DNA from: an uncultured bacterium
GTDB lineage: Bacteria; Patescibacteriota; Saccharimonadia; UBA4664
Assembly: GCA_963740635.1 (NCBI GenBank)
Contig: CAVUEQ010000001.1
Coordinates: 209,026 to 273,025, forward strand
Direction of reading: 5' to 3'
Length of the DNA stretch: 64,000 bases
The notes below the pieces were generated by a model. The model was given only the letters and a program-made list of their open reading frames with translations. It ran no database searches and had not been told where the DNA came from. Of the stretch, positions 1 through 64,000 are shown piece after piece. The translations under genes were made by a program, and so were the position numbers. How positions within the stretch are numbered: position 1 is the first letter of the stretch; every line of letters begins with the position of its first letter.

Positions 1-1
1 C

Positions 2-787
2 AAGGTGGTGGTGGGCAGCGAAGGCACCCTGGGCATCATAGCCGAGGCGCAGGTCCAGTACGTTCGGGCCCGGCCGAAGCGGGCGGTTGCCATCCTGGCC
101 GTAAAATCGGTCGAAGATGCGGTGTCGATAGCGCGGGAGTTGAGGCCAAACCCGTCCTGCACGGCTCTGGAGTTCATGCTGGGTGACAGCATGGAGTTCG
201 TGTGCCGGGCGCGGTCTCGCAGTTTGCCGACCGTTCCTGCTCCGGCTTACCTGCTGGTGGAGCTGTCGGCGGACACCGATCCGTCTGCCGAGCTGGAGGC
301 GTTTATTGGCCTCCAGCACGGACTCGGGCGCGTGATCGATGCGGCTGTCTCGGAGGACCTGTGGTGGGTCCGCGAGGCCTTCCCGCTGGTCTGCAACGAG
401 CTCTCTCGCGAGGACTCACCGGTACTCAAGCTGGACGTGCGCGTCCCGCTCGCGCGCTACGCCGAGTTCGCGAACGGACTGGGCGCGGTTGTGGCCGCCG
501 AGGCGCCTAACGCCAGGGCGGTGCTGTTTGGCCACCTCGGTCAAGACAACGGCCACGCGAACATTCTCGACACCGGGCCGGCTCTCGAGGCTGTTGAGCG
601 CGCCGTGCTCGACTTTGTGGAAATTCTGGGCGGTAACACGTCGGACGAGCACGGAAAAGGCGTGTCCATTAAGAGGGCCTACTGGTGGCGCAGCCTCACG
701 CATGCCGAGCAGCAGGAGTGCCTCCAGATCAAATGGGCATTCGACCGTCATGGGCTGGCCAACCCGGGGTGCAAACTCCCCGTTTGA
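2..787 (+). CDS. FAD-linked oxidase (GlcD / D-lactate dehydrogenase-like), C-terminal part; 5' end outside window
   Basis: The frame is open from the first bases of the window. The translation 'VGSEGTLGIIAEAQV...' and the end '...FDRHGLANPGCKLPV*' follow the FAD-oxidase C-terminal domain pattern. Confidence 0.7.
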   Translation, partial: KVVVGSEGTLGIIAEAQVQYVRARPKRAVAILAVKSVEDAVSIARELRPNPSCTALEFMLGDSMEFVCRARSRSLPTVPAPAYLLVELSADTDPSAELEAFIGLQHGLGRVIDAAVSEDLWWVREAFPLVCNELSREDSPVLKLDVRVPLARYAEFANGLGAVVAAEAPNARAVLFGHLGQDNGHANILDTGPALEAVERAVLDFVEILGGNTSDEHGKGVSIKRAYWWRSLTHAEQQECLQIKWAFDRHGLANPGCKLPV

Positions 788-795
788 CGGTGTGG

Positions 796-821
796 CCGGG
801 GGTCAGATTTTTGACCCCCGG
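796..821 (+). terminator. GC-rich hairpin downstream of the oxidase gene
   Basis: A perfect 10-bp inverted repeat CCGGGGGTCA / TGACCCCCGG with a 6-nt loop lies 9 nt after the stop at 785-787. No U-tract follows, so function is uncertain. Confidence 0.4.
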
Positions 822-1002
822 CTGCTCCCAACCATTAGAGGATTGGACAAGCGAAAGGATTTATGATAGAGTGCTGATAGTTGTTGATCGTGAATAGCGC
901 GCCGAATTACTGGAACTGCGAATTTGCGAGGCAGTTTCAAGTAATTAGGAGATCTGTTTGTACCCACAATCAAGCGCCGGTCGCCGTCGCGGTGGCCGCC
1001 CC

Positions 1003-2247
1003 ATGTTTTCGTCGAAGAACTTGCGCCAGCCAAAAGTTAAAAATATCGACCCCAATAAATTCATTAATAAGGCCGTAGCGCCGCTCGACGAGGAAGTGTT
1101 TGAGCCGGTCCACAAATTTGTGGACTTCAAGCTCGACGACCGCATCCAATTCAACGTGGAGCAGCACGGATATGTGACCCCCACGCCCATTCAGGACGGG
1201 GCGATTCCGTACGTGCTGGCCGGCCGTGACCTGATTGGCCTGGCCAATACCGGCACCGGTAAAACGGCGGCGTTTTTGCTGCCGATTTTGCAGCGCATGC
1301 TGCACGGCATGGCCGGCCGCTGCCTGGTGCTGGTGCCCACGCGTGAGCTGGCGATCCAGATCGAGGAAGAGTTTAGGATTTTTGCCAAGGGCCTCAATCT
1401 GTACTCGACCCTCGTGGTGGGCGGCGCCTCGGTGGGCAGGCAGCAGTCGCAACTGTCGCGGCGGCCGCAGTTTATTATTGCCACGCCCGGCCGGCTGAAG
1501 GACCTGCTCGAAAATTATGGCCTCAAAATTTCTGATTTTGACGTCCTGGTGCTCGATGAGGCTGACCGCATGCTCGACATGGGCTTCATCCGCGACATCC
1601 GCGCGATCATGGGCTACCTGCGCGAAGACCGCCAAACGCTGTTTTTCAGCGCCACCATTACGCCTGATATTGAGCAACTACTCGACACTATTCTCAAAGA
1701 CCCGCACACCGTGAGCGTGCGCAAGGGCGAAACGAGCGACCACGTGGAGCAGGATGTGGTGCATGTGGAGGGTGGCAAAGAGGCCAAGGAAGCCAAGCTG
1801 GTGGAATTGCTGGGCGACCCTGAATTTAAGAAAGTGCTGATCTTTGGCGAAACCAAGTGGGGCGTGCAGAAGCTGGCCGACCGGCTGGAGCGCCGCGGCC
1901 TGCGGGTAGCGGCCATTCACGGCAACAAGAGCCAGCCGCAGCGCCAGAAGGCTCTAAACGATTTCAAGCTCGAGCGGGTGCAGGCGCTGATAGCCACCGA
2001 CGTGGCGGCGCGCGGCCTCGACATCCCGAATGTGTCGCACGTGATCAACTTCGACCCGCCCAAGCAATATGAGGACTACGTGCACCGCATCGGCCGCACC
2101 GGCCGCGCCGGATCCATGGGCAAGGCGCTGACGTTTGTGGCGACCGGTCCGGTGGCGTTTGCTGAGGCTACGCGGTCTTCGGCCGGTGGTGGCGGCGGAT
2201 ACCGCGGCAACGGTGGCGGTGGTGGTTACCGCGGCGGCCGGCGCTAA
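1003..2247 (+). CDS. DEAD-box ATP-dependent RNA helicase with Gly/Arg-rich C-terminal tail
   Basis: Motifs in the translation are 'TPIQ', 'NTGTGKTAAF' (Walker A), 'VLDEADRMLDMGF', 'SAT' and 'HRIGRTGRAG'. The tail is 'GGGGGYRGNGGGGGYRGGRR'. The ATG at 1003 is preferred over the TTG at 958 in the ORF track. Confidence 0.9.
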   Translation: MFSSKNLRQPKVKNIDPNKFINKAVAPLDEEVFEPVHKFVDFKLDDRIQFNVEQHGYVTPTPIQDGAIPYVLAGRDLIGLANTGTGKTAAFLLPILQRMLHGMAGRCLVLVPTRELAIQIEEEFRIFAKGLNLYSTLVVGGASVGRQQSQLSRRPQFIIATPGRLKDLLENYGLKISDFDVLVLDEADRMLDMGFIRDIRAIMGYLREDRQTLFFSATITPDIEQLLDTILKDPHTVSVRKGETSDHVEQDVVHVEGGKEAKEAKLVELLGDPEFKKVLIFGETKWGVQKLADRLERRGLRVAAIHGNKSQPQRQKALNDFKLERVQALIATDVAARGLDIPNVSHVINFDPPKQYEDYVHRIGRTGRAGSMGKALTFVATGPVAFAEATRSSAGGGGGYRGNGGGGGYRGGRR

Positions 2248-2391
2248 TTAACTCTTACTTATAAGGGTTCATTCCAGTTCGTATTGTGGTGCATGCCCTT
2301 TTTGCAAAATTAGCTATCACGTATTAGTAATCAGCTGATAGCTAAAACGCGTAACTAGGCATCTCCACTATCTATTAGGTAGCGGAGATAG

Positions 2392-2577
2392 CTAGTTTGG
2401 CGTTGGGGGTCTTGGCTGGTCGGCGGGGATTTCGGGTTCGGGGGCCGATTGCGGGGCGGCTTTCTCGTCGCCGGTAGAGGGGCCGAGCTGGCCGGCGTCG
2501 AGGTAGTACTGGCGGCTAGTGGAAGTGGTACCATCCTGGCTGACGAGGTTGGCGCCGGCTGGGACGTTTTTGGTCAT
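2392..2577 (-). pseudogene. Chimeric junction ORF: RHS-core fragment fused to a paralogue of the Clp ATPase C-terminal tail
   Basis: The translation is 'MTKNVPAGANLVSQDGTTSTSRQYYLD|AGQLGPSTGDEKAAPQSAPEPEIPADQPRPPTPN'. The first half repeats the RHS fragment at 3537-3573. The second half parallels the end of the Clp-like gene ('SLDAGQLGPSTGDEATAPKQPTPEPETPADQPLPPNN'). It is probably a recombination scar rather than a functional gene. Confidence 0.4.
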
Positions 2578-2609
2578 CAGGACTCGAGAACTTGATAGGC
2601 GGGTTTTGA

Positions 2610-2816
2610 CTAGGAATCGGAGCTATTAATGCTTCCTGCTAATTCATGTAGCAACTGGTTTGCGCGCTCCTTTGAGACGCCTAATCTAGTCTTAAACTCA
2701 GGTTCATCGAGCTTGATACCGTGACACACTTCATTTAGTGCGTTGTTCAAGAGCGTTGCTTCTTCCTTAGCCAAGCTGATGACTAGTTCGTCTTTTGTGA
2801 TGCTTATTGTCTTCAT
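2610..2816 (-). CDS. Small acidic protein, candidate immunity protein for the adjacent RHS C-terminal toxin domain
   Basis: A 68-aa ORF starts 11 nt after the stop of the RHS-CT frame on the same strand, in the same low-G+C stretch. This position is typical of immunity genes in polymorphic toxin loci. I recognise no family. Confidence 0.45.
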   Translation of the reverse strand: MKTISITKDELVISLAKEEATLLNNALNEVCHGIKLDEPEFKTRLGVSKERANQLLHELAGSINSSDS

Positions 2817-2827
2817 TCATTAAGCGC

Positions 2828-3595
2828 CTATCTTAGGTTGTTGTAATACTGCGTAGGGTTGGCGGGCCTAAACGCCGTACCCAAGTCTGGGTTAAGCGGA
2901 TCGTATATTACCACGGTTCCTGATGAAGCGTCTAGAAATCCTGTTCGTCCATTAGATAGCAACTTGTACGCAGTCGGATTTTCAATGACATTCTGTATGT
3001 GACTACTGAATTGTGCCTCACTATGTATGCCGAGGTTGGCAAATTCTGATAGGTGCTGCAGGGCATGGCCACGGCCAATGATGGAGCCGACTTTGCCGCC
3101 ACCCGGTAGCACTCCTAGAGCACTCCATGCAGCGCCCACACAGTCGCCAGCCTTGTAATCCTGGTACGCATGTATTGCGCTATCCGCGGCCCAGAAGAGG
3201 CCAGCGATTACTATGGCAACTCCGATCTGGATGAACTGGCAGGACGGATCGGTGTATATCAATGGGTTTCCATTAGCGTACGCATAGCCGTTTTGAGATT
3301 GTGGATCGCTTAGAGATCCACTAACAGGGTCCCGTGATGTGAAGCTGCCGAGAGTTGGATCGTAGGTACGGGCACGGAGGTTGTAGAGGCCGGTTTCACT
3401 GTCGGTCTGCTGGTTTTCGTACTTGAAGTCAGAGGTGTTGTTACCGGTGACCTGGTTGCCATAGGGATCGAAGGAGTAGGACTGGACGTTACTACCGGTG
3501 CTGTCTACGACTGCCCGGACGTTGCCAAGGCCGTCATCGAGGTAGTACTGGCGGCTAGTGGAGGTGGTACCATTTAGCCGGACTGATAGGCGGTA
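2828..3595 (-). pseudogene. Orphan RHS/YD-repeat core tip plus C-terminal toxin domain, lacking a start codon for the conserved part
   Basis: The frame is open from 3595, just after an in-frame TGA at 3596-3598, down to the stop at 2828. There is no ATG/GTG/TTG before 3262. My hand translation reads 'YRLSVRLNGTTSTSRQYYLDDGLGNVRAVVDSTGSNVQSYSFDPYGNQVTGNNTSDFKYENQQTDSETGLYNLRARTYDPTLGSFTSRDPVSGSLSDPQSQNGYAYANGNPLIYTDPSC'. That corresponds to the last YD repeats and the RHS core-end boundary (DPxG...N.Y.Y..NP....DP). About 135 aa of unassigned C-terminal domain follow. Confidence 0.75.
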
Positions 3596-3619
3596 TCATG
3601 TTCGTTCATAAGCTGCGAT

Positions 3620-4291
3620 TTAGCCCCTCTCCCAAAGTGAATACGTCTCATAGTCATATGCGGCGTTTACGACCGCTTTAGTGGCTGAGGCCATATCGTT
3701 AAGATCGTTTTCTGAAAGTTCTTGCCGCCTCTTTATTGTGGCTATTGGCACAATAAAGGCATTTAGTGGGTACCCGCTGGACTGGCTAAGATGCGCTGCC
3801 ATTTCCTCGCTAGTATGAATTTCGCCCAGCTCTTTTACGTGCAGGGGCTTGTCGTCAAAAAACAAGAGCTGAGCAGGTAGCTGTCTTTCTAGCACCAGAT
3901 CGCCCTTTCTCGCCAGGTCGTCTTCAACAACAACTGCGAGTGGTTGCTCAGACTTTTCAATGTCGCGTAGCTTCTCGAGTAGAATTTCCGCTTGCCTTTC
4001 AAATGAGATTTTTGGATCTGCCAACGCCCCTGTACTTAGATTTATATGGTCTTGCGCAGCCTTTTCGTGTTGAGGAAAAGCCAGTACTACCCTCGTGACC
4101 CCCTTGTTAAAGTCTAGTGATGCTAATGCGGCATGTGATAATTGGCCGCCGGCCTCTAGCGAGGCCTTCGTCCATCTGATTCCGTCCTCAAGCAAATTGT
4201 AAAAATGTGGCTTCATTCTTGTCATCCATAGATTTCGGTGCAATCCAGTCGCAATAATACCACATGGATTGGTTAGGGTGCGTAAACGCAT
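3620..4291 (-). CDS. Hypothetical protein (islet cargo, no recognisable family)
   Basis: A 223-aa ORF in the low-G+C islet between the Clp-like gene and the RHS fragment. Alternative in-frame ATGs at 4225 and 4216 are equally possible. No clear RBS. Confidence 0.5.
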   Translation of the reverse strand: MRLRTLTNPCGIIATGLHRNLWMTRMKPHFYNLLEDGIRWTKASLEAGGQLSHAALASLDFNKGVTRVVLAFPQHEKAAQDHINLSTGALADPKISFERQAEILLEKLRDIEKSEQPLAVVVEDDLARKGDLVLERQLPAQLLFFDDKPLHVKELGEIHTSEEMAAHLSQSSGYPLNAFIVPIATIKRRQELSENDLNDMASATKAVVNAAYDYETYSLWERG

Positions 4292-4475
4292 CCGAGCCGA
4301 AACAAATACCTACTCACGTACTCAAACATAAGCCGCCCTCCAGCTTCATTGATGATATTTAGCTTATTCTAAGTTGGCCGGAGTGCCAGCCGCAATTGGC
4401 TGAAGTGCTATTTCTGGCTACAGGTAGTTATCTGGGTGATGTTATGTGCGCATTTTGTGTGATTGTACTATCACA

Positions 4476-6929
4476 TCAGTTGTTTGGGGGCAGTGGCTGA
4501 TCGGCTGGAGTTTCAGGTTCGGGCGTGGGTTGCTTGGGGGCTGTCGCCTCGTCTCCGGTGGAGGGGCCGAGCTGGCCGGCGTCGAGGGAGACGGTGTCGC
4601 CGGGCTGGGCTTCGCCGCGCAGGATCATGGCGGCTACGGTGTCTTCCACGCGGCGCTGCACCATGCGGCGCATAGGGCGGGCGCCCAGGCGCGGGTCGTA
4701 GCCGGCCTTCACGAGCTCGGCGGCGGCCGCGTCGGTGAGGGTGACGGCGATTTTTTGGTTGGCGAGGGTTTTGTTGACCTCAGTGATCATGAGTTTAACG
4801 ACCTGGCCGAGCTCGGCTTCGTTGAGAGGGCGGAACAACACTATTTCGTCGAAGCGGTTGAGCAGTTCCGGGCGGAAGGCGCCGGAATCAATCAGTTGGT
4901 TGGTAAATTCCTGCTCGAAGTTCTCGAGCGCCTCCCCGGCCTGGATGCGGGCCCGGATATCCTCGGAGCCGGCATTACTGGTGGCAATAATGATGGCGTC
5001 CTTGAAACTGGCGGGGTGGCTGGAGGTATCGGTGAGGTTGCCTTCGTCGAGGAGTTGCAGGAGCAAGTTGAGGATGTTGGGGTGGGCTTTCTCGATTTCG
5101 TCGAACAACACCACGCTAAACGGTTTTTGGCGCACGCGCGGGAGCAGGCCTTCGGGGTTTTCGGCCGCGGTCATGAGAATGCGGTCAACGTCAGGGACTT
5201 GTTGGTATTCGGACATGTCGAGGCGGATAATGTTGTTTTCGTCGCCGAAATAGAGCGCGGCAATGCTGCGGGCGAGCTCGGTCTTACCGACGCCGGTGGG
5301 GCCCAGGAACAGGAACGAGCCGATGGGCCGTTTGGGGTTGGCGACGCCGGCGCGGGCGCGGCGCAGGGCGTTGGCGACCACGCTGACGGCGCGGGTTTGG
5401 TTGATCATGCGCTGGTGAATTTTGTCTTCCAGGTGGAGTAATACGTCGGATTCGGCGCTGGAGGCAGTTTGGACCTTCACTCCGAATTGTCCTTCCACGG
5501 CAACTTGGACGGATTTCTCGGTCACGAATGAGCCGTCGGGGTGGCTGGTGGCGGTTTCGAGCAGCTTGAGGGCTTTGCCGGGGTAGGCTTCGTCCTGGAA
5601 GTAGCGTCCGGACAGCCGGTAGGCTTCGAGCAGGGCCGAATAGGTGGTGACGAGTTTGCCGCGCTCCAGATACAGCGCCCGGTCGGCGAGTTGGCGCACT
5701 ACGCCGGCCTGGTCGGTTTCTGTGAGCACGAGCGGAGTCACCAGGCTGGCCATGGCGCTGTTGGTGGCCTTGAGCCGCTGCCAGTCGCCGGGGGTGAGGG
5801 CCAGCACCAGCTTGAAGCTGCGGGATTGCAGCAGCGGCAGCAGGACCTGGCTGAGGTTGACGGCGCCGGTGCCCTGGCCGAAGAACAGCTGGGCCTCGTC
5901 GAGCGCTACAATGATGTTGCCCGCATGGCCGGCCTCAGATAGCAATCCGGTGACGATGCGCTCAATGTCGCCGGTACCCTGGGCGGCCGACAGGATGCTT
6001 GAGGCATTGAGCGAGTAAATCTGGTAATGCGCGAGGCTGCGGCTGGCGCGGCCCTGGAGCAGGCGCTCGGCCAGGCCCAGGAGCAGGGCGGATTTGCCCA
6101 CGCCCGGCTCCCCCACCAGCACGACGCTCCCGGTGGCGCTGTCGAGGGCGGTGATGAGGTCGTCGAGCTGGGCGGTGCGCTCTTGCGTAGCCATATTGCC
6201 GGCGGCCGATTCCACGTCGAGGCTGAGGTTGGTGCCGAACTGCGCTAGCTGGGGCGTGAAGCCCGAGGCCCAGTCGCGGGCGATGCCGCCGTAGATAGGC
6301 CGCTTGATGTGGCTGAGCTGGATGACGCGGCGGGCCCAGAGCGCGCCGATCTCGAGGTCGGCCGGCGCCAGTTTGTGCTTGGTGAGGTAGGCCGAGAGCG
6401 CCGGTGTGAGCGCAAACAACGCGGCCAGCACGGCGCCGGCCTCGATGTTGGCGAAACCCAGCCGGGTGCTGACGGCTTCGGTTTCGGTCCAGAGTTGGTC
6501 AAAATCGATCTGGGCGGAGGCCAGCGTCCCGGCTACGAAATTGGCGTCGAGCTCGAAGCGCAAGGTTATGAAGCGCCCGTCAAAGGTTCGCGTGAGCATT
6601 TGCCATAGCTCGGCGGCAGTGAGCGGTTCGCGGTAGTTGGTGGCGAGTTCGAGGGGGAGCAGGGCGTCGAGTTGCTTGGTGGTGCCGATGGGAGCCGGGG
6701 GTAGTACGCCGAGGTCGCGCCGTACCCAGGTGAGGGTGGTGAGCAGCATGATGGCCAGGCCCGCCAGGCTGAGGCCCTGGTGGCGTCCAAACAGCACCAG
6801 GACGGCGCCGGATAGAAGCAGCAACCCGGCGGCCGCACCCAGGAGGGTTTTGAGGGCGTCCGGGAAGAGCTTGGCGCTGCGGGCCTTGGCGATACGGCCC
6901 GACAGGCTGTTAAACGTGTAGGCGCTCAT
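4476..6929 (-). CDS. Membrane-anchored double-AAA+ Clp/Hsp100-family ATPase
   Basis: There are two nucleotide-binding modules, 'LVGEPGVGKSALLLG' with 'IVALDEAQ' and 'FLFLGPTGVGKTELA' with 'VVLFDEIEKAH', plus sensor-2 'GARPMRR'. The N-terminus carries two hydrophobic helices ('LLGAAAGLLLLSGAVLVLF', 'LSLAGLAIMLLTTLTWV') ahead of Clp-N-like repeats. The ATG at 6929 overlaps the upstream stop as ATGA. Confidence 0.85.
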   Translation of the reverse strand: MSAYTFNSLSGRIAKARSAKLFPDALKTLLGAAAGLLLLSGAVLVLFGRHQGLSLAGLAIMLLTTLTWVRRDLGVLPPAPIGTTKQLDALLPLELATNYREPLTAAELWQMLTRTFDGRFITLRFELDANFVAGTLASAQIDFDQLWTETEAVSTRLGFANIEAGAVLAALFALTPALSAYLTKHKLAPADLEIGALWARRVIQLSHIKRPIYGGIARDWASGFTPQLAQFGTNLSLDVESAAGNMATQERTAQLDDLITALDSATGSVVLVGEPGVGKSALLLGLAERLLQGRASRSLAHYQIYSLNASSILSAAQGTGDIERIVTGLLSEAGHAGNIIVALDEAQLFFGQGTGAVNLSQVLLPLLQSRSFKLVLALTPGDWQRLKATNSAMASLVTPLVLTETDQAGVVRQLADRALYLERGKLVTTYSALLEAYRLSGRYFQDEAYPGKALKLLETATSHPDGSFVTEKSVQVAVEGQFGVKVQTASSAESDVLLHLEDKIHQRMINQTRAVSVVANALRRARAGVANPKRPIGSFLFLGPTGVGKTELARSIAALYFGDENNIIRLDMSEYQQVPDVDRILMTAAENPEGLLPRVRQKPFSVVLFDEIEKAHPNILNLLLQLLDEGNLTDTSSHPASFKDAIIIATSNAGSEDIRARIQAGEALENFEQEFTNQLIDSGAFRPELLNRFDEIVLFRPLNEAELGQVVKLMITEVNKTLANQKIAVTLTDAAAAELVKAGYDPRLGARPMRRMVQRRVEDTVAAMILRGEAQPGDTVSLDAGQLGPSTGDEATAPKQPTPEPETPADQPLPPNN

Positions 6930-7285
6930 AACAGCCCCCCCACGATGAAGGCCGGCCCGAGTACCGGGATCACCGGCCACAGGATCAGCAGCGTGCCGCC
7001 GATGATCGCGTATAGGCCCATGATGGTGATGGCGGCCAGCAGCGCCATCAGCCGCACCATAAACCCGACCACGCGCGAAATGAGGTTGTCGAGCGCGGCC
7101 CGTAATTTGGCTTCAATCCCCCGCCCCGGGTATGAAATTATCCGCCGCCAGGGTGCGAACATGGTCGGCAGCAGCATTGGCACGCTAAACATCAGGTAAG
7201 TATCGCGGATGCGTGAGCTCAGCCGGTTGGCGGCGTCGCGCCATCCGGGTCCGTACCACCACTGCACAAACGCCACCAGAAGCAT
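6926..7285 (-). CDS. Small polytopic membrane protein, translationally coupled to the Clp-like ATPase
   Basis: The 119-aa product has hydrophobic segments ('LMALLAAITIMGLYAIIGGTLLILWPVIPVLGPAFIVGGLL'). Its stop overlaps the next start (ATGA). An extended -10 TGCTACAAT ends 6 nt before the ATG, giving a leaderless layout. Confidence 0.6.
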   Translation of the reverse strand: MLLVAFVQWWYGPGWRDAANRLSSRIRDTYLMFSVPMLLPTMFAPWRRIISYPGRGIEAKLRAALDNLISRVVGFMVRLMALLAAITIMGLYAIIGGTLLILWPVIPVLGPAFIVGGLL

Positions 7286-7328
7286 AAGAGTATTGTAGCA
7301 TTTTCTGGCCGAAACACCGCTTATGCTA

Positions 7329-7357
7329 TTGACAAAATTAGCATATGCGTGTATACT
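7329..7357 (+). promoter_or_regulatory. Sigma-70-type promoter TTGACA-17-TATACT
   Basis: TTGACA is at 7329-7334 and TATACT at 7352-7357, with an exact 17-nt spacer that contains the 8-bp palindrome GCATATGC (7341-7348). It points toward the 7451 gene. Confidence 0.5.
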
Positions 7358-7450
7358 ACGTTGCGTTCACTGAAAAGGGCCCTTTACGGGGTCATTTTTT
7401 GTGGAGTTTAGTAAACGAAAGGTATATGAGCTGCGCTCGCCGCAGCCCTT

Positions 7451-8056
7451 ATGCGTAACATCTTACAGCTGTCAGTATCTACGGTACTGTTGGCTTCTCA
7501 GGTTCACATCCCCTTCTTGGGTGATGTGGCCGCCACGGCGACGCCTGATAACCAGGCAGCCGCTGGAGTTTACGAGGTGAAACTTAACACTAATAGCGCT
7601 GCGGCGATTGAAGTAGTTGGCCCCAAAAAGCCTGACTACGACGCCGACGTGCTGGTTCCGCTGCACAACGCGCAAGCCCAGGCTGCTGCGGCTGCGGCCA
7701 AGAAGGCGGCTGTCAAACGCCGCCGGACTGTGACCGTCCGCCCGGTGGTGGCCGTCCAGATTCCTGGAAGCCACGCCGACTGGATGCGTGCGGCCGGGAT
7801 CGCTGCAAGCGATTTCGGTTATGTGAGCTACATCATCGACCACGAAAGTGGTTGGGTGTGCACAAAGTGGAACTACCGTGGCTCGGGTGCTTATGGTTTG
7901 GGTCAAGCCATGCCGGCCGGTAAAATGGCGGCCTACGGCTCAGACTACATGACCAACCCGGTCACCCAGCTGCGTTGGGCTAACGCCTACGCGGTGGGCC
8001 GCTACGGCTCGTGGGCTGCGGCTTATGGCCACTGGCTCGCCCGCCACAGCTGGTAA
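7451..8056 (+). CDS. Secreted lysozyme-like / lytic-transglycosylase-domain protein
   Basis: The N-terminus is hydrophobic. The C-terminal 'IIDHESGWVCTKWNYRGSGAYGLGQAMPAGKM...' fits the ES...N..G..GL.Q catalytic motif of SLT/IsaA-type transglycosylases. Confidence 0.6.
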   Translation: MRNILQLSVSTVLLASQVHIPFLGDVAATATPDNQAAAGVYEVKLNTNSAAAIEVVGPKKPDYDADVLVPLHNAQAQAAAAAAKKAAVKRRRTVTVRPVVAVQIPGSHADWMRAAGIAASDFGYVSYIIDHESGWVCTKWNYRGSGAYGLGQAMPAGKMAAYGSDYMTNPVTQLRWANAYAVGRYGSWAAAYGHWLARHSW

Positions 8057-8066
8057 CCAGCAACAA

Positions 8067-8106
8067 AATGACCCCAAAGCTTTACGGCTGAGGGGTCATT
8101 TTTTGT
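8067..8106 (+). terminator. Rho-independent terminator
   Basis: AATGACCCC (8067-8075) pairs with GGGGTCATT (8092-8100), followed by TTTTTTGT. It lies 11 nt after the stop at 8056. Confidence 0.7.
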
Positions 8107-8317
8107 ATGCCGGCGGTTTGGGCGCTGGCATAGAGATGGTTAAGGTAATCGAGCTGGGCCATGGCCGCGTCCCGGCCGAGCTGCAGGGTCCAGAGGTATA
8201 CCAGAACGCCACCGACTAACACGAGGGCTTTTTTCATAGTATTGGCTACCATATCTGGAGACTGCTGATAAGGCAAGCAACTCCGGATGGCAAGTCTAAC
8301 TTGGAATGGGTGGGCCC

Positions 8318-8353
8318 AGAAAAGAAGAAGGGCCCGCTCGTAATGAGCGGGCC
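8318..8353 (-). terminator. Rho-independent terminator for the sortase-like operon
   Basis: A 9-bp stem GGCCCGCTC / GAGCGGGCC (8331-8339 / 8345-8353) with loop GTAAT is followed on the minus strand by CTTCTTCTTTTCT. A second 10-bp GC hairpin lies at 8396-8436. Confidence 0.55.
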
Positions 8354-8443
8354 GGGTGGACATGTCAGATCGCGGGGGCTGGTCTTGGTGGGGCAGGGAG
8401 GCGGATGAGCGCCGTACGAACGTTCGTCCGCCTCCCCCGGCTA

Positions 8444-9115
8444 TTAGCCGGCGCCGCTCGGCCCTGCAGTGGCCGATATCAGCGTGCCTAGTACGATGCG
8501 GTTGTCTTCGTGTGATCCCTCTCCAGGGAGGATGCATGATACAAGCGCGGCGTCGTAGTGCCCGAAGTTGAAATGGGGCATGCGAGCTTTGGGCTGGTGC
8601 ACTACCGCGTCGATGCGGTAGGTGAAAGAGCCTTTGAGGCTCTGAACAACCGCTGTGTCTCCCGGGACGGCGAGATTCAGCCGCGTGAACGGGCAGGTGT
8701 GATGTATGCAGGTGTGCCCGTACATGATCGAAGTGCCTTTTGAGGGATATTGCGGCTGAACAGAACTTGTCCAGAAGACCGCCCGTCCCCAGATTGGCGG
8801 GTCGATGACAGCTTCTTTCCGGGACGCTATATCATCGACTCCGGCCTCGATCAGCTTGTGACCGCTATGGATCACCTCAAGGTAATACGGGTCATACTGG
8901 GGGTCATAAACCTTCTTGCGGTCCGGGGCTGCGATGACCAGCGGCGGCGTACTTGGCGGTCGGGAGGTAGCCGCCGCTGACGTCGTCGTTGCGATTGGAG
9001 GACCGGCAGGCAGTGAGCCTTCGGTGGTCGCGGAACTGGTGCACGATGTGAGCAGCACCGCGACCATTGCAGCCGCAAAACCTGCAAGCGACTGCGTAAC
9101 TCTCCAGCGGCCCAT
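8444..9115 (-). CDS. Sortase-family transpeptidase-like lipoprotein
   Basis: A lipobox 'LLTSC' follows the N-terminal hydrophobic segment. Sortase-like catalytic spacing is present: 'IMYGHT' (His), 'LAVPGDTAVVQ...FTYRI', 'ALVSC' (Cys), 'NRIVL' (Arg). Confidence 0.65.
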   Translation of the reverse strand: MGRWRVTQSLAGFAAAMVAVLLTSCTSSATTEGSLPAGPPIATTTSAAATSRPPSTPPLVIAAPDRKKVYDPQYDPYYLEVIHSGHKLIEAGVDDIASRKEAVIDPPIWGRAVFWTSSVQPQYPSKGTSIMYGHTCIHHTCPFTRLNLAVPGDTAVVQSLKGSFTYRIDAVVHQPKARMPHFNFGHYDAALVSCILPGEGSHEDNRIVLGTLISATAGPSGAG

Positions 9116-9121
9116 TGCGGC

Positions 9122-9841
9122 TCAGAAGTCGCCGGTGTAGCCGGGCGGGGCACCACCAGTGACCACCTCAACCGGGGCCTGCACCGGCGCGGGGGCCGGG
9201 ACATGCACCACGACGGTGACGGGCGGGGGCTGGTGGCCAGGCCGGTTCACGAAGACCGTCTTCGTGACGGGCTTGGGAGCCGGCTTCTCGACGACGACCG
9301 TCCGCGTGACGGTCGGTGGCTGATGGGCCGGCGGAGTGGTGGTTGGTGTGGGAGCCGGCGGGGTCGTGGTCGGCGGCGGCGGCGGGGTTGTGGCCGGCGG
9401 CTTGGTCGGGCAAGGGGTCTTGCCGCGGTGATCAATCGGTCTCGGGTGTTCCGTCGGCTTCGGGTGCTCGGTCGCCTTGGGGTGCTCACCCTTGTCGCGG
9501 TCGCCCTTGGGGTGGTCGCCGTCCTTGCGGTCCTTGTCGTTGCCCTGGCCGATGACACCCTTGCCGTGGTCGTCCTTGCGGCCGTGGTCGCTGGTCGCTG
9601 TGGCGTGGCCGTCGCGGCCGTTGCCGTGGTTGCCATGGTTGTCCCACGCGCTGGCGCTGCCAGCGAGTGCGAGACTGAGGACGAGGGCGGCGAGCAGGGC
9701 CACCAGTGCGGCGAACGGCCGCACGAAGCGCGCGGCCGGCCTGGCCGGCTGGTGCCGGTGGGCACGGGGAGCGGGGATTTCCGGCTCGGTGGTTTGCTGG
9801 TGGTGGCGGCCCTCGTAGAAGGCCCTGTGCAAGTAGGACAT
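9122..9841 (-). CDS. Secreted His-rich / Pro-Thr-rich repeat protein
   Basis: The ATG at 9841 is preceded by GAAGGGA. A signal-like segment 'FAALVALLAALVLSLALAGSASA|W' is followed by 'DNHGNHGNGRDGH...DHGKG...EHPKATEHPKPTEHPRPIDH' and 'TTPPPPPTTTPPAPTPTTTPP'. The gene lies 6 nt upstream of the sortase-like gene. Confidence 0.6.
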   Translation of the reverse strand: MSYLHRAFYEGRHHQQTTEPEIPAPRAHRHQPARPAARFVRPFAALVALLAALVLSLALAGSASAWDNHGNHGNGRDGHATATSDHGRKDDHGKGVIGQGNDKDRKDGDHPKGDRDKGEHPKATEHPKPTEHPRPIDHRGKTPCPTKPPATTPPPPPTTTPPAPTPTTTPPAHQPPTVTRTVVVEKPAPKPVTKTVFVNRPGHQPPPVTVVVHVPAPAPVQAPVEVVTGGAPPGYTGDF

Positions 9842-10073
9842 GTTGGTCCCTTCTTGGGTTGTTCGCGAATTCCGGCTGGCTGCCGGGCATCCCATTTGGG
9901 AACGCATTTCAGCCTACTGCGCAGGGCAATAAGCTGGGGTGCGTTCCCAAAAATGTGCGATCTGACATGTCAAAGTATCAACTGCACGAGGATTTCCTCT
10001 CCGCACAGCCAATCGCAGATTTTAGCATGCTTTCAAGCATTTTGTCTATGGCATAATTGGCAGGTTCTGTCCA

Positions 10074-11042
10074 CTAAACCGGAACAGTCAGGGACGGGAT
10101 TTTGGACGAGGCAACGATGTCTCTGACCTGCGCGGGCGTGGTAGCTTCCATTAGTTCAGACCGAAGTTCGGCGGCGCCCGGCCAGGAATTAACGTAGATC
10201 TTGAAGAATTTCTTGAGCGTCTGAAACGATTTGCTGCTCCCCCACTGCTCATAGAGGTCGAGGTGGCGCAGGAGGACCGCCAGGCGCCGCTCGGGGTCGT
10301 GGGTGGTTTGGGCCGGGTCGAAAATGAACGGGTCGTGGAAAATGCCGCGGCCGATCATGAGGCCGTCGGCGCCGGTACGGGCGGCCAGCTCCAGGCCCTG
10401 GGCGCGGGATTCGATGTCGCCATTGCCGATGATGAGGGTTTGGGAGCCGGCTTGGTCGCGCAGCTTTGCGACTTTGGTGATTTCGTCCCAGTGCGCCGGA
10501 ACACGGCTCATTTCACGGACTGTGCGGGCATGAATGGTAAGGGCGGCGAGATCCTGGGTGAGCAGGAACCCGGCCCATTCTTTGGTGATGATTTTGCCTA
10601 TGCCAAGCCGGGTTTTCACGCTCACGGGCAGGCCGGGGGCGCCCTGACGCACGGCGGCGATGATGCCGGCTACGCGCTCGTTTTGGCCAATGAGGCCGCC
10701 GCCGCAGCCGCGCGCCACAATCCCCCGCTCCGGGCAGCCGAGGTTGATGTCGATGCCGGCAAAGCCGAGCTGCGCGATATCTTCGGCCGAGCGGCGGAAC
10801 AGCTCTGGGTCGTTGCCCCAGATCTGGGCTACCAGATTGCCGGCGCTGCCCGGCGCGATGCGCAGGCGCTCCAGGGTATGCTCGCGCCCGGCCGATTGCA
10901 GGCCATCGACCGACACGAATTCGGTCATAAACACGTCGGGCGGGGCGATTTCGGCTACGAGTTGCCGAAAAACCACGTTGGTGACGTCATCCATCGGGGC
11001 GAGCACAAAAAACGGCCGCTCAAGCTGTTGCCAAAAGTTCAT
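10074..11042 (-). CDS. dus: tRNA-dihydrouridine synthase
   Basis: 'LAPMDDVTNVVFRQ' and 'GIDINLGCPERGIVARGCGGGLI' match Dus family motifs. TAAAAT ends 6 nt upstream of the ATG. Confidence 0.85.
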   Translation of the reverse strand: MNFWQQLERPFFVLAPMDDVTNVVFRQLVAEIAPPDVFMTEFVSVDGLQSAGREHTLERLRIAPGSAGNLVAQIWGNDPELFRRSAEDIAQLGFAGIDINLGCPERGIVARGCGGGLIGQNERVAGIIAAVRQGAPGLPVSVKTRLGIGKIITKEWAGFLLTQDLAALTIHARTVREMSRVPAHWDEITKVAKLRDQAGSQTLIIGNGDIESRAQGLELAARTGADGLMIGRGIFHDPFIFDPAQTTHDPERRLAVLLRHLDLYEQWGSSKSFQTLKKFFKIYVNSWPGAAELRSELMEATTPAQVRDIVASSKIPSLTVPV

Positions 11043-11066
11043 TTTGGTATTTTAACATGTAACCAG

Positions 11067-11912
11067 CTACCGGATAACCCAGTTGCCGGCGCCGAGGTTG
11101 CGGACCTTGCCGGTGATCTCCATGAGGCTGATGATGTTGGCGAACTGGGCCGCGCTGAACCGGCCCTTTTCAATCAGCTCTTCGCTGGAGGTAGCGCCTT
11201 CCTCGAGCAGTTTGACGATGAGCTTTTCATCGGGGCTTTGCGCCGGGACGGGTACGGCTTCGCGGGCGTTGAAGCCGAGCGCATTGATGACGTCGGCGGA
11301 CGATGTGACGGGCGTGGCGCCGCTGCGCAGGAGATTGTTCGGTCCCGCCGAGAACTCGGAGTAGATGCTGCCGGGCACCGCCATCACCTGCCGGCCGAGG
11401 CCCAAAGCGCGGTGGGCTGTGATGAGCGCACCGCTTTTGGTGGCGGCTTCGGTGACGATGGTAGCGAAACTAAGCGCCGCGATAATGCGGTTGCGCTCCA
11501 CGAAATTTTCTTTGTAGGGGGGAATCCCAACTTCGTATTCGGAAACCAAGGCGCCGCCTTTGGCCAAAATCTCGGCGGCCAGTCCCCGGTGCCGCGGAGG
11601 GTAGATGCGGTCGAGCCCGTGGGCCAGCACTGCTACGGTCTTGCCGCCGGCGTCGAGGGCGGCGCGGTGGGCGATGGAATCAATGCCGATGGCCAGGCCA
11701 CTCACGATGACAGCGCCCGCACGCGACAATTCCTTCGCGATTTGGTAGGTCGCTTTCTCTCCGTAAATGGTGGGCTTGCGCGAGCCAACAATGGCGACGA
11801 GCGAATCTTTGGGCAATTCTCCTAAAACGTTAATGCTTTTGACGGGCGGGCCGGCCTGGCGCAGCTGATCTGGAAACTTACTTGATTTGGAAGAAATCTT
11901 AGAAATTTGCAT
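11067..11912 (-). CDS. dprA: DNA-processing protein DprA (Smf)
   Basis: 'IVGSRKPTIYGEKATYQIAKELSRAGAVIVSGLAIGIDSIAHRAAL...AVLAHGLDRIYP' is the canonical DprA Rossmann core. Confidence 0.9.
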   Translation of the reverse strand: MQISKISSKSSKFPDQLRQAGPPVKSINVLGELPKDSLVAIVGSRKPTIYGEKATYQIAKELSRAGAVIVSGLAIGIDSIAHRAALDAGGKTVAVLAHGLDRIYPPRHRGLAAEILAKGGALVSEYEVGIPPYKENFVERNRIIAALSFATIVTEAATKSGALITAHRALGLGRQVMAVPGSIYSEFSAGPNNLLRSGATPVTSSADVINALGFNAREAVPVPAQSPDEKLIVKLLEEGATSSEELIEKGRFSAAQFANIISLMEITGKVRNLGAGNWVIR

Positions 11913-11920
11913 ATATTTTA

Positions 11921-11949
11921 TTGACAGATTCCGTAAAGTGTGTTAACAT
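11921..11949 (+). promoter_or_regulatory. Sigma-70-type promoter TTGACA-17-TAACAT
   Basis: TTGACA is at 11921-11926 and TAACAT at 11944-11949, with a 17-nt spacer. It points into the 290-bp gap before the methyltransferase gene. Confidence 0.5.
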
Positions 11950-11955
11950 CGTGAT

Positions 11956-12188
11956 CATACCTCTTTGCAGAGGTAAGAACCACACTAACATACCACTAAT
12001 TCGCCTGTAAAAATATCTAAATGCACCCTCCTTTAGGTATTTGCTACAGGCGGATTAGTCCCTTCACACCCGTTACGCTATATGCGTTTCGCACAAAACG
12101 CCCGTGAGGTGAGGTTGAAGGGTGTAATAAAGACCCGACGCTTCGCGGTGACCACCCACCGCGTAGTTGCTCGGGTCTTTATTTGTTT
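11956..12188 (+). ncRNA. Candidate structured RNA of unknown class (independent sRNA or terminating leader)
   Basis: It is bounded by the promoter above and by a terminator: AGACCCGA 12131-12138 / TCGGGTCT 12171-12178, with an inner CGCGGTG/CACCGCG hairpin, then TTTATTTGTTT. Internal hairpins are UACCUCU/AGAGGUA (11958-11975) and a ~19-bp helix at 12002-12052 whose apical loop is UGCACCCUCC. No plausible ORF is present. Confidence 0.4.
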
Positions 12189-12204
12189 AATGTAGGATTG
12201 GATT

Positions 12205-13227
12205 ATGAATTATTTGATGGCGGTATTTCCGGGTCTGAGCGGATTGCTTGGCGAGGAGCTGAGCGGGCGGACTGGCTTGCATGGGCAATTGCTGGGCCGG
12301 GTGCGCGGGAGCGAGCTGGTGAGCGTGGAGGCGCGTGGTGATGCCGGGCTGCTGGAGCTGCGGCTGGCTGAGGATGTTTTTCGGCGGCTCGCGGAGGTCA
12401 AATTGACCGGGAAGCCGGCGGATTTGAAGAATATTGCGGCTGCACTGGGCAAGGCTGCCGGTCTGCCGGCGCGGGTGAAATACCGGGTGGTGGTGCAGGC
12501 CGACGACGCGCGCTGGCGCGGGTACCGGCGCGTGGATATGCAGCGGGCGGCCGAAGCGGGCCTGCTGCGGTCGCATGCCGGCTGGCGATTGTCGGCACAG
12601 GAGGCTCCGGTGGAGATTTGGCTGCACCAGGTGGGATGGACGCTGCACGCGAGCCTGAGGCTGACTACGGCTGAGCACCGCGCGCGGGGTGGCCGTGAGG
12701 TGGAGCGCAGTGCGGCGCTGCGGCCGACGATTGCTGCCGCGATGGTGCAGGCCTCTGAGCCGGCCGAGAATGACGTGTTCCTGGACCCGATGTGCGGCAC
12801 CGGGACGATACTGCTGGAGCGGGCGCTGGCCGGCCGGCATGCGCTGCTGATTGGCGGTGATATTGATCCGGCGGCCGTGCGGGCTACCCAGGAGAATTTT
12901 GGGCCGCGGCACAAGCCGGTCCGCATTGAGCGCATGGACGCGCGGAAATTGCCCCTGGAGGACGGCTCGGTCGATAAATTGGTGACGAATTTGCCTTGGG
13001 GACGCCAAATTGGTGATCCGGCTGGATTGCCGGCGTTGTATGCCGGCGTGTTGGCTGAGGCTGTGCGGGTCGTGCGCCCCGGCGGGCGGGTCGTGCTGCT
13101 CACTGGTGAGCCGGGGGTGCTGGAGAGGGCTTTTAAGGGTAATTCTAACTTGAAGCCGATTCGCGTGGTTGCTGGGATTGAGGTTTTAGGCCGGCCCGCG
13201 AGCATGTTTGTGCTAGAGCGCACATAA
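12205..13227 (+). CDS. THUMP-domain class I SAM-dependent RNA methyltransferase
   Basis: 'LDPMCGTGTILLE' is the SAM-binding motif I and 'VTNLPWGRQIG' is the NPPY-like motif IV. The N-terminal ~150 aa is THUMP-like. AGGA lies upstream of the ATG. Confidence 0.8.
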   Translation: MNYLMAVFPGLSGLLGEELSGRTGLHGQLLGRVRGSELVSVEARGDAGLLELRLAEDVFRRLAEVKLTGKPADLKNIAAALGKAAGLPARVKYRVVVQADDARWRGYRRVDMQRAAEAGLLRSHAGWRLSAQEAPVEIWLHQVGWTLHASLRLTTAEHRARGGREVERSAALRPTIAAAMVQASEPAENDVFLDPMCGTGTILLERALAGRHALLIGGDIDPAAVRATQENFGPRHKPVRIERMDARKLPLEDGSVDKLVTNLPWGRQIGDPAGLPALYAGVLAEAVRVVRPGGRVVLLTGEPGVLERAFKGNSNLKPIRVVAGIEVLGRPASMFVLERT

Positions 13228-13246
13228 GGATATTTAAAGCGGCGGA

Positions 13247-13288
13247 GTTATATGCACTTTGCATATATGCGAAATGCATATAGTTACG
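13247..13288. repeat. AT-rich nested palindrome, copy A
   Basis: The sequence is agTTATATGCAcTTTGCATATATGCGAAATGCATATAGTTac, lying between convergent gene ends (13227 and 13326). It belongs to the same family as 16699-16738 and 59135-59178. Confidence 0.8.
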
Positions 13289-13325
13289 GTCTGTTGCATC
13301 AGCCGGCGGCTGGCATGCACGACAA

Positions 13326-13892
13326 TCAGATGAGTTCGAACGTGGTGTCTTGGGGTGAGGGGTGCGCGAGTTGCTGCAAAACGACGGCTGCGGAGGTAGC
13401 GATGACTTGCGGGAGCTTTGCCTGCTCTTCTTCGTTAAAAGACTTGAGCACGTAAACTTCGCTGGGCTCCACGGAGCGGTCGTTGAGGCTGATGCCGACC
13501 TTTACGCGCATGAATTTATTGCCGATGTGGGCGATTGTGGAATTTACGCCCTGGTGGCCGCTGCCCGAGATGCCATCCGTGCGCAGGCGGAGCCGGCCGA
13601 ACGGTACGTCGACGTCGTCGAATATCACCCAGACGTCGGCCGGGGTGAGTTTGTAGTGCTGCAGGAGGCGCTGAATGGCCTCGCCCGAGAGATTCATCAT
13701 GTTTTGGGGCTTGGCCAGCACGATCTGCTCGCCGTCGAGACTGGCGGTGGCAACATCGGATTTGAGCTTGGGCTCGGGTTTCCAGGTGGCGCTGAGCGAC
13801 GCGGCGAGGCGGTCGGCCACCATGAAGCCGATATTGTGCCGGGTGTGGGCGTAGCGGGCGCCGATATTGCCGAGGCCTACGACCAATTTCAT
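13326..13892 (-). CDS. pth: Peptidyl-tRNA hydrolase
   Basis: 'MKLVVGLGNIGARYAHTRHNIGFMVADRLA' is the canonical Pth N-terminus. The ATG at 13892 overlaps the upstream stop (ATGA), so I do not use the track start at 13934. Confidence 0.9.
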   Translation of the reverse strand: MKLVVGLGNIGARYAHTRHNIGFMVADRLAASLSATWKPEPKLKSDVATASLDGEQIVLAKPQNMMNLSGEAIQRLLQHYKLTPADVWVIFDDVDVPFGRLRLRTDGISGSGHQGVNSTIAHIGNKFMRVKVGISLNDRSVEPSEVYVLKSFNEEEQAKLPQVIATSAAVVLQQLAHPSPQDTTFELI

Positions 13893-14329
13893 TTCACTAG
13901 CCCCCGTTCGAGCGCCGGCTGGTAGCTTTTCCAAAATTGCGAATGCAGGGGCTCGGGCAGGTTGTCGCTGGTGAACCAGCCGACCTCAGCGATTTTGCCG
14001 GGCTCGCCGATGGAAATTGTGTCCGGGTCTACCAGGACGGCGTGCATCACGGTGACCCAGTGCGTGGGCGTGCCGTTGGGGAGGGTGCGGTGGGCGTCGT
14101 AGACGTTGAGGAAGCGGATGTCGAGAGGGGTGGTTTTGAGCTCCTCTTTGACTTCGCGACGGACAGCGTCGTTAATGGTTTCGTTGAATTCAATCGCGCC
14201 GCCGCCAACGTCCCAACGGCCGCGCTCGTCGCGGGCGCCGTGGCCGCGTTTTTGCAGCAATACCCGGCCTTGGGCGTCGTGGACTATGAACGACGCTGAT
14301 ACACCGATGAAGTCGATTCCGCTTAACAT
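13889..14329 (-). CDS. NUDIX hydrolase
   Basis: The Nudix box 'GGGAIEFNETINDAVRREVKEELK' fits GX5EX7REUXEEXGU. Confidence 0.85.
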   Translation of the reverse strand: MLSGIDFIGVSASFIVHDAQGRVLLQKRGHGARDERGRWDVGGGAIEFNETINDAVRREVKEELKTTPLDIRFLNVYDAHRTLPNGTPTHWVTVMHAVLVDPDTISIGEPGKIAEVGWFTSDNLPEPLHSQFWKSYQPALERGLVK

Positions 14330-14338
14330 GCCCTTATT

Positions 14339-15700
14339 CTACTTGCTTTTGGTGCGTCGCACATCCTTGCCGTGCTTGTGGCGGAATTCGAGCCGGATGG
14401 GGGTGCCGATGAAGTCCCAGGTGTCGCGGATGTTGTTTTCGAGATAGCGCCGGTAGCCGAAGTGAATGAGGTCCGGGTAGGTGCAGAAGAACGTGAAGCT
14501 GGGCGGCTCGGTGCCGGTTTGGGTGCCGTAGTTGATCTTGGGCAGGCGGCCTTTGAGGCCGGCCGGGGGTTGTTTGAGCACCAGCTTCTCGATGAGGCGG
14601 TTGAAGGGGCCGGTGGGGACGAGGGTAGCGCGGCGCTCGTCGATCTGGACGGCCAGCTCCATGAGCTGGCCTACGTGCAGGCCGTGGGTGGCCGAGGTGA
14701 ACACGAGCGGCGCCCACCAGGCAAATTGGAACTCGTTTTTGAGTAATACGGTGAGGCGGTCCTGGGTTTTTTCGTCTTTTACGACCGCGTCCCATTTGTT
14801 GTAGGCAATGATGAGGCCCTTGCCGGCTTCGATGATTTGGCCGGCCAGGTTCAGGTCGCCGGCCACATGGCCTTCGACGCCGTCGAGCACGAGCACGCAA
14901 ACGTCGGCTTCGTGGATGGCGCTGAGCGTGCGCAGGGCGCTGAATTTCTCGATGCCGCGCTCGATGCGGCCGCGGCGGCGCAGGCCGGCGGTGTCGAGCA
15001 GCTCGATGGCGCGGCCCTTGTATTTGATGGTTTCGGTGGCGGTGTCGCGGGTGGTGCCGGGGGTGGACGATACCAGGGCCTTTTGCTTGCCGATGAGGCT
15101 GTTGAGCAGACTCGATTTGCCGACGTTGGGCCGGCCGATGAGCGCCAGGCGCAGGGGGGGGTTGGCTTCGGCCTCGGTGGCGGGGGCGTTGGCGATGGTG
15201 GTGGTGATGGCGTCGAGCAGGTCGCCGGTGCCGCGGCCGTGGATAGCCGACACGCCGACGATGGCGGGAATGCCGAGGCGGCGCCAGGATTCCAGATCGG
15301 CGCCGGCGGCGGTGTCGATTTTGCCGAGCGCCAGGATGACCGGCTTGCCGGTTTTGAGCGCCAGGCGCGCGGCGGTCTGGTCTTCGGCGGTGATCATGGT
15401 GGCAGCGTCCACCACCACCACGATCACGCTCGCGGCTGCGGCGATTTCGCGGATTTGGTCTTGGGCCTGGAGTTCGATGCCGCCGCCGGCACGCCCCGGC
15501 GCACTTTCAGCCTTGGAGAGGCCGGCGGTGTCAACCAGCGTGAAGCTTTTGCCGGCCCAGTGGGCGGTGCCGTAGTTGGCGTTGCGGGTGGTGCCGGAGG
15601 TTTCGTGCGTGATGGCTTGGCGCGTGCCGATAAGCCTGTTAAACAGGCTCGATTTGCCGACATTAGGCCGGCCTACGATCGCAACTAATGCTGAGCTCAT
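14339..15700 (-). CDS. der: Ribosome-associated GTPase Der (EngA)
   Basis: It has two tandem G domains ('IVGRPNVGKSSLFNRL', 'LIGRPNVGKSSLLNSL', DTAG motifs) and a KH-like C-terminus. Confidence 0.95.
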   Translation of the reverse strand: MSSALVAIVGRPNVGKSSLFNRLIGTRQAITHETSGTTRNANYGTAHWAGKSFTLVDTAGLSKAESAPGRAGGGIELQAQDQIREIAAAASVIVVVVDAATMITAEDQTAARLALKTGKPVILALGKIDTAAGADLESWRRLGIPAIVGVSAIHGRGTGDLLDAITTTIANAPATEAEANPPLRLALIGRPNVGKSSLLNSLIGKQKALVSSTPGTTRDTATETIKYKGRAIELLDTAGLRRRGRIERGIEKFSALRTLSAIHEADVCVLVLDGVEGHVAGDLNLAGQIIEAGKGLIIAYNKWDAVVKDEKTQDRLTVLLKNEFQFAWWAPLVFTSATHGLHVGQLMELAVQIDERRATLVPTGPFNRLIEKLVLKQPPAGLKGRLPKINYGTQTGTEPPSFTFFCTYPDLIHFGYRRYLENNIRDTWDFIGTPIRLEFRHKHGKDVRRTKSK

Positions 15701-15715
15701 AATACGTAAACTTTG

Positions 15716-16651
15716 TTATAACCATTGCCAGGTACGGGAAATCCAGTTGGTGAGGGTGGTGGTGGCGCCGAAGCGGTCGCCGGCGCCGAGAACCACTGTG
15801 ATCACATCGTGCCCGCCAGTACGAGTAAGGCCGACGAAGCATTCGCCGGCAGCTGGGGTGTACCCCGTTTTTATACCATAAAACGTACCCGATGCCAAGA
15901 GGTCGTTGGTGGTTTTGAGATTGTATGTGCGGCCCTGTCCGCTGGTGAGGCTTATGGATGTGTGGGTAACGATGGTAGCCAGGTCGCGGTTTGCGAGCAG
16001 CAGGCCGGCAATTTTGGCCAGGGCCGAGGCCGAGGCGTAGTTGCCTTCGTCCTGGAGGCCGCTGGCATTGGAGAATCGGGCGCCCACTATCCCCCATTCG
16101 CTCATCTTGGCGTTCATGCGGGCGGCAAATTTGGTGACTGAGCCGGCGTCCCAGATAGCGAGGGCGTCGGCGGCGTCGTTGGCGGAGGGCACGAGCATGG
16201 CTTCGAGCAGGCTCGACAGCCGGAAATTGTCGCCCGGGAACAGGCCGGCGGTTTCGGCGGCCGTGGGGTAATCCGGGAGCGTGGGAATGGTGACGGTATC
16301 GCCCGGGCTGTGGCGCGACAAGATCACCAACGCTGTCACAATTTTTGTGACACTGGCAATGGGCAGCTTGGCCGAGGCGTTTTTGGAATACAGCACCGTG
16401 GCGGTGGAGCGGTCGATGGCGATGGCCGCGGTGGCGTTTAGAGCCAATGGCTCGGTGGAGGCCTGGATGGGCAGCGCGGATGGCTCGAGCGGCGCGTTGG
16501 TGGTGATGACGTTGGGGTTGGTGGCTGCGTTGGCAACCGCCGTAACGCCGGTGGCGCGGGCGGAGAGGTGCGCCCGGGTATCTGAGGCAAGGTGGGACCA
16601 GAGGCCGGTTGAGTGGAGGGCGAGGACAACTAGTAATGCTAGTGTTTTCAT
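15716..16651 (-). CDS. Serine-type D-alanyl-D-alanine carboxypeptidase (S11 family)
   Basis: A signal peptide is present, with SxxK 'ASVTK', SxN 'PSANDAA' and KTG 'IKTGYT'. Confidence 0.85.
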   Translation of the reverse strand: MKTLALLVVLALHSTGLWSHLASDTRAHLSARATGVTAVANAATNPNVITTNAPLEPSALPIQASTEPLALNATAAIAIDRSTATVLYSKNASAKLPIASVTKIVTALVILSRHSPGDTVTIPTLPDYPTAAETAGLFPGDNFRLSSLLEAMLVPSANDAADALAIWDAGSVTKFAARMNAKMSEWGIVGARFSNASGLQDEGNYASASALAKIAGLLLANRDLATIVTHTSISLTSGQGRTYNLKTTNDLLASGTFYGIKTGYTPAAGECFVGLTRTGGHDVITVVLGAGDRFGATTTLTNWISRTWQWL

Positions 16652-16698
16652 CTAAAGGGTAACCCTCTGGGCTTTATGAGAATACGTCTATTCCACGA

Positions 16699-16738
16699 AA
16701 CTATATGCATTTCGCATATATGCAGATTGCATATAGTT
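16699..16738. repeat. AT-rich nested palindrome, copy B
   Basis: The sequence is AACTATATGCAtTTCGCATATATGCAGAtTGCATATAGTT, with 11-bp perfect outer arms and the inner palindrome GCATATATGC. It abuts the stop codon of the pseudouridine synthase gene (16740). Confidence 0.8.
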
Positions 16739-16739
16739 T

Positions 16740-17429
16740 TCATGGTTGCGTTTTCCCTGGGACGTGGCCGGAGCTGTCGGTTTCGATCCAGTGGCTAGGC
16801 GGGAGGTTGCCGAGGATGAAACTGCCGGCGTGGGTACGGTGCAGCCGCGTAATGCCGTAGCCGAGGGCGCCGAAGGTGCGGCGGAGTTGGCGGTTGCGGC
16901 CTTCTTCGAGCTCGACGGTCACGTGGGGTCCCTGGACTGAGATAATTGCTACCCTACTAGGACCGTCCGGGAGCTGGATGCCGTGGCTGAGTTTGGGTTG
17001 GTCACTGGGCTTGAGGGCGGTGGTGAGCGTGAGTTCGTAACGCTTAGTTTTGCCGAGCGACGGATGGGTGAGCCGGTTGATGAATGGGCCGTCATCGGAC
17101 AGCAAAATGAGGCCTGACGAGTCGCGGTCGAGGCGGCCGGCGATGCGCAGGCGGCCGAATTTGGCCGGCAGCAATTCGTAGAGCGTGGGGCCCCCGCCTT
17201 GCCGGGCGCGGCTGGAGATGTAGCCGGCGGGCTTGTTGAGCATGACGTAAGTGTGGGCGGTGCGGGGTGTGAGCGGTTGCTCGTCGAGGGTGAGATGGTC
17301 GGTCGGTGCGATTATTTGACCGAGGGTGGCGGGCCGGCCGTTGAGTTTAACGCGTCCGGCCGTGATGGCCGTATCGGCGGCGCGCCGCGACAGTCCGGAG
17401 GCTGAGGCCACGAATTGGTTAATTCTCAC
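16740..17429 (-). CDS. Pseudouridine synthase, RsuA/RluB family
   Basis: It has an S4 domain 'INQFVASASGLSRRAADTAITAGRVKLNG' and the catalytic 'GRLDRDSSGLILLSDDG'. The GTG at 17429 is preceded by GGAGG at 6-nt spacing and is preferred over the ATG at 17534, which lies inside scpB. Confidence 0.85.
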   Translation of the reverse strand: MRINQFVASASGLSRRAADTAITAGRVKLNGRPATLGQIIAPTDHLTLDEQPLTPRTAHTYVMLNKPAGYISSRARQGGGPTLYELLPAKFGRLRIAGRLDRDSSGLILLSDDGPFINRLTHPSLGKTKRYELTLTTALKPSDQPKLSHGIQLPDGPSRVAIISVQGPHVTVELEEGRNRQLRRTFGALGYGITRLHRTHAGSFILGNLPPSHWIETDSSGHVPGKTQP

Positions 17430-17991
17430 TGCCGGCCTCCGGTGGCTGGGGGTGCGGCGGCGGGTCTGGCAGCGGGGGCAGGTCAGCGGCGCCGGTGAGG
17501 CCGAAGTGTGCCAGGAAGCTGTGGCTGACGGCATAGAGCTGCGGGCGGCCGGCTTCGGGGCTGCGGCCGGCCTCGGTCACCAGGCCGCGGGCGATGAGGT
17601 TGCGCAGCATGGCGGCCGAGTCCACGCCACGGATTTGCTCGACGGCGCTTTTGGTGAGCGGCCCGCGGTAAGCCACGATAGCCAGCGTCTCGAGGGCCGG
17701 CCGCGACAGGTCTTGGCGCCCGCTGTCGTCGAGGAATTTGGCCACGGTGGCGGCGGTATCGGGGGCGGTCACCAGGCGGAAGGTACCGTGGTTTTCGGCC
17801 AGGCGCACGCCGCCTTCCCCTAGCCGGGTCTTGAGGGTGGCAAGGGCGGCCTCCACGTCCTCCCCGGGCGCCTCCAGGATTTGGCTGAGGCGGGCGGCCG
17901 ACAACGGCTCGCCGGCCACAAACAAGATGGCCTCGATGGTGACGTCGAGCGTGGGCTCAGTCACGCGCGGCCTCAATCCGGATGGCTTCAA
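17419..17991 (-). CDS. scpB: Segregation and condensation protein B
   Basis: 'IEAILFVAGEPLS...LETLAIVAYRGPLTKSAVEQIRGVDS' matches the ScpB winged-helix repeats. An alternative GTG start at 17964 is possible. Confidence 0.85.
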   Translation of the reverse strand: MKPSGLRPRVTEPTLDVTIEAILFVAGEPLSAARLSQILEAPGEDVEAALATLKTRLGEGGVRLAENHGTFRLVTAPDTAATVAKFLDDSGRQDLSRPALETLAIVAYRGPLTKSAVEQIRGVDSAAMLRNLIARGLVTEAGRSPEAGRPQLYAVSHSFLAHFGLTGAADLPPLPDPPPHPQPPEAGSEN

Positions 17992-18649
17992 ATTGGCCGG
18001 TCTGGGTCGCCCGGGCCTCTCCCGAGCGCACCAGCTCCAATACCGCCAGGAATGTCACCACGATCTCCAGCCGGTCGCGGCAGCGCTCGATAACGGTGTG
18101 CAGCTCGAAGCCGGCGGGCAACCGTTCGCGGAGGCCGCCCAGTACGGTTTCGAGGCCGAGGTGATGTTTTATGACACCGCTGGGGGCGGCCGGCGGCGCG
18201 AATTTCAGCGCCCGTACGAAGGCCTCCGCGAGCCGGTCGAGGCTGACGCCCGGCGGTGGCGCGGCGGAGGCGGCGATGCGTCGGGGCGGCGCCGGGCGCC
18301 CGAAAGTCCGGGCGGCGCCGCGCGCGGCTAGTTCCTTGGCTGCCGCCTGGAAGCGCCGGTACTCCGTGAGTTCCAAGTTGAGCTGGGCGAGCTCGCGGGC
18401 CTGCTCATCTTCGGAACCGGATTGTGGCAACAGGGCCAGGCTTTTGATGTAGAGCAGGCGCGCGCCGAGCTGCAAAAAGTCGCTCAGCTCCTCGGCCGAT
18501 ACGCCGCTGAGGCCGCCGATGTGTTCCAGGTAGTCGGCCGTTATTTGCCCCACTGATACCTGCGACACTTCGAGGTTGCCGCGTTCCACCAAATCGAGCA
18601 GCACACCCAGCGGGCCCTCGAATTCACCGACGGCGACGGTGTGGCTCAT
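17957..18649 (-). CDS. scpA: Segregation and condensation protein A
   Basis: 'FEGPLGVLLDLVERGNLEVSQVSVGQITADYL' is the typical ScpA N-terminus. It lies immediately upstream of scpB. Confidence 0.85.
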   Translation of the reverse strand: MSHTVAVGEFEGPLGVLLDLVERGNLEVSQVSVGQITADYLEHIGGLSGVSAEELSDFLQLGARLLYIKSLALLPQSGSEDEQARELAQLNLELTEYRRFQAAAKELAARGAARTFGRPAPPRRIAASAAPPPGVSLDRLAEAFVRALKFAPPAAPSGVIKHHLGLETVLGGLRERLPAGFELHTVIERCRDRLEIVVTFLAVLELVRSGEARATQTGQFEAIRIEAARD

Positions 18650-18653
18650 AGAT

Positions 18654-19028
18654 TTACTTGGCAGCGCCGAGCGTCTCTCGAACCGAATTAACGACGTCTT
18701 CGAGCGTCACTTGGGACTTGATCAAATACTTGTTGGCACCGAGCGATTCGCCGCGCTGGCGGTCGGATTCCTGGCTGAGGGCGGTCATCATGATGACCTT
18801 GGTCTCTTTGGTTTCGGGGGTGGAGCGCAATATGTCGAGCACGTCGAAACCGGAAATTTTGGGCATCATCACGTCGAGCACGATCAGGTCGGGGCGCTCG
18901 CGCACGGCGGTGGCCAACGCTTCTTCGCCGTCAGAGGCGGTAATTACTTCGTAGGATTCGGCTGCGAACCGGGCAGAGTAGATCTCCCGCAGGTTGACGT
19001 CATCTTCGACTAGGAGGATTTTTGCCAT
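18654..19028 (-). CDS. Stand-alone response-regulator receiver domain
   Basis: 'KILLVEDD...DLIVLDVMMPKISGFDVL...KVIMMTAL...YLIK' covers a 124-aa protein with no output domain. Confidence 0.85.
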   Translation of the reverse strand: MAKILLVEDDVNLREIYSARFAAESYEVITASDGEEALATAVRERPDLIVLDVMMPKISGFDVLDILRSTPETKETKVIMMTALSQESDRQRGESLGANKYLIKSQVTLEDVVNSVRETLGAAK

Positions 19029-19038
19029 TGAATGTAGT

Positions 19039-20940
19039 CTAGCGTATCTGTCTTATGCTTTGCAAGGTTTCGCTCATTTCGTGCTCCTGGGGCACGGGAG
19101 TGGCGATGGGTGCCGCGGCCGAGGTGGGGGCCATTGCCGGTACCGGCGCCGCGGCCGGCCCGGAAGCAGCGGTGTCGGGGGCCGGGGCGCCGGCTGCGGG
19201 CGTGGCGCCGGGATTGGTTTGGGGCGCGGGTGTGGCGGATTGGGCCTGGAGGCGGGTGACCTCAGCCTGGCTGAGCCGCGGCAGCGTAAATTTGAAAGTG
19301 CTTCCCTCCCCGATCTTTGATTCCACCCAAATGCGGCCATTAAACGCCTCGATCAGGCGGCGGCACAGGTACAGCCCGAGCCCGGTGCCGCCGATAGTGC
19401 GGGTGGCGGTGTTGTCGATGCGGTAGAACTTTTGGAACAAGTGCGCCATGTCTTCCTTGGCGATGCCGACGCCGGTGTCGCTGATGCCCACCGTTACCTC
19501 CTTTTCGTCGCCTTCCAGTACCACTTTGAGGCCGCCTTCGGGGGTGAATTTAGCGGCGTTGTCGATAAGGTTCATAATGACTTCACGCAGCCGCTCGGTG
19601 TTGGCGGCCACGTAATACAGTGGCGCGATGGCTTTGCCGGATTGCCCGCCGATCTGGTAGACCATGGTGAGGCCTTTTTTGCGGATGGTGAACTGCATGT
19701 CGTCGACGGTGCTCTGGAGGAGAGAACCGAGGTTCACGGCCTCCATGGCGCCCCCGAGCTGGCCCTCCTCGGCCTTCGTTACCGACAGCAGGTCCTTGAA
19801 CAGCTCGCCGAGGTGGGCGATGGTGTCGTGGGCCTTCTCGAGGTACTTCTTGGCGCGGTCGTCGATGGTGGCGACGTTGGAGTTCATGGCCAGCGAAATG
19901 TAGCCTTCGATGGCGGCTACGGGTGTGCGCATTTCGTGGCTGGCGGTGCTGATGAACTCGTCTTTTTGCCGCTCCACTTCCTTTTCTTTGGAGATGTCGC
20001 GGAACAGCGCGATGGCGCCCGAGGGCTGGTTTTCGGTGTCGAACACCGGCGAGATCGAGATGTTGAGCTGCACTTTGCGCCCCGAGCGGGTGGTCATCAC
20101 CAGGTTGTCGATCACGAGCTCCCCGTGCTTGGTCCAGGCTTGGGCAAATGGGTCGGCGGCCGGGTCGATGGCCTGGTCGTCGGCGGTTTTGAGCTGCATC
20201 ACGAGTTGATAGTCAATGTTTTGGGCGCTGGATTCGTCCCAGCCGGTGAGCTCTTGGGCGGCCTTGTTAAACAATTGGATGCGGCGGGAGCTGTCGATCA
20301 CCATCACGCCCTCGCCGATGCTCGACACAATGGCGTCGGCCTTGAGTTGCTCGGCCGACAGTTGACCCGAGAGCTTCTCGAGCTTGGAATTGGCGACGCT
20401 AGCGCTGCGGCTGCGGGAGTGCACCCATTCGGCCAGCCCGCCGGCGCCCAGCGTGAGGGCGAACTGGATGAGGTGGTCGCTAAGGTAGGGCGCGCTTACG
20501 CCCCCGAGCACCAGCCAGTAGGCGTAATACCCGATCGTGAGGCTGAGCACGGCCACGGTTTCGGCGGGCCCGAAAATGCCCGCCACCACGATGGCCAAAA
20601 TCCAAAAGGCGTAAAACGGTGAATCAAGCCCCCCCGTGGAGGTGATCACCAGTACCAGGTTGACGCACGAGATGAGGCTGAGTCCCAGCACCAACAGCGA
20701 CAGCCGCGTCATCTTGAGCACCTGGTGTATGGTCACGTAGTAGGCGGCGGATACGGCGCCCAAAATAGCCGCCGTGAGCGACAGCGTGACATTGGCCAGG
20801 GTGGCGGGCTCGATAAAGTACAGTGCGAAAACCACGATAGCAAGCCCTGCCCCCAGGACTGCCTGGAGCCGGGCGAGGGTGGTTAAACTGCGGAGGCGTT
20901 GATCGGTCATTGGGTCATGTCGGGCGAGCCTTTCGCGCAT
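19039..20940 (-). CDS. Sensor histidine kinase (multi-TM N-terminus, PAS, HisKA, HATPase_c)
   Basis: The H-box is 'STASHEMRTPVAAIEGY'. N/G boxes are 'NLIDNAAKFT' and 'DTGVGI...GGTGLGLYLCRRL'. There are about 6 hydrophobic helices at the N-terminus and an Ala/Pro-rich tail. Confidence 0.85.
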   Translation of the reverse strand: MRERLARHDPMTDQRLRSLTTLARLQAVLGAGLAIVVFALYFIEPATLANVTLSLTAAILGAVSAAYYVTIHQVLKMTRLSLLVLGLSLISCVNLVLVITSTGGLDSPFYAFWILAIVVAGIFGPAETVAVLSLTIGYYAYWLVLGGVSAPYLSDHLIQFALTLGAGGLAEWVHSRSRSASVANSKLEKLSGQLSAEQLKADAIVSSIGEGVMVIDSSRRIQLFNKAAQELTGWDESSAQNIDYQLVMQLKTADDQAIDPAADPFAQAWTKHGELVIDNLVMTTRSGRKVQLNISISPVFDTENQPSGAIALFRDISKEKEVERQKDEFISTASHEMRTPVAAIEGYISLAMNSNVATIDDRAKKYLEKAHDTIAHLGELFKDLLSVTKAEEGQLGGAMEAVNLGSLLQSTVDDMQFTIRKKGLTMVYQIGGQSGKAIAPLYYVAANTERLREVIMNLIDNAAKFTPEGGLKVVLEGDEKEVTVGISDTGVGIAKEDMAHLFQKFYRIDNTATRTIGGTGLGLYLCRRLIEAFNGRIWVESKIGEGSTFKFTLPRLSQAEVTRLQAQSATPAPQTNPGATPAAGAPAPDTAASGPAAAPVPAMAPTSAAAPIATPVPQEHEMSETLQSIRQIR

Positions 20941-21054
20941 TACGCTTAAGGTTAATTATGCCCGTCTAGCTTCATAATCGCAACCGAGCACGTCGATCTC
21001 ATTCCAAATCATCGGCAATTGAGCTTATGTTTTGCGAGGGCCTGCCCCATTATG

Positions 21055-21083
21055 TTGACAAAATAATGCATAAGTGGTATCAT
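21055..21083 (+). promoter_or_regulatory. Sigma-70-type promoter TTGACA-17-TATCAT
   Basis: TTGACA is at 21055-21060 and TATCAT at 21078-21083, with a 17-nt spacer. The downstream gene has GAGGAAGG 7 nt before its GTG start. Confidence 0.5.
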
Positions 21084-21135
21084 GATTCACCAGAATACAT
21101 TGTGACTAAATTGGCAATGTGAGGAAGGTATTTCT

Positions 21136-22422
21136 GTGAGGAATTCGAATCAAGGCACCATTATGATTTTGGGCGGCGACGGCTATCTGGGCTGGAGCCT
21201 GGGCCTGGCGTTTGCCAACCGTACCGACATGCACGTGGTCCTCGTGGACAACCTTGTGAAGCGCCGGTGGGAGAAGGCCGCCGACGCGAAATTGCTCGTG
21301 CCGCTCGCGAAGCCGAAGGCTCGCATTGCCGAGTATAAACGGCTGTATGGCAAGTCGAATATGGAGTTTGAGAAGGTGGAGCTGCTCGATCAGCCGGCCG
21401 TCGCGCGCGTGCTGCGCAAGCACCGGCCGAGCGTGGTGATCAATGCCGCGCAGCAGCCGTCGGCGCCGTTTTCGATGATGAGCCCGCAGAATGCGGCCGC
21501 GACGTTTAATAACAACATCAACGGCCACTTGAATGCACTGTGGGCGATAGCCGAAGTCGATAAGAGCATCAACTACATTAAGCTGGGTTCGGCCGGTACC
21601 TATATGGACACCGATACGGATTACCTGCCGCTGGGCAAGAAAGACCTTACGTTTACGCACCGCGGCAAGCAGCACAAGGTGCTGAGCAGCTTCCTGCCTA
21701 TGCAGGCGACCGACTTTTATCACCAGTCCAAGATTAGCGACTTCCTGATAGACGACCTGTGTGCCCGGATGTGGGGCCTGAAGGTGATTACGGTGCAGCA
21801 GTCGACCATTTTTGGTGCTACTATTCCCGAAAATCACGACGAGAAGTACGCTGGATTGTCGGCCCGCTTTAATTACGACGCTGTCTTTAGTACGGTGATG
21901 AACCGGTTTGTGTGTCAGGTGGCAATTGGGCACCCGCTAACTGTTTATGGCGATGGCAAGCAGAAGACCGGCATTATCAGTCTTGCAGACACGGTCGATA
22001 ACTTCATGGAGTTTGCGGTTATGGACGTGAAGCCCGGTGAACACAAAGTGGTGCACAACTACACCCACCGGCTGTCGATCGAAGAAATCGCGCAGCGGAT
22101 CGCGATCGCGGATCCGGCGGCTGTGATTAATTACATCAAAAACCCGCGCAAAGAGCCGAAGGGCAAGCTTGATAAAACCGTGGAGGTGCATCCGGCTACG
22201 AAGCCACGCCATATCGACAAAGAGCGGAAGCTGCAGCTTGAAGTGGCCAACATTATCGAATTTGCCAAGCGCCACAAGGACAATATCGACCGGTCGATCA
22301 TCATGCCGACCGTGGAGTGGTCCGTCTCGGAGCGCAAGCCCAAGTCTAAGCCCCGGCTACGAGTTGCTCTTGAGCCACTGACTGGTAAGATCGGCGAGCT
22401 GACGCAGATCTTCAACGCGTGA
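21136..22422 (+). CDS. SQD1/SqdB-like NAD-dependent sugar-nucleotide enzyme (UDP-sulfoquinovose synthase family)
   Basis: The translation is collinear with plant SQD1 as I remember it. '[10 protein letters not shown]' aligns with 'VIGGDGYCGW'. '[34 protein letters not shown]' aligns with '[34 protein letters not shown]'. 'IMPTVEW' aligns with 'IMPSVSW'. Confidence 0.8.
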   Translation: [428 protein letters not shown]

Positions 22423-23460
22423 TTCGTGGATAAACGACAGCCTGGCAGCGTCCCGGAGCCAGCGGATATAAATGCCGCGTCCGTACAAGTAGTCGCATAG
22501 CTCCTTGGGGTCGGCGACTATCATCGAAACGATATTGCCCTGAGCGTCTCCGTGATCGATAAAGTCGATGCCGGCCTCGCGCAGAATATCCTTTGCATCG
22601 TGAAGTAGTTCAAGGTTTTTGGCCTCGATGACGTCCATGCCGATGGCGTTGACATGCTTCAGGGCGGCATGAAGCGCCACGATGCCCACGAGGTTTTGGG
22701 TGCCGTCCAGGAAGCGGTCGGCCGTGGGCTTGAGGGTGTACGAGTTGCTGTCGAACCGCTCCATGCCGCGTATGCCGACCTTGATGTCGCGCAGTCGTGG
22801 CAAGAGGTCTTTGTTTACATACATTAATCCGCTGCCGGTGCCCGCACGGAGGTACTTTTGGCCGCCGCAAAGCAAAAAATCGACCGGCGTAGCCTTAAGG
22901 TCGATCCGGCGCACGCCGACGTGCTGGGCGGCGTCGACTGCCAGGAATATCCCCATTTCTCGGCACACAGCTGAAAGGCGGCCCAGATCGGCCATGTAGC
23001 CGTCGTAGGACTGGATGGAAGAAATGGCAATGGCTTTGGTCCGCGAAGAAATGGCTTCCAGCAGCTGTTCAAACGAGGTAGCGTTGTCGGCCGCGGTGAT
23101 GACCGTGACTGTGAGTCCGTCCTTGCGCTTCTTGAGCCAGGGCAAGAAATTGGCCGGGTACTCCGTGGCCTGCACCAATATTTCATCGCCGGGCTCGAGC
23201 GGCAACGCTTCCGAGGCAATGAAAATACCTTCGGTGGTGTTTTTGACGTACGTTACTTCGCCGGGGTCGCAGTTGATCAATTTTGCGGCTTCGGCGGCCA
23301 TCTCCTGCGTGAGCGGGTCGTATTTATAGAGCACCTCGGGCGGGCCGACGCGATAGAATTCTTCCAGGAATTGCTTGCTGGCCTCGTAGGCCGGCTCCCC
23401 CATCCGGGCAACAGTCGCGTAGCTGAAGAAGATTTTGGGGGAAGTTGGAGGAGTGGGCAT
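22357..23460 (-). CDS. Class V aminotransferase-fold PLP enzyme (cysteine desulfurase / epimerase-like)
   Basis: It has class V fold features and a PLP-lysine context 'LLCGGQKYLRAGTGSG'. The ATG at 23460 is preceded by TATAAT (23467-23472) at 6-nt spacing, a leaderless layout. Its 3' end overlaps the convergent SQD1-like gene by 66 nt. Confidence 0.8.
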   Translation of the reverse strand: MPTPPTSPKIFFSYATVARMGEPAYEASKQFLEEFYRVGPPEVLYKYDPLTQEMAAEAAKLINCDPGEVTYVKNTTEGIFIASEALPLEPGDEILVQATEYPANFLPWLKKRKDGLTVTVITAADNATSFEQLLEAISSRTKAIAISSIQSYDGYMADLGRLSAVCREMGIFLAVDAAQHVGVRRIDLKATPVDFLLCGGQKYLRAGTGSGLMYVNKDLLPRLRDIKVGIRGMERFDSNSYTLKPTADRFLDGTQNLVGIVALHAALKHVNAIGMDVIEAKNLELLHDAKDILREAGIDFIDHGDAQGNIVSMIVADPKELCDYLYGRGIYIRWLRDAARLSFIHESRVEDLRQLADLTSQWLKSNS

Positions 23461-23507
23461 GTGTTGATTATAGGCACATCTCCAAGTTTCGTCATGGTAG
23501 ATTGGGC

Positions 23508-23536
23508 GTGACAAAACGCTTGATAAATGCTACACT
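23508..23536 (+). promoter_or_regulatory. Candidate tRNA promoter GTGACA-17-TACACT
   Basis: GTGACA is at 23508-23513 and TACACT at 23531-23536, with a 17-nt spacer, about 34 nt upstream of the tRNA 5' end. Confidence 0.4.
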
Positions 23537-23569
23537 CGCATGGTTTCGCAGCCGGTGTGCTGCGAATGA

Positions 23570-23646
23570 GGTCCCGTCGTCTAGCGGCCTAGGATGCCTC
23601 CCTCTCACGGAGGAGATCAGGGGTTCGAATCCCCTCGGGACTACCA
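23570..23646 (+). tRNA. tRNA-Glu: tRNA-Glu (anticodon CUC), CCA encoded
   Basis: I folded the cloverleaf by hand. The acceptor is GGTCCCG/CGGGACT. The anticodon stem CCTCC/GGAGG carries the loop CT-CTC-AC. The T arm is AGGGG-TTCGAAT-CCCCT, with discriminator A and CCA. It is highly similar to the E. coli tRNA-Glu backbone. Confidence 0.9.
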
Positions 23647-23651
23647 AAGTA

Positions 23652-23689
23652 TTTATGCTTAAATAATGGCTTTCACGAGCCATTATTTG
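23652..23689 (+). repeat. Direct repeat DR1 (contains tRNA terminator hairpin)
   Basis: TTTATGCTTAAATAATGGCTTTCACGAGCCATTATTTG contains the 10-bp hairpin AATAATGGCT/AGCCATTATT (23662-23687) followed by a T-rich run. It is repeated at 27199-27235 with about 3 mismatches and 1 indel. Confidence 0.75.
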
Positions 23690-31368: not shown

Positions 31369-32186
31369 CCGATTTATTGACGTATTTGGGCCAGCCGTTC
31401 GCGCAGAACGCGTTGCTGGGCGCGACATTGGTGGCGGTGGCGTGCGGGTTGATCGGGCCGTTTGTGATTATGCGCAGCATGGCGTTCGCGGTGCATGGCA
31501 CCAGCGAGCTGGCGTTTACGGGTGCGGCGGCCGGATTGCTGGTGGGCGGCAACCCTCTGGCTGGTGCGCTGGCGGGTTCGGTGATCGTGGCGGGGGTGAT
31601 TGGCGCGCTGGGGGTGCGGGAGCGAGAGCGCGATTCGGCGATTGGCGTGGTGCTGGCGTTTGGGCTGGGCGTGGGTGTGTTGTTGCTGAGCTTTTACCAC
31701 GGCTTCGCCACCCAGGCGACCAACATATTATTTGGCAATATTTTTGGGGTGAGCCCGGGACAGCTGGTGGTTTTGGTGGCGATTTGCGTGGGGGTAATGC
31801 TGGCCATGAGCATCATTTACCGCCCGTTGCTGTTCGCGTCGATTGATGCTGAGGTGGCCGCGGCTAAGGGTGTGCCGGTGCGGGCGCTGGGCCTGGTGTT
31901 TTTGCTGGTACTGGCGCTGACGGTGACCGCCGCCGCGCAGGTTGTGGGGACGCTTCTGGTGCTGAGCCTGGCGATCACGCCGGCGGCTAGTGCTCTGCGC
32001 CTCACTGCCCGCCCGGGGGTGGTGCTGGCGACGTCGGTGATGTTCGCGGTGGCAGCCAGCGCCGGCGGGGTGCTCCTGAGCCTGGCCAGCGGCAACGTGA
32101 AGCCGAGCGTGTTCGTAACCTTCATCAGCTTTGGTATTTACGTGGTGTGCCGGGTATTGGGCCGGTGGCAGCGGAGTGGAGCATGA
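31365..32186 (+). CDS. znuB: Metal ABC transporter permease
   Basis: The ATG at 31365 overlaps the znuC stop (ATGA). It is a polytopic ABC-3 family permease ('FAQNALLGATLVAVACGLIGPFVIMRSMAF'). Confidence 0.9.
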   Translation: MTDLLTYLGQPFAQNALLGATLVAVACGLIGPFVIMRSMAFAVHGTSELAFTGAAAGLLVGGNPLAGALAGSVIVAGVIGALGVRERERDSAIGVVLAFGLGVGVLLLSFYHGFATQATNILFGNIFGVSPGQLVVLVAICVGVMLAMSIIYRPLLFASIDAEVAAAKGVPVRALGLVFLLVLALTVTAAAQVVGTLLVLSLAITPAASALRLTARPGVVLATSVMFAVAASAGGVLLSLASGNVKPSVFVTFISFGIYVVCRVLGRWQRSGA

Positions 32187-32557
32187 TTCATGTAACCGAC
32201 GAGGAATTCTACGACATGGTGCAAGAGGCGGTGAAGCAAATCCCGCCCCGGTTTGCCGACCATCTGGACAACGTGGCCTTCATGGTGGCCGACGTGCCGA
32301 CGCCGGAGCAGCAGCGCAAGAGTGGGAGGCTGCATGGCCGCACTCTGCTTTTGGGGTTGTACGAGGGCATTCCCCTGCCCGCTCGCAACAGCGGCTATTC
32401 GGGTGTGCTGCCGGATGTGATCACGGTGTTTAAGCGCGCCCACGAATTGACCTCCCGCGACGAGGCCGATTTGCGCAAGGCTGTACACGAGACGGTATGG
32501 CACGAGGTGGCCCATTATTTCGGCCTCGACCACGGCCAAATCCGGGCGTTGAGCTAA
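32183..32557 (+). CDS. Minimal zincin metallopeptidase (Zincin_1 / DUF1025-like)
   Basis: 'VAFMVADVPTPEQ...LLGLYEGIPLPAR...VWHEVAHYFGLDHGQI' contains the HExxH motif. The ATG at 32183 overlaps the znuB stop (ATGA). Confidence 0.8.
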   Translation: MIHVTDEEFYDMVQEAVKQIPPRFADHLDNVAFMVADVPTPEQQRKSGRLHGRTLLLGLYEGIPLPARNSGYSGVLPDVITVFKRAHELTSRDEADLRKAVHETVWHEVAHYFGLDHGQIRALS

Positions 32558-32718
32558 TTCCAGTTAGATGAACACTACCTGAGTGCTCAAACGTTGAACT
32601 TGAGCGTTCGGGTGGTGCCCTCTGGCGATAACCACATCCCAGGTGGGGATGCAGAAGCGCCAGAGGTCGTCGTTGCCTCCAATCTGGGAGTATGCCCGTG
32701 TCGACGAAAGGGCGGGGG

Positions 32719-33402
32719 TTAGCTGACTGGTGGTGTCTCAGGTGGCGCTGCGAACAAGTCGGGCCGGGTCTCGAACAGCCGGATCACTTCGACCAGGAGT
32801 TGCTGTAGGATGGGGGCCGGTGGACGGTCCTTCATCTTGCTCAGCAGCGTCTCCGCGATGGCTTCGTGCGTCTGGCCGAGCTCTTGCCAGCTCTTGCCTT
32901 CGGATTGGTAGATCACGACTACGGCGAGGACTTTGTCGAGCTGGTTGATGAACCACGCCTCCTCGTTTTCCAGGCTTTCGTATTCCTCGATCCAGGCGGC
33001 AAGCTCAGGAAACTCGGGAAACTCATCCCGAATGAGCTTGAGCGCCTCGGCTTCTCGAGCCTCCTTTTCGCTCTTGGGAGTTCCATCGCCCCAGAAGGGA
33101 TCGCCGGCATGCACCTCCACAAAGTCGTGAAATAGCGCGTATATTACCAGCTTGAACCGGTCATACGCCTCGAACTCTTCGGGGTAGGCCGAAACGAGGT
33201 AAAGCGCGATCACTGCGAGTTGATAGCTGTGCTCGACGTCGTTTTCATAGTGGTCCCTACCCGGGACCGAGGAGTGCCTGATAACTCGCTGGAACCGTTG
33301 CATGAGTTCGACGAATGCCAGGAACTTGGTGATATCGAGGTCCAGCGAATCATTGAGAAACGCGGACAGCACGGTCATGGAAACGATCGGCTTGCCGTTC
33401 AT
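32719..33402 (-). CDS. HD-domain phosphohydrolase (YfbR-like 5'-nucleotidase fold)
   Basis: 'NDVEHSYQLAVIALYL' and 'ALFHDFVEVHAGD' provide the H...HD...D metal ligands. GAGGAA lies 5 nt before the ATG. Confidence 0.75.
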   Translation of the reverse strand: MNGKPIVSMTVLSAFLNDSLDLDITKFLAFVELMQRFQRVIRHSSVPGRDHYENDVEHSYQLAVIALYLVSAYPEEFEAYDRFKLVIYALFHDFVEVHAGDPFWGDGTPKSEKEAREAEALKLIRDEFPEFPELAAWIEEYESLENEEAWFINQLDKVLAVVVIYQSEGKSWQELGQTHEAIAETLLSKMKDRPPAPILQQLLVEVIRLFETRPDLFAAPPETPPVS

Positions 33403-33499
33403 GGACGTTCCTCATTTCTTGAGGGTCGAATTTGGGGTCAGCCAGAATTTATTATAGAATAATTCTTATGATCGGTCAACCTGAAATAACGTATCGGAT

Positions 33500-36400
33500 T
33501 TAGGGTTTGTCCGACTGAACGTACTGCTGCCAGGACTTGATAGGCACTTCGCCGAATTTGACCTCGCCGAGGGCGCGGAGCAGCACGACGCCGATTTCGG
33601 CGTTGGTGACGAGCGGGATGTGGTTGTCGATGGCCAGGCGGCGGACCTCGGCGGCGTCGGCGTCGTCGTCGGTGCTCGACGGCACGTTGATCATGAGGGT
33701 GAGGTGGGCCGAGGTGATGGCGGTGTGGACCGTGGGTTCTTTGTCATCGCGGAGTTTGTTGAGCGGGGTCGACGGAATGCCGTGCTGCTTGAGGTAAAGG
33801 TGGGTGCCTATGGTGGAGAAAATTTTCCAGCCTTCTTCGTGGAGCCGGACAGCTGCCTCGGTGATCTTGGGTTTCTGGTCGTCGGGTACGGAAATGTAGA
33901 TGTGCTTGCCGTTTAATGGCTGGTCCGTGGACAGCCACGAGGCGTAGAAGGCTTCGAGGAGGTTGCGGCCGATGCTGGCGACTTCGCCGGTACTGGCCAT
34001 TTCGACGCCCGCGACCGGGTCGGCGCCTTTGAGACGATTGTACGAGAATTGCGGGCTCTTGACGCCGACGTAGTCAAGCTCGAGGGTGTTGTATGACTCA
34101 GGCTCGTAGGTGCCGAGCATTACCTGCGTGGCGATGGTGATGAAATTGTGGCCGGTAACTTTCGACACGAACGGGAAGCTGCGGCTGGCACGGACGTTGG
34201 TTTCGATGACGCCGAGGTCATTATCTTTGGCGATGAATTGGATGTTGAACGGGCCGGTGACGCCGAGGGCCTGGATAATTTCGGCCGTGATTTTCTTGGC
34301 CCGCCGGATGGTTTCCAGATACAGGCGCTGGGGCGGGAGCACGACGGTGGCGTCGCCCGAGTGGATGCCGGCGTTTTCGATGTGCTCGGAGATGGCCGAT
34401 ATCACGATGCGGCCGTGGTCGGCTACACCGTCGATCTCGAGCTCTTTGGCGCCCTCGATGAAGCGCGAAATGACTACCGGGTGGTCGGGCGAGAGTTTGG
34501 TGGCGCGGGCAAGGTAGCCCGCCAGCTCTTCGGGCGTGGTGACCACGCTCATGGCGCCGCCCGAGAGCACGTAGCTGGGGCGGATGAGCACCGGGTAGCC
34601 GGCCTTGGTGGCGAAGGCCTTGGCGCGGGCCAGCGTGGTGACCTCCTGCCACTCGGGTTGGTCGATGCCGAGCTGGTTAAGGAGTGCCGAGAAGTGGCGG
34701 CGGTTTTCGGCCTGGTCGATACTTGCGGCGGGGGTGCCGAGGATGTGGTAGCCGGCATTGGCGAGCGGTACGGCCAGGTTGTTGGCGATTTGGCCGCCCA
34801 CCGAGATCACGATGTCGGCGGGGGCTTCGAAGTCGGCGATGTCCTGCATGCGCTCGAGGGTGAGCTCTTCGAAGTAGAGGCGGTCGGAGCGGTTGAAGTC
34901 GGTGGAGACGGTTTCGGGGTTGGAGTTGACGATGATGGTGCGGTGGCCGCTGCGGCGCAGGGTGCCGGCCACGCCCACGGCGCACCAGTCGAACTCCACG
35001 GAGCTGCCGATGCAGTACGGGCCGGAGCCGAGCACGATGACCGGATTGGCCCCTGCCTTCTCATGGCCCAGCGGCTGCACGTCGTGGTCGGTGCCGTGGT
35101 AGGTGGTGTAGAGGTAATTCGTGGCGGCGTCGAACTCGCCCGCGAGGGTGTCGATGAGCTTAACGACCGGCTTTACGCCGAGCTTCAGGCGGAGGGTGCG
35201 GACTGCGGCCTCGGTGGAGCCGGTGATTTTAGCGATGGTTTTGTCGGCGAAGCCGTTTTGCTTGGCGCGGCGCAAGAGGCTGGTGTCGAGTTTGGACGTG
35301 CCTAGTTCGGCTTCTATACCGGCGATGCGGCCGAGTTGGTCCAAAAACCAGGGGTCGATACCAGTGAGGTCATGGGCCTTGGCGGTGTCGCCGGCCGCTC
35401 GCAAGTAATCGTACAGGGCATACAGGCGGTGGTCGGTGGCAGAGGCGATTTCGGCTTCAGGATCGGCAAATTCGTACGGATGGTCGCTGAGGCCGGAGGC
35501 GCCGGTGTTGGTCATGCGGACGGCTTTTTGGATGGCTTCGGTGAATGAGCGGCCGAGAGCCATCACCTCCCCCACGCTCTTCATCTCCGAGCCGATGCTG
35601 CGGTCCGACGCCCCGAGTTTGGTGAGGTCCCAGCGCGGCATTTTGACGGCCAGGTAGTCGAGGGCAGGTTCGTAAAACGCGCTGGTGCTGCCGGTGACGG
35701 CGTTTTTGAGTTCGATTAGCGAGTAGCCGAGCATGAGTTTGGCGGCCACGAAGGCCAGCGGGTAACCAGTGGCCTTGCTGGCCAGGGCGCTGGAGCGGCT
35801 GAGGCGGGCGTTGACCTCGATTACGCGGTACTCGGACGTGGCGGGGTTGAGCGCGTACTGGATATTGCATTCCCCGACTATGCCGAGGTGCTTGATGGTT
35901 TTGATGGCGACCTCGCGCAGGCCGTGGTATTCGGCATTGGTGAGGGTCTGGCTGGGGGCTACTACGATCGACTCGCCGGTGTGGATGCCCATGGGGTCGA
36001 AGTTTTCCATGTTGCAGACGGTGATGGTGTTGCCGAGGCGGTCGCGCACCACTTCGTATTCAATTTCTTTCCAGCCGCCGAGGTATTCTTCGATGAGGAT
36101 TTGGCTGGTGGCTTGGAAGGCCTCCGCGGTTCGGCGGGCGAGTTCTCCGGCGAGGTGACCCGCCCGGATCCCAGACCGCCCAGGGCGAAGCCAGCGCGCA
36201 TCATCACCGGGTAGCCGATGGCTTCGGCTGCCGTGAGCGCCTCCTTGACGTTGTAGGCGGTGAGGCTGCGGGCCGTGTGGACGCTGATTTCGGCCAGCGC
36301 TTGCTTGAACTGCTCCCGGTCTTCGGTGATTTCGACGGCGGTGATGGGCGTACCGAGGATCCGCACCCCGTACTTTTTGAGTACGCCGCTGTGGTGGAGG

Positions 36401-36714
36401 CTCAAACCTAGGTTGAGGGCGGTTTGGCCGCCGAAACTCAGGGTGATGGCGTCGGGCCGTTCAGTGGCGATGATGCGCGTCACGACCTCTTTAGTGAGCG
36501 GCTGGAAGTAAACCGTGTCGGCGACGTCGCCGTCGGTCTGGACGGTGGCGATATTGGGGTTAATGAGGACCGTTTTAATCCCCTCTTCACGCAGGGCCAT
36601 GATGGCTTGCGAGCCGGAATAATCGAATTCCCCCGCCTGGCCGATTTTTAGCCCTCCAGAGCCAAGAATGAGCACCTTTATGGGCAAATCGCGCTGGGTC
36701 ACATGTGAGCTCAT
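33500..36714 (-). pseudogene. carB: Carbamoyl-phosphate synthase large subunit, interrupted by a frameshift near 36163-36166
   Basis: The N-terminal ORF (36714->) reads '[22 protein letters not shown]...[12 protein letters not shown]' and then leaves frame. The -1 frame continues '[65 protein letters not shown]...' to 33500. The total of 3215 nt is one base short of an intact ~1071-codon carB. Confidence 0.9.
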
Positions 36715-37825
36715 AGCTTCCTCGCGAATTCGCTAAACAGCCAGGCGGTGTCGGTGGGGCCGGGCGCGGCTTCGGGGTGGAATTGCACGGCGAAGAACGG
36801 CAAGGTGTGGTGCGCGATGCCCTCGACCGAATCGTCGTTGAGGTTGCGGAAGGTTACCTGCCAGTCGCGTGGGAGGGAGCCGGCGTCGACGGCGTAGCCG
36901 TGGTTTTGGCTGGTGATGTAGCCCTGCCCCTCCGTGGCCAAGACGGACAGGCGGCGGTTGGCAATTACGGGCTGGTTGTGGCCGCGGTGGCCGAATTTGA
37001 GCTTGTAGGTGCGGCCGCCCGCGGCCAGCGCCATGAGCTGCGTGCCGAGGCAAATGCCAAATACCGGCTTGTGGCCGCGTATGGCCCGCCGCAACACCGC
37101 GATGGTGGCGGGATAATCGGTGGGGTCGCCGGGGCCGTTGGAGACGAACACGCCGTCATACGCCTCGCCGGTGTAATCGTAATCGTGGGGCACGCGCTTG
37201 ACCGTGAGGCCGAGCGCCACCAGGTGCCGGATGATGTTTTGCTTCATCCCGCAATCGACCGCGATGATGGTCTTGGGTTGGCCCGGGTTAATAATTTCCG
37301 GCTCGGTCACCAAGACTTGACGGGTGCCGGGAGTTTGAGATCCGGGTGGGGGCCGGTCGCGATGGCGCCGGGCATTACACCCCGGGTGCGCAGGTATTTA
37401 GTGAGGGCGCGGGTATCGACGCCGGTGATCACGGGCACGCCCTGCTCGCGCAGCCACTCGCCGAGCGACTGATGGCTGCCGGCGTGGCTCCATTGTTCGG
37501 TCAGTTCGCTCACCACGACGCCGCGCAGGTGGATCTTTGCGCTCTCCCAGGTTTCCGGGCCGGGTACGCCGTAATTGCCCAGGAGCGGGTACGTAAAGAC
37601 GAGAATCTGGCCGGCATATGAGGGGTCGGTGAGGGTTTCGACATAACCGGTCATGCCGGTGTTGAAAACCACCTCTGCCGCCAGGCTGTCGGACTGGCCT
37701 TTGGGAATGCGGCCGGCGAAGCTCGCGCCACCCTTGAGAACCAGGCGTCCGGGCACAAAAAAATCGCCCCCATCGGGACGACCGCTTGCGTTTGAGTTTC
37801 GAATTGTCTGTGCCGGCTTATTCAC
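36711..37825 (-). pseudogene. carA: Carbamoyl-phosphate synthase small subunit, split or frameshifted at 37307-37316
   Basis: The N-terminal domain ORF ('EVVFNTGMTGYVETLTDPSY...') ends 'PAPVKSW*' at 37307. The GATase domain ('TIIAVDCGMKQNIIRHL...VFGICLGTQL...FQFHPEA-type') continues in the -1 frame from 'LVTEPEII'. GTG/TTG codons overlap the stop (TTGGTGA). Confidence 0.85.
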
Positions 37826-38302
37826 ACTTTATGAAGGTTACCAAATCAAGCGGCATCTGGCAAGTCCGAACGGTACGAGGGCCCTGCTGGGCCGGCATGT
37901 ATCCGCATTTTTATATCACATATGGTATCCCCGGGAACCCATATAAGGTATAAAAAACGGCATACACCGTTGAGAGGTGTTGCCGGAAATGATAAACCGG
38001 ACATTTCCTTTAAAAGAAATATCTCCCATCTACCCACCGCCGTAAAAAGACAAGCGTTTTACCCACTATTTGTTACTAGGAAATTTGGACGTCCAAAAAG
38101 CTAGATATTAACACCAGATTTATGAGAATAATTAAATATTATTAAGCATAAGCGGAATAGGCTAATACTTGTGCTTAATCACAAGTACTCCGGCATAGCA
38201 AAAGCGTAATTTTTGTGAGAATCCCCTAAGCGCAGTGCTTTATTTTGCTGTAGCGTACCCGTTTGTGTGGAAAGATTGTGCCTTTAATGAGGGAAGTAAT
38301 GC

Positions 38303-38947
38303 ATGCATATCAGTTTGTTTTCGGCCCTAACCGGTTTGGGGCTGGCCCTGTCTCTGTTTGGTTCTCCGTCCGCTCAAACGTCCTCTAAAACGCCGCAACC
38401 CACCGCGAAGGTTGTAACAGTGGCAGCGGTGAAGCCGGCCGGTCCCCCGCCTCCGAAGACGCATGTGGTGGCCGAGGGCGATAGTTTGTCATCGATCGCC
38501 GATGCCGAGAAGCTCGGGAGCTGGCGGCCGCTGTGGAATGCCAACCCCGACCTGCAAAACCCGGACCTGGTGTATGCCGGCCAAAAGCTGGTTGTACCGG
38601 CCGGCCCCACGACCGACCGTCCACTGCCCGAGGGCGTAGCGGTGCAGCCGGTGGCAGCTACGGCAGCGCCCGTGATACACACTGTGAATCACCCGGCGGC
38701 TCCGGCAAACTACTCGGCCGGTGCCGGCGGTGTCCTGGCCCGCATCCGGGCGCGCGAGTCGGGCGGCAACTACGCCACCAACACCGGCAACGGCTACTAC
38801 GGCGCCTACCAGTTTAGCCTGGGCACCTGGCAGGGCGTGGGTGGTACGGGATTGCCCTCGAACGCCTCCCCCGCCGAGCAGGACATGCGGGCGCAGATGC
38901 TCTTCGACCGCCGCGGCTGCAGCCCCTGGCCGAACACTTGCTACTAG
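38303..38947 (+). CDS. LysM plus Rpf-like transglycosylase-domain secreted protein
   Basis: It has a signal peptide and a LysM domain 'HVVAEGDSLSSIADAEKLGSWRPLWNANPDLQNPDLVYAGQKLVVP'. The C-terminal 'RESGGNYATNTGNGYYGAYQFSLGTWQGVGG...ASPAEQDMRAQMLF...CSPWP' is present. GAGGGAAG precedes the ATG. Confidence 0.8.
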   Translation: MHISLFSALTGLGLALSLFGSPSAQTSSKTPQPTAKVVTVAAVKPAGPPPPKTHVVAEGDSLSSIADAEKLGSWRPLWNANPDLQNPDLVYAGQKLVVPAGPTTDRPLPEGVAVQPVAATAAPVIHTVNHPAAPANYSAGAGGVLARIRARESGGNYATNTGNGYYGAYQFSLGTWQGVGGTGLPSNASPAEQDMRAQMLFDRRGCSPWPNTCY

Positions 38948-39750
38948 CGAACTTGTGGAAGGTCGACTAATTCGATGCTGATCTTCTGGCGGTACAGCCT
39001 TTCGGCCATCACTTGGGCTTGGTCGGTAATATCAGTGACCAAGTATTGTCCAGTGCCGTTCTTTGACAGCTTGTCCTCGATCTCTGGGTGGCGCTTGAGG
39101 TAATCGCGGAATTTATCCGGAATGATCTCATCCTGACAAATGACGGTTGTCCCATCGCCCACCTGACTGCGGATCATTTGCTTCATGTAGGGGTAATGCG
39201 TGCAGCCGAGTATCAGGGTGTCCACTCCGGACAATGTTTGCAAATACTCGTTCAGGATCGGAGGGGCCCATTTGAGGCCGTCGTTCTCGAGAAGCGGTAC
39301 AAGTAGCGGTGCGGGTTGTGCCGCGATCTGGGCGTCGGGACGGAGCTTGAGAATCTCGCGTTCAAATGCGCCGGAGTTGATGGTGCTCATGGTGGCCAGA
39401 ATGCCGATGTGTCCTGATTTGGTAGCGGCCACAGCTGCCTCGGCGGCAGGAATTAGCACGCCTAGCACCCGGCGGTCCGGGTAACGCTTGGGCAGGTATT
39501 CGCGCTGGATTTTGCGGAGAGCCTCGGCCGACGCAGTGTTGCACGCTACTATTATTAGAGCGCAGTCTTGCCGGAACAAATATTCAATCGCGTCACGGGT
39601 AAACTCGTATATGATCGCTTGTGACCGGTTACCGTATGGGACTCGGGCGGTGTCCCCGAGATATATAAAATCGTATTCGGGTAGTGCGGACGTAAGGCTA
39701 TGGGTGATGAGTAAGCCGCCAAGGCCGGAATCAAAGATACCAATTTTCAT
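38944..39750 (-). CDS. murI: Glutamate racemase
   Basis: 'MKIGIFDSGLGGLLI...IYLGDTARVPYGNRS...ALIIVACNTAS...LILGCTHYP' is present. The ATG at 39750 lies 7 nt after TGGCATAAT. The longer track ORF upstream is an artefact. Confidence 0.9.
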   Translation of the reverse strand: MKIGIFDSGLGGLLITHSLTSALPEYDFIYLGDTARVPYGNRSQAIIYEFTRDAIEYLFRQDCALIIVACNTASAEALRKIQREYLPKRYPDRRVLGVLIPAAEAAVAATKSGHIGILATMSTINSGAFEREILKLRPDAQIAAQPAPLLVPLLENDGLKWAPPILNEYLQTLSGVDTLILGCTHYPYMKQMIRSQVGDGTTVICQDEIIPDKFRDYLKRHPEIEDKLSKNGTGQYLVTDITDQAQVMAERLYRQKISIELVDLPQVR

Positions 39751-39807
39751 ACAATGTATTATGCCATTTTTTGACGAGGGTGTGGAGACATGGCAAAATA
39801 ACATCGA

Positions 39808-40563
39808 ATGGACGTAGAACTGCACAATTTGCGGGTGGTGGCGGTGGACGGCGGCACGGCGACCGGCAAAGGCCGGTTGATTGATGAATTGGCGCAGCTG
39901 TTGCGCAGTAAAGGGGTGCCGGTGATCCATATTTCGACCGGATCGATTTACCGGGCGGTGGCGCTGGCGGGGCTGGATGAGGCGGCCGAGCAGGTGGTGG
40001 GCCGGGCTGGCATGACGCCGGAAGAGGTTGTGAGGCAGTCGCTGGAAGTATTGCGGGGCATGGAGGCGCACGACTTGCTACGGCTGGCTGTTGAACGTCA
40101 GATCGAGATGCACGGAGGCCAGGTATGGATCGACGGCGTGGCGGCCACCGACGAGCAGCTCAAGGGTCCCGGCGTGGGTACAGGGGCCTCGATCGTGGGG
40201 CTACTGCCGGACGTGCGGCAGTGGGAGCGCGGGATTGTGCGCCGGCAGATTAATGAGTTTGACGGCTATGCATTGATCGACGGCCGCGATATCACTCATG
40301 TGACCGTGCCGGAGGCGCCGTTGAAATTGCTGCTGACGGTGTCGCCGGAGGTGGCGGCGCAGCGGTCCCGGGAGCACACGATCGAAGAGATTAAGGCCCG
40401 CGACGAGCGCGACCGTAGCCGCCAGCATAGTCCGCTGAAGCACCCGGACGACCCCGGTGCGGGCGTGAAGGTGCTGCCCACCAACGAGCACACGCCCGAA
40501 TCGGTGCGCGACCATGTGTATGGGCTGATGCGCGGGGTGTTCCCTGAGCTGCCCGACCTGTAG
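39808..40563 (+). CDS. cmk: Cytidylate kinase (divergent)
   Basis: It has the P-loop 'VAVDGGTATGKGRL' and 'STGSIYRAVAL'. The promoter TTGACG-17-CAAAAT ends 8 nt before the ATG. Confidence 0.7.
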   Translation: MDVELHNLRVVAVDGGTATGKGRLIDELAQLLRSKGVPVIHISTGSIYRAVALAGLDEAAEQVVGRAGMTPEEVVRQSLEVLRGMEAHDLLRLAVERQIEMHGGQVWIDGVAATDEQLKGPGVGTGASIVGLLPDVRQWERGIVRRQINEFDGYALIDGRDITHVTVPEAPLKLLLTVSPEVAAQRSREHTIEEIKARDERDRSRQHSPLKHPDDPGAGVKVLPTNEHTPESVRDHVYGLMRGVFPELPDL

Positions 40564-40596
40564 ATAACCCTCTGTTCGGTTTTTGTATGTTGGGTT

Positions 40597-42045
40597 ATGA
40601 TAACGCTTATGAGGGGTGTACTCGACCAACCGTTAGCATTTGTGGATATTGAGACTACCGGGGGTAGTCATTTTACGAGCCGGGTGCTTGAGGTGGCGGT
40701 GGTGCGCGTGGAGAATAACCGGGTGGTGTCTAGTTTCAAGACACTGATACACCCGGATGAGCGGATACCGAGCTTCATTACCGGACTTACGGGCATTACT
40801 GATGCGGATGTCGCCGAGGCGCCGCGGTTTGAGCTGGTGGCCGGCGAGCTGGCGGAAATCTTAGACGGCGCGGTGTTTGTGGCGCATAACGTGCGGTTTG
40901 ATTATGCGTTTTTGAAGATGGAATTTGAGCGGCTGGGGGCGACGTTTAGGCCGCAATTGTTGTGCACGGTGCGGCTCTCGCGGCGGTTGTTTCCGCAATA
41001 CCGCACACACAAGCTGGCCGACTTGATTACTCGGCATAGTTTGAGTGCGCCGGCCCGGCACAGGGCGTACGATGATGCGCATTGCCTGTGGCAGTTTTAC
41101 CAGCTGTGCTTGCGGGAGTTTGACCTGGACACGATTGAGGCGGCGGTGAAGGCGCAATTGGGGGCGCAGGCGGTGCCGAGCCAGCTCGATCCCGAGCAGG
41201 TAGCGGCGCTGCCGGAGGGGCCGGGGGTGTACGTGTTTGAGGACGAGGATGGGGTGCCGCTGTACGTGGGCAAGAGCGTGACGGTGCGCAAGCGGGTGCT
41301 GAGCCACTTTGCGGCTGATTATGGGAGCGGCTCGGAGCTGAAGCTGGCGCAGGCGGTGCGGCGGCTGCGGGCGGTGGCGACGCACGGCGAGCTGAGCGCG
41401 CTGCTGCTGGAGAGCGACATGGTGAAGGATTTGCAGCCGCAATACAACCGCATGTTGCGCCGGCGCAAGCAGATGACGCTGCTGCTGGAGACGCATGATG
41501 ACGCCGGGTACGCGGGGGTGCGGGTGGCTGACGTGGCCGAGATTGATCCGGATGAGGCGCAGCGGCTGCTGGCGGTGTATGCGACCAGGACGCGGGCCAA
41601 GAGTTCGCTGGTGGCGCTGTCGGCGCGGTTCCGCCTGTGCCCGAAACTGCTGGGGCTCGAGAAAACCAACCGGGAGTGCTTTTTGGCCCAGTTGGGCAAA
41701 TGTGATCGGGCGTGCGAGGGCGCGGAGCCGGCCGAGGCTTATAATGAGCGGTTTGAATTTGCGTTTGAGCGGCAGAAGGTGGCGGTGTGGCCGTATGCGG
41801 GGCCGGTGCTCATCCGGGAGCAGCGGCGGGATCTGGAGGGTTCAGTGGGCTTTGTCGTGGACGGTTGGTGTCTGACCGCCCGGCTGCGGGAGCTCGAAGA
41901 CGGTACGGTGGAAACCGAGCCGGAGGCCCGGCGTTTTGACCTCGACCGCTACAAGATTATCCGGCAATTTCTGCAGGACCCGAGCCACCGCCGGGCGGTT
42001 ACTCCCCTGTCGCCGGCTCAGGCGAGGCAGCTGGTAGCGGTATGA
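40597..42045 (+). CDS. DEDDh 3'-5' exonuclease (DnaQ-like) fused to a GIY-YIG (UvrC/Cho-like) nuclease domain
   Basis: The exonuclease motifs are Exo I 'FVDIETTGG', Exo II 'FVAHNVRFDYAFL' and Exo III 'HRAYDDAHCL'. The GIY-YIG domain follows as 'GPGVYVFEDEDGVPLYVGKSVTVRKRVLSHF'. Confidence 0.8.
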   Translation: MITLMRGVLDQPLAFVDIETTGGSHFTSRVLEVAVVRVENNRVVSSFKTLIHPDERIPSFITGLTGITDADVAEAPRFELVAGELAEILDGAVFVAHNVRFDYAFLKMEFERLGATFRPQLLCTVRLSRRLFPQYRTHKLADLITRHSLSAPARHRAYDDAHCLWQFYQLCLREFDLDTIEAAVKAQLGAQAVPSQLDPEQVAALPEGPGVYVFEDEDGVPLYVGKSVTVRKRVLSHFAADYGSGSELKLAQAVRRLRAVATHGELSALLLESDMVKDLQPQYNRMLRRRKQMTLLLETHDDAGYAGVRVADVAEIDPDEAQRLLAVYATRTRAKSSLVALSARFRLCPKLLGLEKTNRECFLAQLGKCDRACEGAEPAEAYNERFEFAFERQKVAVWPYAGPVLIREQRRDLEGSVGFVVDGWCLTARLRELEDGTVETEPEARRFDLDRYKIIRQFLQDPSHRRAVTPLSPAQARQLVAV

Positions 42046-42082
42046 GTTGCATTATCTCGATAACGATGTTACTGTAACCTCT

Positions 42083-43102
42083 ATGAAAGTACTCGTAACA
42101 GGCGGCGCCGGCTATATCGGCAGCCACACAGTAGTAGAGCTCGCGGCGGCTGGCATGGAACCGGTGATCGTCGATAATTTCAGTAACAGCCGGCCGGAGG
42201 TGTTGGCGCGGATCGAGCAGATCGTGGGCCGGCCGGTCGAGTTTCACGAATGCGATGTGGCCGATGCCGGCGCCTTGGACAAGGTCTTCGCGCGGGTGCG
42301 GCCGGAGGCGGTGATTCACTTCGCGGGTTTTAAGGCTGTTGGCGAATCGATGGAGCAGCCGCTCAAGTATTACCGCAACAACTTACTGTCGACGATTGCG
42401 CTGGCTGAAGTGATGGCGCGCCACGATGTGAAGCGGATTGTGTTTAGCTCGACCGCGACGGTATATGGGGTGCCCAGGACCAACCCGATTCGCGAAGATT
42501 TTCCGTGCGCGCCGGCTAACGTGTATGGCCGCACCAAGCTGATGAGCGAGCAGATTTTGCAGGACGCTGCGGATGCTGACCCTGAGCTGGGCGTGACCCT
42601 GCTGCGGTACTTCAACCCGGTGGGGGCGCACGAGAGCGCACTGATCGGTGAGGACCCGGCGGACATCCCGAACAACCTCATGCCGTTTGTATCTCAGGTG
42701 GCGGTGGGCAAACACGAGTTTGTGCGGGTGTTTGGCAACGACTACGACACCCCGGATGGCACCGGCGTGCGCGACTACCTGCACGTGGTGGACCTGGCCA
42801 GGGCCCATGTGAAGGCGCTGGAGCACGGGGCCGGCCGGTCGGGGGTGGCGGTATACAATTTGGGCTCTGGAAAGCCACATTCGGTAATGGAGGTGATCCG
42901 GGCTTATGAGAAGGCTGCCGGTAAAACCCTCCCCTACCGGGTGTTGGTCCGGCGCCCAGGTGATATCGATATTTATTATGCCGACCCGGCTTTGGCCGAG
43001 AAAGAGCTGGGATGGCGGGCCGAAAAATCCCTCGATGATATGTGCGCCGACGCTTGGCGCTGGCAAAGCCGCAACCCGCATGGGTATGCCAAAAGTCGCT
43101 GA
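42083..43102 (+). CDS. galE: UDP-glucose 4-epimerase
   Basis: 'MKVLVTGGAGYIGSHTV', 'YGRTK' (YxxxK) and 'GTGVRDYLHVVDLA' are present. The ATG at 42083 is preferred to the track start at 42047. Confidence 0.9.
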   Translation: MKVLVTGGAGYIGSHTVVELAAAGMEPVIVDNFSNSRPEVLARIEQIVGRPVEFHECDVADAGALDKVFARVRPEAVIHFAGFKAVGESMEQPLKYYRNNLLSTIALAEVMARHDVKRIVFSSTATVYGVPRTNPIREDFPCAPANVYGRTKLMSEQILQDAADADPELGVTLLRYFNPVGAHESALIGEDPADIPNNLMPFVSQVAVGKHEFVRVFGNDYDTPDGTGVRDYLHVVDLARAHVKALEHGAGRSGVAVYNLGSGKPHSVMEVIRAYEKAAGKTLPYRVLVRRPGDIDIYYADPALAEKELGWRAEKSLDDMCADAWRWQSRNPHGYAKSR

Positions 43103-43120
43103 TTGTTGGCCGGTTTTGGC

Positions 43121-43345
43121 CTAGCGAATGTCTTTAATCAGCATGTAGGAAAAAAGCGAGAGAAACGAGATCACAAAGCAGATAACGCCGAAGGTGTCTT
43201 CGCGCGGAAAATTAGCCAAATGCGTTAATGGTAACGCGAGGGTCTCAGGGTGGAAGACGGCGTTTTCGGCGATGTAGAACCAGCCGGCGAATCCAAAAAT
43301 CGCCGTTGTGAACAGTAATGATTTCCAGACGGTTATGATCTTCAT
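43121..43345 (-). CDS. Small two-TM membrane protein
   Basis: The 74-aa ORF has two hydrophobic helices and is the last gene of the minus-strand glycan cluster. Confidence 0.45.
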   Translation of the reverse strand: MKIITVWKSLLFTTAIFGFAGWFYIAENAVFHPETLALPLTHLANFPREDTFGVICFVISFLSLFSYMLIKDIR

Positions 43346-43357
43346 GACATCATTGTA

Positions 43358-45634
43358 TTAGTTTTTGTTTTTCCGAAATAGCTGTACGCTTCCGGACGAG
43401 TAAAGAAGATCGGCATCGTCGTAGACGAAAGGGTCAATTTTGAGGCCAATTAGGTTATCGAAAGTGTAAACCATGTGGTCTGTTGTTTGGGACTCAGAAA
43501 GTAAGGCATAATTGCCGGCTTTCACCTGGAATGGGAATATTCCGGCGTTGGTGGTGTCGAACGTGCTTTGCGGATAGTAGGCATAGACAGCGGCGTAATC
43601 GGCCAAATTAATCTTGGAACCGGCCGGCAGGTTGTCCTGCATCCAGCTATAGGCGGCCAAATCGGGAGTCTGAGGGTAGACGGTTCCATAGTATTGACCG
43701 CTGTTCTGGAGGCTTAGCTGTTTGTGGATACCGCCGGTAATATAGGGCAAGAAGCCCGAATACAGTACAAATAGCCCAGTGGCCAGGGAGATGAGGAGGC
43801 CGTTTTCGAACCGCTTCCATTTTGTGACTAACACGCCTACCCCAAAGACCATGGGCAAGCATAACACCAGGAATGCCTGCATGAATGCGCGGGTGATGCC
43901 GTAATTTTCAGCGAGTCCAGGCAAAAATAATTGTGAACCGAGGACTACGGCGGTTGCTGCGCACCAAATTGGGTATAGTATCGGCATTTTGCCTAGTTTT
44001 TCCCGGACTGATGGCCGAAATAGATGGAATGTGCCGATGGCGATGAATAACAGGTATAGCTTGGTCGCGAGTCCGTAATACAACGTCGATACGATCTGGG
44101 GGGCGTTCAAGCCCAGGTTAAAAATAATCCATTTACTCACCGGCGTGGCCGGCAGGTCGCTGCTCACAACGGTGAGATTCTTTTGAATGTCAGCCGTGCT
44201 GGTAGCGGCTGCAACCTTAGTATTGTCTACATAATGACGGATAGACACCTGTTGGCTGTCGGCATTAGGGGAGGTAATAGTTTTGATGATAATCGATGGG
44301 TCTTTCACGAGCTGGCCCATTTTGGCAACTGAACTTGCGAGTTTCTGCTGTAAATCCCCGCCGACTTTTGTGACTTGCCCGAACCAGATGTAAGAACAGA
44401 GACAAATGATGAGAACGGTCCAGGTAGATATGTTGCCACGTGATAGGCGCCGGCGCATCCGATTGGGTTTCTGATTGAGTAGCACGAACAGTTGGATCGA
44501 CCCATACGCCAATACGAGCGGTCCAATAAATAAATAGGCTGTTGAGTAGTGCGAAAGCACTACGCCCAGCGCCATGGCTACGAACAGAGCGTTGCGATGA
44601 CGTTTGAGCCACGGTTCCGTTCGAATAAATATTGCTCCTATGGCCAGAGTGACAAACACGAACGCAATTTCCTGGCGGGAAATGAATGGGACGTCGATGC
44701 TAAATGTCGGCAAGCCAATAAGGAGTACTGCGGCAATGAAGGCCTTTCCCCTGCCCAAAAATTCCCGGCTGGTCAAAAACACAGTTAGCGGAGCGATGAT
44801 GAATATCAGCTGGTCTATGAGCTTGAATACCAGAGTCCCATCGATGTGTATGAGTTTGTGCAATGCCACCGGCAGAAGTGTAATGCTGAGGCAGGCGTTA
44901 TACGGCTCCCGGTACGAGGCTATGTCCCAGCGGCCCTGCTGCAGGGCAAGGTTGAAGACCTGAAATTCGTGCTGCATATCTTGCCCACTGATGTACCAGC
45001 TGCGAAGCGATGAAGCGAGCAGGAGGCCTAACGTAGTAGTCGCAATCACCCAGAATAGCGAGGCAGTATGGAGCCTCCTCCTCAGGAGGTATGTCGTGGG
45101 TATGATGATGGTTGTGGCGGTGAGTGCGCTCAAACTGAAAAAATTGGAGCCGGCGTCGTTTAAGCTCACAGCGCCCAGGGCAGCGAGAACGGGTATGAGT
45201 GTGGTGGCGGCGATAATTAATTGATCCTGACGCCGCAGTTGGCCGAAAAATTTGACCAAGTTCTTCTTATGGGGCACTCTGGTTGCGGCCAATATTGCGA
45301 GCGCCACGTATCCTGCATTAAACAACCAGAACAGAGTGGGCGTATCGAGCGGGCGGTGTACTCCAACCATCTGGGGCAAGTAGTTGGCCAGCAGCGCGAT
45401 GAATATAAGCAGGAGAACGCTCAGGCCGCCGGCGAATGCGAGAGTGACGGCCGACAACCTTCTTGCGCCCAGGCTGAAGGCAATAAATAGCCCCGGCAAT
45501 AGAAGCGTCACGGGTAGACCTAAAAGCAGTGCAAGGTTGCTCAGCGGCCAGGGAAGGAGGAGCGCCAGATTCCATAGGAGTAGTAATCCAAGAACAAACA
45601 ACAGGCGGTTGAGATTCGTCTTGAGGCGGAGCAT
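43358..45634 (-). CDS. Large polytopic membrane protein (GT-C / polymerase-like, DUF2206-like)
   Basis: The 758-aa product has more than 12 predicted hydrophobic helices over the first ~420 aa, then a mixed soluble and TM region. Its ATG overlaps the upstream stop. The family assignment is tentative. Confidence 0.65.
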   Translation of the reverse strand: MLRLKTNLNRLLFVLGLLLLWNLALLLPWPLSNLALLLGLPVTLLLPGLFIAFSLGARRLSAVTLAFAGGLSVLLLIFIALLANYLPQMVGVHRPLDTPTLFWLFNAGYVALAILAATRVPHKKNLVKFFGQLRRQDQLIIAATTLIPVLAALGAVSLNDAGSNFFSLSALTATTIIIPTTYLLRRRLHTASLFWVIATTTLGLLLASSLRSWYISGQDMQHEFQVFNLALQQGRWDIASYREPYNACLSITLLPVALHKLIHIDGTLVFKLIDQLIFIIAPLTVFLTSREFLGRGKAFIAAVLLIGLPTFSIDVPFISRQEIAFVFVTLAIGAIFIRTEPWLKRHRNALFVAMALGVVLSHYSTAYLFIGPLVLAYGSIQLFVLLNQKPNRMRRRLSRGNISTWTVLIICLCSYIWFGQVTKVGGDLQQKLASSVAKMGQLVKDPSIIIKTITSPNADSQQVSIRHYVDNTKVAAATSTADIQKNLTVVSSDLPATPVSKWIIFNLGLNAPQIVSTLYYGLATKLYLLFIAIGTFHLFRPSVREKLGKMPILYPIWCAATAVVLGSQLFLPGLAENYGITRAFMQAFLVLCLPMVFGVGVLVTKWKRFENGLLISLATGLFVLYSGFLPYITGGIHKQLSLQNSGQYYGTVYPQTPDLAAYSWMQDNLPAGSKINLADYAAVYAYYPQSTFDTTNAGIFPFQVKAGNYALLSESQTTDHMVYTFDNLIGLKIDPFVYDDADLLYSSGSVQLFRKNKN

Positions 45635-47877
45635 CAGCCGGCAGCCTCGGCGATGGCGGCGGTGAAGGGTTCTACGGCCATTGCGGTATCAGAGACGGCC
45701 AAGAGCGAAGCGTTATGGCGTTGAATGCGGCGCAGCTTTTGTGGGTTCGTAAGAAGCTCGCCGATTGCGGCGGCGAGACTTTGGATGTTGTCTGACGGGA
45801 ACACAATGCCCGAGGCTGGGTCCACAATTTCTTTGGCAGCGGCCGCGTCGGAGACAATGACGGCTAATCCGTAATGAATGGCTTCGTTTACCACCAGCCC
45901 CCAGCAGTCCCGACGGGTCGGCAGAACTAAAATGTCGTGGCTCCTGTATAGTTCTGCTTTGGGTTGGCCATCGGTAAAACCGGCAAATTCAATGCGAACG
46001 TCTCCCGCTGCGAGCTCGCGCAAATTCGGCTCCTCTTCGCCAGTCCCGACGATAGTGAGCTTAGCCTTGGGATCCGCGATGGTAAGAAATGCGTTGATGA
46101 GCAGGGCGGCGTTTTTGTGCTTACTTAGGTACCCGACAAATAGCAGGCTTTTTCCGTTTCGGTTGGGGTTGGCTTGGGGCGGCGGCAATAATTCTTCCGG
46201 CATAATCTCGAATGTGCGTAATATTCGGGATTCCGGCACTCCGTTCCGGACTAAAAATTGCCTGGCCTCTTCGCTAAATGCCAAACACGAGCTGGCGTTG
46301 CGGAAGAATACCTTGCGGTAACACAGAACTCCCCAGCTCACAAACCGGCCGAGAGCGGCTAGTGGCTTACTAGTAGCAAAGGTGAGCGCGGGTACAGACT
46401 GGATTTTCTCTTCGGTCACTTCCGACCACACGATGATTGGCCGGCGGCGCAGCTTGGCTACCACAAGGCTGGTGATTGAAAGCGGTGCGGTGTCGGGATC
46501 GGTGTTGGTGATTAACACGTCGAATCTAGATCGCAACAGGGTTCGAAGTGCGCCCCTGTTGAAGGCTAACGGTCCCAGGGCGAACGACGGAAGCAGTCGG
46601 CTGGAGAAGCTGTATTTACCAAGTTGGTTTTGCCACTCCCGGTCTTTGATTGTGGTTTGGGTAAAGAGCACTTCTAAGTTGGTCGACGCAGATAGTTGCT
46701 CGAACATGGGCAGGCGGTATGGAGCGATAACGTTATGGATCAAGGCGACCCTTGGGCGCCGGGCGGCTTCAAGGGCAGCTTCTGTCATGGCGGCTGCGCT
46801 TGACCAGGAGTGAGGGTTTTTGGCAGGTGAGGAGCGGCGGGCGGAGGCGAGAACGGTATTGAGCACAGTTGTGATGGAGGCCACGTTGGGCTCTGCCAGA
46901 TTGGCCGATCCAGCTAACTCCAGCGCGGCAGGTATGCCGCCGACATTGGTGCCAACGACCGGGGTGCCACAGGCGGCAGCTTCTAGCAGCACCATCCCGA
47001 ACCCTTCGGCGGGGTTGGTTGAGGGCAAGACAAATGCGGCTGCCGAGGCATAATAGGCCGGCAGATCATCGTCGGTGACGAATCCCGTGAACGTCACGTC
47101 CCCTTGGATTCCGAGTAATTGCGCCTGCCGCCGGTAGCTTTCGAGGTTGTTGCCCTGGCCGACAACTACGAGATGAAGGCTGGGATTGTCACGGCGGAGC
47201 CCGGCAACTGAATTAATCAGCAAATCAAGGCCCTTGTGAGCGTGGGTCCTGGAGAGTGAGCCTACAAACAGCACGATTTGCTTACCTATAAATTTGTGCT
47301 TGACCGCAGACGCATCCACCCGGGTGTTGAAACGGCTGGCGTCGACCCCAGGCGGTATAATTACCGTCTTGTCGGCAAATGGCCGTAAATATGGTGATGA
47401 GTCGGCATAAAATTGCGACGTCGCAACGATACGGCCGGCCCGGCGTAGGGTGCCTTTTCCGAGCAGGTGCCAAAACAGCGAAGCCGCCATCTTGAGAATC
47501 TTATTGTCCTTGGACAAATCATTGTGGTAAGTCAAAACAAACGGGGTGCGTCCGGCAGCCCGGGCTGCCATGTCGGCGATGAACGGCACAGGAGTGTGGC
47601 CTAAGATTACGTCGGGTTTTTCTTGCCGAAAAATCGCTTTTATCTGGAAATACCATAGAGGGTGGACCGGGGTGTTCGATAAGACCAGCAACGGAGCCAG
47701 CCGGATTACCCTGATGCCGTCAATAGATTCCTCGATGCGCTTGCGGGACGTGTCGTTACTGGTGATGACCAGGACTTCATGTCCGTTTTCACGCAGGCCC
47801 TTGGCGATGCCCAGGGCGTAGTTTTCGAGCCCCCCGATGCGGGGGTAAAAATAGGGTGCTACTACGGCGATCTTCAT
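45634..47877 (-). CDS. Tandem GT-B (GT4-like) glycosyltransferase
   Basis: The start 'MKIAVVAPYFYPRIGGLENYALGIA' is typical of GT4. Two 'E(x7)E'-type C-terminal GT-B halves are present ('PAEGFGMVLLEAAACGTPVV', 'RRDCWGLVVNEAIHYGLAVI'). The ATG at 47877 is used. Confidence 0.8.
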   Translation of the reverse strand: MKIAVVAPYFYPRIGGLENYALGIAKGLRENGHEVLVITSNDTSRKRIEESIDGIRVIRLAPLLVLSNTPVHPLWYFQIKAIFRQEKPDVILGHTPVPFIADMAARAAGRTPFVLTYHNDLSKDNKILKMAASLFWHLLGKGTLRRAGRIVATSQFYADSSPYLRPFADKTVIIPPGVDASRFNTRVDASAVKHKFIGKQIVLFVGSLSRTHAHKGLDLLINSVAGLRRDNPSLHLVVVGQGNNLESYRRQAQLLGIQGDVTFTGFVTDDDLPAYYASAAAFVLPSTNPAEGFGMVLLEAAACGTPVVGTNVGGIPAALELAGSANLAEPNVASITTVLNTVLASARRSSPAKNPHSWSSAAAMTEAALEAARRPRVALIHNVIAPYRLPMFEQLSASTNLEVLFTQTTIKDREWQNQLGKYSFSSRLLPSFALGPLAFNRGALRTLLRSRFDVLITNTDPDTAPLSITSLVVAKLRRRPIIVWSEVTEEKIQSVPALTFATSKPLAALGRFVSWGVLCYRKVFFRNASSCLAFSEEARQFLVRNGVPESRILRTFEIMPEELLPPPQANPNRNGKSLLFVGYLSKHKNAALLINAFLTIADPKAKLTIVGTGEEEPNLRELAAGDVRIEFAGFTDGQPKAELYRSHDILVLPTRRDCWGLVVNEAIHYGLAVIVSDAAAAKEIVDPASGIVFPSDNIQSLAAAIGELLTNPQKLRRIQRHNASLLAVSDTAMAVEPFTAAIAEAAG

Positions 47878-48032
47878 ATGCGAAAAACGCCCCCTAAGGC
47901 GCTGGAATAGCAAAATCTAGGAATTGGGTTTTGACGAAACATTAAAAACGAAACGATTACGCAACACGCTTGATTAAATAACGTACACGCTTAATATGCA
48001 AGCATAACCGGACGGCAAAAAAGCGTTTTGGG

Positions 48033-49244
48033 CTAATGGATGGCCGCGCGAAATGCATCATAGGCCGGCTTGCGGCTGCCATTAGCCCGTAGGAGGCCAA
48101 AAAAGTTCTCGATTGTGGACGGATCGGTGCTTGGATCCTGGTAGGTGTACCAAAATATTGGCCCTGCCCACGGGTAGGTCCGGTATACGTTGAGGGCAGT
48201 GGTGGCCATAGTGGCTTGCAATACTTCAGAAACGTAAGCCGAGTCCCCGAACGGGCCGCTTCCGCCGGATATCATCGGTCCGGGGCCGCCGGTGGGAGCG
48301 CCGTACTCGGTGGCCCAGATCTTTTTAGTGCCGTCCCCATGGGCTGTCATGATGCCGTGCAGCGCGGTTAAGTCGCTCCAGGCCCCTCCCGGATAGGCAT
48401 TGTCGACGGTGTAAGGAAATGTGTACGGGTGGTGAGCGACGGCGTCGAATGCGCCCTTCCCTCCTGATGCGTAGATGCCGGCGAGGAAGTCATTGGCCCT
48501 TATATTTGTACCGTTGCTTCGGGCCGGGGCAGTCCCACCGGTGAGTACGATAGCGCCCGGATCAACATTTTTGATGGCGGAATATGCCGCCCGGAGCAGT
48601 TTGGTGTAGGCACCGATATTGGGTGTCGGCTTGTAGTAATCGTCGACGTTTGGCTCGTTCCAGATTTCCCAGGAGTGTATTCCGAGCGGTGTATAGCGCG
48701 CTACTGCGATGGCGGCAAAGTGTGAGAAGTCTGCAGGATTGGTAGGAGCACACTTGGAGTTATCGGTGCAATCGGCCGGGCGTGCCCAAGGTGGGGTGTA
48801 ATCGATGATGCCCAGGGCGTGCATTCCGCGGGCGGTGATGCCGTGGGCGACGTTGTCATAATCGGCCCAATTATATTGGCCGGGGCCATCGTGCTCGATA
48901 TTGTTCCATTCAATATCAAACCGGACCCAGGTGACGCCAATGGATTTGATATCGTCCAGCGAGCGGTTTAGTTCGCCTGGCGACAGGTCAGCCAGACCGG
49001 CCGCGATTCCAAACGTATCGGGGCCGGGGATTTGGGCGGTGGAAGTTGCACGGGGTTGGGGCGTAGGGGTAGCTGAGGGTGTGGGGCTAGCGGATGGCGA
49101 TGGTGAGACCGTTTCAATTGCCAATGCAGTACCCTGGGGCATGGTTTCATGGATGGGCTGATAGATTGTGAGTTCAGCTACAAATACGCAGAGCGCGAGC
49201 AAAACTGTCTTTCGAATATGCCAATTAACCACCTCACCTGCCAA
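48033..49244 (-). CDS. Secreted clan-A glycoside hydrolase (GH5-like)
   Basis: An N-terminal anchor and a Pro/Ser/Thr linker are present. 'HSWEIWNEPNV' carries the acid/base NEP motif and 'KIWATEYGAP' the nucleophile. The start codon is uncertain; the TTG at 49244 is taken from the track. Confidence 0.7.
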   Translation of the reverse strand: MAGEVVNWHIRKTVLLALCVFVAELTIYQPIHETMPQGTALAIETVSPSPSASPTPSATPTPQPRATSTAQIPGPDTFGIAAGLADLSPGELNRSLDDIKSIGVTWVRFDIEWNNIEHDGPGQYNWADYDNVAHGITARGMHALGIIDYTPPWARPADCTDNSKCAPTNPADFSHFAAIAVARYTPLGIHSWEIWNEPNVDDYYKPTPNIGAYTKLLRAAYSAIKNVDPGAIVLTGGTAPARSNGTNIRANDFLAGIYASGGKGAFDAVAHHPYTFPYTVDNAYPGGAWSDLTALHGIMTAHGDGTKKIWATEYGAPTGGPGPMISGGSGPFGDSAYVSEVLQATMATTALNVYRTYPWAGPIFWYTYQDPSTDPSTIENFFGLLRANGSRKPAYDAFRAAIH

Positions 49245-49317
49245 TCACTGTTTGCTGTTGTGAGTTCATCTATTCACTTATGCTATTAGCCACTGTCCCC
49301 TTTTGCAAATCTGGGAC

Positions 49318-50247
49318 TCAATTTCGTAAAAGATCGTAAATACCTCCTAAAAGCAGTGCCGATGTCTGGACCAGGCCGTAAGTAACGAGCCATCTTTTCT
49401 CGGTCGCAACTGATTTGGGGTACGATTTGTCGAGGGCGCGCAGGGGCAGGTGGGCTGCCAGCCACAGTGACAGCCAGGCAAATACCGTGTACACGAAGAT
49501 ATATTCCATCGCCGGTAGGATATAGTTTACCAGCAGAACGGCGCTTTGGTCTGAATCCAACAGGTAATCGATCCCAGCCCCGAGACAGATGGCCAGCAGT
49601 GAGTAGTAACCGATGTAGATGATAAACCGCAGGTAGTCGGGTTGGCCAAGCCGGTCCCGAAAATAGCCCTTATAGCCGTAGTGGGCCATGAATGACCAGG
49701 GAAATATGATCAGGGCCGCAATAATGTACGGTGCTAGCATCGTTTTGCCTGTGGCGGCATACACAGCTACCAGTGGCATGACGAACTTTAGTAGTCGCTC
49801 GGCGAAAAGAGTTAGCCCTTTGGCGGTCTGGAGGCGGGAGTGCAAGACGGAGAGGCAGGCAAGCAGTGCACAGTAGCCGATAAGAAGCGGCGCGAGCTGG
49901 GGCCAAATTAGAAGGCTTACACCAAGGATGGCCGTAAAGCAGCCGAGAGTGGCTAGCAGGTAGTGCCGGCCGAGTACATGCCGGGCGGTGTGTTTCGGGA
50001 TGCCAAGCATTAGGTCCTTATCGCAGTCGAGGTAGTCGTTGACCACGTACACGAGGGTGTAGCAATAAGTTACCAGCAGTGTCAGGGAGATAGCCAGGGC
50101 CACGCCGCCAGGCGAAATGCCGTCGGTGGCCAGTCTTAGGACGACATAAGGGGCGATCGCCCCCAGAGCCAAAAGCATGTTGACACCGACCGTCGTGTTA
50201 TACGCGACGGCAAAATAGAGGCGATAAGCAAGTGTCATTGCGCTCAT
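49318..50247 (-). CDS. UbiA-superfamily prenyl-phosphate transferase (phosphoribosyltransferase-like)
   Basis: It is polytopic and has the 'VVNDYLDCDKD' Asp-rich motif (NDxxDxxxD). Its ATG overlaps the flippase stop (ATGA). Confidence 0.7.
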   Translation of the reverse strand: MSAMTLAYRLYFAVAYNTTVGVNMLLALGAIAPYVVLRLATDGISPGGVALAISLTLLVTYCYTLVYVVNDYLDCDKDLMLGIPKHTARHVLGRHYLLATLGCFTAILGVSLLIWPQLAPLLIGYCALLACLSVLHSRLQTAKGLTLFAERLLKFVMPLVAVYAATGKTMLAPYIIAALIIFPWSFMAHYGYKGYFRDRLGQPDYLRFIIYIGYYSLLAICLGAGIDYLLDSDQSAVLLVNYILPAMEYIFVYTVFAWLSLWLAAHLPLRALDKSYPKSVATEKRWLVTYGLVQTSALLLGGIYDLLRN

Positions 50248-51554
50248 GTCTGGGCTCCGGGAAGAGGTTTGTTTGTCAGAGGATTGATTGCGATGAGGCT
50301 AAGCAGTGCCATGACCGTCTGGCCAATGAACCAGGCCCAGGTTCCGCCGGCAGCGCCATAGCGGGCGGCCAACGGCCAGCAAAGGGCAACCATGAGGATG
50401 GTGCCGGTGATTTGGACTAAGGACAGCGAAACCAGCCGGTGGTGGACCTTGAGAACGGTTTGGATTATGACGTTTATGCCTAGTGCGGGCGCGGACAGCA
50501 CCATTACCTGGAGGGCGGCAGTTGCTCCGTGGGCGTAGGAGCTGCCAAACAATGTTAACAGCGGGTGCGACAGTATCAGCAGGATAATACCGGAGGGGAT
50601 GGTAATTGCCGCAGTTTGCCTGGAGATGCGATAGGTCTGTCCCGCAAACGAGCCGGGGTTTTTGGCGATTTCGGCGAAGAGGGCGTTGGCGGTGGAGCGT
50701 GGCACAATATATAGCATGGCGGCAATTGCCATGGCGAGGTTATAAAAGGCGGCTTGGTCGGAGCCGGCTGTGTCGGTGATGATGATAGGCAAGATCATGA
50801 ACGGCAGCATGCCCATGATGTTTGACGTGTAGACGCCGGCGGAAAATTTCCGGACTTGGCGCAGGGTGGTAATATCGGCTACCGGCCGGAACCGATAATT
50901 GAAATAACGGGCCAGAAAGGCCAGGCTTAGACAAGTAGCGACCGTGATGGCGAGCGCGAAAGCCATGAATAACCCGAAGGCGCCATAGGTTACGAGCAGG
51001 ATTGGCAGTACGATTTTGGCGAGACTTTGGCCGGAATTGGCGTACAAGACGTATTTAGCCGAGCGGAAGCTGATAAAAATATTGTCGGTAAGGGTGTTGG
51101 CGCTCACGAAGATCATGGCCGTGACGAAGAAGAGCTGGTGGAGCGGGTTGGCTAGAACTTGGTACAACGGCGGTGAAATAAGCGGCAATAGGCACAGAAA
51201 AATGATTGAGAGAACCACCGAGGCAAGGGTGGTGGCGACGATGCTCGTGTTGATGATGCGGTTGGGTGTGCGAGAGCCGGGCAAATAGCGGATGAGCACA
51301 TTGTCGAGCCCCAGCAAGGCAAAGAAGGCCAGCGCGGTGGCAGTGGCCATAAGCGTGGAGGACAGGCCAAGCTGGCTGGTGGTATATAGCCGGGCGCCGA
51401 CGAACCAGAAAGAAAAGCCCGACAAAGCCATTACGCCCGTGCTCGTGATTAGAAACAGTGAGTTGCGGAGGGCGGTGTCGGTGTGCAGAGTGTGCCAGAG
51501 GCTGGCGAGCAGGGGCCGTAGTCCCGAGGCGCGGATAGAGCCGGGCCGGTTCAT
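50244..51554 (-). CDS. MOP/Wzx-type polysaccharide flippase
   Basis: The 436-aa product has about 12 hydrophobic helices and lies in a glycan operon. Confidence 0.7.
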   Translation of the reverse strand: MNRPGSIRASGLRPLLASLWHTLHTDTALRNSLFLITSTGVMALSGFSFWFVGARLYTTSQLGLSSTLMATATALAFFALLGLDNVLIRYLPGSRTPNRIINTSIVATTLASVVLSIIFLCLLPLISPPLYQVLANPLHQLFFVTAMIFVSANTLTDNIFISFRSAKYVLYANSGQSLAKIVLPILLVTYGAFGLFMAFALAITVATCLSLAFLARYFNYRFRPVADITTLRQVRKFSAGVYTSNIMGMLPFMILPIIITDTAGSDQAAFYNLAMAIAAMLYIVPRSTANALFAEIAKNPGSFAGQTYRISRQTAAITIPSGIILLILSHPLLTLFGSSYAHGATAALQVMVLSAPALGINVIIQTVLKVHHRLVSLSLVQITGTILMVALCWPLAARYGAAGGTWAWFIGQTVMALLSLIAINPLTNKPLPGAQT

Positions 51555-52456
51555 CTGGCGGCTCCATCGAGGCCGGGGCGGAAGTAGCGCACAGGGCCGG
51601 TATTGATATCGGCTAAGGTTGTTTCGAGGATTTGCGGGCGGTTCGCGGTTCCGGTGATCCAGTCATGAGAATTAATAGTGAGCGTATCGCCGGAAAAATG
51701 GTTACATGTCCAGATCACTTTTTTGGCATAACGAATGACGGCCTCGGGAGATGGGGTGTTAGGGTCCGGCATCCCCACGAGGTCGCAGTCGAGAGGCGAT
51801 GTCAGCGGGTATTCAGTGAGGCCCTCCGGGCGCCGGTAAGGCCGGGGATTTTGGAGGAGCCAACGAGTCGTTGCCCATAGGCTTTTGCCGGCCGGCCGCT
51901 CGGTGCGGATCAGGTTGGCATTGAGGGCCAGCAGCAAGGTAGAACGCAGCGGCGTCCAGCGCAGGAGTCCGCTGCCGACCGACAGGCGGCCGGGGCGAAA
52001 GAGCTCTTCGGGATATCGGATTTCGCGGTTGCTGACCCAATTGAAGTCCAGGTGGGCAAGCATTTGATAAACCTTGGGGTCGTAAAAACGAGGGCCCATG
52101 AGGTATGGTGCGCGAAAGCCGTGTGGCCGGTAACCAGTGATGAGTTTGACCGCCTCCGAGATCTGGTCCAGCTGTGTGGCTAAGGTGTTAATTTCTGAAA
52201 CGCTGAGGTTATGCATATGTTCGTGGAGGTATCCGTGGATGCCGATTTCGTGTTCGCGGCTGTGGATCGCACGAACTATTTCGGGGTGCTCCTCGACCAG
52301 CTTACCGGTGACAAAAAACACAGCCTTAGCATTGGCCCGGTCCAGCAGGGCGAGCAATTTTTGGGTTGTCATAGCCAGGTCGTAGCTGCTGGAGAAAGGC
52401 ATGCCCCAGCTGCCCTCAAAATCAAACGTGATAATGACATGTTTCATGGCGGGCAT
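51551..52456 (-). CDS. Polysaccharide deacetylase (CE4 / NodB-like)
   Basis: 'VIITFDFEGSWG', 'AVFFVTG' and 'HEIGIHGYLHEH' are present. Confidence 0.7.
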   Translation of the reverse strand: MPAMKHVIITFDFEGSWGMPFSSSYDLAMTTQKLLALLDRANAKAVFFVTGKLVEEHPEIVRAIHSREHEIGIHGYLHEHMHNLSVSEINTLATQLDQISEAVKLITGYRPHGFRAPYLMGPRFYDPKVYQMLAHLDFNWVSNREIRYPEELFRPGRLSVGSGLLRWTPLRSTLLLALNANLIRTERPAGKSLWATTRWLLQNPRPYRRPEGLTEYPLTSPLDCDLVGMPDPNTPSPEAVIRYAKKVIWTCNHFSGDTLTINSHDWITGTANRPQILETTLADINTGPVRYFRPGLDGAAR

Positions 52457-52457
52457 A

Positions 52458-54287
52458 CTAAATTGCGAGCGCTTTCTTGATGTTCTCTGCTACGTGATCC
52501 CAGTCGTATTGGTTAATCCCCTGTCCCGGCTGCATTGGGTCTTTGTGCTTGAGAACTTCCAATATGGCGCTGGCGATTGACTCGGCCAGCGGTTCAACGA
52601 GGTATCCATTGACCTTCTCAACGATAAGTTCGCGGGCAGCGTTGTCGGGGTGAGTGGTAGTGATGACAGGGATGCCCGCGGCATTGGCCTCGATGGCGGC
52701 CGCGCTGAAGCCCTCGCGGATGGAAGGCAACACGAACATCTTGGAGGCTTTCAGGAGGCTGTAGACGTCGGCGTCTTCCTCGATAAAACCGACCAGGCGG
52801 ACGTTATTTTGGAGGCCCAAGTCTTCGACCAGCTGCGCGAGGTTGGCCTTCTCTGGGCCGTTGCCCACGATGGTGGCGGTGATATCCGGCCGCACTTTGC
52901 GGACCGAAGCGATCGCTTGGATTAGCAGGTCGACGTTTTTGTGAGCCACCAGCCGGCCAGCGAAGATTACGTCGCTGGTTTGCGCTGAGGGCTTGGTGTG
53001 ATAGATCTCGTTCAGGTCGACGCCGAGCGGGACCGTAATCACCGGGCGCTTGACGCCGTTGGCGCGCAGCCGTCCGGTGGTTTGCTTGGAGACCGAGATG
53101 ATGGCGTCACTGGCGCGCATTGACACACGTTCGATACACCAGGCAGCGAGACCGGCGGCCGTGCCGATGTACTTTTGCCAGCTTTGTAGGTCCGTAACCT
53201 CGTGCCAGGTGGCGTAGAGCGGCTTGCGGCGAAGCCAGGTGACGATGCGGGCGCTAAACAGTGGGAAAAACGGCATGGAGTCGACGTCCATGATGTCGAA
53301 GCGCTTGAACAGCATGCGGTAGGTGGCGAAGCCAAACATCACCGCCTCGCGGGTGGAGCGGCGGCCGTTTTTGTAGAGCGGGTACAGGCGTGAGATGGCG
53401 TGGTAGGTTACGCCGTCGTGCTCGACCTGGCGAGGGCCGTCCCACCATTTCATGGTGTAGATGTGGACGTCGAGGCCGGCAGCGGCGAGGCGGCGCGATA
53501 CTTCGTAGAGCCGTTTTTCTTTTCCGCCGCGATGGTATGGCAATACGGCGTCGGATACGAAGACGATACGGCGCGGCCGCTTTGGCTTGGGCATCCAGCG
53601 CAGGTTGCCAAAGTACATCAAGAGGATTCGCAGCCCGTCGCGCACCGGGCGGAGGCTGGAATTCCCGGCGCGGGATTTATAGCTGATTGGAACTGAATAA
53701 ATCTGTTCTCCAAGCCTCGCCATCTTGGTGATCATTTCCATCTCGATGGCGAATCCATTCGACTTGAGGTGAGGCCGGAGCAGGCTAATAGCGTTTTTAT
53801 CCCAGGCAAAATAACCGGTGAGCACGTCGGTAACATTTACCCGGTAAGAATATCGGACCAGGTGCGAGAAAATCCAGTTGCCGAAACGGTTTAGGGCTGT
53901 CATGGAGCCGTTGGTGATGCGGCCGCCAAGCCGGGAGCCGATGACCACGTTGCAGAATCCGGAGCTGATGGGCTCGAGCAGCCGCACGATTTCTTGGGGC
54001 CGGTAAGTGTAGTCGCCGTCGAGCATCACAACGTAATCGGTGTCGCCGGGCACGTAGTAGAATCCGGCGCGGATGGCGTTGCCTTTGCCCTGTTTGGGTT
54101 CGAAGATTACGTGAGCTCCAGCGGCCCGGGCGACAGCTGCGGTGTTATCGGTACTATTATTGTCGATCACCACAATTTCGAGCGAATATCCGTGAGCAAT
54201 GAGCTGTCCGCGAGGAAACCCTTTGATAACATCGGCTATCCCCTCCTCCTCGTTATAGCACGGGATAAGAGCTATGACTTTTTTCAT
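52458..54287 (-). CDS. Bifunctional GT2 (N-terminal) plus GT4-like (C-terminal) glycosyltransferase
   Basis: 'IPCYNEEEGIADVI...VVIDNNSTDNT...VMLDGDYTY' is the GT-A DxD region. The C-terminal half has 'VLPSIREGFSAAAIEANAAGIPVI'. Confidence 0.85.
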   Translation of the reverse strand: MKKVIALIPCYNEEEGIADVIKGFPRGQLIAHGYSLEIVVIDNNSTDNTAAVARAAGAHVIFEPKQGKGNAIRAGFYYVPGDTDYVVMLDGDYTYRPQEIVRLLEPISSGFCNVVIGSRLGGRITNGSMTALNRFGNWIFSHLVRYSYRVNVTDVLTGYFAWDKNAISLLRPHLKSNGFAIEMEMITKMARLGEQIYSVPISYKSRAGNSSLRPVRDGLRILLMYFGNLRWMPKPKRPRRIVFVSDAVLPYHRGGKEKRLYEVSRRLAAAGLDVHIYTMKWWDGPRQVEHDGVTYHAISRLYPLYKNGRRSTREAVMFGFATYRMLFKRFDIMDVDSMPFFPLFSARIVTWLRRKPLYATWHEVTDLQSWQKYIGTAAGLAAWCIERVSMRASDAIISVSKQTTGRLRANGVKRPVITVPLGVDLNEIYHTKPSAQTSDVIFAGRLVAHKNVDLLIQAIASVRKVRPDITATIVGNGPEKANLAQLVEDLGLQNNVRLVGFIEEDADVYSLLKASKMFVLPSIREGFSAAAIEANAAGIPVITTTHPDNAARELIVEKVNGYLVEPLAESIASAILEVLKHKDPMQPGQGINQYDWDHVAENIKKALAI

Positions 54288-54739
54288 GATTTGCTCTGGA
54301 AATGTATGTTTTGTCCGAGATCTGGCAGGTCTACGATGAGCTCAAGTTGCTGGGAGTCGGCAGAGGTATCGAAAAGCTGGGTAAGTGTTAACGCCCGGCC
54401 ACCCGAGATAGTGACCAGTTCGTCGTCGAGACTTCTGATCTTCCCGTTTGTCACCTGCGAGACATGAATCCGGTATGACTTATCGGCACTATCGCGGTTG
54501 ACGATGGTGTAGGAAAATTTGGCCGGCTCGCCCGCGAAGATTTCTTTGGGCAGTTCGGATGGGTTGTCGAAATACAGCTCCGTGAGCGGCTGTGACTTAG
54601 TTTCGAATGTTGATATTAAGGCTTGAGTAAGTGATTTTTGGAAAGCTAAAATTATTACGCTGGCGATAATCGCAGCGCTGAGCGCTAGGGCTATGGGGTT
54701 GCCGGTGGCAAAACGCTTCAATGCTAAGAAATAGCTCAT
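54284..54739 (-). CDS. Membrane-anchored protein of unknown function, first gene of the glycan operon
   Basis: The ATG at 54739 gives 'MSYFLALKRFATGNPIALALSAAIIASVIILAF', followed by a ~110-aa beta-rich domain. Its stop overlaps the GT2 start (ATGA). Confidence 0.5.
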   Translation of the reverse strand: MSYFLALKRFATGNPIALALSAAIIASVIILAFQKSLTQALISTFETKSQPLTELYFDNPSELPKEIFAGEPAKFSYTIVNRDSADKSYRIHVSQVTNGKIRSLDDELVTISGGRALTLTQLFDTSADSQQLELIVDLPDLGQNIHFQSKS

Positions 54740-54908
54740 GCTTGAGGGACGGTTCCGGGTTAGTTCAAATCTACAGGGCCACATCACAAATAAGAGGATT
54801 TTTGGCTCCTCGTTCGGCTGAACAATACCATTTCCTGCATGCGTAGACAAGCCTTTTGTGCGAACTTACATTTTGTGATTGAGCCTGTGCTTACGGTATG
54901 ATTGAGCG

Positions 54909-55967
54909 GTGACCAGGTTCATCTCGTTATTGGCATCATTGAAGTACCCGCTCATTGTGTTGGTGGGCGGGGTTTTGTTGGGCGGCATCATCGGCGGCTT
55001 CGAGCAGGCCCTGGTGGTGGCGATTTTGGCGGTGCTCGAAATCTCGCTGTCGTTTGATAATGCCGTCATCAATGCTACGGTGCTGCGCCGGATGAACGAT
55101 TTTTGGCAAATGATCTTTCTGACGGTCGGCGTGGTGATTGCCGTGTTCGGGATGCGTCTGTTGTTTCCGATCTTGATCGTAATGGTCTCATCGGGGTTGA
55201 GCTTTGCGGCGGTCACCGACCTGATTTTTAACCACCCGGCCGAGTACGCGCTGCAATTGCAGGCGGCGCATCCGTCGATAGCGGCGTTTGGCGGGATGTT
55301 CCTGCTGATGATTTTCCTGGACTTTATATTGGACGAGGCCAAAAATGTGCATTGGGTAGCCGTGATCGAGCGGCCGCTGGCCAAGGGCGGGCGGCTGAAA
55401 TTGCTGTCGGTGCTGATCGCGCTGGCGGCGCTGTGGGCGGTGGCGGTGACGTGGGGCGTGGAGGAGCAATCGCGGGTGGTGACGGCCGGCCTCACGGGTC
55501 TAGTGACCTATCTGGCTGTGCGCGGGTTCAGCCGGCTGTTTGAGCGGCTGGGCGGCGTTGATGAGGCGGCGGCCGGAAAGCCCGCGCCCAAGGGCCAGGT
55601 GGTGAAACTGGCGGGCCGGGCCGCGCTGGCCCTGTTTGTGTACCTGGAGGTGCTCGACGCCTCGTTCTCATTTGATGGCGTGGTGGGCGCGTTTGCCATC
55701 ACCAGCGACGTCCTGACGATTGCCATTGGTCTGGGCGTGGGCGCGTTTTTCGTGCGGGAGCTGACGGTATGGCTGGTGAGGCACAACACGTTAGCTGAGT
55801 TTATTTACCTGGAGCACGGGGCGCACTACGCCGTGGGGGCGCTGGCGTTGTTGCTGGCGTTGAGCTTAGCCCACGAAATCCCCGACTTGGTGACGGGGCT
55901 GGTGGGGATCGTGTTTATTGGATTGTCGTTGGTGTCGAGCTTGCAGGAGTCGCGGCGGGTGGCCTAG
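54909..55967 (+). CDS. DUF475 / TerC-like integral membrane protein
   Basis: 'LEISLSFDNAVINATVLRRM' and the repeated 'LEVLDASFSFDGVVGAFAIT' show the duplicated DUF475 architecture. Confidence 0.75.
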   Translation: MTRFISLLASLKYPLIVLVGGVLLGGIIGGFEQALVVAILAVLEISLSFDNAVINATVLRRMNDFWQMIFLTVGVVIAVFGMRLLFPILIVMVSSGLSFAAVTDLIFNHPAEYALQLQAAHPSIAAFGGMFLLMIFLDFILDEAKNVHWVAVIERPLAKGGRLKLLSVLIALAALWAVAVTWGVEEQSRVVTAGLTGLVTYLAVRGFSRLFERLGGVDEAAAGKPAPKGQVVKLAGRAALALFVYLEVLDASFSFDGVVGAFAITSDVLTIAIGLGVGAFFVRELTVWLVRHNTLAEFIYLEHGAHYAVGALALLLALSLAHEIPDLVTGLVGIVFIGLSLVSSLQESRRVA

Positions 55968-55985
55968 CGGCGGACGTAGCGGCGG

Positions 55986-56363
55986 CTAGAGCAGCTTGTT
56001 GATGATGCCGGCGAGCTGGCTGGGAACGATATCGGCCTTAATGATGTAGCCGTCGGCTTGGGCCTTGAGTGCCTCCTGGCTGGTTTTGTCTTGAGCCAGG
56101 TTGGTGAGGATGACGATCTTGGTGCCGGTGTTGCCCTGGCCGTTTTCGCCCCGTAGTTCGTTGAGGACTTCGATACCGGTTTTTTCGGGCATCATAATGT
56201 CGAGCAGGATGAGGTCGTAGTGCTTGTTTTGGGCTTTCTTAAGCCCTTCCACACCGTTGTAAGCAAATTCAACTTGATACCCTTCTCGCTCCAGGACGCG
56301 CGAATACATCTCCGCTATGGGCTTGTCGTCTTCAACGAACAGGATTGTTTTTGATCCAGCCAT
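55986..56363 (-). CDS. Stand-alone response-regulator receiver domain
   Basis: The ATG at 56363 gives '[20 protein letters not shown]...DLILLDIMMPEKTG...IVILTNL...YIIK'. The product is 125 aa with no output domain. It overlaps the kinase 3' end by 32 nt. Confidence 0.85.
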   Translation of the reverse strand: MAGSKTILFVEDDKPIAEMYSRVLEREGYQVEFAYNGVEGLKKAQNKHYDLILLDIMMPEKTGIEVLNELRGENGQGNTGTKIVILTNLAQDKTSQEALKAQADGYIIKADIVPSQLAGIINKLL

Positions 56364-57867
56364 GGGCTCCTCTGGTAACTGTATGTTTATTATTATCCAT
56401 TGCGCCGGCCTTTGTGGCAACCACCCGCCGCGGCAGGATGAACGTGAACGAGCTCCCCTCGCCCAGTTTGGATTCCACAATGATGGTGCCCCCGTGGGCG
56501 TCCAGGATTGACCGGCAGATATAGAGGCCGAGGCCGGTGCCGCGGGTGGGCGATTTGAGTTCATCGACGCGGAAGAATTTGGTGAAGAGGTGCGGGATGG
56601 CGTCGGCGGGGATGCCCGAGCCGTTGTCGGTGATGGTGGTTTCGATGCTTGAGCGGCGCGGCACCACTTCCACCTGGATCGTGCCGGCGCCGGGCTGGGT
56701 GTGGTTGATGGCATTACTCACCAGGTTGTCGATGACTTCGCGGATGGCGGACGGGTCGGCCATGACCGGCAGGGGCTGCTTGGGGGCATTGAGGGTGAGG
56801 GTGCGGTTTTGTTGCACGGCGCGTTCCTGGAGAGCCTCGACAGTTTCCACAACCAGGCTGCGGTAATCGATGAGCTCCGGCTGGTAACTGAGCTCGCCAT
56901 GCTCGATGCGTGACACATTAAGCAGGTTGTGCATGAGGCTGCCAAGCTGGGTGGCGCTGGCCACGGCCTGGGTGAGGAAGGCCTGCTGGGACTTGTTGAG
57001 GCCCTTGCTTTCGGTGCGCAATATGTCGAGGTAGCCTTTGATTTCGGTCAGGGGTGTGCGCAGTTCGTGCGCTGCCAGAGCCACAAAGTCGATCTTCATT
57101 TCCTCGAGCTGGTGGGCCTTGGTGAGGTCATGGAAAGTCACGAGCGCGGCGATGCCATTGGGATCGTCCTTGAGCACGACGGCCTGGACGTTGACGTGCA
57201 GGCTGTGGCCGTCGGCGCGGTAGAGCTCGAGGCCTTCCCACACGCCGGCCTTGTGCATATCGGTGCCGGTACCGGAAGCGAGCAGCCGGGTCATTACCAG
57301 CTCGCCGTTTTGGCGGAACGGCATCACCTTTTCGGCCAGCTGGCCGGCCACCTCCTGGACGGTGCGGCCCGTGAGCTCGCAGGCGGCTTTGTTAAACAAA
57401 ATAATACGGCCGGCGCGGTCGAGCGCGAAGACGCCGTCGGTCATGGTGTTGAGGACAGTGTGGAGCTTGCCCCGTTCGGCCTCAATGACGGCGGTTTCGC
57501 TCGCGGCTTGGGATAGGATCTCCTGAAGCTTGGCTGAAACTTGGTCGAGCGAGCGGCCGATTTCCTGAAATTCACCGGCGTCGTGGTTTTGGAACTGGGC
57601 CTTGAAGTTGCCCTTGGCCAGCTCGAGGACTGCCAGGTGGATGCGCCGGACCGGCCGGGCCAGAAGCTCGGCGAACGCAAAACTCAGGGCCATGGCCGGC
57701 AGCACCCCCAGCACCATCACCGGCAGCACGTAGGAGGTGAAGTCGAGGATATTGTGGTCGCCATTTTGGGTATTGAGATACCAAATGGCCGCCACCACCA
57801 GCGCCGGGATCAGCGAAACAATAAAAAACAAGGCCAGGGTTTGGCGGAGGAACCGGGTAGGCTGCAT
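56332..57867 (-). CDS. Sensor histidine kinase (2 TM, HAMP, PAS, HisKA, HATPase_c)
   Basis: The H-box is '[16 protein letters not shown]'. '[10 protein letters not shown]' and 'DNGSGI...[13 protein letters not shown]' are also present. Confidence 0.85.
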
Positions 57868-57945
57868 GGGTTAATTCTAATGCTTAACCTTCCCGTTGGC
57901 CAGCTCGTGATACAATTTGCTCACATTGATGAAAGGGTGGATTTC

Positions 57946-58410
57946 GTGGCAACTCGCGCGCTGGTCGTAATAGCAGCTTTGGCGGTAATTGCCGTAATTG
58001 TGGGGGCGGTGTTTGTATTGCAAGGTGGGGCGAATGCGCCGGGTTCACCGAAGCCGACGACCTCGGCGGCAGCGTCGGCCTCACCGCCGGCCGGTCTCAA
58101 GGTTACCGATGAGGTCGTGGGCACGGGAGACGAGGCGGTGGCAGGTAAAACCGTCACGGTCAATTACGTGGGCACGCTGGACGACGGCACCAAATTTGAT
58201 TCGTCTTACGACCGCAACCAGCCGTTTGATTTCGTGCTCGGCCAAGGCCAGGTGATCAAGGGCTGGGATCAGGGCGTGGCGGGCATGAAGGTGGGCGGCA
58301 AGCGCAAGTTGGTGATCCCGCCTGACCTGGGTTACGGCAGCCAGGCGCAGGGCAAGATTCCGCCGAACTCGACGCTGACGTTTGAAGTGGAATTGCTGGC
58401 GGTTAAATAG
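57946..58410 (+). CDS. Membrane-anchored FKBP-type peptidyl-prolyl isomerase
   Basis: '[62 protein letters not shown]' is present. The GTG at 57946 follows AAAGGGTGG, and an extended -10 TGATACAAT lies at 57908-57916. An alternative GTG is at 57937. Confidence 0.85.
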
Positions 58411-59037
58411 CTAGTCTTGGCGGTGGGCTTCGCAGTAGGCCGGGTCGTGCTGCTTGGAGCAGAGGTTGTAACCCACGACGGCTAGGATGTCGCCGGCGGG
58501 GGCGTAGTAGCCGGAGGGTCCGGAGGCGACACGCAATTCCACGGGGATGGTGCCGCGGCCGAGGCTGTCGACCGCGCTGAAACTGCCGCGCGACAGGTCA
58601 ATGATGCGGCCGGTCCAGATCTCGGGGCCGTAATCGTTGACGCGGCAGACCACGGTGTGGCCGTTGTAGAGGTCGGTGACTAGAAGGTACGTGCCGCGCG
58701 GGAAGGTGCGGCTGGCGCAGGTAAGGGAGTCGGGCGCGGGCAGGCCGAGCGCGTACCAGGAGCCGCGGCCGGTCATGGCGGGCGGCCCGGAAGCGGGCTG
58801 CGGCGTGGGCGGTCCGGCGATTACCGGCGCCTCAATCTTGACGCCGCCGGGGCCGGTGGTGTGCACGGCCACGCCGACCAGCGGTTTGCTGAGCGTGATG
58901 GCGTAGGCCAGCGAGCCCATGGAAACGGTGGCCAGCAATACCAAAAACGACCGCAAGACGTGCTTTGAGGTTTTGCGTTTGACGAGCTTCTTCTTGGTGA
59001 GCACGTGGATGACGCGCCGTTTGGTTTTGGCTTTCAT
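58411..59037 (-). CDS. RlpA-like double-psi beta-barrel (lytic transglycosylase-like) protein
   Basis: An N-terminal anchor is followed by 'GRGSWYALGLPAPDSLTCASRTFPRGTYLLVTDLYNGHTVVCRVNDYGP'. Confidence 0.8.
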   Translation of the reverse strand: MKAKTKRRVIHVLTKKKLVKRKTSKHVLRSFLVLLATVSMGSLAYAITLSKPLVGVAVHTTGPGGVKIEAPVIAGPPTPQPASGPPAMTGRGSWYALGLPAPDSLTCASRTFPRGTYLLVTDLYNGHTVVCRVNDYGPEIWTGRIIDLSRGSFSAVDSLGRGTIPVELRVASGPSGYYAPAGDILAVVGYNLCSKQHDPAYCEAHRQD

Positions 59038-59134
59038 GTGTTTGTTTTGGTGCTGTGTGAGATTACTTTAGCATAAGCGGGTTATTAATGCGAATGCGGC
59101 CCTCTCTATTACGGTACCGTATATTAACAAGGCG

Positions 59135-59178
59135 GTAACTATATGCACTTCGCATATATGCAGAATGCATATAGTTAC
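59135..59178. repeat. AT-rich nested palindrome, copy C
   Basis: The sequence is GTAACTATATGCAcTTCGCATATATGCAGAATGCATATAGTTAC, with 13-bp perfect outer arms and the inner palindrome GCATATATGC. Confidence 0.8.
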
Positions 59179-59206
59179 GCGGAAAGGTATACGCTGTAAA
59201 TAGGCT

Positions 59207-59353
59207 TACTCGTCGAGTGGCGGCCGCAAGGTTTTGGTAGGCCCGGAAAGCGGCGCCTGTAGCGGGCAGCATTTTTTGGGTGTAGTCATTAAACTCGAGC
59301 AGTAACTGCTGGAGCCCAGGAGCGTCGGCCGGAGTGGCGGAGCGGATGTTCAT
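59207..59353 (-). pseudogene. Possible 5' remnant of a GNAT acetyltransferase gene
   Basis: 'MNIRSATPADAPGLQQLLLEFNDY...' resembles a GNAT N-terminus. After ~48 codons the frame runs into the palindromic repeat ('YMHSAYMRSAYSY'), so no complete domain exists. Confidence 0.35.
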
Positions 59354-59367
59354 GCCGGAATTATACG

Positions 59368-60516
59368 TTAATAAGTAACGCTTTTGCCGATCGGAACGAT
59401 CGAGTACCAGGTGTTACCGGGGTCGAGGGGGACGTCGTTGCCATTGGCGTCGAGGAGCTTAGTGCGGGAGGTGTGTGAATCTTTGGACCAGGTTACCGGC
59501 ACCACGTCGCCGTCGCGCATCACCCAGCCCTGCCCGGTGCCGACGGTTTGCATGATGACGGTGGATTCGCCGATGCGGGTGAAGCCGTAGCTGGTGGGCA
59601 TCATTTCGACCACCACGTTCTTGACGTGGATTTGTTTGCCGGTGTTGCGGTCTATGTGGGGCGCGCCGGACAGGAACCGCGCGTAATCATTGGTGGTGGA
59701 ATCGTATTTGTAATCGACCTGGTAGCCGGCGTAGGAGTAATCAATGTGGATATTGGGGTGCGGCGGGTTGGCGTTGGGGGCGTCGGGTTTGCGCGGGCTG
59801 ACGGTGAAGCTCGAGGGTTTGAAGAAACCGAGGCGCTTCTCGAGGGCGTCGAGCTTGTCTGAGGTGGTGTAGAGGTTGTGCGGGGCGAGGCGGTCGCCGG
59901 TGCGGAAGAAAGCGTCGGCGGCAAAGCTGAGCGCGTTCATGTCTTTCATACCTAGCGGGCTCACCAGGTCCAGGGCGTCGGCGTTGCCGCCCGCGTGGGC
60001 TACCGGCGAGTTGAATTCGAGGGCCCAGTCGATGAAGTAGGTGCGGAGGCTGCGCACGGGGCCGATGCTAGCCGGACGGTTGTCGAGGAAGAACGCTACG
60101 AAGCGGGTAATACCGCCCTCGGCGTTGGCCTCATACACGACGCCGGCGTCGCTGAGGCCGGACTGCGGCCGGGCGTCGGGGTGGTTTTCGATGACTATGC
60201 CGGTGATCGGGCGGGCGGCAAGCTCCGGCGACACCGGCAGGCCGGTGAGCGGCGACAGCCGGGTGGACGGCGTGGGGCTGGGCGTGGGCGAGGCCTTGGG
60301 CGCGGGCGTGCCGGCCAAAGGCGGTTTGGACCTGGACAGCGTCAAGCCCAGCACGCCCGCGGCGACTACCGCCACGACGCCGCCCGCGATCCATAACGCC
60401 AGCTTCCGGTGATCCGCGATCCAGGATGAGCCGGCTGCTAGCGGCTTGGTAAGCGGTTTGGCCGGCGGCTTGGGCGGCTCGGCTACAACCGTCTCGGGCG
60501 TAGGGTCTTCGGTCAT
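59368..60516 (-). CDS. DUF3048 (YerB-like) secreted or anchored protein
   Basis: 'GLSDAGVVYEANAEGGITRFVAFF...IGPVRSLRTYF' is present. An extended -10 TGCTATAAT (60523-60531) ends 6 nt before the ATG, a leaderless layout. Confidence 0.75.
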   Translation of the reverse strand: MTEDPTPETVVAEPPKPPAKPLTKPLAAGSSWIADHRKLALWIAGGVVAVVAAGVLGLTLSRSKPPLAGTPAPKASPTPSPTPSTRLSPLTGLPVSPELAARPITGIVIENHPDARPQSGLSDAGVVYEANAEGGITRFVAFFLDNRPASIGPVRSLRTYFIDWALEFNSPVAHAGGNADALDLVSPLGMKDMNALSFAADAFFRTGDRLAPHNLYTTSDKLDALEKRLGFFKPSSFTVSPRKPDAPNANPPHPNIHIDYSYAGYQVDYKYDSTTNDYARFLSGAPHIDRNTGKQIHVKNVVVEMMPTSYGFTRIGESTVIMQTVGTGQGWVMRDGDVVPVTWSKDSHTSRTKLLDANGNDVPLDPGNTWYSIVPIGKSVTY

Positions 60517-60555
60517 ACCCGCATTATAGCACTACGCGCTTATGCTTAATCAGGC

Positions 60556-60586
60556 AACAAAAAAGGGCCGCTGGGGCCCATTTTTG
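60556..60586 (-). terminator. Bidirectional-looking Rho-independent terminator
   Basis: The stem GGGCC / GGCCC (60565-60569 / 60575-60579) is flanked by an A-run (60558-60564) and a T-run (60581-60585). It lies 15 nt after the stop of the 67-aa gene. Confidence 0.65.
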
Positions 60587-60600
60587 TGCGTGAGCGGAAA

Positions 60601-60804
60601 CTAGACTACGGGACCGTCGAAGCCGTCCCAGGTAGCCTGGCTGACGAACTTGGTCAGGTTGCGGCCCTGGTAGCTACCGCGGAGGGCGTACCGGACCTGG
60701 GTCTTGCCGTCCTTAGTGGTGCGCTCGTACTTGGTCTTGGAAACGTCGCTGTCCTGCACGTCGACAGACTGGCGGGTTTTAACGTCGTAAAAGGAAACAC
60801 TCAT
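60601..60804 (-). CDS. Small basic beta-rich protein of unknown function
   Basis: The 67-aa product reads 'MSVSFYDVKTRQSVDVQDSDVSKTKYERTTKDGKTQVRYALRGSYQGRNLTKFVSQATW...'. GAGG lies ~10 nt upstream of the ATG, and the gene has its own terminator. Confidence 0.55.
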   Translation of the reverse strand: MSVSFYDVKTRQSVDVQDSDVSKTKYERTTKDGKTQVRYALRGSYQGRNLTKFVSQATWDGFDGPVV

Positions 60805-60838
60805 GACTTTCTGACCTCACTTAGCTTAAGTGTTTGAA

Positions 60839-62283
60839 CTATAGGCTAGGCGGGTGTAGCTTGTCAAACATGAGGGCCGACCGGGCGGCTTTGAGGCGGC
60901 GCACGGTCGTATCGCGCCCGAGCACGGCCAGGGTCTCAAACAGGCCGGGTGCAGCGGTGCGGCCGGTGACGGCGATGCGGAGGAGGCCGAAGAGCTGTCC
61001 GGTCTTCAAACCGAGTTCTGCGGCTAGTGGACGAATAGCTTCCTCCAGGGTAGCCTCGGTCCATTTCTTCGGCAGGTGACTGATTACTTGCGTAAGTGTG
61101 TCGTGGGCGAATTTTGCGTTGGCCAGCAGCGCTGGGTGTGCCGGGGGGTCGGAGAAAAAGAAGCCAGTGAGCTCGGGCAATTCGCTCAGAGTTTTGAGGC
61201 GCTCCTGCACGAGAGCCAGAACGGCCTGCCGGTGGTCCGGGGTTGTCTTGGCTGCCGACGCGGGCCAGAAGCCGTCACAGCGCTCCGCCAGCGATTCCAG
61301 CGGCATATGGCGGATCATTACGCCGTTGACCCAGGTGAGGCGCTCTCTGTCGAACCGGGCGGGGCTTTTTTGGATGCGGTCGAGGGTGAAGCGTTCGATG
61401 AGGGTGCCGGCGGCGTAGACCTCGTCGGTGGTGCCGTCGTTCCAGCCAAGGGTGGCGAGGAAGCTTATGAGGGCCTCGGGCAAATAGCCTTCGTCGATAT
61501 ATTCCTGCACCGACTGGGCGCCGTCGCGTTTGCTGAGCTTCTTGCCGCCGGTGGGGCTTTGTACGGCCGGGAGGTGGGCGTAGACTGGCGGCTTCCAGCT
61601 GAAGGCCTCAAACAGCAGAAGGTGCTTAGGGGTACTGGGGATCCACTCATCGGCGCGCAGAACGTGGCTGATGGCCATGAGGTGGTCGTCGACGATGTTG
61701 GCGAACTGGTAGGTCGGGTAGCCGTCGGCCTTGACGGCTACGAAGTCGTCCAGGTCGGCGAGTTTGAACTCCAGGCGGCCGCGCACGGCGTCGTCCCAGC
61801 CGATGGATTCGGGTTGGTCGGGAATGCGGAAACGAAGCACATGCGGATGAGTTTCGGGGCCCTGGTTTTCGGGGATGAGGCAGTGGCGGTCGTACTTAAA
61901 GGCAACCCCGGCCTTCTGCGCCGCTTCGCGCAATTTGGCCAAGCGTTCGGGCGAACACCAGCAGCGGTAGAGTGCGCCGGTTTCGAGCAATTTGTGGGCG
62001 TGTTCGCGGTAAATGTCCAGGCGCTGCGATTGCAAATACGGGCCGTGTCCCCGCCCTGCTTGGGGCCTTCGTCGGGGATAATGCTGAGGGCCTCGAGCGA
62101 TGCGTTAATCTGGTCGATGGCGCCGTCGACAAACCTGGCGCGGTCGGTGTCCTCGATGCGCAAAATAAACTGGCCGTCGTTGTGTTTGGCCCAGAGCCAG
62201 TTAAATAGGGCCGAGCGCACCCCGCCGACGTGCAAAAAGCCGGTGGGGCTGGGGGCAAAGCGGACTCGTATTTGGTTTGACAT
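60839..62283 (-). pseudogene. gltX: Glutamyl-tRNA synthetase, interrupted by a frameshift near 62040-62045
   Basis: The N-terminal ORF reads '[29 protein letters not shown]...IEDTDRAR...[12 protein letters not shown]' and then leaves frame. The -1 frame continues '[33 protein letters not shown]...' to 60839. The ATG at 62283 lies 7 nt after TATAAT (62291-62296). Confidence 0.9.
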
Positions 62284-62401
62284 CGGGTAGATTATACCTT
62301 TTAAGGCGGAATTCTTCACGCTCTCCCCTATGCGAATTTTTTTCGAGTATTCGTTTTTCAAAAAATAGGTATACTTTATATCCATATAAATAATACCTAA
62401 A

Positions 62402-62809
62402 ATGAGGGAAATGGAATTTCTACCGGCGCCAATACCGACCCAGGCGTTTTACGTCCTGCTGTCATTATGTGATAGGAGCTTGCATGCTTACGCGATCAAG
62501 GGCTCGCTTTTTGGTGTCTCGCTTGGAAGTGTGCAACTGGCTCAGGGGCGAATATCCCGCCTGCTTACTTGGATGACCGATCAAGGGTTGATCGAGATAG
62601 CTGGGGAATTGCCGGCTGGGAAGTCGGGAAAACTTAGGATGCATTATCGGATAACGTCGGAGGGCCGGCTGGTACTGTTGGCCGAGTGCCGGCGACTGAA
62701 ATACGCGGTCACGGTGGCCGAGACCCAAGGCCTCCTAGAGGATGAAACGCCGCTGGATATCAAGCGGCAACAACTGGAGTTTCGTTTGGCCGAAGCATCA
62801 GAAGCCTAA
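62402..62809 (+). CDS. PadR-family winged-helix transcriptional regulator
   Basis: '[19 protein letters not shown]...[23 protein letters not shown]...[11 protein letters not shown]' is present. Confidence 0.75.
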
Positions 62810-63136
62810 TTCGGAGGGATCGATGGGCTCCCAGTCGGGGCCGTCTTGGCGGTACAAGTTGGTGCGGAAGCTGATCTCGTCGGGGTCGTAAACGTTTTCG
62901 ACCCGTGTGACCGCGCCGGCGCGGCGGGCGCCCATGGTTTTACGGTCGATAATGGCCGGCCCCTGGATGCGCTCGACCTTGAGCGTTTCGCCGTCGCGCT
63001 GAAATTCCACGAACGACACGTGCTCGAGCAGGCCGGGCGCGTCCTCGACCGGACGGGTGCTGCGGCCGTGTTTAGTCAATCCGAATTTGGTGTCGATGGC
63101 GTCCACTATTCGGTCCCAGGCGCGGTCGTCTTGCAT
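62798..63136 (-). CDS. Hypothetical protein
   Basis: The 112-aa ORF has protein-like composition and overlaps the PadR 3' end by 12 nt. I recognise no family. Confidence 0.5.
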   Translation of the reverse strand: MQDDRAWDRIVDAIDTKFGLTKHGRSTRPVEDAPGLLEHVSFVEFQRDGETLKVERIQGPAIIDRKTMGARRAGAVTRVENVYDPDEISFRTNLYRQDGPDWEPIDPSELGF

Positions 63137-63153
63137 GCGGCTATCATAGCATG

Positions 63154-64000
63154 CTACAGGCTGTAGGCGATTTTGAGGATTTGCTCGCGGCTGAGGCGGC
63201 TGGCGCCCTCAATGCTGTACCACAGGCCGTGGTTGACCCAAGTGGCGTGGTCGTTGCCCCAGAGGTAGATGGTGAGGCCCTGGCCCTGGACGGTGGCGTA
63301 ATCGTCGGTGTTTTTGGCGACGAAATTATCGAGCAGCGAGCTGGAATCCCAGGTGGTGCGGTGCTGGGCGATGGTGAGCGGGCTGCTGGAACTGGGACTG
63401 GTGAAATCCAGGGTGATGAGGCCGGGGCTGGCGTCGGTGCGGGTGAGATTGTAGCTGCTGGGCATGAAAGCCGGCAGCGAGGCCGAAATGCCGGCCTTGG
63501 TATTGGCGCTTTGCAAAGCTAATTTCGGGTAATTTTGGAGCCAGATGTAGCCGGTGATCACGGCGACCGCGGCGATGGTGGCGGTGTTGCGGCCGGCGTG
63601 GGGGCTGAGGCCGAGGTGGGGCCGCCAGGCATTTACGGATGAGCTCTTGGGCGACGGAGTTTCGGCCGGTGGCAGGGGCGTCAGGCGGGTCATGGCTTCG
63701 TGGCGGGTGGCGGCTTGGGCCGGCAGCTCCCGGGTGTGCTCGTGCGCCGGGGCTGCCTGCTGCGCGAGGCCGGCATAATTGACCGAATGCGAGTCGTGCG
63801 TGTGGGCCGGTCCATGGGCGGATGCGGCTGGCGGTTCGGCGTGGTTGATGGGTTCGGCCAGCCGGCCGCCGCCGAATTTTTGGATGTGGGGGCTGCGGCC
63901 CACCTGTTTGGCGGCCTCAAGCCGGGCATTAACGTGGGCAAAGTGGCGTTCGTGAGTGGAGGCGGGCGGCGCGGCCGGAACGTGGTTGGGGGCGGTCGTG
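63154..64000 (-). CDS. Single-pass membrane protein with C-terminal DUF4367-like domain; 5' end probably outside window
   Basis: The C-terminal 'TIYLWGNDHATWVNHGLWYSIEGASRLSREQILKIAYSL' resembles DUF4367, which is often found in anti-sigma factors. A TM segment 'TATIAAVAVITGYIWL' is present. The frame stays open upstream of the GTG at 63903 to the window edge. Confidence 0.55.
   Translation of the reverse strand, partial: TTAPNHVPAAPPASTHERHFAHVNARLEAAKQVGRSPHIQKFGGGRLAEPINHAEPPAASAHGPAHTHDSHSVNYAGLAQQAAPAHEHTRELPAQAATRHEAMTRLTPLPPAETPSPKSSSVNAWRPHLGLSPHAGRNTATIAAVAVITGYIWLQNYPKLALQSANTKAGISASLPAFMPSSYNLTRTDASPGLITLDFTSPSSSSPLTIAQHRTTWDSSSLLDNFVAKNTDDYATVQGQGLTIYLWGNDHATWVNHGLWYSIEGASRLSREQILKIAYSL

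What the first reader, a model, noticed from the sequence alone, without database searches (positions are those of the whole stretch)
2498..3573. 37-nt near-identical direct repeat brackets the toxin-immunity module
Positions 2498-2534 and 3537-3573 (plus strand: TCGAGGTAGTACTGGCGGCTAGTGGA[A/G]GTGGTACCAT) differ at one position. On the coding strand both encode 'GTTSTSRQYYLD' of the RHS core. The toxin CT and its candidate immunity gene lie exactly between the copies. This is the substrate expected for cassette swapping or deletion by homologous recombination at the conserved core, as is known for rhs and cdi orphan modules.
Basis: seen in the sequence. Interest (0 to 1): 0.55.

Follow-up and report, generated by a model that had tools for sequence, protein, structure and literature searches.

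The report
Stranded rhs toxin fragments beside clp
The 37-base repeat is real, but it is only the short overlap between two broken leftover pieces of an Rhs toxin gene that were carried into a tiny Saccharimonadia genome, and with no full-length rhs gene to recombine with it looks like a scar of past DNA exchange rather than a working cassette-swapping device.

Summary
Observation confirmed. The 37-mer occurs only at 2498-2534 and 3537-3573 (36/37 identical, none expected by chance). On the minus strand both copies encode GTTSTSRQYYLD of an RHS core.

Interpretation only partly supported.
- The upstream copy is the exact 5' edge of an orphan rhs C-terminal fragment. It has no start codon or shell, but carries the Rhs_assc_core domain, a colicin-D/CdiA-CT-like toxin domain and a 68-aa candidate immunity gene.
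- The downstream copy is the last 37 nt of a second, 3'-truncated rhs stub. That stub is fused in frame, at a CCTCGA microhomology, to a displaced and diverged copy of the 3' tail of the neighbouring clp-like gene.
- The whole 2,084-nt low-GC island is bracketed by this clp-tail repeat, which includes a perfect 27-nt block.
- No full-length rhs is in the window, and none was detected among proteins of the 829-kb source contig. An independent assembly has the same structure. The closest relative has an empty site.
- Related full-length RHS genes exist only in unrelated metagenome contigs of about 50% GC.

Best reading: a relic of a C-terminal-displacement rhs array, transplanted next to clp by recombination between lineages with one illegitimate end. 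The 37-mer could at most support rare deletion. This is an ordinary kind of feature in an unusual host.

The parts
3537..3573 (-). 37-mer copy R. It is the exact 5' edge of orphan rhs fragment 1 and encodes (N)GTTSTSRQYYLD.
   Evidence: RHS-family homology to P0001 and L060 begins here.
3263..3536 (-). Remaining RHS core of orphan 1, holding the Rhs_assc_core domain and ending ...YANGNPLIYTDPSC. There is no start codon anywhere in the core part.
   Evidence: TIGR03696 scores E 2.7e-19. The region is 77% identical at protein level to P0001 and 82% at nucleotide level to the full-length RHS L060/L061. The in-frame stop at 3596-3598 and the lack of ATG/GTG/TTG before 3262 come.
2828..3262 (-). 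C-terminal toxin region of orphan 1 (144 codons including a TTG at 3262). It consists of a hydrophobic/linker part followed by a BECR-like RNase domain with a GHALQH...GRTGFLD...GTAFRP motif.
   Evidence: There are 790 relatives, always C-terminal, some on full-length RHS proteins. The AF2 model has pLDDT above 95 for residues 58-144. The best Foldseek hit is CdiA-CT 8ey4_A (prob 1.0), followed by the colicin D tRNase. The PDB profile hit to 8ey4_A has E 0.03.
2610..2816 (-). imm68, a 68-aa candidate immunity gene starting 11 nt after the toxin stop.
   Evidence: The assignment rests on position only. There is no family hit and no similarity to ORFs downstream of two toxin homologues.
2535..2592 (-). 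E, the upstream part of rhs stub 2 (SRVLMTKNVPAGANLVSQD). It is homologous to the RHS core just upstream of the 37-mer, with a 9-codon deletion.
   Evidence: tblastn of P0001 aa 2-43 matches 2589->2491 with E 2.6e-8. blastn to L060 gives 79% identity.
2498..2534 (-). 37-mer copy R', the last 37 nt of the 3'-truncated rhs stub 2.
2392..2506 (-). B', a displaced and diverged copy of the clp 3' tail (LDAGQLGPSTGDEKAAPQSAPEPEIPADQPRPPTPN*), fused in frame to R'. The junction microhomology is CCTCGA. The resulting chimeric 61-aa ORF spans 2392-2577.
   Evidence: (D1, D2, D4).
4476..4590 (-). B, the 3' tail of the intact clp-like gene. It shares a perfect 27-nt block (4561-4587 = 2477-2503) with B', at a spacing of 2,084 nt.
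3620..4291 (-). p198/p223 (the likely start is 4216). This is an orphan immunity-like gene, homologous to the gene immediately downstream of the related rhs fragment P0001 in contig L059.
   Evidence: BLASTP gives 38% identity, E 3e-40. No cognate toxin remnant lies upstream.
4217..4475 (-). AT-rich non-coding leader between the clp stop codon and p198; it is the left part of the island.
   Evidence: All three frames contain stops and GC is 0.448. No terminator-like structure follows the clp stop.
4476..6980 (-). Clp/AAA+ ATPase gene (834-aa ORF; the database protein is 817 aa). It is conserved in Saccharimonadia and convergent with the DEAD-box helicase gene.
   Evidence: Pfam AAA_2 and ClpB_D2-small; synteny; P0009.
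2300..2391 (-). Two strong hairpins directly after the stop codon of the displaced tail B'. They are probably the original clp (bidirectional) terminator.
   Evidence: -36.6 kcal/mol, z = -6.0, against z = -0.46 after the functional clp stop.
958..2247 (+). DEAD-box helicase gene, the conserved convergent neighbour of clp and the right flank of the insertion site.
   Evidence: Pfam DEAD and Helicase_C; synteny in 16 relatives.

Best explanation
The two 37-mers are the only overlap between two incomplete pieces of RHS core sequence that lie in tandem. This is the pattern left by C-terminal displacement in an rhs locus. Piece 1 (3573->2828) is an orphan rhs C-terminus cut at its 5' side exactly where the 37-mer begins. 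It keeps about 105 codons of core, an RNase-like toxin domain and a downstream candidate immunity gene. Piece 2 (about 2592->2498) starts further upstream in the core (SRVL...) but is cut at its 3' side exactly where the 37-mer ends. There it is joined, at a CCTCGA microhomology, to a second and diverged copy of the clp 3' tail.

The array fragment is p198 (immunity-like), orphan 1, imm68 and stub 2. It is foreign low-GC DNA sitting in the normally compact clp-helicase junction of a Saccharimonadia genome that has no full-length rhs.

The most likely history (inferred, not shown) has two steps. First, a sister lineage carried the array fragment downstream of its clp gene. Second, DNA from that lineage recombined into this lineage with one homologous end in clp and one illegitimate end, where the rhs core of stub 2 met the recipient's clp tail. 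This is homology-facilitated illegitimate recombination, plausible in a naturally competent group. It would have left the donor tail on clp and pushed the recipient's own tail and terminator 2,084 nt downstream.

The 37-mer therefore has no designed function. It sits at the lower limit for RecA-dependent recombination and could at most give rare deletion of the toxin and immunity genes. The 27-nt perfect block in the clp-tail repeat could equally delete the whole island and restore a normal clp.
For: Shown:
- The repeat is real and unique in the window.
- Both copies are RHS core.
- Homology stops sharply on both outer sides.
- Orphan 1 has no start codon before the toxin part.
- Stub 2 matches aa 2-43 of the related fragment P0001 (E 2.6e-8) and the full-length RHS L060/L061.
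- The clp tail is duplicated 2,084 nt apart at 78.6% identity, with a perfect 27-nt block. Both copies keep an intact frame and stop codon.
- The RHS/clp junction shares CCTCGAYGMCGGCC in all three sequences.
- The island is 44-54% GC against 61-71% in clp, the clp tails and the helicase gene.
- clp-helicase synteny is conserved in 16 relatives. The closest (77% aa) has a 160-nt empty gap, and none has a tail repeat, RHS, p198 or imm68.
- Strong terminator-like hairpins follow only the displaced tail.
- The 37-mer pair (1/37 differences) is significantly less diverged than the tail pair (22/103; Fisher p = 0.008). This argues against a single in-situ duplication.
- p198 is homologous to the gene downstream of P0001, yet it has no toxin upstream. 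The island is therefore a fragment of a larger array.
- No RHS-core protein from the 829-kb source contig appears among the hits.
- DprA lies 7 kb away, and Saccharibacteria are naturally competent (PMC10633639).
- HFIR uses 3-10 bp microhomologies, and the MEPS (minimal efficient processing segment, the shortest identity RecA recombination needs) is about 25-35 bp (PMC6382021).
- The C-terminal displacement architecture is described in PMC5727410.
Against: - No donor or recipient allele has been seen. The species is represented by one genome plus one identical 3.2-kb Logan contig, so the order and direction of events are inferred.
- The absence of a full-length rhs elsewhere in the genome rests on a word-seeded protein search, not on reading the other 765 kb.
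- The divergence argument rests on small counts (37 and 103 sites).
- The clp tail is a fast-evolving low-complexity region.
- How the array fragment first came to lie after a clp stop codon is unexplained.
Confidence: 0.7

Rival explanations
1. One reading: the 37-mer pair is a working recombination substrate that lets the toxin-immunity cassette be swapped onto an rhs gene or deleted, as in rhs and cdi orphan systems.
For: The copies are conserved RHS core. The 26-nt exact run is about the length at which RecA strand exchange becomes possible (PMC6382021). The toxin and imm68 ORFs are intact. Orphan re-recruitment by core recombination is documented (PMC3967940, PMC5727410).
Against: There is no full-length rhs in the window, and none was detected on the source contig. 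The downstream copy belongs to a dead stub fused to a clp tail, so recombination yields a start-less fragment rather than a new toxin. The homology is 37 nt, against 522 bp in the documented case (PMC3967940). No variant was seen.
Confidence: 0.1
2. The 2,084-nt island is a small integrative or excisable element that targets the 3' end of clp by site-specific recombination. The clp-tail repeats would be attL and attR, and the 37-mer would simply be cargo sequence next to one att site.
For: The insertion is at the 3' end of a conserved gene and reconstitutes the ORF. It is flanked by direct repeats with a perfect 27-nt core and has low GC. The clp-helicase gap holds variable cargo in relatives.
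Against: No integrase or recombinase lies in the island, which contains only p198, the rhs pieces and imm68. None of 16 related loci, including those with 1.2-2.6 kb of cargo, has a clp-tail repeat. The element-side junction falls inside RHS coding sequence, so an illegitimate join is still required.
Confidence: 0.08
3. The foreign fragment was inserted in situ with a duplication of about 110 nt of the target (the clp tail). The displaced copy then drifted as a pseudogene, and the 37-mers are simply part of the inserted array.
For: It needs only one event and no sister lineage. The tail is a low-complexity region that evolves quickly between species.
Against: The adjacent, equally unconstrained 37-mer pair differs at 1/37, whereas the tails differ at 22/103 plus two indels (Fisher p = 0.008). 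The displaced tail keeps an intact frame, only in-frame indels and a stop at the equivalent position. The island's ORFs are all intact, which suggests a recent arrival.
Confidence: 0.07
4. Assembly artefact: a metagenome assembler joined strain variants at short repeats and created a false duplication or chimera.
For: The source is evidently a metagenome-assembled Saccharimonadia genome, and short repeats lie at both junctions.
Against: An independently assembled Logan contig from run ERR11718635 is 100% identical over window 2084-5304 and spans both junctions. The exact repeats (26-27 nt) are short.
Confidence: 0.03

Closest known systems
Salmonella Typhimurium rhs-main / rhs-CT-orphan locus (Koskiniemi et al. 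2014, PMC3967940)
   Same: It has an orphan rhs C-terminal fragment with its own immunity gene and no delivery part. The fragment retains a stretch of core sequence that is a direct repeat of another rhs core copy nearby.
   Different: In Salmonella the partner is a full-length rhs immediately upstream, and the homology is 522 bp at 95% identity. Recombination there creates a functional chimeric toxin. Here the partner is a 27-codon dead stub, the homology is 37 nt, and no full-length rhs is detectable.
C-terminal displacement arrays of Rhs loci (Jackson et al. 2009; Snodgrassella alvi, PMC5727410)
   Same: Truncated rhs fragments lie in tandem, each beginning with a different length of conserved core and followed by an immunity gene. 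An immunity gene without its toxin (p198) is also present.
   Different: The array here lacks its 5' full-length gene and has been moved out of context to the 3' end of a housekeeping AAA+ gene. The host is a Patescibacteria genome of about 0.83 Mb.
Homology-facilitated illegitimate recombination during natural transformation (de Vries & Wackernagel 2002; Prudhomme et al. 2002; summarised in PMC6382021)
   Same: Foreign DNA is added next to a homologous anchor. The other end is joined at a short GC-rich microhomology: 6 nt exact, and 12 of 14 over the wider stretch. The host group is naturally competent and encodes DprA.
   Different: This is only a footprint. Neither the donor nor the recipient allele has been observed, and the mechanism has not been shown in Patescibacteria.
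CdiA-CT of E. coli O32:H37 (PDB 8ey4) and the colicin D tRNase domain (1v74, 1tfo)
   Same: The predicted fold of the orphan's toxin domain matches (Foldseek prob 1.0 and 0.9). There is a shared GH..KH..EF ... T.F.P..G..Y sequence pattern with 8ey4_A.
   Different: Sequence identity is 14-23%. Catalytic residues and substrate were not tested. The candidate immunity protein shows no detectable relationship to known immunity proteins.

Membership tests
Rhs/YD polymorphic toxin: orphan C-terminal (rhs-CT) module | RHS repeat-associated core domain immediately N-terminal of the variable C-terminal toxin domain (CT) | tested here: met
   TIGR03696 Rhs_assc_core scores E 2.7e-19 on residues 42-118 of the orphan frame. 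A weak RHS_repeat hit covers residues 21-49.
Rhs/YD polymorphic toxin: orphan C-terminal (rhs-CT) module | The core ends in the PxxxxDPxGL-type demarcation motif, after which the sequence diverges between relatives | tested here: met
   The window reads NPLIYTDPSC, P0001 reads NPINLSDPSGM and L060 reads NPINGTDPSGK. Identity is 77-82% up to this point and unrelated after it. The final GL is not conserved in the window copy (it reads SC).
Rhs/YD polymorphic toxin: orphan C-terminal (rhs-CT) module | The C-terminal domain is a toxin domain that also occurs on full-length RHS proteins | tested here: met
   There are 790 relatives, all C-terminal, including RHS proteins of 1,233-2,192 aa. The fold resembles CdiA-CT and colicin D RNases. 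Toxicity itself was not tested.
Rhs/YD polymorphic toxin: orphan C-terminal (rhs-CT) module | A cognate immunity gene lies directly downstream | tested here: inconclusive
   A 68-aa ORF starts 11 nt after the toxin stop. It has no family hit and no similarity to ORFs downstream of two homologous toxins.
Rhs/YD polymorphic toxin: orphan C-terminal (rhs-CT) module | Lacks the N-terminal region, the YD shell and a translation start (this is what makes it an orphan) | tested here: met
   A stop codon lies 7 codons upstream of the 37-mer. There is no ATG, GTG or TTG before 3262. RHS homology begins at 3571-3573.
Recombination-competent rhs main/orphan system (cassette swapping) | A full-length rhs gene in the same genome shares the core sequence with the orphan | tested here: not met
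   No ORF longer than 850 aa and no other RHS-core match exists in the window. Only 8 related proteins were found among 5.8 billion, and none lies on the 829-kb source contig. The rest of the genome was not read directly.
Recombination-competent rhs main/orphan system (cassette swapping) | Homology long enough for efficient homologous recombination (hundreds of bp in the documented case) | tested here: not met
   The homology is 37 nt with a 26-nt longest exact run. The documented case uses 522 bp at 95% identity (PMC3967940). The MEPS is about 25-35 bp (PMC6382021).
Recombination-competent rhs main/orphan system (cassette swapping) | Structural variants (recombined or deleted junctions, alternative CTs on the same core) exist in the population | tested here: inconclusive
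   The one independent assembly is identical. There were 0 matches to the degenerate repeat in JGI metagenomes and 0 in viral contigs. No strain-level relatives exist in the databases.
C-terminal displacement array | Tandem truncated rhs fragments begin at different points of the same conserved core, interleaved with immunity genes | tested here: met
   Orphan 1 starts at GTTSTS, and stub 2 starts about 30 codons earlier in the core (SRVL...). The order p198, orphan 1, imm68, stub 2 comes.
Homology-facilitated illegitimate recombination footprint | A novel joint at a 3-10 bp microhomology, next to a segment homologous to the recipient | tested here: met
   CCTCGA is shared exactly by the RHS core (3537-3542 region), clp (4582-4587 region) and the chimera, with 12 of 14 matching over CCTCGAYGMCGGCC.
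Homology-facilitated illegitimate recombination footprint | Identifiable donor and recipient alleles | not testable with these tools
   The nearest other clp is 79-80% identical, and no sister-strain loci are available.
Site-specific integrative island at the 3' end of a gene | Flanking direct repeats that contain an identical core | tested here: met
   A perfect 27-nt block lies at 2477-2503 and 4561-4587, inside repeats of about 110 nt at 79% identity.
Site-specific integrative island at the 3' end of a gene | An integrase or recombinase is encoded in or beside the island | tested here: not met
   The island ORFs have no recombinase domains. Neighbouring ORFs up to 9.1 kb have no Pfam recombinase hit.

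The most novel reading that the evidence does not exclude
The locus would be a preserved natural footprint of DNA exchange between Saccharimonadia lineages by transformation with one illegitimate end. That event transplanted part of an rhs orphan array next to clp. The stranded modules would then be kept because they are useful without any Rhs delivery protein. They could act as stockpiled immunity genes (p198, imm68), or as a toxin-antitoxin-like pair transcribed by read-through from clp, which lost its terminator to the displaced tail. Such a role has been reported for Salmonella orphan rhs elements (PMC7043789).
Probability: 0.15. Interest if true: 0.5.

Novelty: new member of a known kind. 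Interest (0 to 1): 0.3.

Why it matters
For the original question it matters little. Short direct repeats of rhs core around orphan toxin-immunity modules are the expected debris of C-terminal displacement, and this one lacks the partner gene that would make it functional. The surroundings are modestly informative. They show foreign polymorphic-toxin and immunity cargo lodged in a reduced Patescibacteria genome. The junction architecture (duplicated gene tail, microhomology joint, displaced terminator) reads like a natural example of transformation-driven illegitimate recombination in a group only recently shown to be competent. The locus also adds an uncharacterised, widespread RNase-like toxin domain family (790 clusters at 50% identity) that Pfam does not yet describe.

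Tried and rejected
1. I looked for more copies of the 37-mer. There are none in the window with up to 3 mismatches. A codon-degenerate version gave 0 hits in JGI metagenomes, and a neighbouring core pattern gave 0 hits in viral contigs.
2. I looked for a full-length rhs. None is in the window. The protein search with the orphan frame gave only 8 hits, none from the source contig.
3. I looked for strain-level relatives to find empty, donor or deleted alleles. The clp search found only the source protein at 100% and the next at 79-80%. Exact-protein look-ups of p223, P0009 and P0279 were not on record. imm68 gave only one identical Logan contig.
4. I tested whether the repeat is the conserved core of a longer decayed homology. 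It is not: upstream similarity is not above shuffles.
5. I tested whether the clp tail is a general integration site. None of 16 related loci has a tail repeat, and their cargo is unrelated (YggT-family protein and unknown ORFs).
6. I compared the intergenic DNA with relatives to decide which tail is ancestral. There was no nucleotide similarity at this distance. The terminator-hairpin argument was used instead.
7. I searched for a remnant of the p198-cognate toxin in the leader 4217-4475 and found none.
8. I tried to validate imm68 through neighbours of toxin homologues and found no similarity. P0129 was not on record.
9. A search for p198 homologues returned only itself.
10. The promoter and terminator consensus scan of 2200-4700 was uninformative.
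Full report
**Observation**

The 37-mer is present exactly where reported. The pattern TCGAGGTAGTACTGGCGGCTAGTGGARGTGGTACCAT matches only at 2498-2534 and 3537-3573, even with three mismatches allowed, and no dinucleotide-preserving shuffle gives a match. The copies differ at one base, giving exact runs of 26 and 10 nt. The repeat finder extends the similarity to 45 nt at 93%. The coding strand is the minus strand. The copies read D-GTTSTSRQYYLD-A and N-GTTSTSRQYYLD-D.

**Anatomy of the locus, read on the minus strand**

- A Clp/AAA+ ATPase gene runs from 6980 to 4476 (Pfam AAA_2, ClpB_D2-small).
- A 259-nt AT-rich non-coding leader follows.
- Next is p198/p223 (4216 or 4291 to 3620), which has no family hit.
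- After 46 nt comes an open frame from 3595 to 2828. It has no start codon until a TTG at 3262. It carries the RHS repeat-associated core domain (TIGR03696, E 2.7e-19) and a 144-codon C-terminal region.
- Eleven nt later lies a 68-aa ORF, imm68 (2816-2610).
- About 18 nt later starts a 27-codon RHS-like stretch (SRVLMTKNVPAGANLVSQDGTTSTSRQYYLD). It runs straight into AGQLGPSTGDEKAAPQSAPEPEIPADQPRPPTPN*, a second copy of the last 35 codons of the clp gene.
- Two strong hairpins follow, and then the convergent DEAD-box helicase gene (958-2247).

The stretch 2580-4450 has 44-54% GC, against 61-71% for clp, its tails and the helicase gene.

**What the two copies are**

The orphan frame has very few relatives: 8 proteins out of 5.8 billion.

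The best relative, P0001 (260 aa, on the 3.1-kb contig L059, GC 48%), is itself an rhs fragment. Its residues 30-142 match orphan 1 from 3571 onward at 77%. Its residues 2-43 match the downstream stub (2589->2491, E 2.6e-8), apart from a 9-codon deletion.

A profile scan of JGI metagenomes found contigs L061 and L060. They overlap with 100% identity over 574 nt and have 50% GC. [quoted passage not shown] Its core reads ...GKLSRVLIAKNVPAGTSSYYVYDGTGLVSQGGSSTASRQYYLDDGLGNIRAV... and is 82% identical in DNA to orphan 1.

Both window pieces are therefore parts of one core region of one RHS family. Orphan 1 begins within the core exactly at the 37-mer; similarity upstream of it is not above chance (shuffle p 0.11-0.37). 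The stub begins about 30 codons earlier in the core and ends exactly at the 37-mer, where the clp-tail sequence takes over. The 37-mer is simply the region that a 5'-truncated piece and a 3'-truncated piece have in common.

**No partner and no variation**

The window contains no long RHS gene and no other RHS-core match. The clp protein identifies the source as an 828,923-nt contig of a Candidatus Saccharimonadia genome. None of the proteins related to the orphan lies on a contig of that size. A full-length rhs sharing a recombinogenic core is therefore not detectable in this genome.

A Logan assembly of run ERR11718635 is 100% identical over 2084-5304 and spans both odd junctions. This argues against misassembly and shows no variant. 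The degenerate repeat is absent from JGI metagenomes and a neighbouring core pattern is absent from viral contigs. The next clp relative is only 79-80% identical, so no population data exist.

**The larger bracket**

The clp tail is duplicated 2,084 nt apart (2392-2506 and 4476-4590). The copies have 22 mismatches in 103 aligned positions plus two 3-nt indels, and share a perfect 27-nt block at 2477-2503 and 4561-4587. Both copies keep an intact frame and a stop at the equivalent place.

The RHS core, the clp gene and the chimera all share CCTCGA at the joint, and 12 of 14 positions over CCTCGAYGMCGGCC.

In 16 related genomes clp and the helicase gene are convergent neighbours. The closest (UBA6017, 77% aa) has only 160 nt between the aligned ends of the two genes, and others hold a YggT-family gene or unrelated ORFs. 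None has a tail repeat, RHS, p198 or imm68. The tails of relatives differ from both window copies, which resemble each other most.

The hairpins that look like the clp terminator follow the displaced tail (z = -6.0) and not the functional one (z = -0.46).

The 37-mer pair is significantly less diverged than the adjacent tail pair (Fisher p = 0.008). This is hard to reconcile with one in-situ duplication followed by drift.

**p198**

This gene is 38% identical (E 3e-40) to the gene that directly follows the rhs fragment P0001 in L059. It is therefore probably an immunity gene of that toxin type. In the window nothing toxin-like precedes it. The island is thus an internal fragment of a longer toxin-immunity array.

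**Most likely mechanism**

Shown: the structure, the homologies, the junction microhomology, the compositional foreignness, the conserved empty site in relatives, and the lack of a partner gene.

Inferred:
1. The pieces descend from an rhs locus shaped by C-terminal displacement. That process leaves tandem truncated fragments, each starting with a different length of core (PMC5727410, citing Jackson 2009 and Koskiniemi 2014).
2. A fragment of such an array came to lie after clp in a Saccharimonadia lineage.
3. DNA from that lineage entered the present lineage with one end paired in clp and the other joined illegitimately, where the rhs core of stub 2 met the recipient's clp tail. This displaced the recipient's tail and terminator.

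This is the pattern of homology-facilitated illegitimate recombination, which uses microhomologies of 3-10 bp (PMC6382021). Saccharibacteria are naturally competent (PMC10633639), and DprA is encoded at 11067-11912 (PF02481, E 1.5e-66).

The 37-mer then has no purpose of its own. Its 26-nt exact run sits at the threshold for RecA strand exchange (MEPS 25-35 bp; PMC6382021). The documented orphan recruitment in Salmonella uses 522 bp at 95% identity (PMC3967940). Recombination between the copies would remove the toxin and imm68 and leave a start-less fragment. Recombination at the 27-nt block of the tail repeat would excise the whole island and restore a normal clp.

**The toxin-immunity label**

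The C-terminal 90 residues have 790 relatives among 1.84 billion cluster representatives. All are at protein C-termini, including RHS proteins of 1,233-2,192 aa. The consensus is IAxGHAFxKH..EF..LGI...GRTAYWD..TGTVVI.NP...DGGTAFRP. No Pfam or NCBIfam model covers it.

An AlphaFold model built on 40 sequences is confident for residues 58-144. It best matches the CdiA-CT toxin of E. coli O32:H37 (8ey4_A, prob 1.0, TM 0.66 on the target), then the colicin D tRNase (prob 0.9). A profile search also finds 8ey4_A weakly (E 0.03). A BECR-type RNase toxin is therefore likely but untested.

imm68 is an immunity candidate by position only.

**Comparison and verdict**

The locus works like, and passes the tests for, orphan rhs C-terminal modules and a C-terminal-displacement array. 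It fails the two features that define a recombination-competent main/orphan system: a full-length partner and substantial homology. It is a new member of a known kind in an unusual host.

I rate interest at 0.3, mainly for the junction architecture and the Patescibacteria context rather than for the repeat itself.

Noticed in passing
window 2392-2506 and 4476-4590: The last ~35 codons of the clp-like gene are present twice, 2,084 nt apart. The copies are 78.6% identical, share a perfect 27-nt block (2477-2503 and 4561-4587), and both keep an intact frame and stop. This repeat, not the 37-mer, brackets the whole low-GC island. It produces a chimeric 61-aa ORF (2392-2577), half RHS and half clp tail.
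   Followed up: yes
window 3620-4291 (-); L059 1469-2068: p198/p223 has no family annotation. It is 38% identical (E 3e-40) to the gene directly downstream of a related rhs fragment in a metagenome contig. It is probably an orphan immunity gene whose toxin is missing here. A word-seeded search of 5.8 billion proteins found only itself.
   Followed up: partly
window 2300-2400 (-): Two very stable hairpins (-36.6 kcal/mol, z = -6.0) lie immediately after the stop of the displaced clp tail. Nothing comparable follows the functional clp stop at 4476, so clp transcription may read through into the island.
   Followed up: partly
window 2828-3100 (-), toxin domain: The toxin domain belongs to a large family not described in Pfam or NCBIfam (790 clusters at 50% identity, consensus GHAFxKH...GRTAYWD...GTAFRP). 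It sits at the C-termini of RHS and other polymorphic toxins. Its predicted fold is closest to CdiA-CT 8ey4 and the colicin D tRNase.
   Followed up: partly
L061 1-3517 and L060 1-2116: Two JGI contigs from different samples overlap with 100% identity over 574 nt. [quoted passage not shown] It is the nearest full-length relative of the window's fragments. The organism is unknown (GC 50%).
   Followed up: partly
L002-L016, L048, L049 (clp-helicase junction): The gap between the convergent clp and DEAD-box helicase genes is a variable spot in Saccharimonadia, ranging from 56 to 2,630 nt. It often holds a YggT-family small membrane protein. L003 holds a 573-aa ORF with no Pfam hit, and L003 and L005 share a small conserved ORF.
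   Followed up: partly
window 4476-7285 (-): The Clp-like AAA+ protein has a hydrophobic N-terminal region instead of a ClpB/ClpC N-domain. In nearly all related loci it is preceded by a conserved 119-aa membrane protein (6926-7285) whose 3' end overlaps the start of the 834-aa clp ORF. This suggests a conserved two-gene membrane-associated unit of unknown role.
   Followed up: no
window 11067-11912 (-): A DprA gene (PF02481, E 1.5e-66) lies 7 kb from the island, consistent with natural competence in this group.
   Followed up: partly
L063 1-4573: A contig carrying a homologue of the toxin domain shows the textbook arrangement: a full-length RHS (1,740 aa), then a 326-aa orphan with this toxin, then a 103-aa RHS-core stub. 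It is followed by a resolvase and a Tn3-family transposase.
   Followed up: no

What the first reader, a model, noticed from the sequence alone, without database searches (positions are those of the whole stretch)
2392..4587. Diverged duplicate of the Clp ATPase 3' tail marks both ends of the low-G+C islet
- **Shared tail:** The last ~37 codons of the Clp-like gene (4476-4587, '...SLDAGQLGPSTGDEATAPKQPTPEPETPADQPLPPNN*') reappear at 2392-2503 as 'YYLDAGQLGPSTGDEKAAPQSAPEPEIPADQPRPPTPN*'.
- **Similarity:** The two copies share an identical 27-nt core GAGGGGCCGAGCTGGCCGGCGTCGAGG (2477-2503 versus 4561-4587). Elsewhere they are clearly diverged.
- **Junction:** In the lower copy the tail is fused at the 'LD' codons to RHS-core sequence.
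- **Boundary:** No similarity continues past either stop codon.

The ~2-kb segment between the tails (a 223-aa unknown gene, the RHS-CT and the candidate immunity gene) therefore looks like an insertion or recombination product anchored on the Clp gene's 3' end.
Basis: seen in the sequence. Interest (0 to 1): 0.55.

Follow-up and report, generated by a model that had tools for sequence, protein, structure and literature searches.

The report
Recombination scar flanking orphan Rhs toxin islet
A 2-kb foreign segment carrying a leftover toxin/antidote cassette sits behind a chaperone-like gene of a tiny Saccharibacteria genome, bracketed by two diverged copies of that gene's tail; this looks like an ordinary one-off DNA-joining accident rather than a new kind of mobile element.

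Summary
The last 37 codons of the Clp-like AAA+ gene (4476-4587, minus strand) recur at 2392-2503. Identity is about 81%, with an identical 27-nt core, and there are only these two copies in the 64 kb. The lower copy is fused in frame to an Rhs-core fragment at a 6-nt microhomology (TCGAGG), which is also present in the Clp gene and in a second Rhs-core fragment.

The window comes from a high-G+C Saccharimonadia (TM7) genome. In relatives, Clp and the convergent DEAD-box helicase are neighbours. The gap between them runs from 8 bp to 2.6 kb and holds unrelated cargo. None of 21 relatives has a second tail.

The islet (49% G+C against 59% for the window) is a slice of an orphan Rhs toxin/immunity array:
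- a 223-aa gene whose only homologue sits directly after another mini-Rhs toxin;
- a start-less Rhs core plus a BECR-type RNase-like toxin domain;
- its cognate 68-aa immunity gene;
- a truncated next Rhs core.

The two tails differ like alleles of different lineages: 21% of shared-residue codons carry synonymous changes, and the indels are in frame. They are therefore not a fresh target-site duplication. My best reading is recombination between an islet-bearing and an islet-free Clp allele, homologous on one side and microhomology-mediated on the other. This is a known kind of event and of modest interest.

The parts
4476..6980 (-). Clp-like double AAA+ ATPase with an N-terminal membrane region. 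It is the live gene that carries tail A.
   Evidence: Pfam AAA_2 at 3e-43 and ClpB_D2-small at 6e-24. NCBIfam ClpB/ClpA partial hits lie below the equivalog cut-offs. Orthologues at 60-78% identity keep conserved synteny.
4476..4587 (-). Tail A: the Pro-rich C-terminal tail of the live Clp gene (LDAGQLGPSTGDEATAPKQPTPEPETPADQPLPPNN*).
   Evidence: Orthologues all carry variable Pro-rich tails after ...GDTITLDA. Tail A is followed only by a weak hairpin with z of -0.4.
4561..4587 (.). Upper copy of the identical 27-nt core. It includes TCGAGG at 4582-4587.
4217..4475 (-). AT-rich spacer between the Clp stop codon and the probable start of the 223-aa gene. It forms the upper edge of the islet.
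   Evidence: G+C is 0.45 in the 4201-4500 window of the composition profile. No similarity to 2248-2391. No remnant of the P0001-type toxin was detected.
3620..4291 (-). unk223, an orphaned gene in the immunity position. Its likely true start is Met26, at 4216.
   Evidence: No Pfam or NCBIfam hit. Its only homologue outside the source genome (38% identity over 195 aa, E of 3e-40) lies 63 nt downstream of the mini-Rhs toxin P0001 in L058.
3233..3583 (-). Orphan Rhs core fragment A (GTTSTSRQYYLDDGLGN...PLIYTDPSC). It has no in-frame start codon.
   Evidence: TIGR03696 Rhs_assc_core at 2.6e-19. It is 77% identical to P0001 over 117 aa. The first in-frame ATG/GTG/TTG is at 3262.
2828..3232 (-). 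CT1, the polymorphic toxin tip: a hydrophobic linker followed by a toxin domain of about 90 aa of the BECR (RNase-like) type.
   Evidence: 791 representative homologues, always at C-termini and including full-length Rhs proteins. A sequence profile hits PDB 8EY4_A at E of 0.0015. The AlphaFold2 model's best fold match is also 8EY4_A, followed by CdiA-CT NC101, colicin D and RelE. It is 52% identical to the tip of a CdiA VENN protein in Pantoea.
2610..2816 (-). imm68, the cognate immunity gene of CT1.
   Evidence: 38% identity over 60 aa (pairwise E of 3e-13) to the 66-aa gene immediately after the homologous CdiA toxin on Pantoea dispersa plasmid NZ_CP082347.
2504..2589 (-). Rhs core fragment B, the 5' end of the next orphan cassette, truncated at the LD codons.
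   Evidence: Its translation, SRVLMTKNVPAGANLVSQDGTTSTSRQYYLD, aligns with the N-terminus of P0001. Positions 2498-2534 match 3537-3573 at 36 of 37 bases.
2498..2503 (.). Microhomology joint TCGAGG (CCTCGA on the minus strand, the LD codons). The same hexamer occurs in Rhs fragment A (3537-3542) and in Clp (4582-4587).
   Evidence: Read directly from the sequence and the three-way alignment. The extended context, CCTCGATGACGGCC in the Rhs fragment against CCTCGACGCCGGCC in Clp, matches at 12 of 14 bases.
2392..2503 (-). Tail B, a relic of the 3' end of a second Clp allele. It is now the C-terminal half of a 61-aa chimeric ORF (2392-2577).
   Evidence: The 61-aa ORF is annotated as a gene in the source genome (P0178).
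2333..2397 (-). Strong hairpin overlapping the tail B stop codon and followed by a U-rich stretch. It is probably the original Clp terminator of the islet-free arrangement.
   Evidence: -26.8 kcal/mol, z of -5.0, and 0 of 200 shuffles fold as well. Compact relatives L001 and L048 have a comparable hairpin between the Clp stop and the helicase.
958..2247 (+). Convergent DEAD-box helicase, the conserved right-hand neighbour of Clp.
   Evidence: Pfam DEAD at 6e-47 and Helicase_C at 2e-32. Synteny in relatives.

Best explanation
The region is a recombination scar between two versions of the same chromosomal locus in related Saccharimonadia.

**The two parent versions**
- One version carried a slice of an orphan Rhs toxin/immunity array in the hypervariable gap behind its Clp-like gene: Clp-tail A, unk223, Rhs core A with toxin CT1, imm68, Rhs core B, and onward.
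- The other was the compact, islet-free version: Clp-tail B, terminator hairpin, helicase.

**How they were joined**
- The two were joined by homology-facilitated illegitimate recombination.
- One crossover lay in ordinary homology, either in the Clp body or on the helicase side.
- The other end was sealed at a 6-nt microhomology, CCTCGA, the Leu-Asp codons. This hexamer occurs both in the Rhs core (...QYYLD|DGLG) and at the start of the Clp tail (...VSLD|AGQL).
- The result is a live Clp gene with tail A, the 2.0-kb islet, and a dead in-frame chimera of Rhs core B and tail B lying next to the old terminator.

**What the cargo is**
- It is not a transposon or an integrase-driven element.
- It is a silent toxin cassette (Rhs core without a start codon plus a BECR-type RNase-like toxin) with its cognate immunity gene, plus a second stranded immunity-position gene.
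- If anything is under selection, it is probably the immunity genes.

**Shown and inferred**
- Shown: the repeats, the joint, the synteny, and the identity of the toxin/immunity pair.
- Inferred: the two-allele origin, the direction of transfer, and the uptake route. Natural transformation is plausible because dprA lies 7 kb away.
For: **Repeats**
- The repeats are real and unique.

**Joint**
- The lower tail is fused in frame to an Rhs core exactly at TCGAGG. This hexamer is shared by Clp, Rhs fragment A and the chimera, and the extended context matches at 12 of 14 bases.

**Tails behave as diverged functional alleles**
- 28 codons encode the same residue in both tails, and 6 of them (21%) differ synonymously.
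- There are also 7 amino-acid replacements and 2 in-frame indels (worked out by hand from the sequence).
- For comparison, 33% of shared-residue codons differ synonymously between the window and its closest public relative, L075.
- By contrast, the Rhs repeat next to the joint is 36 of 37 identical, so the tails were not made by one recent duplication.

**Two parent arrangements**
- Tail B keeps a strong terminator hairpin (z of -5) next to the helicase, like the compact relatives L001 and L048. Tail A does not.

**Synteny**
- Clp then the convergent helicase is conserved. The gap is 8-2557 bp with unrelated cargo in about 25 relatives.
- No tail duplicate occurs in the gap of 21 relatives.

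**Islet content**
- Rhs_assc_core at 2.6e-19.
- The toxin domain has 791 homologues at C-termini of proteins that include full-length Rhs and CdiA.
- The toxin/immunity pair is conserved in Pantoea.
- The unk223 homologue lies directly after another mini-Rhs toxin.
- G+C is 49% against 59%.

**Absence of mobile-element features**
- No integrase, tRNA or known RNA lies at the borders.

**Precedent**
- Homology-facilitated illegitimate recombination has already been proposed for Rhs C-terminal displacement and for type VI secretion effector-immunity arrays (PMC5361080, read).
Against: - No genome close enough to show either parent allele was found. An exact scan for the 27-nt core in metagenomes gave 0 hits. 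The best Clp relative is 78% identical. No tail A-like or tail B-like tail exists elsewhere.
- The homologous crossover is not visible. Sliding identity of Clp against relatives shows no clear breakpoint.
- The perfect 27-nt core beside the joint is somewhat more conserved than expected (P about 0.04-0.12). This is also what a crossover or att core would look like.
- Recombination between alleles this diverged should be inefficient.
- No full-length rhs gene was seen in the window or retrieved from the source contig, so where the array came from is unknown.
- The source is probably a metagenome-assembled contig, and read support for the joint could not be checked.
Confidence: 0.55

Rival explanations
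1. Site-specific (or Campbell-type) integration of a small element whose attachment site includes a surrogate copy of the Clp 3' end. The model is prophages e14 and 21, which insert into icd and supply a replacement 3' end. On this reading the 27-nt identical core is the crossover site, tail A is the element-borne replacement, and tail B is the displaced native end.
For: - An identical core is followed by diverged sequence that runs exactly to the stop codon on both copies, and the target gene stays intact.
- The native terminator stays with tail B.
- The icd/e14 comparison is recalled from my own knowledge, not tested here.
Against: - No recombinase or any other mobility gene lies in the 2 kb. 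All three ORFs lack such domains.
- The sequence abutting the core on the element side is a truncated Rhs core that shares CCTCGA with Clp. This is the mark of a microhomology joint, not an att arm.
- None of 21 relatives with cargo in the same gap shows a duplicated tail.
- The 27-nt core has no match in 241 million metagenome records.
- The islet has no match in the plasmid collection, and unk223 has none in the phage collection.
Confidence: 0.1
2. An old intragenomic tandem duplication. Unequal crossing-over at CCTCGA between Rhs core B and the Clp LD codons duplicated the tail inside one genome, and copy B has since drifted as a pseudogene.
For: The same microhomology joint would be produced. 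No second genome needs to be invoked.
Against: - A tandem duplication would repeat the whole 2084-bp unit. Instead, tail B is followed by unrelated sequence, a hairpin and the helicase.
- About 19% divergence of the tails contrasts with 36 of 37 identity of the adjacent Rhs repeat. The chance of at most one difference in 37 nt at 20% divergence is about 0.003.
- Both indels are in frame and tail B is still open, which is unexpected for a long-dead remnant in a genome with a main contig of about 0.83 Mb.
- Relatives that diverged on a similar time-scale lack the duplication.
Confidence: 0.1
3. A multi-step history: a microhomology-circularised fragment re-inserted by a single crossover in the 27-nt core, or a larger import followed by an internal deletion. 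In either case the present joint would not be the original entry joint.
For: It explains the perfect core next to the joint while keeping the microhomology origin of the fusion between Rhs fragment B and the core.
Against: It needs more events than the best explanation. A core of 27 nt is near the lower limit for RecA-dependent exchange, which I state from general knowledge. Nothing in the data requires this history.
Confidence: 0.2
4. An assembly artefact: a chimeric join of two strain haplotypes in a metagenome assembly.
For: The source contig (828,923 bp) is probably from a metagenome. Two alleles of one locus appear in a single path.
Against: Rhs fragment B and tail B overlap by only 6 nt of shared sequence, far below any assembler's k-mer length. 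Reads containing the joint must therefore exist. The 61-aa frame is also preserved across the joint.
Confidence: 0.05

Closest known systems
Orphan Rhs toxin/immunity modules and Rhs C-terminal displacement (Jackson et al. 2009, BMC Genomics 10:584, cited via PMC5361080; Poole et al. 2011, PMC3150448; Koskiniemi et al. 2014, PMC3967940)
   Same: - Start-less fragments of the conserved Rhs core are followed by a variable toxin tip and a small immunity gene, arranged head to tail, with short core repeats between cassettes.
- A stranded immunity gene is left over from an earlier cassette.
   Different: - No full-length rhs gene lies upstream. The array slice sits behind an unrelated housekeeping-type gene in a Patescibacteria genome.
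- The array is cut off by fusion to a Clp tail.
- The core ends in DPSC rather than the usual DPxG(L/M) motif.
Homology-facilitated illegitimate recombination (de Vries & Wackernagel 2002; Prudhomme et al. 2002; Meier & Wackernagel 2003; applied to effector-immunity arrays in PMC5361080)
   Same: One side lies in homology and the other is a short G+C-rich microhomology joint. The net effect is gain or loss of foreign DNA next to a conserved anchor gene.
   Different: - The event is inferred from one genome only.
- The anchor crossover is not visible and the direction of transfer (gain or partial loss of the islet) is unknown.
- A stretch of the anchor gene ends up present twice, as two alleles.
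Integrative elements that carry a replacement 3' end of their target gene (e14 and phage 21 in icd; islands in tRNA 3' ends). This comparison is from my own knowledge.
   Same: A diverged direct repeat of the target gene's 3' end brackets the insert, the repeat has an identical core, and the target gene stays intact.
   Different: There is no integrase, no recurrence in relatives, and the element-side arm is a truncated Rhs core joined by microhomology.
BECR-fold RNase toxins of contact-dependent inhibition (CDI) systems and colicins (PDB 8EY4 CDI toxin of E. coli O32:H37; CdiA-CT NC101, 5I4R; colicin D, 1V74 and 1TFO)
   Same: - CT1 has the helix-helix-four-strand layout.
- It has a conserved GHA-x2-KH ... 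GR ... GTAF(R)P signature.
- It sits at the C-termini of Rhs and CdiA proteins.
- A small immunity gene lies immediately downstream.
   Different: Only about 24% identity to 8EY4_A. There is no Pfam model. Activity and substrate are untested. The structural model is of moderate confidence (pLDDT 62.7).

Membership tests
Rhs orphan toxin/immunity cassette | Rhs repeat-associated core domain immediately before the variable tip | tested here: met
   TIGR03696 Rhs_assc_core at E of 2.6e-19 and 69.5 bits against a cut-off of 32.5. It is 77% identical to the core of P0001, which carries PF25023.
Rhs orphan toxin/immunity cassette | Core ends in the PxxxxDPxG(L/M) demarcation motif | tested here: inconclusive
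   The window has NPLIYTDPSCQ, with Cys in place of Gly. P0001 has NPINLSDPSGM. The motif position is conserved but the Gly is not.
Rhs orphan toxin/immunity cassette | Variable C-terminal toxin domain that also occurs on full-length Rhs or other polymorphic toxin carriers | tested here: met
   791 representative homologues, all C-terminal. P0029, P0035, P0052 and P0056 are 1.2-2.2-kaa RHS_repeat proteins. A CdiA VENN carrier occurs in Pantoea.
Rhs orphan toxin/immunity cassette | Cognate immunity gene directly downstream | tested here: met
   imm68 starts 12 nt after the toxin stop codon. It is homologous (E of 3e-13) to the gene directly after the homologous toxin in Pantoea. Neutralisation itself is not testable here.
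Rhs orphan toxin/immunity cassette | Orphan status: 5'-truncated with no start codon of its own | tested here: met
   No in-frame ATG/GTG/TTG lies between the upstream stop (3584-3586) and 3262.
Rhs orphan toxin/immunity cassette | A full-length rhs gene upstream or elsewhere, with which the orphan can recombine | tested here: not met
   There is no ORF over 850 aa and no further Rhs-core match in the 64 kb. The protein search returned no long Rhs from the 828,923-bp source contig. The rest of the genome could not be read.
Homology-facilitated illegitimate recombination product | Illegitimate joint at a short G+C-rich microhomology | tested here: met
   CCTCGA is shared by both parent sequences at the joint, and the extended context matches at 12 of 14 bases.
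Homology-facilitated illegitimate recombination product | The other end lies in a homologous anchor shared by donor and recipient | tested here: inconclusive
   Clp and the helicase are conserved flanks. No breakpoint is detectable without closer relatives.
Homology-facilitated illegitimate recombination product | Donor and recipient alleles are distinguishable | tested here: met
   The tails differ at 21% of shared-residue codons, with 7 replacements and 2 in-frame indels (derived; calibrated).
Homology-facilitated illegitimate recombination product | A DNA-uptake route (natural competence) | not testable with these tools
   The ORF at 11067-11912 has DprA-like relatives in synteny, and I labelled it dprA without running a domain search. 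Competence itself cannot be shown here.
Integrase-driven element with surrogate 3' end | Element-encoded tyrosine or serine recombinase | tested here: not met
   No recombinase domain occurs in any islet ORF at Pfam E up to 10 or in NCBIfam.
Integrase-driven element with surrogate 3' end | Recurrent use of the same att core in related genomes | tested here: not met
   No tail duplicate occurs in the Clp-helicase gap of 21 relatives. The core has 0 exact matches in metagenome contigs.
BECR-fold RNase toxin | Two N-terminal helices plus a four-stranded antiparallel sheet, with structural similarity to solved members | tested here: met
   The AlphaFold2 model has helices at 24-33 and 38-50, four strands and one further helix. 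Foldseek's top hit is 8EY4_A with TM of 0.62/0.69, followed by CdiA-CT NC101, colicin D, RelE and HigB. A sequence profile also hits 8EY4_A at E of 0.0015. The model confidence is only moderate.
BECR-fold RNase toxin | RNase activity | not testable with these tools
   An experiment is needed.

The most novel reading that the evidence does not exclude
The Clp-helicase gap may be a standing hot spot. There, soil Saccharimonadia, which are small-genome episymbionts, would capture immunity genes and silent toxin cassettes from neighbours by DNA uptake and one-sided homologous recombination. On this reading the islet is an acquired interbacterial-defence locus of a Patescibacteria cell. The immunity genes unk223 and imm68 would be kept because they protect against Rhs or CdiA toxins delivered by other bacteria, possibly including hosts.
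Probability: 0.25. Interest if true: 0.5.

Novelty: new member of a known kind. Interest (0 to 1): 0.3.

Why it matters
- **Mechanism on display.** This is a clean, base-resolved natural example of how toxin/immunity cassettes get stranded next to housekeeping genes. One microhomology joint leaves a dead in-frame chimera and two alleles of a gene tail in one chromosome.
- **Reach of polymorphic-toxin traffic.** Rhs and CdiA-type toxin traffic reaches ultra-small Saccharimonadia genomes.
- **A variable locus.** The Clp-helicase gap is a variable spot in this clade.
- **A toxin family without a model.** The work also defines a widespread toxin domain that has no Pfam model (signature GHA-x2-KH...GTAFRP, about 790 representative clusters) together with its small immunity family.
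- **Limits.** None of this changes the current understanding of Rhs biology or of recombination.

Tried and rejected
- **Parent alleles.** I looked for them four ways. The exact 27-nt core in metagenome contigs gave 0 hits. The Clp protein against 185,579 species genomes and against 241 million metagenome records gave a best identity of 77-78%, with no islet and no tail A-like or tail B-like tail. A word-index protein search with both tails returned only Clp C-terminal fragments and the chimera itself. Exact-sequence look-up of unk223 and P0011 found nothing on record.
- **Crossover breakpoint in Clp.** Sliding identity against 7 relatives showed no convincing switch.
- **Remnant of an earlier toxin upstream of unk223.** None was found.
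- **unk223 annotation.** Pfam, NCBIfam, plasmid and phage searches gave nothing. The single-sequence AlphaFold2 model had pLDDT of 41.7 and was unusable, so it was not searched.
- **imm68 against the PDB.** Only spurious matches to designed repeat proteins appeared.
- **Promoter and terminator consensus scan of 2200-4700.** Counts were at or below the shuffle expectation.
- **Rfam and tRNA at the borders.** Nothing was found.
- **Literature on Rhs in Saccharibacteria.** No relevant paper was found.
- **The 27-nt core as a special site.** I considered and rejected this. Once codon constraint is allowed for, its perfection is only marginally unusual.

Full report
**1. Check of the observation**

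All features lie on the minus strand.
- The 834-aa ORF 4476-6980 ends ...GDTVSLDAGQLGPSTGDEATAPKQPTPEPETPADQPLPPNN*.
- A 61-aa ORF, 2392-2577, reads MTKNVPAGANLVSQDGTTSTSRQYYLDAGQLGPSTGDEKAAPQSAPEPEIPADQPRPPTPN*.
- The repeat finder pairs 2453-2506 with 4537-4590 at 85% identity.
- A global alignment of the two tails gives 94 identical of 116 ungapped columns, or 81%.
- The run GAGGGGCCGAGCTGGCCGGCGTCGAGG is identical at 2477-2503 and 4561-4587.
- The local alignment score is 39, against 8.3 +/- 1.2 (maximum 14) in 2000 shuffles.
- A scan of both strands of the 64 kb finds only these two copies.
- At the protein level, each tail finds the other at E of about 2e-14. The next hits are at E of 0.002-0.006 and are Pro-rich noise.
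- Similarity begins at the Leu-Asp codons and ends at the stop codons.

**2. Organism and neighbourhood**

The Clp-like protein has relatives almost only in Saccharimonadia (TM7, Patescibacteria) metagenome-assembled genomes. The best identity is 77-78%.

The gene order dprA, dus, a 201-aa gene, a 119-aa membrane gene, Clp, then a convergent DEAD-box helicase is conserved.

The distance between the Clp stop and the helicase stop ranges widely:
- 8 bp in L013, 75 bp in L001 and 80 bp in L048.
- 2.3 kb in L002 and 2.6 kb in L006.

The gap holds unrelated cargo in different genomes:
- often a membrane protein of about 135 aa;
- a 553-aa ORF in L002;
- a 115-aa ORF in the closest relative, L075.

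In the compact genomes, the Clp stop is followed by a strong hairpin and then the helicase.

All orthologues carry a Pro-rich tail of variable length after ...GDTITLDA. L075 even shares LDAGQLG.

None of the relatives has the islet genes at tblastn E of 1e-4 to 1e-5. None of 21 relatives has a second copy of its own Clp tail in the gap.

**3. What the islet contains**

Reading 5' to 3' on the minus strand, after the Clp stop codon:

(a) An AT-rich spacer of about 260 nt.

(b) unk223 (3620-4291).
- It has no family match.
- Its only homologue outside the source genome is a 199-aa ORF in the 3.1-kb metagenome contig L058. Identity is 38% over 195 aa, with E of 3e-40.
- That ORF lies 63 nt after P0001, a 260-aa mini-Rhs protein with a different toxin tip.
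- unk223 therefore occupies the position of an immunity gene whose toxin is no longer present here.

(c) Rhs core fragment A (3583-3233).
- It hits Rhs_assc_core at E of 2.6e-19 and is 77% identical to P0001.
- It has no in-frame start codon before 3262, so it is a true orphan.

(d) The toxin tip CT1.
- Its last 90 or so residues have 791 representative homologues in 1.84 billion proteins. These always lie at C-termini, including those of 1.2-2.2-kaa RHS-repeat proteins.
- The conserved signature is GHA-x2-KH ... GR ... GTAF(R)P.
- A profile of the family matches one solved structure, 8EY4_A, at E of 0.0015. This is a CDI toxin of E. coli O32:H37 and is labelled a PT-VENN protein.
- A single-sequence AlphaFold2 model (pLDDT 62.7; helix, helix, four strands, helix) has 8EY4_A as its best fold match. 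TM is 0.62/0.69 and rmsd is 2.4 Å. The next matches are CdiA-CT NC101, colicin D tRNase, RelE and HigB.
- CT1 is therefore a BECR-type, probably RNase, toxin. The activity itself is inferred.

(e) imm68 (2610-2816).
- A CdiA-type (VENN) orphan on Pantoea dispersa plasmid NZ_CP082347 ends in a CT1 homologue at 52% identity.
- The 66-aa gene directly after it is 38% identical to imm68 over 60 residues, with E of 3e-13.
- The toxin/immunity pair thus travels together on two different delivery scaffolds, which is strong evidence that it is a cognate pair.

(f) Rhs core fragment B (2589-2504).
- Its translation, SRVLMTKNVPAGANLVSQDGTTSTSRQYYLD, starts at the same point as the N-terminus of P0001.
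- It is the beginning of a further cassette, cut off at LD.

Other properties of the islet:
- G+C is 49%, against 59% for the window. L058 is 48%.
- There is no recombinase, tRNA or Rfam RNA.
- The islet has no plasmid match and unk223 has no phage match.
- The window contains no full-length rhs gene.

**4. Anatomy of the joints**

Three sequences share the hexamer TCGAGG (CCTCGA in the coding sense, the Leu-Asp codons):
- Clp at 4582-4587;
- Rhs fragment A at 3537-3542;
- the chimera at 2498-2503.

On one side of the hexamer, the chimera follows the Rhs core: 2498-2534 matches 3537-3573 at 36 of 37 bases. On the other side, it follows the Clp tail. The parental contexts, CCTCGATGACGGCC (Rhs) and CCTCGACGCCGGCC (Clp), match at 12 of 14 bases. 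This is the signature of a microhomology-mediated illegitimate joint. An overlap this short also rules out a k-mer assembly chimera.

At the other end of each tail, the sequences are unrelated from the stop codon onward.
- Tail B is followed by a 19-bp-stem hairpin at -26.8 kcal/mol, with z of -5.0, then a U-rich stretch and the helicase.
- Tail A is followed by a weak hairpin (z of -0.4) and then the islet.

**5. How old is the difference between the tails?**

I compared the two tails codon by codon, by hand, from the sequence.
- 28 codons encode the same residue in both tails, and 6 of these differ synonymously (21%).
- None of the 9 codons in the core differs. Six of the 19 beyond the core do.
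- The distal half of the tail has 7 replacements and two indels, and both indels are in frame.

For calibration, 33% of shared-residue codons differ synonymously between this Clp and its closest public relative, L075. The figure is 41-44% for L001, L002 and L004.

The tails are therefore as different as the genes of distinct, though fairly close, lineages. Both kept an open frame, as expected if each was recently the end of a working gene.

The neighbouring Rhs repeat is 36 of 37 identical. The chance of at most one difference in 37 nt at 20% divergence is about 0.003. A single recent duplication therefore cannot have produced both repeats, and a target-site duplication made when the low-G+C islet arrived is excluded.

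The perfect 27-nt core is only marginally unexpected once amino-acid constraint is allowed for (P about 0.04-0.12).

**6. Most likely history**

Two versions of the locus existed in related populations:
- an islet-bearing one: Clp-tail A, islet, Rhs core B and onward;
- a compact one: Clp-tail B, terminator, helicase.

They recombined with one crossover in homology and one illegitimate joint at CCTCGA.

The event could have run in either direction. Either a compact genome gained the islet, with the anchor in Clp. Or an islet-bearing genome lost the distal part of its array to incoming compact DNA, with the anchor on the helicase side. The present data do not say which.

This is homology-facilitated illegitimate recombination. 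It has already been invoked for Rhs C-terminal displacement and for effector-immunity arrays (PMC5361080). The ORF I labelled dprA, 7 kb away, is compatible with natural transformation, but the label rests on synteny with DprA-like relatives, and competence is not shown.

I give this reading a probability of 0.55. The rivals are:
- a multi-step variant that involves the core (0.2);
- an integrase-type element with a surrogate 3' end, as in icd/e14 (0.1). It is disfavoured by the lack of a recombinase, by the microhomology with Rhs, and by the absence of recurrence;
- an old tandem duplication (0.1). It is disfavoured by the unrelated downstream flanks and by the discordant divergence of the two repeats;
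- an assembly artefact (0.05).

**7. Function**

- The Rhs cassette has no start codon and no delivery shell, so it is silent, or at most a toxin/antitoxin-like pair.
- The 61-aa chimera is a by-product, although the source genome annotates it as a gene (P0178).
- The genes most likely to matter to the cell are the two in the immunity position. This is inference.
- Because tail A lacks a strong terminator, Clp transcription may read into unk223. This is untested.

**8. Comparison with known systems, and verdict**

- The content is a typical orphan Rhs toxin/immunity array fragment. It fails one membership criterion: no main rhs gene was found.
- The event is a typical illegitimate-recombination scar.
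- The toxin belongs to a large BECR-like family that has no Pfam model.
- The setting, a Saccharimonadia genome with a variable Clp-helicase gap, is mildly new. I found no literature on Rhs in this group.

I classify the finding as a new member of a known kind, with an interest score of 0.3.

Noticed in passing
window 13230-13288, 16683-16741, 59121-59179: Three copies of an AT-rich, internally palindromic element of about 50-59 nt (core TATATGCAnTTnGCATATATGCnnAnTGCATATAGTT). They are 64-93% alike and are found both as direct and as inverted repeats (families D3 and I1-I4). They appear to sit at gene boundaries and may be an operator or repeated regulatory site.
   Followed up: no
window 4476-7285 and loci L001-L115: The Clp-like protein is unusual. 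It has an N-terminal membrane-spanning region ahead of two AAA+ modules. Its start always overlaps a conserved 119-aa membrane-protein gene (6926-7285). It scores far below the ClpB and ClpA equivalog cut-offs. It looks like a clade-specific, membrane-anchored unfoldase of Saccharimonadia.
   Followed up: partly
loci L005, L006, L007, L010, L011, L014, L015, L047 (Clp-helicase gap): Many relatives carry, in the same gap, a conserved gene for a membrane protein of about 135 aa (motif ...RFV..LF...NGFV.F....TNW...PFQ...FFD.PA.AA...). L011 and L047 also carry a second, related membrane-protein gene of about 125-146 aa in the gap. The window lacks this gene entirely.
   Followed up: no
L058 1-3143 (metagenome contig BUSI22-1 scaffold_85965): The mini-Rhs P0001 (260 aa) has its own ATG exactly where Rhs fragment B of the window begins (M-SRVLVAKNIPG). 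This suggests a conserved 5' boundary of these cassettes, and possibly their stand-alone expression. Downstream lie the unk223 homologue and a 228-aa protein with a Phage_P4_cII hit.
   Followed up: partly
L059 10001-11080 (Logan contig, 39% G+C, next to gatB, dnaE, rplS and rnhB): This is another short Rhs-core protein (P0002, 359 aa). It is 52% identical to the window's Rhs core and sits among housekeeping genes (gatB, dnaE, rplS, rnhB) in a low-G+C contig that may be another small Patescibacteria-type genome. It hints that stranded Rhs fragments may recur in such genomes.
   Followed up: no
window 9122-9907 and 8444-9115 (minus strand): A 261-aa ORF with a His/Gly/Asp/Lys-rich repeat region (HGNHGNG..., DKDRKDGDHPKGDRDKGEHPK...) and a Pro/Thr-rich stretch lies next to a 223-aa ORF that looks like a sortase-type transpeptidase. 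It may be a surface protein and its anchoring enzyme. These are seen only as translations, and no domain search was run.
   Followed up: no
window 11067-11912 (minus strand): A 281-aa ORF that I labelled dprA, a DNA-processing protein of natural transformation. The label rests on conserved synteny with DprA-like relatives, and no domain search was run. It is relevant to the proposed DNA-uptake route.
   Followed up: partly
L116 (Pantoea dispersa plasmid NZ_CP082347, record 398973-402206): The CT1-like toxin there sits in an array of orphan CdiA (VENN) fragments. A SymE-family type I toxin gene lies between the cassettes.
   Followed up: no

Follow-up and report, generated by a model that had tools for sequence, protein, structure and literature searches.

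The 6C sRNA binds G-rich ribosome-binding sites through its C-rich loops in a chaperone-free manner (PMC6486639). Conserved sRNAs with UCCC motifs exist in Staphylococcus aureus (PMC2790875), and the raiA motif RNA is an abundant, single-copy and trans-acting RNA encoded beside a competence gene (PMC10861870). For the Saccharibacterium TM7x, a transcriptome preprint reports that validated small RNAs are lacking (10.1101/2022.03.25.485537). We found no description of the RNA analyzed here in the literature on small or structured RNAs of Saccharibacteria, Patescibacteria or CPR. It should be mentioned that Saccharibacteria and other CPR/Patescibacteria have genomes of ~0.8 Mb with few recognisable regulators. 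To our knowledge, essentially no regulatory RNAs have been characterised in these bacteria.

The 64-kb stretch of DNA that was analyzed, referred to here as the window, has a gap at 11921-12188 between dprA and a methyltransferase gene. This gap very probably holds a single-copy gene, at ~11955-12186 on the + strand, for a structured non-coding RNA of ~230 nt that is independently transcribed. Our high confidence covers the in silico part of this assignment, that is, the gene, its strand, its fold, its conservation and its independence from both neighbours. Transcription of the ~230-nt RNA is what the sequence signals (promoter, start site and terminator) point to. The promoter, helices and compound terminator that the initial annotation had marked in the gap are all present at those positions. 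The RNA is a new family, but of a sort of RNA already known, the independent bacterial sRNA gene.

A near-consensus, sigma-70-type promoter with an extended -10 element (11921-11949, + strand) appears to drive the RNA gene. Its -35 box, TTGACA, is at 11921-11926 and its -10 box, TAACAT, at 11944-11949, separated by a 17-nt spacer that ends in TGT and provides the TG of the extended -10 element at 11941-11942. The site scored 10/12 with the TG in a promoter scan, and it is the sole strong + strand promoter-like site in 11000-13500. The arrangement TTGACA-N17-TGnTAnnAT is kept in every homologue that has 5' flank (23/23), which bears out the TTGACA-17-TAACAT promoter proposed initially. Transcription would start at ~11954-11957.

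The minimum free energy (MFE) of the RNA is -100.3 kcal/mol, compared to -57.6 ± 4.6 kcal/mol for 200 dinucleotide shuffles, none of which was as good (z = -9.3). The helix plan is supported by covariation and consists of four tandem hairpin domains, with the 5' end not paired to the 3' end. HP1 (11959-11974, + strand) is a short 5' hairpin, ACCUCU-UUGC-AGAGGU, in the MFE fold. A hairpin of differing sequence occupies this position in every homologue, and its helix (helix 1), with double changes in 3 of its 6 pairs, is the least well aligned because it is only 76% paired. It is followed by the C/A-rich linker AAGAACCACACUAACAUACC (11975-11994, + strand), which is single-stranded in both the MFE and the consensus structures. 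The linker is nearly invariant among the homologues and is retained in loci where dprA is undetected upstream, e.g. L107 and L111.

The second domain, P2 (11995-12059, + strand), is a 25-bp interrupted hairpin with a 10-nt apical loop, UGCACCCUCC, at 12022-12031; the long hairpin of the initial annotation is real, with an extent of 11995-12059. Helices 2 and 3 of P2 are 92-93% paired, and compensatory changes are found in 9 of the 10 upper-stem pairs. The loop sequence GCACCCUCC is identical in 25/25 sequences while the stem beneath it covaries, indicating that the loop is constrained in sequence. The P3 domain (12060-12122, + strand) has a closing helix, CCCUUCA/UGAAGGG, and a three-way junction formed with P3a (12075-12087), the conserved junction strand UUUCGCACAAAA (12088-12098) and P3b (12099-12111). 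Its helices 4, 6 and 7 are 90-96% paired, with double changes present. P3 is multi-stem in most homologues, and in L112 one hairpin, its loop A-rich, takes the place of the interior. The alignment gives no support to intramolecular pseudoknots in which the G-rich 3' strand of P3 would pair with the C-rich loops: in most sequences neither partner varies, and L088 and L112 do not retain the pairing.

The last domain, at 12126-12188 on the + strand, has the form of a compound intrinsic terminator with the U-rich tail UGUUU. The 13-bp outer stem, AAUAAAGACCCGA/UCGGGUCUUUAUU, pairs 12126-12138 with 12171-12183, and the 7-bp inner stem, CGCGGUG/CACCGCG, pairs 12144-12150 with 12157-12163. The conserved terminator top, GUGACCACCCAC, is partly paired, with only ACCACC (12151-12156) in the loop; GUGACCACCCAY in this top is at least 90% conserved. 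Pairing in the outer stem (helix 8) reaches 98%, and 11 of its 13 pairs covary, as do 6 of the 7 pairs of the inner stem (helix 9); the U-run is found in all complete homologues. Covariation thus supports both stems of the compound terminator described initially, whose U-rich tail reaches 12188. A simple scan, limited to loops of 3-8 nt, did not pick up this terminator because its interior is longer.

At least 25 contigs of soil Saccharimonadia (TM7) carry the conserved element. The covariance model (CM) finds one + strand copy per locus with scores of 128-246 bits, and it finds no second copy in the 64-kb window, where the element is not repeated. Two sets of unrelated genomes, of 493 kb and 54 kb (~550 kb in all), gave no match at E<=10; the 493-kb negative control comprises 80 loci of Chloroflexi, Proteobacteria and archaea, with no Saccharimonadia among them, recruited by generic SAM-binding motifs. 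As far as sampled, the RNA appears to be specific to Saccharimonadia (Saccharibacteria/TM7). A pattern scan of viral contigs gave two chance matches, both CM-negative. The distant methyltransferase homologues P0098, P0095 and P0087 are also CM-negative, and being from non-syntenic genomes they are uninformative on the distribution of the RNA.

Covariation analysis in relatives, one of the checks that the initial annotation had suggested, supports the fold. RNAalifold on an unfitted MAFFT alignment predicted 58 pairs, 25 of them with compensatory changes. In the CM alignment of 25 sequences, 91.2% of the cells are paired and 39 of the 69 pairs show double changes; none of 500 shuffles reached this level of pairing and covariation, and slid controls were just 34-46% paired. 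There are 52 invariant positions in the RNA family. The identity of the homologues to the window RNA is 60-86%, compared to 44-66% for the flanking methyltransferase and 52-78% for DprA, so that, judged by sequence identity, the RNA is more conserved than the proteins encoded alongside it.

The + strand is indicated to be the functional one. G-U pairs, frequent in the + strand fold of the CM alignment, would turn into A-C mismatches on the - strand; it is on the + strand that the promoter is conserved; and the - strand gives only partial hairpin matches to the CM, of <=26 bits. A minus-strand RNA is ruled out by the G-U pairs and the CM scores.

Searches against known RNA classes are in line with the initial view that no known class fits. 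Rfam 15 at the gathering score returned a single tRNA (23570-23643) for the whole window and nothing at the RNA locus, and it gave no match in 12 homologous loci. Even at E<=10, only noise (snoR126, OmrA-B, isrJ and Xist; E 0.5-9.6) was found over 11800-12300, and ARAGORN found no tRNA or tmRNA over 11500-12600. Transfer-messenger RNA, RNase P RNA and SRP RNA were rejected, with no Rfam match for any of them and an empty ARAGORN result for tmRNA. 6S RNA has a rod-like fold with paired 5' and 3' ends and a large central bubble. It was also rejected, considering that there is no RF00013 match and that the present RNA has four separate hairpin domains with ends unpaired with each other.

The RNA is flanked by two protein-coding genes, both assigned correctly in the initial annotation and both outside the RNA. 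The divergent neighbour is dprA (11067-11912, - strand; PF02481, TIGR00732), and on the other side is a UPF0020/THUMP-type methyltransferase gene (12193-13227, + strand, ATG at 12205; PF01170). The gene order dus-dprA-RNA-methyltransferase-pth-der is conserved in the region, and dprA adjoins the RNA in most loci with enough flank. In L085, however, dprA is a 38-codon remnant, and in L097 it is truncated to ~76 residues. With tblastn (E<=1e-5), dprA was undetected in >1.2 kb upstream of the RNA in L107 and L110, and in upstream flanks under 470 nt in L111 and L090. The gene is thus truncated or undetected upstream in at least four adequately flanked loci, and where it is a remnant, truncated or undetected, the RNA is intact and scores 176-224 bits, linker included. 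The methyltransferase gene is missing directly downstream in L081/L082, L088, L112, L113, L104, L106, L097, L100 and L108, a count that stands as at least eight loci; in L081/L082, three opposite-strand genes follow the RNA and the methyltransferase gene is 2.2 kb away. Since the RNA stays intact where the methyltransferase gene does not follow it and where dprA is truncated or undetected, it is independent of both, and it probably acts in trans rather than on its neighbours. The methyltransferase gene has a -10-like box of its own, TAGGAT at 12193-12198, 6 nt before its ATG. The box, TA(G/C)(G/C)AT, and its spacing are conserved in L085, L089, L095 and L101, and the box is retained in L082 although the RNA is not upstream there. 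Such boxes, 4-8 nt before start codons, are 7-fold enriched in the window, and the methyltransferase mRNA is probably a leaderless transcript from its own promoter.

Of the alternatives left by the initial annotation, the independent sRNA stands and the terminating leader of the methyltransferase gene does not. A leader (riboswitch or attenuator) would control the SAM-dependent RNA methyltransferase gene by read-through of the terminator, whose tail leaves 16 nt to the ATG, both in the window and in ~11 homologous loci, and the P3 three-way junction with its conserved junction nucleotides does resemble an aptamer. However, this reading is refuted by synteny, because the RNA in several loci is not followed by that gene, and we give it virtually no weight. 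There is also no Rfam riboswitch match, the methyltransferase gene has its own -10-like box also at a locus with no RNA upstream of it, and inspection of the alignment did not reveal a conserved alternative (anti-terminator) pairing. The sole candidate would pair GGGUG in the 3' strand of P3 with CACCC in the terminator top; both sides are invariant in most sequences, and the pairing is lost in L088 and L112. Regulation of dprA by cis-antisense or transcription interference is very unlikely, although slightly more can be said for it. The dprA promoter would lie inside the RNA gene on the opposite strand, where the linker reads TGGTATGTT, an extended -10-like box. In that arrangement, the 5' portion of the RNA and the dprA 5' UTR would be complementary, with competence controlled by the overlap of the two divergent transcripts. 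No canonical minus-strand promoter is seen outside the RNA gene, the terminator is bidirectional in form, and the dprA ATG is just 8 nt from the -35 box of the RNA promoter in the window (8-10 nt in most loci). The adjacency of dprA in most loci says little here, because gene order is conserved throughout the region. Against this reading, the linkage is broken in the four loci L085, L097, L107 and L110 with both the RNA and its linker intact, the covariation and the G-U pairs indicate selection on the + strand fold well past any possible overlap, and the P2 loop is not complementary to the dprA start region (-4.2 kcal/mol). The locus might also not be an RNA gene, being instead a DNA-level element (a protein-binding intergenic region or repeat) or a small protein gene, e.g. 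the 28-aa ORF MHPPL..., which starts at the AUG of the P2 loop in roughly one homologue out of two. Good folding is seen for the minus strand as well (z = -8.3). The probability that the locus is no RNA gene is close to nil. The ORF is absent or frame-shifted in many of the 25 homologues, with no AUG in L087, L116 and L088, and the same conserved DNA reads RRISPF in some homologues and GGLVPS in others; the small-protein reading was rejected because the frame is not conserved. The compensatory and G-U-containing pairs indicate selection on the + strand RNA fold, and the element is unrepeated in the window.

How the RNA might act is a separate question. The mechanism that we judge most likely, albeit tentatively, is pairing of its loops with G-rich or Shine-Dalgarno sites in mRNAs. 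Candidate seeds would be the P2 loop with its CCUCC, the C-rich loop of the terminator and, less surely, the C/A-rich linker, and the expected partners would be G-rich (GGAGGGUG-like) sites at start regions. Seed pairing would alter mRNA translation or stability in a chaperone-free manner, as in 6C and RsaE/RoxS-type sRNAs. The whole of our best explanation, a lineage-specific RNA gene with C-rich loops that pair in trans, has in our estimate an even chance of being right. The complementarity of the P2 loop to GGAGG, pointed out in the initial annotation, is correct as sequence. Duplex energies (RNAduplex) of the P2 loop with the start regions of 50 crude gene calls averaged -8.1 kcal/mol, compared to -7.8 kcal/mol for random windows, and the terminator top and the linker likewise showed no enrichment over random windows at the 50 start regions. 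GGAGGGTG occurs 5 times in the 64-kb window versus 3.0 expected and is not over-represented; this target search covered 64 kb of a contig of ~0.83 Mb. The single strong match of the P2 loop is the Shine-Dalgarno site of an IS110 transposase, which is probably a coincidence. An SD-like motif precedes only ~30% of the genes in the window and many genes look leaderless, which implies that few genes could be targeted by pairing.

The main rival to C-rich-loop pairing, which we consider possible though rather unlikely, is a protein-binding or ribonucleoprotein housekeeping RNA. Its conserved loops, A-rich junction strand and linker would be sites for a protein, the ribosome or RNA polymerase, and the RNA would sequester or scaffold a factor in the manner of CsrB, CrcZ, 6S or raiA-type RNAs. 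The 52 invariant positions and the three-way junction with conserved unpaired strands are consistent with such a role, as are the single copy of the RNA, the absence of target enrichment in the window and the likeness of the linker AAGAAC-CAAAC-AAAC to A-R-N repeats. The near-consensus promoter kept in every flanked homologue suggests high constitutive expression, and the raiA motif RNA offers a parallel (PMC10861870) to a P3 domain that is mostly multi-stem and a simple hairpin in L112. However, a partner protein is not identifiable from these data and there is no constant co-occurring gene. The whole P3 junction is dispensable in L112, where the C-rich P2 loop is kept, and what is strictly invariant are short C-rich runs in single strands, as is typical of pairing seeds. 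As an observation in its own right, the 52 invariant positions, the conserved junction strands and the near-consensus promoter look over-built for a simple pairing sRNA, and such over-building is more typical of protein-binding or housekeeping RNAs. A further and unlikely reading is a lineage-specific Saccharimonadia housekeeping RNA with an invariant P2 loop that acts as a mimic of the 16S rRNA 3' tail. The P2 loop with the first stem bases is CACCCUCCUUU, and the standard bacterial anti-Shine-Dalgarno tail is CACCUCCUUU. Such an RNA, expressed from its near-consensus promoter, could vie with ribosomes for those mRNAs that are led by an SD, many others in this genome being apparently leaderless; alternatively, it could form a ribonucleoprotein bound to a translation or RNA-polymerase factor. 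If true, its action would in both cases be global, unlike that of an ordinary target-specific sRNA, and ultra-small episymbiotic bacteria would have a global regulator of a new class.

The strong covariation, the 52 invariant nucleotides and a conservation above that of the neighbouring proteins make this RNA a testable entry to RNA-based regulation in Saccharibacteria. Should the C-rich-loop model be true, CPR bacteria would be added to Actinobacteria and Firmicutes as users of chaperone-free G-C seed pairing. If the partner is instead a protein or the ribosome, the RNA would join the few orphan structured RNAs such as raiA and OLE. With the covariance model, the gene could be annotated in Saccharimonadia genomes, which at present show an unannotated gap at this locus.

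Compared to the described systems, this RNA is most readily set beside the 6C sRNA (RF01066; PMC6486639), which is likewise independently transcribed and terminator-ended. Both have conserved single-stranded C-rich hairpin loops on variable stems, and both are found in fairly high-GC genomes. However, they belong to different phyla and have no sequence or CM similarity; the loop motif is CACCCUCC in this RNA and a run of at least 6 C in 6C, and this RNA is ~3x longer and also includes the three-way junction of P3 and the conserved C/A-rich linker. With RsaE/RoxS, the UCCC-motif sRNAs of Firmicutes, it shares several exposed C-rich motifs (PMC2790875) complementary to Shine-Dalgarno sequences, one of them in or near the terminator hairpin, and a conservation well past a single genus. 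No Rfam match links it to RsaE/RoxS, and compared to these sRNAs it is far larger and has more structure. Terminator-ended riboswitch and attenuator leaders have the same layout of promoter, multi-helix-junction domain, terminator and gene start, but the gene downstream of this RNA is not constant, and several loci have no same-strand downstream gene.

The raiA motif RNA (RF03072; PMC10861870) is, like this RNA, an orphan, ~200-nt, highly structured, single-copy and stand-alone RNA with many invariant nucleotides and with one domain that is either a small hairpin or multi-stem. Each also has a competence gene as neighbour, comFC for the raiA motif RNA and dprA for this RNA. The two are nevertheless distinct, with no CM match even at E<=10. 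The raiA motif RNA has six paired regions and two pseudoknots and is typically without a terminator-type element, whereas this RNA is built of four tandem domains. The raiA motif RNA is found in Bacillota and Actinomycetota between comFC and raiA, and the RNA described here in Saccharimonadia between dprA and the UPF0020 methyltransferase gene.

The gap between dprA (11067-11912, − strand) and the UPF0020/THUMP-type methyltransferase gene (12205-13227, + strand), both assigned with Pfam and NCBIfam, is 292 bp long in the window. The promoter described for it in the initial annotation, TTGACA-17-TAACAT, is found on the + strand at 11921-11949 with a score of 10/12 and a TG at 11941-11942, and is the sole strong + strand promoter-like site in a promoter scan over 2.5 kb. 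In all homologues with the 5' flank present, TTGACA, a 17-nt spacer and TGnTAnnAT are observed. The compound terminator (12126-12188, + strand), with its conserved top GUGACCACCCAC, likewise stands as described: its U-rich run ends at 12188, the methyltransferase ATG follows 16 nt further on, and both stems are backed by covariation. A stem with a U-run closes every complete homologue. A simple terminator scan of the window did not list this terminator because of its long interior.

The minimum free energy of the 241-nt stretch is -100.3 kcal/mol, compared to -57.6 ± 4.6 kcal/mol for dinucleotide shuffles (z = -9.3). On the + strand, a short 5' hairpin, HP1 (11959-11974), is followed by a conserved, unpaired C/A-rich linker (11975-11994, AAGAACCACACUAACAUACC) and then by P2 (11995-12059), the long hairpin noted earlier, which has the 10-nt loop UGCACCCUCC, the invariant GCACCCUCC and covariation in 9 of 10 pairs of the upper stem. 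P3 (12060-12122), closed by the helix CCCUUCA/UGAAGGG, lies ahead of the terminator and branches at a three-way junction that contains the conserved strand UCGCACAAAAC. A check for covariation, as proposed initially, found compensatory changes in 25 of the 58 pairs predicted by RNAalifold from an unfitted MAFFT alignment. When 25 sequences are aligned to the model, 91.2% of cells are paired and two-sided changes occur in 39 of 69 pairs (152 cells); because the structure guides that alignment, RNAalifold provides the more independent support. None of 500 shuffles reached any of the measures, and pairing fell to 34-46% when the 3' partners were shifted by 1-3 columns as a control. G-U pairs are frequent in the RNA and would be A-C mismatches if read from the opposite strand; together with the promoter, they identify the + strand as the functional one. 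The most divergent member, from an 872-kb contig (L112), has a single hairpin with an A-rich loop in place of the P3 interior and a weakened terminator-top motif, and keeps the P2 loop exactly.

The closest relatives of the methyltransferase and DprA proteins are from Candidatus Saccharimonadia / Patescibacteria metagenome-assembled genomes; the contig that carries the window measures 828,923 bp. Homologous loci were collected from the neighbourhoods of these two proteins' homologues and from one metagenome scan with the pattern GCACCCTCC-N12-40-GATTAGTCCCTT, giving about 27 loci in total, among which 3 pattern matches are due to chance. A covariance model trained on 22 sequences gives exactly one + strand match per locus at 128-246 bits (window: 11950-12186, 246.5 bits), and only partial hairpins of ≤26 bits on the − strand. 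The model found no second copy in the 64-kb window. Unrelated loci from bacteria and archaea (493 kb) and methyltransferase loci lacking synteny (54 kb) gave no match at E≤10. Homologues are 60-86% identical to the window RNA, with 52 invariant columns; identity of the adjacent proteins is only 44-66% for the methyltransferase and 52-78% for DprA. The metagenome pattern required two exact motifs, and L112 and another locus, L113, would not pass it; the true distribution is therefore wider than the recovered loci. It should be mentioned that three contigs from one JGI sample, Ga0318562 (L091, L099 and L108), break either inside the RNA gene or at its edge; two of the breaks fall at model position 131 and one at position 5. 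These breaks most likely reflect assembly fragmentation, with the RNA as a repeat common to co-occurring strains, and are not evidence of transcript ends.

The initial annotation matched the element to no known class, and this holds: the Rfam scan it suggested (Rfam 15) gave no match to the RNA at the gathering score, whether for the window or for 12 homologous loci, and only noise across the gap at E≤10. The sole Rfam match across the 64-kb window is a tRNA at 23570-23643 (+ strand, 58.2 bits). ARAGORN found neither tRNA nor tmRNA at the RNA locus. The RNA's four domains cannot be reconciled with a 6S rod. A protein-coding gene was also rejected, as many homologues lack the 28-codon ORF that begins at the loop AUG or have it shifted in frame; one stretch of conserved DNA falls in two reading frames among them. 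A repeat was rejected on the single copy in the window, and a phage element on a pattern scan of viral contigs, whose two chance matches were both negative with the covariance model.

Of the two readings offered initially, an independent small RNA stands and a terminating leader of the methyltransferase gene does not. A tblastn survey of all loci found the methyltransferase gene absent downstream of the RNA in at least 8. Three opposite-strand genes follow the RNA in L081 and L082, placing the methyltransferase gene 2.2 kb off; other genes intervene in L088; and in L112 and L113 the RNA is flanked by pth and dprA, the methyltransferase gene being absent from the neighbourhood. A -10-like box belonging to the methyltransferase gene itself, TA(G/C)(G/C)AT, stands 6 nt before its ATG (window: TAGGAT at 12193-12198, ATG at 12205); this box is retained in L082, a locus whose methyltransferase gene does not follow the RNA. 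An attenuator or riboswitch leader is rejected on the broken synteny and this box. As judged by sequence, the RNA is a new family of a known general kind, the independent bacterial small RNA, and the existence, strand, fold and independence of its gene are well supported in silico.

Of 49 crude gene calls in the window, 11 (for example the methyltransferase gene, dus at 10074-11042, and 59368-60516) have a TANNNT box 4-8 nt before the start codon, against a background of 3.2%, several at exactly 6-nt spacing; an SD-like motif is present in only 15 of the 49 (about 30%). These frequencies suggest that leaderless transcripts are common among the mRNAs of this Saccharimonadia genome. The protein encoded by the ORF beside dus (9122-9907, − strand) is of low complexity, with much proline, threonine and histidine, and includes stretches like TTPPPPPTTTPPAPTPTTTPP and repeats of HPKxxEHPK.

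Linkage to dprA is not obligatory. A dprA remnant of 38 codons (L085, 2585-2701, − strand) and a truncated dprA of about 76 residues (L097) lie beside the RNA in two loci; tblastn detected no dprA upstream in L107 and L110, nor in the flanks of <470 nt in L111 and L090. Judged from the RNA-adjacent flanks alone, dprA has decayed beside the RNA in some lineages. The RNA is intact in every one of these loci, which argues against a purely cis-antisense role. In most loci, only 8-10 nt separate the RNA -35 element from the dprA ATG (8 nt in the window, ATG at 11912). No canonical − strand promoter was found for dprA, and the − strand of the linker (11975-11994) reads TGGTATGTT, an extended -10-like box. 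Considering this box and the nearby ATG, partial overlap of the two transcription units is possible; if TGGTATGTT does serve as the promoter of dprA, the 5' UTR of that gene's mRNA would be complementary to the RNA's 5' end.

C-rich sequence marks the single-stranded elements that are strictly conserved, namely the P2 loop (containing CCUCC) and the terminator top, and the RNA may pair in trans with targets through them. Within the 64-kb window, start regions show no stronger pairing with the loops than random windows do, nor is GGAGGGTG over-represented. The lone strong P2-loop site among the window start regions is the SD of an IS110 transposase gene (-21.3 kcal/mol). This gene (PF01548 and PF02371; 25474-26445, + strand) has the strong SD GGAGGAGGGUG 9 nt before its ATG and sits in a stretch (~24000-28000) with a GC content of 0.45-0.54, compared to ~0.6 elsewhere. 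In IS110 elements, the non-coding end is known to specify a bridge RNA. We tentatively regard trans-acting base pairing through the C-rich loops as the most likely mechanism, largely by analogy. The main rival, a housekeeping RNA that binds a protein, the ribosome or polymerase, is somewhat less likely; it is favoured by the large number of invariant positions, by conservation of the junction strands, by the ARN-like linker and by a promoter close to consensus.

A full-text literature search found no paper describing this RNA, which occurs in a lineage whose regulatory RNAs are essentially uncharted; a TM7x transcriptome preprint records no validated small RNA for that organism (10.1101/2022.03.25.485537). 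For base pairing, the same arrangement is seen in 6C of Actinobacteria, whose C-rich loops need no chaperone to pair with G-rich ribosome-binding sites (PMC6486639); the Staphylococcus UCCC-motif sRNAs resemble it (PMC2790875). For the housekeeping rival, an instructive analogue is the trans-acting raiA motif RNA (PMC10861870). By the membership tests for raiA the window RNA lies outside that class, but the two have in common the orphan, single-copy state, the competence-gene neighbour and one domain that takes either a hairpin or a multi-stem form.

Follow-up and report, generated by a model that had tools for sequence, protein, structure and literature searches.

Genomic context and copy number of the palindromic repeats

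The window, which is the whole stretch of 64,000 nucleotides that was analysed, lies on an 829-kb (828,923-bp) contig of a soil-type Saccharimonadia (CPR/TM7) with a genome of less than 1 Mb and a G+C content of 59%. Homologues of two flanking proteins are labelled as Candidatus Saccharimonadia or Patescibacteria, and the protein identity to the closest relatives is only 66-68% for Dac and 72-83% for the DUF3048 protein. Three copies of an AT-rich palindromic element of 40-44 nt, referred to as copies A, B, and C, are found in this window, and the features that define them are as follows.

12205-13227, plus strand: RlmL-like methyltransferase gene (stop at 13227)
13246-13288, no strand assigned: copy A, AGTTATATGCA-CTTT-GCATATATGC-GAAA-TGCATATAGTT(AC)
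13326-13934, minus strand: pth (stop at 13326)
16699-16738, no strand assigned: copy B, AACTATATGCA-TTTC-GCATATATGC-AGAT-TGCATATAGTT
59135-59178, no strand assigned: copy C, GTAACTATATGCA-CTTC-GCATATATGC-AGAA-TGCATATAGTTAC
59179-59353, minus strand: beginning of an open reading frame that runs through copy C to a stop at 59063

An earlier note, made from the letters of the window, had reported the copies at 13247-13288, 16699-16738, and 59135-59178, and all three are indeed present. A pattern search of the window with the core TATATGCA-N4-GCATATATGC-N4-TGCATATA, which contains 26 fixed bases, returned three exact matches (13249-13282, 16702-16735, and 59140-59173), compared with an expected count of 0 in 100 dinucleotide-preserving shuffles, which shows that the family is non-random. 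An nhmmer profile built from the copies detected no further or degenerate copy above noise in the window, and the palindromes are the sole non-coding repeat family that a repeat-family search found there. As well, no copy is present in the 3.3 kb past the right end of the window, which were read from a same-strain Logan contig, giving a total of three copies in 67.3 kb. The G+C content of the cores is 0.29-0.32 against 0.59 for the window, in agreement with the earlier description of the copies as AT islands in a G+C-rich genome.

All three copies are intergenic, while only about 8.6% of the window is intergenic (P ~6e-4), and each follows the 3' end of a gene, one of them between convergent genes. 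Copy A is located in the 98-bp gap between the convergent RlmL-like methyltransferase gene and pth, both supported by Pfam, at the end of a long operon that runs from a histidine kinase gene to pth and faces the convergent gene. Copy B begins 1 nt past the rluB stop codon (16740-16742), and its far end is 47 nt short of the start (16651) of dac, a D-Ala-D-Ala carboxypeptidase gene. Copy C is situated in a 330-bp gap between a DUF3048 gene (stop 59368) and a DPBB_1/RlpA-like gene (start 59037), 191 nt after the former and 99 nt upstream of the latter. The position just 3' of gene ends, which had been claimed for the family, holds for every copy, but copies B and C also precede two peptidoglycan-remodelling genes, dac and DPBB_1, at 47 and 99 nt, respectively.

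The open reading frame beside copy C had been described as a gene remnant. Its 59-aa N-terminus resembles the N-terminus of a GNAT protein (PDB 7zhc) at an E-value of 0.97, while neither a Pfam match nor a homologue was found for it, and it is not present in the corresponding gap of relatives. The remnant might possibly be the truncated N-terminus of a GNAT acetyltransferase, although the likeness is faint. Copy C thereby adjoins a possible truncated gene, an association with an indel. A PadR gene 3 kb from copy C has an upstream palindrome of its own, TTATAT-CC-ATATAA, which is different from the family.

Sequence organization, predicted folding, and orientation

The conserved unit of 40 bp can be written as AAC-TATATGCA-N4-GCATATATGC-N4-TGCATATA-GTT, in which, in its constrained form, the 5' spacer is Y4 and the 3' spacer is R4. 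It consists of two mirror-image 7-5-7 sub-palindromes, TATATGC-N5-GCATATA, that have the central ATAT in common. Perfect outer arms of 11-13 bp had been attributed to all copies, and such arms are found in copy B (12 bp) and copy C (13 bp), but the arm of copy A is perfect over 8 bp only, or reaches 11 bp with two transition mismatches (AGTTA for AACTA). All 26 core positions are identical in the three copies, whereas five of the eight spacer positions vary (P = 2e-4 if changes were random). The spacers also keep their composition, with pyrimidines at 12/12 positions of the 5' spacer and purines at 11/12 positions of the 3' spacer across the three copies.

Each copy is predicted to fold into a single hairpin of about 20 bp, in which the two spacers face each other as small, partly paired internal loops. 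The predicted free energies range from -14.6 to -25.7 kcal/mol for RNA (z-scores of -3.4 to -7.3) and from -8.5 to -16.4 kcal/mol for DNA. Pairing is lengthened by copy-specific flanks in copies B and C; for instance, CCATGA and TCGTGG on the two sides of copy B pair at five of six positions. Each end of the unit carries an outward-facing TATAGT hexamer that resembles a promoter -10 box.

Copies A and C share, in addition to the palindrome, a flank of about 16 nt on the same side, with 12 of 15 positions matching and one gap.

13230-13245, plus strand: flank of copy A, ATATTTAAAGCGGCGG, matching the flank of copy C
59121-59136, plus strand: flank of copy C, ATATTAACAAGGCGG(T), matching the flank of copy A

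With this flank included, the two copies form a repeat of 80% identity over 59 nt (family D3), which suggests that they derive from one asymmetric unit that is longer than the palindrome (about 59 nt) and that they have the same orientation. The earlier note had taken copy A to be inverted relative to copies B and C, a view that the spacers do not bear out, as their similarity is contradictory: A is closer to B when inverted (94.6%, against 86.5% direct), while its identity to C is nearly equal both ways (92.3% inverted, 92.5% direct). Copies B and C, which are 95% identical directly and 87.5% inverted, are co-oriented, and copies A and C are considered co-oriented because the extra left flank common to both is on the same side. 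On this reading of flanks and spacers, all three copies would have the same orientation relative to minus-strand transcription, an agreement that three copies reach by chance with a probability of one in four.

Comparison with related genomes and the insertion at copy B

The gene order of histidine kinase, response regulator, scpA, scpB, rluB, dac, der, nudix, pth, and convergent methyltransferase is found in four independent relatives (L129-L131, L132, L140, and L141, which were used for the rluB-dac region), except that L140 and L141 lack the nudix gene. In 4/4 of these relatives, rluB and dac overlap by ATGA. The following features occupy this junction in the present genome.

16644-16651, minus strand: second ATGAAAAC, with the working dac start codon (duplication copy 2)
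16652-16735, minus strand: insert of 84 bp absent from relatives, comprising the copy B core and 47 nt
16736-16743, minus strand: relic ATGAAAAC, which was the ancestral start of dac and overlaps the rluB stop (duplication copy 1)

Because the relic ATGAAAAC, the insert, and the second ATGAAAAC follow in succession, it follows that an 84-bp segment was inserted into the rluB/dac overlap. The 8-bp direct duplication flanks the whole 84-bp insert and not the 40-bp palindrome, and the AAAC of the relic supplies one outer arm of copy B. Of the 47 nt beyond the copy B core, 3 nt are the AAC/GTT arm, and the other 44 nt or so are unrelated DNA in which the present ribosome-binding region of dac sits; the far end of the insert is without an inverted repeat. 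No target duplication was found in the flanking sequence read at copies A and C.

The other two positions also differ from those of relatives. The gap between the DUF3048 and DPBB genes measures 38, 91, and 42 bp in L135, L137, and L138, respectively, compared with 330 bp here, while an unrelated gene lies inside it in L133. A promoter-like block, CGCTTATGCTAAAG, is located 58 nt downstream of copy C and is conserved by the relatives in the form CGCTTATG(G/C)TAA. The gap between pth and the methyltransferase gene is empty in one relative and holds a TfoX_N gene, a 162-aa ORF, or an ECF sigma factor gene with two further genes in others.

The comparison of orthologous intergenic regions that the earlier note had proposed gave a uniform outcome, in that the element is absent at all three positions in every relative with conserved gene order. 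In about 136 kb of relatives' DNA there is no motif, half-site, or comparable AT-rich nested palindrome, and a further 42 kb or so from L140 and L141 contain none of these either. Since the element is missing at the orthologous positions and an insertion signature is present at copy B, the copies are derived, lineage-specific insertions and not an ancestral regulatory site.

Searches beyond the window and for associated functions

A loose form of the pattern gave 27 scattered matches in representative genomes, among which the window's own copies do not appear, and none of the 27 is from Saccharimonadia, a result that is uninformative unless the source genome is in that collection. If it is, exact-core copies would be confined to the three known ones, which would rule out a dispersed REP-like family. 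Among the matches listed in a metagenome scan (100 stretches), none has the AAC arms or the full three-part layout, and viral contigs gave 0 matches. A literature search found no description of such elements for Saccharibacteria or Patescibacteria, and we know of no such palindromic family from Patescibacteria. The sequence GCATATATGC was met in that search only as an oligonucleotide used to test H-NS/Lsr2 binding, and we treat this as a lead rather than as evidence.

The sole transposase in the window belongs to the IS110 family (25465-26445) and is located in a low-G+C island. The link between IS110-family elements and the palindromes that the earlier note had raised found no backing, with the transposase about 8.7 kb away from copy B (16699-16738), the closest of the three, and its flanks free of a split palindrome. 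One 8-mer is common to the IS110 5' region and the palindrome, which is at chance level. No RAYT, DDE, or serine transposase and no integrase or recombinase is found beside any copy, and no insertion sequence with matching ends is present in the window. Canonical parS is absent from the window as well, so that a reading of the copies as a centromere cluster is without support.

Known RNA families were also considered and rejected, as the copies have no Rfam match. The only match at gathering score in the window in Rfam 15 is a tRNA, and around copies A and C only chance-level matches were obtained, even at E-values up to 5; copy B was covered by the gathering-threshold scan.

Similarity to known repeat classes

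REP sequences are imperfect extragenic palindromes of 20-40 nt with a GTAG (GT[AG]G) head, which are known from Proteobacteria and are associated with the Y1 transposase RAYT; the RAYT gene is usually flanked by REPs, and tens to hundreds of REP copies occur per genome. The present copies are similar to REP and REPIN elements in being short, repeated, imperfect palindromes in extragenic DNA at gene 3' ends and convergent gaps, with conserved stems and variation at the loop or bulge positions, and the mirror doublet that folds into one longer hairpin is like a compact REPIN. However, the heads of the copies are GTAAC, AAAC, and GAGTT instead of GTAG, and none of the approximately 65 window ORFs scanned against Pfam encodes a RAYT/Y1 transposase; strict REP membership therefore fails. 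The copies are also AT-rich, whereas REPs usually match or exceed the G+C content of their host, the doublet of 40 nt is shorter than a REPIN (about 80-110 nt), and an 8-bp target duplication is present at one copy, while Y1 transposition makes none.

The family also shares properties with MITEs, such as the Correia elements of Neisseria, RUP, and ERIC. The copies are non-coding, their arms of 11-13 bp constitute terminal inverted repeats, they are inserted into intergenic DNA with a target duplication at one insertion, and their outward-facing -10-like hexamers recall those of Correia elements. The strict definition is nevertheless failed on size, as 40-44 bp is under the usual MITE range (above 50-100 bp), and on the position of the duplication, which surrounds the 84-bp segment rather than the palindrome. 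In addition, unlike MITEs, the copies have no parent insertion sequence with the same ends in the window.

Two further classes were tried and rejected. The DNA uptake sequence (DUS) of Neisseria is likewise an inverted-pair repeat that forms a hairpin 3' of genes, and the present host has competence-related genes, with dprA in the window and TfoX_N in a relative. An uptake sequence would be expected about once per kb, including inside genes, but the 7-mer TATATGC/GCATATA occurs only twice outside the elements in 64 kb. Integron attC sites consist of R''/R' boxes (RYYYAAC ... GTTRRRY), measure at least about 55 nt, and lie at the 3' ends of cassette ORFs near an integrase. The present elements are 40-44 nt long, GTTACGC of copy C fits the box at 6/7 positions while GTTTTCA of copy B does not fit, and the flanks are syntenic housekeeping genes with no integrase.

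Possible roles of the repeats

Among the four roles that had been listed for the family (a REP-like element, a terminator, a protein-binding site, or a mobile-element target or remnant), the REP-like and mobile-element remnant readings are favoured by the absence in relatives, the insertion signature, the extragenic position, and the variation confined to spacers. We tentatively regard the family as a lineage-specific inserted palindromic repeat, REP/REPIN- or MITE-like, or as the remnant hairpin end of a decayed mobile element, a reading that is plausible though short of probable. The copies entered intergenic or junction DNA that was already in place, once this lineage had separated from all sampled relatives. 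According to the proposal, the invariant TATGC/GCATA half-sites, or the hairpin, would be recognised by a protein encoded outside the window, probably a transposase or another sequence-specific binder. The 8-bp target duplication at copy B, the one insertion that can be dated, suggests a staggered cut; alternatively, since the relic target supplies one palindrome arm, copy B may represent an insertion at a short AAAC match. The family appears to be maintained by sequence-specific recognition of the four half-sites or of the hairpin. As likely side effects, the pth, rluB, and DUF3048 transcripts would each carry a hairpin at the 3' end, rluB and dac would lose their translational coupling, and an outward -10-like TATAGT would be present at each end of the element. 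Mobility, the recognising enzyme, and any effect on RNA or expression are inferences within this proposal. Against it, only three copies are known, in 67 kb, and recent insertions would be expected to have identical spacers. Spacers that diverge around an invariant core indicate sequence-specific constraint over a long time, for which a protein operator would account too.

The operator explanation holds that the copies are double-stranded DNA sites for a winged-helix dimer of dimers or a similar protein, i.e., a regulator or nucleoid-organising protein encoded elsewhere, in which case copies B and C would control the cell-wall genes dac and DPBB_1/RlpA-like. Each element comprises two adjacent TATGC-N5-GCATA palindromes, which would suit two winged-helix dimers, the four half-sites are invariant while the spacers vary, isolated half-sites are found nowhere else in the window, and copies B and C are at 47 and 99 nt from the peptidoglycan-remodelling genes downstream. 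Moreover, the 30-bp core, TATGC-N5-GCATATATGC-N5-GCATA, has the layout of sites directly upstream of NrtR-family genes. The N5/N5 spacing is seen in 12 of the 27 representative-genome matches, and six of these 12 are directly upstream of genes for NrtR-family regulators with NUDIX and NrtR_WHD domains. Sites of this type occur in at least 12 loci, namely the six in representative genomes, which belong to five phyla (Acidobacteriota, Pseudomonadota, Deinococcota, Eremiobacterota, and Myxococcota), and at least six on unclassified metagenome contigs; they overlap a TTGAC -35 box, and each scanned locus has a single site within the 2.7-8 kb around the match. Since the layout of the 30-bp core, TATGC-N5-GCATA-TATGC-N5-GCATA, is identical to that of this two-dimer operator class, the protein-binding reading was kept open. 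However, copy A, with a convergent stop codon on either side, has no promoter to act on, and three sites are found within 46 kb here. The sites are absent in every relative, and an insertion with target duplication, as at copy B, would be an unusual origin for an operator. The AAC/GTT arms and flanks of the window copies also differ from the TTGAC-bearing NrtR sites, and no -35 box is present in them. Within the window, no copy occupies a promoter of nrtR or an NAD gene, no NrtR homologue was found by tblastn, and none of the adjacent genes (rluB, dac, pth, methyltransferase, DUF3048, and DPBB_1) has a link to NAD metabolism. The NrtR motifs that have been described are mostly palindromes of 21 bp built on a GT-N7-AC core (PMC2330246), unlike the 30-bp core. 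The protein-binding role suggested earlier consequently keeps the likeness in layout but lacks a matching regulator in the window and a target for copy A, and we consider it unlikely, though worth retaining.

Two further explanations are rather less probable. REP hairpins in E. coli operons stabilise upstream mRNA, and the present copies might similarly act in RNA, as 3'-end hairpins on minus-strand transcripts that serve as weak, U-tract-less terminators or as barriers to 3'-to-5' exonucleases. The predicted folds are stable and each follows the 3' end of a gene; copy A is at the end of the operon from histidine kinase to pth, against the convergent gene, all three copies, judged by their flanks and spacers, have the same orientation relative to minus-strand transcription, and on the minus strand past copies A and C the sequence CCGCC is followed by a moderately U-rich stretch. 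Nevertheless, the stems here are AT-rich (about 30% G+C) with no U-tract directly after them, whereas the canonical terminators of the lineage have G+C-rich stems with A- and U-tracts (795-822, 8065-8102, 23661-23688, and about 12130-12190). A terminator scan did not report copies A or B, and copy C, whose tail was read by eye, does not fit the requirements of the scan either. Copy B, furthermore, is internal to an operon with overlapping genes in relatives and precedes der and pth, which are normally essential genes, and the 47 nt after it contain no convincing promoter, as a TATAGT -10-like hexamer is present without a -35 box. A purely structural role would also leave the identical stem sequence in three copies unexplained. 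The suggestion of a U-tract-less terminator is thereby weakened, and we judge the RNA-level explanation to be quite improbable as a whole, with a modest effect such as 3'-end protection or attenuation being possible. Much the same holds for recombination sites or scars, which would be sites of a site-specific recombinase or the hairpin ends of an excised or decayed integrative element, clustered in 46 kb. Inverted arms of 11-13 bp with an asymmetric centre between them are reminiscent of lox- or att-like sites, the copies are found where gene content differs from that of relatives (the pth-methyltransferase gap, the expanded copy C gap with its possible truncated gene, and the 84-bp insert), and no representative-genome match of the family lies outside the window, which would make it local if the source genome is in that collection. 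Yet no integrase or recombinase adjoins any copy, the flanking gene order is as in relatives, with no inversion or large rearrangement visible between copies, the central 18 bp exceeds typical crossover spacers, and the elements do not fit the attC consensus (RYYYAAC/GTTRRRY, at least 55 nt); recombination is accordingly considered improbable.

Biological significance

On present evidence, the inserted repeat is a lineage-specific curiosity and not a new kind of system. A bolder proposal is that it represents the first REPIN-like self-propagating family in Patescibacteria/CPR, compact and mobilised by an enzyme, or else a mobile element that spreads an NrtR-type two-dimer operator, which we regard as somewhat unlikely. 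If the former were true, a 40-bp AT-rich mirror-doublet hairpin would be reshaping a minimal genome, splitting overlapping genes and marking deletion junctions; if the latter, a mobile element with a ready-made two-dimer operator would spread binding sites for a winged-helix protein.

The genomes of CPR/Saccharibacteria are very small, tightly packed, and generally repeat-poor. A repeat that splits translationally coupled genes would, if the insertion reading is true, mean that such genomes still take in and keep selfish or structural DNA, and the inserted repeat would provide a marker of recent genome change in an uncultured lineage. If the copies are instead bound by a protein, they would count as some of the earliest candidates for cis-regulatory or chromosome-organising sites in the phylum, adjoining cell-wall genes, which matter for the epibiotic lifestyle.

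Double Site Upstream of NrtR-Family Genes

Among loci retrieved by a loose scan with the core pattern of the palindrome (the common unit of copies A, B and C, three AT-rich palindromes of the window), at least 12 carry a TATGC-N5-GCATATATGC site, which adjoins a TTGAC -35 box and lies immediately upstream of genes of the NrtR family of Nudix-related regulators (NUDIX + NrtR_WHD). These loci come from genomes of Deinococcota, Eremiobacterota, Acidobacteriota, Myxococcota and Alphaproteobacteria (L006, L013, L016, L021, L025 and L027) and from metagenomes (L036, L059, L063, L076, L108 and L119). The double site is completed by a second N5-GCATA repeat in all six genome loci and in L036; the other five metagenome loci show only a degenerate second half-site. 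The site appears to be a conserved double autoregulatory operator and is different from GT-N7-AC, the NrtR motif given for most groups in the 2008 NrtR paper, in which the motif for Deinococcus could not be defined (PMC2330246).

Palindrome upstream of the PadR-Like Gene

Another AT-rich nested palindrome, AGGTATACTTTATAT-CC-ATATAAATAATACCT (window 62355-62400), has no sequence relation to copies A, B and C and is probably the own operator of the gene downstream of it.
62402-62809 (+), PadR-like gene

Candidate Non-Coding RNA

A candidate structured non-coding RNA of ~230 nt (window 11957-12190, +) is located in the gap bordered by two genes.
11067-11912 (-), dprA
start 12205 (+), methyltransferase gene
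The candidate possesses a promoter (TTGACA-17-TAACAT) and a canonical terminator, is strongly conserved across four Saccharimonadia relatives, and has a consensus fold of -83.6 kcal/mol; compensatory changes occur in 7 of its 74 pairs. One apical loop, UGCACCCUCCUUUAG, is anti-Shine-Dalgarno-like, and a comparison with Rfam gave no match even with the threshold relaxed to E <=5. Within the candidate, CTATATGCGTTTCGCA (12078-12093) and one half of the palindrome agree in 15 of 16 positions; this match is at chance level (E ~1), and therefore a link between RNA and palindrome is unproven.

Gene Context of Copies A and B

The gap between the convergent pth and methyltransferase genes, occupied by copy A in the window (13228-13325), is a hotspot at which gene content varies among relatives. 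Of the orthologous gaps in four relatives (L129 13387-13553, L132 7820-8152, L140 13211-13699 and L141 12999-15086), one is empty, one holds TfoX_N, one a 162-aa ORF, and one two genes together with an ECF sigma factor.

The insert carrying copy B creates a 31-codon ORF, MKTICNLHICEMHIVSWNRRILIKPRGLPFR (window 16644-16743, -), whose start overlaps the rluB stop and whose stop overlaps the dac start, each by ATGA. Given these overlaps, the ORF could pass translational coupling on from rluB to dac; it could also be open by chance (probability ~0.24).

Other Features of the Window

A low-G+C island (23683-28500, G+C 0.50-0.52), in which an aldehyde dehydrogenase gene has a third-codon-position G+C of 0.52, was probably acquired horizontally.
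23570-23646, tRNA-Glu adjoining the island
25465-26445, IS110-family transposase in the island
27265-27534, CopG-like antitoxin in the island

The carbamoyl-phosphate synthase genes carA and carB (33500-37825, -) each appear as two overlapping ORFs; frameshifts, pseudogenes or errors of assembly could account for these apparent splits.
37307-37825 and 36711-37313 (-), carA
35962-36714 and 33500-36052 (-), carB

GC skew (0.05-0.22) is positive over almost all of the window (1-64000) irrespective of gene orientation, and most genes are carried by the minus strand. Should the leading strand be the G-rich one, the majority of the window's genes would sit on the lagging strand.
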